NCBI GenBank assembly: GCA_043818275.1
Contig: JBDRFY010000065.1
Location: 1-14,406 of the forward strand
DNA length: 14,406 bases
Direction: 5' to 3'
Source of the DNA: a bacterium
GTDB taxonomy: Bacteria > Babelota > Babeliae > Babelales > JAUWHS01
Part shown: in pieces, positions 1 through 14,406 of the stretch
How positions within the stretch are numbered: the first letter of the stretch is position 1
How the letters are laid out: every line of letters starts with the position of its first letter
Notes under the pieces: model-generated
Seen by the model: the letters and a program-made list of their open reading frames with translations, nothing else
The model's database searches: none
Told to the model about the DNA's origin: nothing
Made by a program: the position numbers and the translations under genes

Positions 1-250
1 GCTGAGCACGATATTTTTTATCGAGGACGAAGCGAGATGTTATCAGCCCCCTCAATTCAAGCGTTCAAGAATTGAAGGCGCTTTTTACAACAACTTATTT
101 CAATATATCAATGTTGATATTTAACATACAAGGACGAGCGGAGAGTGTTTCTTTCCCTTCTTCGTGTAAAACTTCGCAGGGTGCTCCGAAGCCTTGGCGG
201 GGGATGCAGAAGTAGTTTATACTGAATTTATCGAAGGGTTTAGCACGAGC
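1..250. repeat. Mosaic cluster of REP-like palindromic modules downstream of bamA
   Basis: GC-rich patch. CTGAGC..TCGAGGA at 2-27; AGGACGAGCGG at 131-141 (exact reverse complement of 14142-14152); head-to-head CGAAG hairpins at 155-207; AGTTTATACTGAATTTATCGAAGGG at 214-238, similar to 13091-13158 once the insert there is removed. Confidence 0.75.
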
Positions 251-310
251 TATTAGGGGGTTAATTTTAAAACGGTTGTCTTTCATTTATATCTTACAGA
301 TAGGAATTTC

Positions 311-2749
311 CTACCACGCGTAATTCATAGAAAGATGTAATTCACTTGAGGATTCACCTTTACGTTTATCCAATTTATATCCCCAATCAATTTTTGCTGG
401 CATTGGTTGCATTAGATTAAGACCAAATCCAATTGATTGTCGCATGTCAAATTTATTTCTTTGGATCAATGTTGTGTCTGAAATTCCATAAGTTGGCGTA
501 TCCCAGCCGGCGCCAGCATCATAGAAAACATGACCTCGCATTGAATAATCAGGAACGAGAGGAAACATTAATTCTGCATTAAATTGTACGGCATATCTTC
601 CACCCAATGGATCTCCGTTTACCCAGGCAGGACCAACAGTTCCCCAGACAAAACCGCGAACCGTATTTTGTCCTCCCATGTGATACAATTCTTTATAAGG
701 AATTGTTTTTTTATCATTTAAATAACTTATGGCCCCAGCTTTGCCATGCAACATTAAAACAAGGCTATCTTCTCCGATAATTGGAGTGTACCAGCTTGCT
801 TCCAGGTCAAATTTTATAAAACTATATTTTTCATTTAGTCCTGGAATGGCTAATTTTGTTCCAAAAGAATATCTGTAACCATGATTTGGATAAACCTGAT
901 GGTTTCTTGTGTCTTTTACCAAATCAAGAGTTAACCAGGAGAGAGTTCCTTGTTGAAAATGTCTGTCGACAATGGGTTGAAGTGATGTTGAAAATGGACC
1001 AATAACTGTAAAGTTTTTGTCTCTTGGTTTGTTAAAATTTATATCTTCAACACCAGCGCCAAGGATAAATTTTAATCGTTTGTCGAATTGTGGCAGTAAA
1101 AAACCAAGATTCATATCAAAACCTGTTAATTTTTCTACCGGTTTTTTTAGTTCAATTGAATTTCCATCATTAACAGCCAGGTTCTGCCATTGTTCAAATT
1201 CTTCCTGTTGTCTGTAAAGATTAAGAGCGCTTGAAACATCTGTGTCAAATATATTTGGATCAAAAAGACTTAATTGTAATTTATTAATTCTGTGTCTGTC
1301 TGCCTGAAATAAACCACCAACATTCCAGCCTCTGCCAAAAAGATTTTTTTTCTCAGCTGTAACATTTCCCTTTAAAGATCTTGTTGGTGAATTTTTATCA
1401 GTTCCGTAGTTAAGACCTGCTGATAATTGACCTGTTTTTGTTTCTTTAACATGTATTTCAAGATCAGCCAGATTTTTTGAAATTTTATGAATTCTCCAGC
1501 TGACGCTTCCTTTTTCAAAAAAACTTAAATATTCAACGTTGCCCTGAGAAGTGTTTAATTTTCTTGTTGTTATTAAATCTCCTTCATCAATTATTAATTG
1601 TCTTCTTATGACTTTATCTAAAGTTACTTTATTTCCGGAAATTATTATTCTGTGAACATACATTTTATCACCTCGTTCAGAGTGTAAGGTGACATCAACC
1701 GTTTTATTTTCTTCGTCAGGTTTTACCTGGGGGTAAACGTCCGCGTAAATATATCCTTTTTCTCCCCACAAGCCTTTAATATTATTTATTGAATTAATTA
1801 ATTTACTTTGACTATAAGGTTCACCGTGTTCGAGTTCAATTTTTTCCAAGAGTTCTTTTTCTGGAATTATTCCCTGCCCACCAAGAACGTCAATTTTGTT
1901 TACATTAAATTTATCACCTTCTTTGATGTAAAAAGTCACGTCTATATGTTTTTCATCTTTTGAAAATTCAACTTTTACATCAGCAACTTTTACCATTAAA
2001 TATCCGTGATCGCGATAAAAATATTCAATTCTGTGTTTGTCCATTTCTACTGCTTCAGGATTATATTGTCCGGAACTATCCATAAAATTTAAAAGCCAGT
2101 TTTCTCGTGTGAAAATAATTTTGCTAAGTTTGCGGCTTGGAATATGTTGATTACCGACAAAATAAACACGGGCTATTTTTGATGCCGGTCCTTCATTGAT
2201 TTCAAAAACGGCTTTTGCTTTGTCAGGACTTTTTGTGTCCGGAATTATTTTGAAGGTTATTTTTGCGTTATGATGATTTTCTTCTTTGTACATTTTGTCT
2301 ATTGCTCTGGTGATTTGTTGTAAATTTTCTTCGTCTATGGTTGAAAGCTTGTCCAGTTTTAGTTTTTCATTGAATTGTTTAGATTTAATTTTTTTATTTC
2401 CATGAAATTCAATTTTTTCCAGTAATTTTTTTTCTTCTATAACAATGAAAAGATTTATTTTATTTTCTTCGACCATTTCGGTTTCTATTTTTATTTGGCT
2501 GAAATAACCAAGCGGATAAAGATTGTTAATTGCTGCACCTGTTAGTTTCTTATCAAAAGCTTGGCCAACTTTATATGGAATTCTTTTTAATATTACTTCC
2601 GGTTTTACGTGTTTACTTCCCTCAATGATTATTTTATTAATGATTGGATTTGTATTTGTAGCGGTTTCTGCAAAATTTGAATTAAATAATAAAAAGTTTA
2701 AAAGTGCTAGAGTGAATAAAAAAACTCTGCTGCGCTTTTTGAAAAACAT
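311..2749 (-). CDS. bamA: Outer membrane protein assembly factor BamA (Omp85 family)
   Basis: 812 aa. N-terminal signal peptide; repeated POTRA-like segments (IxxIxIEGxxH, IEFHGNK, VYFVGNQ, IIISGNKVT); beta-barrel with loop-6 VRGF motif (GGQNTVRGF) and FYDAG; C-terminal aromatic residue (W); GGAG SD upstream. Confidence 0.96.
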   Translation of the reverse strand: MFFKKRSRVFLFTLALLNFLLFNSNFAETATNTNPIINKIIIEGSKHVKPEVILKRIPYKVGQAFDKKLTGAAINNLYPLGYFSQIKIETEMVEENKINLFIVIEEKKLLEKIEFHGNKKIKSKQFNEKLKLDKLSTIDEENLQQITRAIDKMYKEENHHNAKITFKIIPDTKSPDKAKAVFEINEGPASKIARVYFVGNQHIPSRKLSKIIFTRENWLLNFMDSSGQYNPEAVEMDKHRIEYFYRDHGYLMVKVADVKVEFSKDEKHIDVTFYIKEGDKFNVNKIDVLGGQGIIPEKELLEKIELEHGEPYSQSKLINSINNIKGLWGEKGYIYADVYPQVKPDEENKTVDVTLHSERGDKMYVHRIIISGNKVTLDKVIRRQLIIDEGDLITTRKLNTSQGNVEYLSFFEKGSVSWRIHKISKNLADLEIHVKETKTGQLSAGLNYGTDKNSPTRSLKGNVTAEKKNLFGRGWNVGGLFQADRHRINKLQLSLFDPNIFDTDVSSALNLYRQQEEFEQWQNLAVNDGNSIELKKPVEKLTGFDMNLGFLLPQFDKRLKFILGAGVEDINFNKPRDKNFTVIGPFSTSLQPIVDRHFQQGTLSWLTLDLVKDTRNHQVYPNHGYRYSFGTKLAIPGLNEKYSFIKFDLEASWYTPIIGEDSLVLMLHGKAGAISYLNDKKTIPYKELYHMGGQNTVRGFVWGTVGPAWVNGDPLGGRYAVQFNAELMFPLVPDYSMRGHVFYDAGAGWDTPTYGISDTTLIQRNKFDMRQSIGFGLNLMQPMPAKIDWGYKLDKRKGESSSELHLSMNYAW

Positions 2750-2865
2750 TATCTGTCTCCCGGCAAATTTAATTTTGTTTTCATAAAAAATTTAAGCGTA
2801 AGCGTAAGTATACACATACGACTAGGAATTTATAATACAATTTCAGCAGAAAATTGCCAGATTTT

Positions 2866-4353
2866 TTAATTAAGAAGATTGGTGATGATTGAGAATTCCT
2901 TTTGTTTTGTGTCTTCTGGCGTTTGCCATAAAACAAACTTTGGGATTATTTCTTTAATTGATTGGTCGTCAAAATTAATTTGATTTTGAATTTTTTCATC
3001 ATCATGTTTGATAACAGAAATAACATAATTATTTTTTAATTTATCTATATTTATGTCTACATCATTAATATCTAAATTTTCTATAGCTTTTATAAAAATT
3101 GGAGTAAATACTGCAACAGGTAATGGACCGAAAAGATCTTCTTTTTTCTTTGTATCTTGTTGCCAGCAAACAAACCATAAATCTTTATGCAATGGATCCA
3201 TCCCTTGTTTAAATATTTTTTTGTTCGAGAATATTCTTTGCAGGAAATTTTTATTTTCGGTTGGTTGTTCTTCTTTATCATCAGGTATTTTTTTTATTTT
3301 GTTATTTTCAATTTCTCTTCCAATCATTAATTTTGCCTGAATAACCTGAGGATTGTTTTTAAATTTTTCTTTATAAGTAAATCGTTGATCGCTATAAAGC
3401 CTTTTTGATGAAACCCAATCTGCCTTTTGTACATGATCCTCTTTTGAGTAGAAAAAATATGTTTTTTTAAATGTTTTATCAAAATAGAAAGGTTCAGTTT
3501 CCGGCTGAATTGGTGTACCGTAAAAAACTAGTTCATCAATAATTAAAGGATATTGTGCAGGATAGTAATCCCAAATTTTTTGTCCTTTTGTGCTTTTAAC
3601 TTCTTGTTTTGATTTGGCAAGTTTTTGTAGGTGAGCAAATATTTTTACTAATGTTTCATTTTCATTTTCATCTTCAGATAGTTTTTGTTCATTACTGATT
3701 TGTTCAGGATTCATATTTAAAATTTTATTAATTGCGGCCACGTTTAATACTAAATTACCTCCGTGGCTATGAGCTAAAATTCTTATTTTGGGATTAATTC
3801 CTTTGGCCTGATATTCTTTTATTTTTTCATTTAATTCATTGAAAAAACGGACAGATTCTTTTTGTCTTCTCTGTAAACTTAAAAGTCCACTCCAACCATA
3901 GGTATAAAAATGATTAACCTGATGTTTTGGCATAGTCTGATCAGAAATTGTCTGATATGACTTAATGATTGGATATGCGAGAAGTTTATTTCCTTTTGTC
4001 TGATTTAAATCAAAAGTTGGTTCAATCTGAACAAGTCCTTTTTCCAGCATTGGTTGATTTTGATAGAAATGAGGATTTTTGCGCATACCTTTTGTTAGCT
4101 TTTTGTATTGAGTACCTTCAACATTATCCTTAATAACATCTGTTAGACTTAAAAAGCCCAATAAAGAACCAAAAGAACCATGAACAAAAATATTCATCCA
4201 ATATTCTTTTCGCTTGGGTAAAGCATGAAATTTTTCTGTTTTTTGAGCAAGCCAATCATAAATATTATTTCTAAGGGGATTTTCTATAATAATTAATGCC
4301 AGAAATAATATTGAAATGACGGCCAGGAGTATTTTTTTAATATATTTTTTCAT
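2866..4353 (-). CDS. Membrane-anchored or secreted alpha/beta-hydrolase-fold protein (lipase/esterase-like)
   Basis: 495 aa. N-terminal hydrophobic anchor; oxyanion-type FVHGS; YGWSG; nucleophile elbow AHSHGG; downstream GTP motif; AAGGA SD upstream. Confidence 0.7.
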   Translation of the reverse strand: MKKYIKKILLAVISILFLALIIIENPLRNNIYDWLAQKTEKFHALPKRKEYWMNIFVHGSFGSLLGFLSLTDVIKDNVEGTQYKKLTKGMRKNPHFYQNQPMLEKGLVQIEPTFDLNQTKGNKLLAYPIIKSYQTISDQTMPKHQVNHFYTYGWSGLLSLQRRQKESVRFFNELNEKIKEYQAKGINPKIRILAHSHGGNLVLNVAAINKILNMNPEQISNEQKLSEDENENETLVKIFAHLQKLAKSKQEVKSTKGQKIWDYYPAQYPLIIDELVFYGTPIQPETEPFYFDKTFKKTYFFYSKEDHVQKADWVSSKRLYSDQRFTYKEKFKNNPQVIQAKLMIGREIENNKIKKIPDDKEEQPTENKNFLQRIFSNKKIFKQGMDPLHKDLWFVCWQQDTKKKEDLFGPLPVAVFTPIFIKAIENLDINDVDINIDKLKNNYVISVIKHDDEKIQNQINFDDQSIKEIIPKFVLWQTPEDTKQKEFSIITNLLN

Positions 4354-4586
4354 TTTAATTATCCTTAAGGCTAGATCCTTATGTTTTATAGGATCGTTAC
4401 ATCTTTATTTTAAATCAAAAAAGCATAAAGCAAAAATGCTTCAATATTCTAACTGATTTTTCCATCATTTTTTATATTTTGTTAAATTTTGATACAAATA
4501 GATAATTCTATTGTAATAAATAATTGGTTTTTTTAAATTAAGAAACAATTATTAAATTTCTGGATATTTAAATTAAGGGGCCGGTA

Positions 4587-5852
4587 ATGAAAAAAATTAT
4601 AGTGTTTTTGTGTTTATCTTTCTTTTTTTCTGCAGCTTTTTGTGAAGATCTTGCTGAAGTGGTTGGTGAACTTAAGGGGAGGACTGGTAAATTACTTGAG
4701 CAAACTGATCAGACATTAAAAAATCTGGAAACAAACTTTGATAAAGAAAAAATGGAAAAAAAGGATGCTTTGGTTTCAGAAGAGAAAAAGAGCGTTTCCC
4801 CGGACTGGAAAAAAGAGATAGATGTTGATTTTCATAATGATTTGGAGTTTCTTACAAATATAATCCTTAAGGGCGAAATAAGCGTTAGAGAACAACAAGA
4901 TTTTAAGGCCAGGTTTGAAGTTTTAAATAACTGGTTTAAGAAGACATTGAGTAATGTTGAATATTTTTATGATGATAATTTCAATGCTCTTATGCAGAAA
5001 AAATTGTCTATTGGCAGAGTTGTCAAAGCTCAAAAAATAGCTAATGAATTTATTGATAAAAAAAGTGAACAAATTGGTTTTAACAGAAAACTCGTTCCTC
5101 AAATAAAACTTATAACTTTATATGAACTTAATTCTGAAATTCAAAAAAAAGAATTGCAGGGAACCGTTGATGAGCTTGAAATAGGCCTAACAGACAAACG
5201 AATAAAAGAAATTGTAGATGAATCAATAGAAGAGGTGAAAAAAGAAACAATAGAATTTGGTGTTGATTTATTGATTGTTCAGGGGTTGGTTTTAAAGTTG
5301 AAAGAAATCAAAAAAGAATTAATGGAACAAGATAAGATGCTGGGAAAGATTGAAACATTAATTAAGGGTAAGTTTATTGAAAAGGATAAACGTATTTTGG
5401 AATTGGAATTACTTTTAAAAGATCAGACAAATTTGAGCCGACGAAAAATTGAAGAACAGTTTAAAGATAAACTGAAAAACTTGAAAAAAGAAAATTTAGA
5501 TTTCGAATTGTCATTAAAAGACAACGAAAAAGATACAGAATTACAACTAGAAACAAAGTTACATGAAAAATTGGCTGAATTTAAAAAACTTTTAACAGAA
5601 AAAGAAAAAGCTAATCTGGAATTACAGCTTCTTCTTGATCAGAGCAAAAAAGAAAAGGACCGGATGCAATTAAAGGTTAATGGATTAAAAGATCAGGTTG
5701 GAGAACAGAAAGAAATGGAGCTTCCTGAACAGGAATTGGAATTAAAACAAAAAGTTATTGAAAGTGAAGATAAGCGTTTGACCGATGTTTTAAAAGAAAT
5801 TGAAAGTGTTGAGCAGGAATTACAAAAAGAGCGAAAAACGGTTATTTCGTAA
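4587..5852 (+). CDS. Hypothetical secreted coiled-coil protein
   Basis: 421 aa. Sec-type signal peptide (MKKIIVFLCLSFFFSAAFC); E/K/L-rich heptad pattern in the C-terminal half; AAGGGG SD-like sequence upstream; terminator downstream. Confidence 0.85.
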   Translation: MKKIIVFLCLSFFFSAAFCEDLAEVVGELKGRTGKLLEQTDQTLKNLETNFDKEKMEKKDALVSEEKKSVSPDWKKEIDVDFHNDLEFLTNIILKGEISVREQQDFKARFEVLNNWFKKTLSNVEYFYDDNFNALMQKKLSIGRVVKAQKIANEFIDKKSEQIGFNRKLVPQIKLITLYELNSEIQKKELQGTVDELEIGLTDKRIKEIVDESIEEVKKETIEFGVDLLIVQGLVLKLKEIKKELMEQDKMLGKIETLIKGKFIEKDKRILELELLLKDQTNLSRRKIEEQFKDKLKNLKKENLDFELSLKDNEKDTELQLETKLHEKLAEFKKLLTEKEKANLELQLLLDQSKKEKDRMQLKVNGLKDQVGEQKEMELPEQELELKQKVIESEDKRLTDVLKEIESVEQELQKERKTVIS

Positions 5853-5885
5853 TCAATATTTCAATGTGTAATATTTAAAAATTGT

Positions 5886-5919
5886 ATACCGGGCGATTTT
5901 TTGGCCCGGTATTTTCGTT
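5886..5919 (+). terminator. Rho-independent terminator
   Basis: ATACCGGGC (5886-5894) and GCCCGGTAT (5904-5912) form a perfect 9-bp stem followed by TTTCGTT, about 35 nt after the 5852 stop. Confidence 0.7.
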
Positions 5920-6013
5920 GGGGGCTTTTGCGGTAGGGTTTTAATTTTGTTAGGTTAATTTTATATAAAATGGTTGTTATAAATGTGTGGTTATTAAATG
6001 GAGTGTTGGAAAA

Positions 6014-7384
6014 ATGGTGGTTAATTTTTTCAAACAAAATAAAAAAATTATATTTTTATCTATTTTATTTGTTGAAACATTTCAATTTGCTTATTCAGCA
6101 AATGTAAATGTTTCATCAAATGGACCAATTATATCTGTTGAACAAGATCCACAATCATCAAAACTATTATTTGATATTTCATCAAATCTTAAAGACGAGC
6201 AGTATACCCAATCAATTGCTTATTTGAGTAACGACAAACTTAGAAATGGGGTTTCTAAAGAATATGAGTATCAAAAGAAATTTAAGGATTTGGGTAAAGA
6301 TGCTTTTTCTAAATTTGTTGTTGATCCAATTTCTAAAGAAGTAGAGCTTCGTGATGATTATTATGTTTTTTATCATGGTCAAAAAAGAGATTTTTTATTT
6401 ATTCAAGATTTGTATTCTCGTTTAAGTGAACTCTTCAGAAAAAAGGCCTTAAAAGATTTTGTAATGCTTCGACTTCCAGAAAACGATCATAAAAAATTTA
6501 AAAATGTTAAACAGTTTTTGAATGAGTATAAAGAAGAAATGGAAAATTTTTGGGGATGGTTTGATGGTCAAAATCATATTAGTAAGATTCTTTTAGCTGT
6601 TAATCCATTTTTATTCGGAAATACAACAAATATTTTTGGATTAGAATGTACGTTTCAATATTTTTTAGATTCGCGCAGTATATCATATGTGGATATTGCT
6701 AATTTAGCTAGAGATGTTTTTAGGAATTTTGGTGTTTTATATGATAAATATGATACACAAATTATAGAATTGATTAATTGTTTATCTTTGTATGAAACAA
6801 ATAAAACTGGATTACTGTTACAAATTTTTGTACCTAAAGAAATAGTAAACAATGTTTCTTATCGATGTATTCCTGGTGGAATGCTTTATGATAAATCTGC
6901 AAAACAAAAGACATCTGAAGATTTGAGTAAGTATCAAACTTCTTCAAAAAATGGATTATTAGATAAGTATTTATTAGATCCTTCCAAAGCATTTAAATTT
7001 TATACTAAATATTATTCTGTATTTGGATTTTATGCCTCTTATGGAATTCCTCTGGCGTTAGCTAGTAGATTAATGGATAACGTTTCATATAAATTATCTG
7101 GCAACAAATTAATATATTGTTTTATTGGACAGTCTTTAGATTATGTATCAAGTAAATTTTTCGATATTTCACATGATGCATTTGAAAAATGTATTAACAA
7201 ATTACCATATAAAAAAGATATGGATTCCATGCAATTTAGAATTTTATTAACAGAAGATATTATGTTAAATCCGGATAGTGGAGTTAAAATTTTTAGATAT
7301 TGCAATGAAACTGAAGCTGTAAAAGAATATAAAACAAAATTTAATCATTTAATTGATGATATTAAACGGGATTATGGATTTTAA
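6014..7384 (+). CDS. Hypothetical secreted protein, possible ADP-ribosyltransferase-like fold
   Basis: Long ORF. The track starts at GTG 5987, but the in-frame ATG at 6014 precedes a signal-peptide-like segment ending AYS. Motifs YYVFYHGQ, LLAVN, LLQIFVP and MQFRILL. The function is inference only. Confidence 0.75.
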   Translation: MVVNFFKQNKKIIFLSILFVETFQFAYSANVNVSSNGPIISVEQDPQSSKLLFDISSNLKDEQYTQSIAYLSNDKLRNGVSKEYEYQKKFKDLGKDAFSKFVVDPISKEVELRDDYYVFYHGQKRDFLFIQDLYSRLSELFRKKALKDFVMLRLPENDHKKFKNVKQFLNEYKEEMENFWGWFDGQNHISKILLAVNPFLFGNTTNIFGLECTFQYFLDSRSISYVDIANLARDVFRNFGVLYDKYDTQIIELINCLSLYETNKTGLLLQIFVPKEIVNNVSYRCIPGGMLYDKSAKQKTSEDLSKYQTSSKNGLLDKYLLDPSKAFKFYTKYYSVFGFYASYGIPLALASRLMDNVSYKLSGNKLIYCFIGQSLDYVSSKFFDISHDAFEKCINKLPYKKDMDSMQFRILLTEDIMLNPDSGVKIFRYCNETEAVKEYKTKFNHLIDDIKRDYGF

Positions 7385-7388
7385 GTTG

Positions 7389-8630
7389 CTATTGCCATAA
7401 AGCAGATATTGGTACAGCCGTTAATTTGTCTCCAAATGGAAGAATTGTCTCTCCGGTGTAAAGTAAAATGCCCTGAATAAATTTTGTTCCAGAAATTTCC
7501 TGGAATTTTTTTAATCCTTTAAAATCATCACCTGATATTGTCTGACTGCTTTTAATTTCAATTGCCACCAGATCTCCGCCGGGACCTTCAAGAATGATAT
7601 CGACTTCATAATTTGAGTAATCGCGATAGTGAAATATTTCAATATTTATATCGCTCCAGGATATTTGTTTTAATAATTCAAGAACCACAAAATTTTCTAC
7701 CACCTTTCCAATAAGATTCTGATCTTTTATTAATCTATCAAGATCAATATTAAGTAAGTAAAGTTGCAACGCTGTATCGTTTAAATAAACTTTAGGTGAT
7801 TTAACTAAACGTTTACCTAAGTTTTTATTCCATGGTGGTAGTAAATAAATAAGAAATAATGTTTTTAATAAATCCAGATAACGTTGTAGTGTCATCGAAG
7901 ATAATTTAATTGATCTTGAAATTTCTTCTGTATTTAAAAGAGCTCCAACTCTGGATGCAAGAAGCATCATAATGTTTGGAATTTGAGTAATATTTTCTAT
8001 TTTTGATAAATCTAAAATATCTTTTTGTAGAACCAAAGAAACATAATCATTAAACCAGTCATGTCGTTGAGTTTCATTTTTCATTAAAAGTGGCGCGGGG
8101 TATCCACCTTTAATTATTCGTGATAATAAATTTTGTTTTGAGCTAGAAAGTTTTTTTGATGTTGAAAAGGGAATTTGATTAAATGCCTTATCAAGAAACG
8201 TTTCTTCTTTATCTTCTATTTCACCTTGGGATAGGGGCCATAAAGTTAATAAGCGCATTCTGCCTGCTAGGGAATCTCCCAATTTTGGAATAAGTAAAGG
8301 ATCGGCCGATCCGGTTAAAAAATATCTTCCTGGAATTCGATTTTCATCCACATCGCTTTTAATTGGAAGAAATAATTCAGGGACTCTTTGAATCTCATCT
8401 AAAATTACAGGCTTTTTTATTCTGGAAATAAAACTAACTGGATCATCTTTTGCTGCCATCAGTGTTGGTAGATGATCAAATGTTAAATAATTATAATTTA
8501 ATTTTATTTCTGATTTTTCAATTGATTTTACCAGGGTTGTTTTTCCTGTTTGCCGCGCTCCACGCAACAAAATTACAGGCATAAATTCAATAGCTTGTAG
8601 AATTTTTGGTTTTAAATGGCGTTTAAACAT
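7389..8630 (-). CDS. AAA+ ATPase (AAA_14) with DUF4143 domain and C-terminal PD-(D/E)xK-like motif
   Basis: 413 aa. Walker A GARQTGKT; Walker B VILDEIQ; LTGS and SLAGR; HTH-like segment; RLVKSPKVY; ENFV; EVD..AIEIKS. AAGGA SD at 8638-8642. Confidence 0.92.
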   Translation of the reverse strand: MFKRHLKPKILQAIEFMPVILLRGARQTGKTTLVKSIEKSEIKLNYNYLTFDHLPTLMAAKDDPVSFISRIKKPVILDEIQRVPELFLPIKSDVDENRIPGRYFLTGSADPLLIPKLGDSLAGRMRLLTLWPLSQGEIEDKEETFLDKAFNQIPFSTSKKLSSSKQNLLSRIIKGGYPAPLLMKNETQRHDWFNDYVSLVLQKDILDLSKIENITQIPNIMMLLASRVGALLNTEEISRSIKLSSMTLQRYLDLLKTLFLIYLLPPWNKNLGKRLVKSPKVYLNDTALQLYLLNIDLDRLIKDQNLIGKVVENFVVLELLKQISWSDINIEIFHYRDYSNYEVDIILEGPGGDLVAIEIKSSQTISGDDFKGLKKFQEISGTKFIQGILLYTGETILPFGDKLTAVPISALWQ

Positions 8631-8635
8631 AATTT

Positions 8636-8702
8636 TTTCCTTGAATTTCTATCGTTTAATGTTAGAAATTCTAACAGTAGATGATAGATTTTTTCAAGGA
8701 AA
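8636..8702. promoter_or_regulatory. 67-bp imperfect palindrome overlapping the ATPase RBS (candidate operator or RBS-sequestering hairpin)
   Basis: Arms: TTTCCTTGAA 8636-45 with TTCAAGGAAA 8693-8702; TCTATCGTTTA 8648-58 with TAGATGATAGA 8678-88; TGTTAGAA 8660-67 with TTCTAACA 8669-76. Confidence 0.6.
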
Positions 8703-8808
8703 GCTTAAAATTAGGCTAAAAACCCACAATTTTGAAGAAGTGGATTGTAAATTCAATAAAAAAGAGATTGTCCTTCTGTATATAAAGCTGAATCAGGAAA
8801 TGAAAATT

Positions 8809-9021
8809 TAGGCCCGTAGGGGCGACACATAAAAATGATTTTGAAAATTTATGTGCCGCCCCTACGGGCCTAGGTTGGTGGTATTATTCTTTATCCAGAG
8901 CTGCAACGCTTCGTACCGCACATGGCGGCACACTGGGCTAATAAAAGTCGCCCATTTTTCTTCTTCGCTAAAGCTTCGCAGAATCAATCTGCCGAAGTTT
9001 AAACGTAGGCTGACATGGGCT
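8809..9021. repeat. GTAG-type REP inverted pair plus a third, interrupted copy carrying nested hairpins
   Basis: 25-bp inverted repeats at 8809-8833 and 8848-8872 (1 mismatch, core GTAGGGGCGAC). GTCGCCC (8947-53) ... CATGGGC (9014-20) is split by a CGAAG hairpin doublet. GTACCGCACATGGCGGCAC at 8913-8931. Confidence 0.8.
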
Positions 9022-9276
9022 TGTCTGTGGTATTAAATATCCAATTACAAATGCCCATCTTGTAAAATTAATTTCCTGATTCAACTAATCTAAATAGTTG
9101 TTAAAAGAAAGATTTATTGGTTTTAGAATGTTTTATTTTTTCAAACAGAATGAAACATTTAAATTTTTGATATTTGGTGGTCTTCAGGCTGCTACTTTTA
9201 TTGCATATTTTTTTTAGGGTGTTATATTCAGTCACTAGTTATTTGGGGATTTATAAATCTTTTGGGGGACATTCTC

Positions 9277-11541
9277 GTGAAGAATAAACTTAAAATAATT
9301 CTATTCATATCTTTTATTTCATTAAATTCTTTTTATTTATTTGGCAATGAACAAGCCAAAAATTTTGTTGAAAATGCCACGTCTAATTTTGATGTTGATA
9401 TGTTTTTAAATGCTTTATCCAATGTTGTAAACGAAGTTAAGCAATTAGATTTTGACAGATCAGTAGAATTTGCGGTTCGAATTCCGGTTGCAAATCAAGA
9501 GTTAGTTTATAATTGGGGTTTTGTGGGTTCAGGAGATTTATTTACTCCAATTAATTCTGTTAAACCATATCTTAGATCTGTTGCCGTAAGCGCGAGCAAA
9601 GATAATTTTGCTCTTGATTTAGGCAAGGCATTGCTTGAAGATAAAGTTAATCAATATGGTCAAAAAGTTGCGGTTGTAGATAGAATTTTGCAATTTGAGC
9701 TTTCTCCAAAAGTTGTTTTTTCAATTAAATTAATTTTACTTTTGAAAAAAATTAATAAAGTTGCACAGGAAAAAATATATGCTGATGCATTAAGACTTTT
9801 AATCAGATTAGTTCAGGTTGATGATTTTAAAGTATTGAAAGAAAATGAAACGATTTCTTCTTATTTACCTGCAAGTGTTGTTTCAAATATTCAAAAAATA
9901 GCGCCAGAACTTCTTATTTTTATGGATGAGGTATTTAACGCCTTTGCTCAGACAAATGAAGAAGAAGGATTAACAGAGAAATTTGTTTCTACCATGGGAT
10001 TTGTTTTTAATGATAAGAAATTAGCAGAACGTTTTTTTGATAAATGGCAAAATTACAAAGGAAATAATTTTGTTGCAGAATTAAATAAAGCAGTTGTAGC
10101 TGCTGGTTATGAAAAATGTGATGATTATGATCAGTTTATCGGATTAAAAGAAACAGGATTATTAAACGAAAAACTTTTTGCCGTTAAAGATTTTGGGGCA
10201 GTTAATACATCTATACAAATGCCAGATAGTTTAAAAACTCAAGCTTTATCAGTAAATCAATTTCCAAAAGTTTTAAAAATTGATTCTGAAAATGAAACAT
10301 GGATTTTATATGTAACAGATAAGCTTGGCGCTGCTCAAACAGTCAGAGCTCTTATTTCTTCATTAATTCAGACATTTAAAGATTACAAAGATGCCAGATC
10401 AAATTATTTCAAACAAAATTCTGTGCAAGATGCTCAATTTAAAAAACTTCTTGATGAGCAACAGCGCAAAATTGCAAAAATGGAAAAATTTTTGGCAATT
10501 TCAACGGGTCAAGCCTCTGTTGCTAGAGTTGAAAATGAATTAAATAGGATTAATTTAGAATTTGCCGCTACAGGTAATGTTTCAAGTATTAATTCAGAAT
10601 TAGAACAGTTAACTGAAAAAGAAAAAGAGTTAAAAGTAGAGATAAAAGAAAGCAGCTCTAACGGAAAATTGAATCAGGAACAAGTTAAGCAGATTCTGCA
10701 AAAACAAGACGAACTAAATAAAGTAAAAAAACGTAAAAGAGCTTTAAATCAAAAAATTGAAAATTCTAAAAAAACAACAAAGCAACGAAAAAATGAATTA
10801 GATGAAGCTTTAAATGATTTACATGAACTTGAAGTAATAGTTGTTCAACAAAAAGCTGTAGGTGAATCAGTTAATTCTGACTTACAACTTGCAATTGAAG
10901 ATTTGAAAGAAAAAATTGAACAACTTCAAGGAAATGATGATAGTGGTCTTGATTTTAATTCAAGATTAAGAAAGCGATTGTTGATTGCCCAAGCATATTT
11001 AAATGAATCAGAATTACTTGAAAATGAATTAAATTTAAAATTGTCTGAAATTGATATGGTTATCGATTCATCAAAAAAACGAATAGAAGAATTGAAATTT
11101 TCGGTTTTTAAAGAACAGTATGAATTGAGAATCGATGATTTAAGGTCAGAAGCTAAAAAAATTATGGATGATAATGATAAAGCAAGAGAGTTTTATGAAT
11201 TAAAAGAAGCTGTAAAGTTTGTTGGTGATATTTCGGATGAACAATCTCAAAAAATTCAAAAACTTGAAAATGCAGTTGGATACATTGTTGAAGGTAAACA
11301 ATGTGTAAGCAAATTAATGGGTTATTTACAAAACAATAAAGAAATAAAAGAATTTGTTGATTTGGTTAACAGCCAAATTCCAGAGTATCAGGGGATCAGG
11401 GATGTTTTAATTAAGCGTCTGGAATTTTTGGCTGCAAATTCTGAATACATTAAAAATAATAAAGCCACATTAGATGTTTTGATTAAAAAATTGTTACCAG
11501 AATTTCCAATATCATTAAGAGATTGTTGCAGTTCAAATTAA
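9277..11541 (+). CDS. Large hypothetical secreted protein with a long coiled-coil region
   Basis: About 754 aa. The in-frame GTG at 9277, 7 nt after GGGGGA, is preferred to the track's TTG at 9262. Signal peptide; heptad-rich E/K/L/Q region from about aa 390 to 650. Confidence 0.85.
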   Translation: MKNKLKIILFISFISLNSFYLFGNEQAKNFVENATSNFDVDMFLNALSNVVNEVKQLDFDRSVEFAVRIPVANQELVYNWGFVGSGDLFTPINSVKPYLRSVAVSASKDNFALDLGKALLEDKVNQYGQKVAVVDRILQFELSPKVVFSIKLILLLKKINKVAQEKIYADALRLLIRLVQVDDFKVLKENETISSYLPASVVSNIQKIAPELLIFMDEVFNAFAQTNEEEGLTEKFVSTMGFVFNDKKLAERFFDKWQNYKGNNFVAELNKAVVAAGYEKCDDYDQFIGLKETGLLNEKLFAVKDFGAVNTSIQMPDSLKTQALSVNQFPKVLKIDSENETWILYVTDKLGAAQTVRALISSLIQTFKDYKDARSNYFKQNSVQDAQFKKLLDEQQRKIAKMEKFLAISTGQASVARVENELNRINLEFAATGNVSSINSELEQLTEKEKELKVEIKESSSNGKLNQEQVKQILQKQDELNKVKKRKRALNQKIENSKKTTKQRKNELDEALNDLHELEVIVVQQKAVGESVNSDLQLAIEDLKEKIEQLQGNDDSGLDFNSRLRKRLLIAQAYLNESELLENELNLKLSEIDMVIDSSKKRIEELKFSVFKEQYELRIDDLRSEAKKIMDDNDKAREFYELKEAVKFVGDISDEQSQKIQKLENAVGYIVEGKQCVSKLMGYLQNNKEIKEFVDLVNSQIPEYQGIRDVLIKRLEFLAANSEYIKNNKATLDVLIKKLLPEFPISLRDCCSSN

Positions 11542-11563
11542 TAAAGAGGGTTGGGGGCAATTA

Positions 11564-11624
11564 GTGTAAGGATGTTGTGCTTTTTTGTTGGGTGGTTGTG
11601 CAGCATTCCTTACACGCCTTTTTT
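11564..11624 (+). terminator. Long hairpin with U-tract, probable terminator
   Basis: GTGTAAGGA 11564-72 pairs with TCCTTACAC 11607-15, extended inward by G:U-containing pairs and followed by GCCTTTTTT; just after the 11541 stop. Confidence 0.65.
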
Positions 11625-11682
11625 ATTCTACTTCGCCAAAAAACCCATTTTTTAAAAATAAGTATAGTTGGCTACGAAGAAT
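11625..11682 (-). repeat. CGAAG-family hairpin with an expanded 28-nt AT-rich loop
   Basis: The minus strand reads ATTCTT-CGTAG-CCAA-(28 nt)-TTGG-CGAAG-TAGAAT, the same architecture as the modules at 155-207, 8958-9013, 13102-13143 and 14154-14183. Confidence 0.6.
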
Positions 11683-11740
11683 TTCGCGCGATTCAACTGC
11701 TTTTAAGCAGTTGAGCGCTTCATTTTAGGGACACATTTTC

Positions 11741-12781
11741 ATGAAAAATTTTAAAATTCTTGTTTGTTCATTTTTAATAGTTTGTTTTTTGGGCGCGGCT
11801 GATACAGGTACTCAAACATATGAAATTGATTTTAATCCCTTAATTTCATTAACTGAAAAATTTAATAATCTTGAAGAGAATGCTAAAAAATTATCCAAGG
11901 AGTTAGCTGAAATTAAAACAGATTTAAGTATTCATTTAAAATTAAAATATGATTTTTATTTTAAATTTATAGAACAACTTTTTAAAGATCAGGAAAAATT
12001 GTTGGAACAATCTGATGTGCAACCTTCAGATTGCAAATTTGAAGAATTAGAAGAAAATCTTAAATTTTTAAAAAATTTAGTTGATTTCTGGCAAAGAATA
12101 ACCTTGAAACTTCAAATTTTAAATCTTTATCTTTCCAGTCAAAATAAACAATTAACTGAGCAAGAATTGTTAGATATCAAATTAAATGTCTTTGATTATT
12201 TATTTTTAAATTTATCAGATATTAAAACAAACGATTTAAATAAATACATAACAAATGTTGTTCGAAAATTTATTCCTAAAAAAATTTATTCATCATTGTT
12301 TAAATCCAATGATGTAGCTTATCAGTTACTTGAAATAGATTTTGAAAATGAAAAGGGATTTTTTAAGACTTATGAAAAAGTAGAGCAGGCATTACAAAAT
12401 TCTGAAGATTCTGAAGGATTAAATTCTTTGTGGGCTGAACTTGAAAAACAAAAAGATGAAATACGAAAGTATTTATTTCAAAATTGGGATTATTTAGAAA
12501 AAAATGAAAAACGAAACTTTGAGTTGATAGAGATTGTTTTTGAATCTTTACAAATTAAAATTATTAAAGTGCTGACTCAAGAAAGCAATTCTTCTTTTCG
12601 GAATGAAGAAAAAAATGAATCTGATTCTGTTATCAAAATTAAATTTGAAGGGATTGACTCAGATTTGATCTCAAGTGTCGTAAAAAAACTTTTAGCTGAG
12701 TTAGGACCGGTTAATTTAACAAAAATAATTCTTTCTGGCGCCTGGGAAAAATTGGCGTCATTTTTTATATTTTTCAGCTAA
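11741..12781 (+). CDS. Hypothetical secreted alpha-helical protein
   Basis: 346 aa. Signal peptide (MKNFKILVCSFLIVCFLGA); AGGGA SD-like sequence upstream; helical E/K/L-rich composition. Confidence 0.8.
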   Translation: MKNFKILVCSFLIVCFLGAADTGTQTYEIDFNPLISLTEKFNNLEENAKKLSKELAEIKTDLSIHLKLKYDFYFKFIEQLFKDQEKLLEQSDVQPSDCKFEELEENLKFLKNLVDFWQRITLKLQILNLYLSSQNKQLTEQELLDIKLNVFDYLFLNLSDIKTNDLNKYITNVVRKFIPKKIYSSLFKSNDVAYQLLEIDFENEKGFFKTYEKVEQALQNSEDSEGLNSLWAELEKQKDEIRKYLFQNWDYLEKNEKRNFELIEIVFESLQIKIIKVLTQESNSSFRNEEKNESDSVIKIKFEGIDSDLISSVVKKLLAELGPVNLTKIILSGAWEKLASFFIFFS

Positions 12782-12955
12782 ATAATTTTTCAGTTGTTTA
12801 ATTTTTTTAATAAACCATTTATTACCCAGAAGCGCTATTCCGATGGCAATTAACAAAAATCCCTGAATAATTGGTAAAAAGCTTCCAATTATTCCAAAAA
12901 TTATTAGAATTATTCCAGTTACCTTTTTTAAAATATCCAAAATATTATTTTTCAT
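12758..12955 (-). CDS. Small two-helix membrane protein (PGPGW/DUF454-like)
   Basis: GIILIIFGIIGSFLPIIQGFLLIAIGIALLG helical hairpin with a basic tail. The second ATG (12955) follows a GAGG SD. It overlaps the convergent upstream ORF by 24 nt. Confidence 0.75.
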   Translation of the reverse strand: MKNNILDILKKVTGIILIIFGIIGSFLPIIQGFLLIAIGIALLGNKWFIKKIKQLKNYLAEKYKK

Positions 12956-12957
12956 TT

Positions 12958-12985
12958 TTGAAATCCTCTTTCGCATAATTAAAAT
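12958..12985 (+). promoter_or_regulatory. Putative sigma70 promoter for tRNA-Gln
   Basis: TTGAAA (12958-63), 16-nt spacer, TAAAAT (12980-85), ending 11 nt before the tRNA. The AT-rich background lowers specificity. Confidence 0.4.
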
Positions 12986-12996
12986 TTTAAACGCAT

Positions 12997-13070
12997 TGGG
13001 AAGTCGTCTAGTGGTAGGACCCTGGATTCTGGATCCAGTTACAGAGGTTCGAATCCTCTCTTCCCAGCCA
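12997..13070 (+). tRNA. tRNA-Gln (anticodon CTG)
   Basis: Acceptor stem TGGGAAG/CTTCCCA with the U1-A72 pair typical of Gln; D arm GTCTAGTGGTAGGAC; anticodon stem CTGGA/TCCAG with loop TT-CTG-GA; T arm AGAGG-TTCGAAT-CCTCT; discriminator G and encoded CCA. Confidence 0.97.
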
Positions 13071-13168
13071 GCCTTCGCTCCAAGGAGCGGAGTTTATCCT
13101 GCATGTCCTGCGAAGTACCGCCATCTGGCGGCACGAAGTAGGGAGCTGTGTCGAAGGGGCTGGGCAGC
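13068..13168. repeat. Four-level nested palindromic repeat attached to the tRNA 3' end
   Basis: CCAGC-CTTCG-CTC-CAAG-GAG-C [GGAGTTTATCCTG {CATG-TCCTG-CGAA (GTACCGCCATCTGGCGGCAC) GAAG-TAGGG} AGCTGTGTCGAAGGG] GCTGG. Each layer has a relative elsewhere in the window. Confidence 0.75.
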
Positions 13169-13330
13169 TTGCTCCGACAAAGCTTTTACTCTTTCGCTTA
13201 AGCTTAAAAGCAGAAAAAAGATGTATAAATTATAAATTCTGGCTTTTTTCAAATTAATATATTAATTTTTTGTAGATTGGTTAATTGGTCATAAGAGTAA
13301 CTTTAAACGAATCGAAGGAGCTAAGCAATC

Positions 13331-13534
13331 ATGGCATATAGCGTAAAATCCAAAAAAAGTGGAAAAATGTATTATCTTCACACCAAAGAAGTAAAGCTTG
13401 CAGGTGATCGCAAACAAAGAATTTATTATTTTGCAGGTGAGGCAGGTAAAAACACATTAGATGCATTGCCAACCGGATATGAAGTTATGGAAAACAAGCG
13501 CACCGGACTTCCAATGCTTCGTAAAAAGAAATAA
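13331..13534 (+). CDS. Small basic hypothetical protein
   Basis: 67 aa. Strong GAAGGAG SD at 13314-20; beta-strand-like YYLH and IYYF motifs; LPTGYEV and TGLPMLRKK; hairpin downstream. Confidence 0.85.
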   Translation: MAYSVKSKKSGKMYYLHTKEVKLAGDRKQRIYYFAGEAGKNTLDALPTGYEVMENKRTGLPMLRKKK

Positions 13535-13565
13535 TCAAATTTTTCAATAGAACGTTAATTTTTTT

Positions 13566-13598
13566 AAGGCTACGGTTAATAAATTTAACTGTGGCCTT
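13566..13598 (+). terminator. Hairpin between convergent genes, probable terminator
   Basis: AAGGCTACGGTTAA and TTAACTGTGGCCTT form a 14-bp stem with two G:U pairs on the + strand; the U-tract is weak. Confidence 0.55.
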
Positions 13599-14028
13599 AT
13601 TCATATTGAATTTTTTTACCGCGCATTTTTTTGATTTCGCCTCGATGTTTTTTTACTTGCAGGCGAGATTCTTTTGCTTTTTTTGGAATTCGCGTTTTCA
13701 TTCTTTTTTTAGGAACATGCATAGCTTTAGCGATTTTTTTTGCCATACGCTCAAGCGCCATTTGTTTGTTTTGTAGCTGACTGCGTGTTGCGTTACTGTG
13801 AATAATTAAGTCCCCATCCTTTGTTAATTGTGTTTGTAGATTTTGAAGAACTCGTTCTTTTTGCTCTTCATTTAAAGCTGTTGTTTTTTTTACATTCCAA
13901 CGCGCGGTTATTCGTGTATCTGTTTTGTTAACGTGTTGACCTCCGGCTCCGCCCGACCTGCTTGTTGATATCTCAAGCTCATGACCGGGAATAACAATGC
14001 TATTTTTAACAGGCAAATCATTTTTCAT
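13597..14028 (-). CDS. arfB: Alternative ribosome rescue factor B (peptidyl-tRNA hydrolase, YaeJ)
   Basis: 143 aa. RSGGAGGQHVNKT (GGQ motif); RSQLQNK; basic C-terminal tail with PKKRMKT and SRLQVKKHRGEIKKMR. Confidence 0.95.
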   Translation of the reverse strand: MKNDLPVKNSIVIPGHELEISTSRSGGAGGQHVNKTDTRITARWNVKKTTALNEEQKERVLQNLQTQLTKDGDLIIHSNATRSQLQNKQMALERMAKKIAKAMHVPKKRMKTRIPKKAKESRLQVKKHRGEIKKMRGKKIQYE

Positions 14029-14141
14029 AAAGACCCTTTTTTAATAAAAGCTAAATCAATATTTTCAAAGTTTTAATTTATATACTGATGTTACGCATAA
14101 TCTTAATTTCTTTATTATGCTCAAATAAAAAATATCCCACA

Positions 14142-14207
14142 CCGCTCGTCCTGCCTGCCTGCCGAAGCCTTGGCGAAGGTTGGAGCGCAGTCGAAGGATT
14201 ACGAGCG
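14142..14207. repeat. REP-like palindrome interrupted by a CGAAG-family hairpin
   Basis: CCGCTCGTCCTG [CCTGCCTGCCGAAGCCTTGGCGAAGGTTGG] AGCGCAGTCGAAGGATTACGAGCG; the outer stem CGCTCGT/ACGAGCG is perfect. Confidence 0.8.
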
Positions 14208-14272
14208 ACAAATTCGTGAATAAATATTTATTGAATTGTAAATTTTCATTGCATACATTCTATACACAGGAG

Positions 14273-14404
14273 TTACGCAATATAACCAAAGTTTCTACTG
14301 AATGACCTTATCCGTTGCCACGATTTAGTCAGTTTTGCGGACTGAAGATAACTTACCGCATCTTCAGTCCGTTCATAATTTAATTTAAAAGATACTTCTT
14401 GCAA
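14273..14404 (-). CDS. Possible 3' end of a gene running off the window
   Basis: 43 sense codons open from the window edge (LQEVSFKLNYERTEDAVSYLQSAKLTKSWQRIRSFSRNFGYIA, stop TAA at 14273-75); no recognisable motif. Confidence 0.4.
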   Translation of the reverse strand: MQEVSFKLNYERTEDAVSYLQSAKLTKSWQRIRSFSRNFGYIA

Positions 14405-14406
14405 AA

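Follow-up and report, generated by a model that had tools for sequence, protein, structure and literature searches.

The window analysed here, a stretch of 14,406 nucleotides of Babelota DNA, contains two copies of a short repeat, named H1 in this work, that are both interrupted at exactly TCCTG^AGC by a small hairpin-like sequence. The locus raises the question of what these inserts are, why they lie at one bond, and which enzyme could move them. A sequence-only reading of the window had proposed a non-autonomous element of 30–40 nt that targets the H1 family specifically and is mobilised in trans by an HUH enzyme. An exact-ended, non-autonomous unit, a fixed bond in H1 and the existence of empty sites were borne out by our analysis, while H1-specific targeting and the HUH mover were not. 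The overall reading that we favour, with limited confidence, is a discrete hairpin element, Z, mobilised in trans by an Slx1-like GIY-YIG nuclease, for which H1 serves as a hotspot.

Two filled H1 repeats and their empty counterparts

The first filled repeat follows a tRNA-Gln(CTG) gene (12997..13070, plus strand; ARAGORN and Rfam), whose CCA provides the first arm of the next hairpin. Comparison with other tRNA 3′ ends of the genome identifies this outer layer as a reversed tRNA-end copy of the Z hairpin (13068..13167, minus strand), with an arm at 13068–13072, a zipper at 13073–13077, a loop at 13078–13087 and the partner arm at 13159–13163. A degenerate tag stands behind the partner arm, and the second zipper is largely replaced by H1, an arrangement which suggests that H1 lies within the tRNA-end copy. 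The H1 of site 1 (13089..13158, plus strand) belongs to a subtype with an AGTTTAT tag, has flanks unique in the genome and is split at TG^AG by a 42-nt Z insert with the tag CATG (13102..13143, plus strand). This insert, delimited by its sequence and by an empty allele in the public sequencing run X2, is composed of arms (13106–13110 and 13139–13143), zippers (13111–13115 and 13134–13138) and an 18-nt inner hairpin (13116–13133).

Site 2 (14142..14207, plus strand), defined by comparison of repeat copies, is an H1 with an outer stem and holds a 30-nt insert, equal to 10 codons, at 14154..14183 (plus strand), identical to the insert at position 35315 of contig C13. It is a member of a longer repeat subfamily whose copies are found empty (contig C20), filled with Z (C13 and the window) or filled with an IS110-type element (C49). 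A recheck of the sequence confirmed the positions of both inserts and their common geometry, namely CNTG, 5 nt, CGAAG, a loop, CGAAG and 5 nt with a GG end. Neither has a duplication on both sides, and the junction slides by one base, a shared G. The window also carries an unfilled H1 at 214..238 (plus strand), rightly listed before as an uninterrupted host-like copy, though degenerate, and two back-to-back pairs of untagged Z hairpins, at 155..207 (155–181 on the minus strand; about 185–207 on the plus strand, degenerate) and at 8958..9013 (8958–8983 minus; 8988–9013 plus).

Another empty host had been claimed at 2–27. This segment does read CTGAGC..TCGAGG, but it lies within the left end of an IS110-type element (1..132, minus strand), which resembles the left end of the genome's IS110 and sits at the CT (131–132) of an H1. 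With the guide layout taken from the available text of PMC11208160, a bridge-RNA target loop is predicted at 2–30, with a left guide at 24–30, an inner hairpin at 9–23 and a right guide at 2–7; the transposase gene of this copy lies off the contig. The segment 2–27 is probably part of this loop, which would encode H1, and not an H1 copy. The left half of the H1 cut by the element lies at 131..141 (minus strand); the cut precedes the Z bond by one base, and the 130-nt segment inserted in it is identical to the start of contig C49. IS110 was rejected as the mover of Z, since Z has neither a CT core duplication nor a CT at its right junction.

Empty orthologous and paralogous sites exist, as the sequence-only reading had supposed. 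In run X2, derived from a near-identical strain, site 1 occurs as an exact empty allele in which 13100 is joined to 13143, a skip of 42 nt; it was found in one of four runs examined, on a single 105-nt contig at depth 4, with one base of slide. The allele gives no direction, as insertion, excision and conversion all fit. At site 2, no skip was seen in contigs of the public runs, and contigs of runs X1–X3 have loose ends at 14154 and 14183. The paralogous pair of C13 (filled) and C20 (empty) shares about 100 nt of near-identical flank, and dnaK carries a clean 30-nt Z, adding 10 codons, which is lacking in all four orthologues that cover the site. Empty sites differ from filled ones by exactly the insert, which indicates the lack of a target-site duplication; shared sequence amounts mostly to 0–2 bases. 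Only one same-genus genome exists, and its dnaK contig stops short of the Z site; same-genus pairs in other families are 74–80% identical, too distant for intergenic comparison, and orthologous tRNA-Gln loci in relatives are too diverged to set the Z junction.

The Z element and its hosts

Both inserts are copies of one element, characterized by a CNTG tag, a 5-bp stem, a CGWAG/CGWAG zipper and a variable loop. Its consensus, CNTG-YCNNN-CRWAG-loop-CGWVG-NNNGR, is wider than that given earlier. The genome contains 77 tagged copies, 22 at one bond of H1 and 55 elsewhere; a count of all Z-type hairpins gave 136, with a CNTG tag in 69 and a variant or missing tag in the others. A strict-pattern search returned 55 Z, 78 unfilled H1 and 18 composites, while all three counts were zero in each of five local shuffles, so the composites are not a product of chance. 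The arms covary, and the unpaired tag belongs to the unit. At arm pairs 3–5, G·T exceeds A·C on the CGAAG strand by 37:6, 19:4 and 10:1, which shows that selection for folding acts on this strand; such asymmetry is compatible with putative cutting of one strand as single-stranded DNA. ViennaRNA folded the inserts alone no better than shuffles (z of −1.3 and −0.3) under a model that omits sheared-pair scoring, and we take the zipper to be a sheared G·A DNA motif. An RNA function was rejected, as the Rfam search matched the tRNA and nothing else, gene copies occur in both orientations, and at tRNA 3′ ends the transcribed strand is the non-selected one.

Z is very probably a discrete mobile unit of 30–42 nt with exact ends, and it would be among the smallest mobile DNAs. 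A full-text search found no description of it in the literature covered; searches with Z sequence strings returned unrelated papers only, as did peptide strings among the matches listed.

The same two ends occur in H1 (22 copies) and in a second repeat, H2 (8 filled, 21 empty and 2 other), as well as in an IS605-like end, a RAYT repeat, a fifth hairpin and Z itself. The 55 tagged copies outside H1 lie in three other repeat families, tRNA ends, genes and Z; the tRNA hosts comprise tRNA-Ser 5′ ends, tRNA CCA ends and pieces of the D-arm. Classical target duplication was rejected at tRNA ends as well, where TGG or GGG repeats reflect insertion within the end, which the arms restore. In-frame copies are found in dnaK, alaS, uvrC, glmS, rpsF and a tilS-like gene, and 21 of 22 copies within long open reading frames have lengths divisible by three. 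Relative to short orthologues, the Z-linked gain is +15 to +19 in the tilS-like gene and +12 or +13 in glmS; in uvrC, the net gain is 3–4 codons only. Junctions are off by one base in 2 of 8 H2 copies and in all six RAYT-repeat copies.

At 175 non-tRNA sites, a purine precedes the insert in 80% (background 46%), and AG follows the cut in 49, with no fixed target motif of 4–5 bases. The −1 base pairs with the first arm base at 80 of these sites (62.5 in shuffles, p 0.002). Arm–target pairing beyond position −2 was not significant at non-tRNA sites, and long guide pairing between arm and target was rejected on this ground. Junction-spanning stems were not significantly enriched in reconstructed empty sites, with p near 0.1 for all three sets examined, and gave no proof of a general preference for hairpin loops.

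Within H1, all 22 filled copies of the genome use the same bond, as predicted, and the composite is no fixed unit, since these copies hold 19 distinct inserts. They comprise 15 arm pairs, and 6 of 14 arm types also occur in copies outside H1. Across many phyla, 110 composite loci carry 54 arm pairs, with recurrent lineage-typical composites in Pirellulales; a G023 composite has its junction shifted by one base, and three relatives show a second, minor bond in the 3′ arm of H1. The proposed specificity for the H1 family failed on several counts: 55 of 77 copies lie elsewhere, none of 110 random metagenome copies is within H1, and only 27 of 1,496 H1 are filled across 21 relatives rich in both repeats, besides the minor bond. 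On the first three of these findings we reject Z as a dedicated parasite of H1. The TG^AG bond is instead a recurrent hotspot with lineage-specific amplification, and not the sole target. Filling is uneven, reaching 17–19% in genomes G000, G032 and G064 and zero in 11 of the 21 relatives, which repeated targeting alone does not explain. Other sequences share this bond or adjoin it, namely two occurrences of an IS110-type end and reverse pieces of H1.

A candidate nuclease and competing explanations

The genome encodes small single-domain GIY-YIG proteins (PF01541), four of 80–81 aa and two of 91–97 aa. Tyr, Gly, Arg, His and Glu columns of the motif are invariant in the A1 alignment and presumably represent the catalytic residues. 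PDB matches were SLX1 and UPF0213 proteins, SLX1 being the best for the Slx1-like family; NCBIfam assigned no family to any of the five GIY-YIG proteins searched, and a DUF559 search of the genome yielded one gene. H1 flanks the UPF0213-type genes as inverted ends, both such genes of the genome forming H1–gene–H1 cassettes. The Slx1-like genes follow tRNA 3′ ends and have hairpins upstream only; among 27 parsed loci, Z lies within 300 nt upstream in 19 and downstream in 2. In all 15 parsed cassettes, the bases after the tRNA CCA are complementary to the tag of the gene-proximal Z. The suggestion that nuclease genes might be flanked by these modules thus held for Slx1-like genes, with Z upstream, and UPF0213-like genes, within H1, while the Y1 genes carry other repeats.

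Among 150 relatives, presence of Z is associated with the Slx1-like gene (86/15/8/41, odds ratio 29), as it is at 10 or more Z copies (36/3/58/53) and within families (35/5/2/13 in f20; 11/0/0/9 in f3). The statistic ignores kinship, relatives being non-independent, and part of the co-occurrence is trivial, Z being a component of the gene cassette itself; five genomes with 5–21 Z had no Slx1-like match. The gene occurs in 19 of 20 relatives with filled H1, and Y1_Tnp in 7. From this pattern of genes and repeats, the Slx1-like protein is probably the partner of Z.

In the mechanism we propose, Z would be moved in trans, as single-stranded DNA, by the 80-residue Slx1-like nuclease. It would land without target duplication, mostly directly after a purine, with TG^AG of H1 as a recurrent hotspot. 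A composite in H1 could then be multiplied by H1's own movement or by conversion among H1 copies, and selection would retain gene lengths divisible by three and arms that restore tRNA ends. To our knowledge, GIY-YIG enzymes hydrolyse DNA and no strand transfer is known for them, so the joining step is without precedent; a cut-and-join route via this nuclease is offered tentatively, as a possible course. It is doubtful whether Z is in full a 30-base nano-transposon, near the lower size limit of mobile DNA, that the nuclease, acting as a stand-alone protein, would excise and re-insert as single-stranded DNA, with the stem arm guiding both the right end and the target.

The composites might instead descend from a few founder entries of Z into H1, to which the fixed bond would be due, spreading as H1 passengers or by homing-like gene conversion of empty H1 by filled ones, with arms and loops exchanged later among Z copies. 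The uneven filling fits this account, as do the identical inserts of C13 and site 2 and the lineage-typical composites of Pirellulales, and conversion could likewise yield the X2 allele. We consider it unlikely in view of the 19 distinct inserts in several H1 subtypes of one genome, the second bond in three relatives, and identical Z ends in eight or more contexts without relation to one another; among these, dnaK offers no homology, so a true insertion process would still be needed. Even less likely is an artefact of assembly or library, or polymerase slippage among GC-rich hairpins without an enzyme of its own. The genome is a draft of 92 contigs with 4.2% contamination, and the window's final 270 nt match parts of contigs C13, C49 and C64. 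Yet runs X1 and X3 cover 14215–14404 and 14183–14406 as single contigs without mismatch, and run X4 is contiguous over 13123–13268, spanning the right junction of site 1. Word shares of runs X3–X6 are small and no habitat was inferred from them, nor was X4, an RNA run, counted as evidence of transcription. The composite also occurs in many independent assemblies, its arms covary, and slippage would ignore the unpaired tag; this explanation is largely refuted.

An HUH enzyme (IS200/IS605 TnpA or RAYT) could move Z in trans by peel-and-paste via the tetranucleotide at its foot. The lack of target duplication and the four-base tag 5′ of the stem, known from GTAG REPs and IS200/IS605 guides, agree with this idea, and on its other strand the common target has the sequence CT, at which TnpAREP cuts (PMC8266576). 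TnpAREP cleaves between C and T, however, not after CT, according to the same text, and this CT is on the strand not under folding selection. Five stop-free Y1_Tnp genes are present, and HUH chemistry would provide joining; but these genes are bordered by their own repeats, themselves Z hosts, 13 of 20 relatives with filled H1 lack a Y1 match, and Z is not associated with Y1_Tnp in the 150 relatives (34/67/14/35, odds ratio 1.3, p 0.58). Since Z tracks the Slx1-like gene (odds ratio 29, with physical linkage) and not Y1/RAYT, the HUH mover of the earlier reading is disfavoured and now appears quite improbable. A weak point at the H1 bond, nicked by the UPF0213-type nuclease or any ssDNA nuclease and capturing small DNA, is still harder to credit. 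It could account for the IS110-type ends and reverse H1 pieces at the bond, two H1–gene–H1 cassettes occur in the genome, and a UPF0213-type gene is present in 14 of the 20 relatives that have filled H1. Z nevertheless keeps the same ends in hosts that have no relation to H1, for this site IS110 carries predicted guides of its own, the other six relatives lack a UPF0213-like match, and this gene is less strongly associated with Z (odds ratio 2.5).

Relation to known systems and meaning

The preferred reading, with the Slx1-like nuclease as mover, finds its counterpart in the Ssn GIY-YIG proteins (cd10448) and their NTS/SRM repeats (Chenal et al. 2025, PMC11893778), of which SsnA, a small GIY-YIG protein, cleaves ssDNA on the 5′ side of a tagged hairpin to which it binds. 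Both systems combine a small single-domain gene with an oriented hairpin, an unpaired 5′ tag, strand asymmetry and many non-autonomous copies, and the H1–gene–H1 cassettes share the NTS–ssnA–NTS layout. The SRM tag is CGTC and that of Z is CNTG, and the published SRM pattern has no match in the whole genome; the Ssn gene is flanked by repeats on both sides, whereas the Z-linked gene has hairpins upstream only, after tRNA 3′ ends. The available text of that paper deals with cutting and reports neither movement nor exact insertion nor nesting.

GTAG REPs and REPINs with RAYT, and CGTC REPs, are likewise tagged imperfect hairpins of 20–40 nt with covarying stems, dimers and in-frame gene copies (PMC3733652, PMC8266576). 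REPs within other palindromes are mentioned (GTAG-15, GTAG-23 and CGTC-1 dimers; Di Nocera et al. 2013, PMC3733652; Corneloup et al. 2021, PMC8266576), and even for the best-studied system PMC8266576 regards the means of spread as unresolved. Z differs from GTAG REPs in its missing GTAG tag, its internal purine zipper, its lack of Y1 linkage and its single units with exact filled and empty alleles in several repeat families, tRNA ends and Z itself. IS200/IS605 elements and derivatives (IS608 logic, PMC8266576) share with it a strand-specific hairpin, four bases 5′ of the stem, the absence of target duplication and a hint of element–target base pairing, but possess two subterminal hairpins instead of one, and Z has neither a fixed 4–5-base target nor Y1 linkage. 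Rickettsia palindromic elements (cited in PMC3733652) are also in-frame palindromic inserts in conserved proteins; the Z unit, in contrast, is exactly 10 codons long and comes with a putative mobiliser as well as an exact empty allele. REP-targeting insertion sequences (IS621/IS110, PMC11208160; Tobes and Pareja 2006, cited in PMC3733652) recurrently land at one REP-like bond, and the IS110-type element uses the CT adjoining the Z bond in the same H1. Unlike them, Z is noncoding, is not bounded by a CT core on each side and has more than one target.

With its base-exact ends and hotspots, a natural site that is polymorphic and a candidate enzyme of 80 residues, Z would offer a direct test case for the spread of REP-type repeats, and work with a small set of oligonucleotides and a single small protein can address the question. 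The nano-transposon reading, if true, would mean transposition by a nuclease class without known strand transfer, across many phyla and phages, with 10-residue inserts written into core proteins and tRNA ends rebuilt. If the favoured reading is correct, Z would generate in-frame protein loops and rearranged tRNA ends across many uncultured phyla, it might yield a very small site-specific ssDNA tool, and three parasites (Z, the nuclease cassette of H1, and IS110) would compete for one three-base spot.

Structure and exact ends of the inserted hairpin

In the draft genome of this bacterium (G000; 1.33 Mb in 92 contigs, 30.8% GC, 94% complete, 4.2% contamination), of which the window is the whole of contig C65, re-reading bore out the two inserts at TCCTG^AGC with the geometry that the sequence-only reading had given them. 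At site 1, which comes after tRNA-Gln, a host repeat (H1, 13089-13158) is split by a 42-nt hairpin (Z, 13102-13143); at site 2, upstream of arfB, the H1 at 14142-14207 is split by a 30-nt Z (14154-14183). The layers at site 1 are a tRNA-end Z, H1, Z and an inner hairpin, and we infer their order of layering from the sequence. Site 2 is embedded in a longer mosaic repeat (14076-14290) with segments matching contigs C49, C13 and C20 and the terminus of C64; on either side of the site stands a short motif ending in GTTACGCA, the two being related, and a join near 14266 is supported by public runs X1 and X3.

Tag-anchored H1 matches in G000 number 107: 44 are short and unfilled, the loop is expanded in 42, 17 carry an insert at CTG^AG and 4 are of another kind. 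With strict patterns, 55 Z, 78 empty H1 and 18 composites (H1 with Z) are counted, and 0 of each in 5/5 local shuffles. The consensus of Z is CNTG-YCNNN-CRWAG-loop-CGWVG-NNNGR. A looser census counts 77 tagged copies, 46 of them 30 nt long; 22 lie inside H1, immediately 3' of CTG (21) or CCG (1), and the tabulated junctions show an insertion bond that is constant in 22/22 copies and not random. No Z was found in the H1 loop, 3' arm or opposite strand in G000, and two apparent exceptions to the bond were Z in neighbouring modules. As the 22 inserts comprise 19 different sequences and have 15 different arm pairs, H1 and Z do not form one fixed composite; a fixed unit would have spoken against the sequence-only reading.

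The ends of Z are fixed by empty sites, as that reading had anticipated. An exact empty allele of site 1 is present in X2, one of four public runs compared: a single 105-nt contig (depth 4.1), silent on the direction of change, spans 13040-13100 and 13143-13186, leaving out exactly 42 nt (slide of one base). The sequence on each side of the skip is unique in G000, and X2 also carries 13157-13236 and 13279-13575 without mismatch; no skip at site 2 was seen in the four runs. Contig C13, whose insert is the 30-mer of site 2, and C20, which has none, have about 100 nt of flank in common, and C49, of the same subfamily, has an IS110 end in place of Z. The dnaK gene has exactly 10 additional codons relative to 4/4 orthologues that cover the site, a fifth being left out since its contig stops before it. 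The net gain of uvrC over its orthologues is only 3-4 codons; therefore, Z copies are not all clean.

All 22 inserts in H1 are 30 or 42 nt long and 14 lie within long ORFs, whereas outside H1 the length is divisible by three in 33/55 copies, which suggests that selection for frame filters surviving copies. In-frame Z or H1 with Z occurs on contigs C83, C19, C38, C62, C5, C56, C88, C18 and C21, in dnaK, alaS, uvrC, glmS, rpsF, a tilS-like gene, phosphatidylserine decarboxylase, bacA and an S41 peptidase; three composites stand within a single ORF on C21.

Hosts, target preference and neighbouring elements

Sequence-specific targeting of H1, as first proposed, does not describe Z: most copies lie elsewhere, and Z is not a dedicated H1 parasite. 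The 69 strictly tagged copies in G000 occupy H1 (17), H2 (8), an IS605-like end (7), the RAYT repeat (6), a fifth hairpin (4), Z itself (4), tRNA CCA ends (9), tRNA-Ser 5' ends (2) and other places (12), and several of these host groups are single founders amplified along with their host. H2, a TGTC-tagged palindrome, is entered at the corresponding bond: 8 copies are filled, two of them with one extra base, 21 are empty and 2 are of another kind. H1 is a hotspot in G000, because it holds 20 of the 24 Z at TG^AG though it provides 108 unfilled TG^AG sites, next to 707 in other non-coding and 4,303 in coding sequence (crude ORF mask). Where relatives have 20 or more unfilled H1 and 10 or more Z (21 relatives), 27/1,496 H1 are filled (zero in 11 relatives), compared with 17-19% in G000, G032 and G064, by strict patterns that overlook variants, e.g., one composite in G023; high fill therefore needs lineage-specific amplification, which argues against simple repeated targeting.

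Over 175 non-tRNA sites, a purine precedes the cut in 80% (46% expected) and G stands at -2 in 42% (25%), while AG directly follows in 49. Pairing between the -1 base and the base that starts the arm is seen in 80 cases, against 62.5 when shuffled (p 0.002); at -3 to -5 element-target pairing is barely present or absent, and junction-spanning stems at reconstructed empty sites are not significantly enriched. At all four tRNA-Ser genes (C13:27652, C13:27902, C50:52528, C78:52509), the final Z bases are the first tRNA bases; these genes start GGAGAG, which fits the G^AG preference. Fragments that resemble the tRNA-Arg 5' part (D arm) and adjoin intact tRNA-Arg genes also contain Z, on the antisense strand at TG^AG (C13:27160-27290, C50:67250-67290).

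The supposed empty host at 2-27 is part of an IS110-type end, not H1. Window 1-130 is inserted at CT of an H1 (131-141, minus strand) and is identical to the start of C49; its first eight bases equal the left end of the C62 IS110. On the minus strand, 2-30 is predicted to be a bridge-RNA target loop aimed at H1: the left guide is identical to the H1 target, the right guide is its complement, and a small hairpin stands between them, as such loops are laid out in PMC11208160. The C62 IS110 is arranged likewise, its guides directed at the repeat it occupies. The predicted guides of two different IS110-type elements therefore fit separate hairpin repeats, H1 for one (window 1-132, minus, and C49:1-131) and the RAYT repeat for the other (C62:575-1230); the element aimed at H1 enters one base before the Z bond. 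Other features are a small lysine-rich ORF (13332-13535, plus strand, about 67 aa; 73-80% DNA identity in many relatives), a 25-bp inverted repeat (8809-8872) resembling repeats beside the G000 Y1/RAYT genes, and a DUF559 domain in a 675-aa open frame (C47:1192-1494, minus).

Folding strand and candidate mover

In 113 composites of other genomes, the base that opens the stem covaries with the one that closes it (C-G 67, T-A 33, T-G 13, C-A 0). On the CGAAG strand, G.T outnumbers A.C at arm pairs 3-5 (37:6, 19:4, 10:1), and this is therefore the strand that must fold. Behind tRNA 3' ends this strand is the one not transcribed, and in genes it occurs in both orientations, so the substrate of Z movement is probably single-stranded DNA. 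In its CGAAG/CGAAG repeat, sheared purine pairs would make up a zipper, which lies outside the scoring of ViennaRNA (z -1.3 and -0.3 for the two inserts against shuffles).

A HUH enzyme (TnpA or RAYT) had been suggested as mover, and RAYT/Y1, GIY-YIG or other nuclease genes flanked by these modules were to be sought; in G000, Y1 genes bear their own repeats. Across 150 relatives (Z+gene+/Z+gene-/Z-gene+/Z-gene-), Y1_Tnp gives 34/67/14/35 (odds ratio 1.3), a UPF0213-like GIY-YIG gene 39/62/10/39 (2.5) and an Slx1-like GIY-YIG gene 86/15/8/41 (29), or 36/3/58/53 at 10 or more Z copies; the Slx1-like co-occurrence is partly trivial, as the cassette itself carries Z and kin among the relatives are not independent. 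It persists within families f20 and f3 and is weak in f13. The 20 relatives with filled H1 carry the Slx1-like gene in 19 cases, the UPF0213-like in 14 and a Y1 gene in 7.

G000 has six small GIY-YIG genes besides uvrC. Two lie between inverted H1 copies and are closest to UPF0213 proteins (one of the two compared); the other four, closest to SLX1 and 22% identical to that pair, each stand behind a tRNA 3' end, and Z hairpins lie immediately upstream of three of them. Among foreign Slx1-like loci (27/29 parsed), Z is upstream in 19 and downstream in 2, and a tRNA end is upstream in 17; the two bases after tRNA CCA are complementary to the gene-proximal Z tag in 15/15 pattern-fitting cassettes (of 31 loci). 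H1-gene-H1 cassettes of the UPF0213 type occur at C75:30740-31170, C18:20440-20870 and L048 in relative G027 (contig C7); the G027 cassette has Z in both H1 ends, the C18 cassette untagged Z hairpins in its H1 loops. Inverted H1 pairs without a gene, spaced by some 120-160 nt, are frequent (C12, C13, C14, C30, C50, C62, C90).

With the unit, ends, strand, hosts and linkage of Z established, the Slx1-like protein is its likely mover. It would bind the folded strand, cut at both ends of Z and join Z at a nick located after a purine; later spread would proceed with H1 or through conversion, and selection would finally act on the resulting copies. We know of no precedent for joining by GIY-YIG enzymes, the weak step of this proposal.

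The observation is real and precise, and Z is of the tagged-hairpin, small-nuclease kind, outside the Ssn/SRM, GTAG/RAYT and IS200/IS605 families by the features tested. REPs within other palindromes, and in frame in genes, are already mentioned in the accessible part of PMC3733652. A description of the H1/Z family was not found in the text of the literature searched, which includes few subscription journals; H1 or Z may be listed in the repeat tables of PMC11893778, PMC3733652, PMC8266576, PMC11208160, PMC1564403 or RepRanger (PMC12306157).

Distribution across genomes and phyla

Strict Z occurs in 102/151 genomes of the phylum, at 0-87 copies each (reversed control, 0-1). The filled-H1 pattern gives 44 matches in 20/150 relatives, and a second bond, TCGA^AG, 12 matches in 7. 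Ten TCGA^AG loci were read, 5 in the 3' arm of H1-type repeats and 5 in Z. The tandem G.A motif of H1 is flanked by both bonds, each of which precedes AG.

Across all GTDB genomes, the composite occurs at no fewer than 110 loci (80 with titles, 54 arm pairs), among the matches listed in Planctomycetota, Patescibacteria, Bacteroidota, Chloroflexi, Desulfobacterales, Opitutales, Kiritimatiellales, Bacillota and others. H1 in several phyla (L050-L159) has a CNTG tag and YC..GR stem ends, as Z does, and CNTG-tagged hairpins with different internal motifs may form a wider superfamily.

A metagenome scan (CTTG tag, loops up to 14 nt only) found at least 119 loci, with 110 matches kept and 13 discarded for poor pairing; none of the kept matches listed is within H1; other hairpins account for 12 (at CG(A/T)^AG), CCA ends for 4 and other locations for 94. 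The scan of viral contigs (IMG/VR, CCTG tag) found 124 loci (L334-L457), with 53 matches discarded and 66 well-paired ones kept, again none within H1. Viral contigs with Z are a possible route between phyla.
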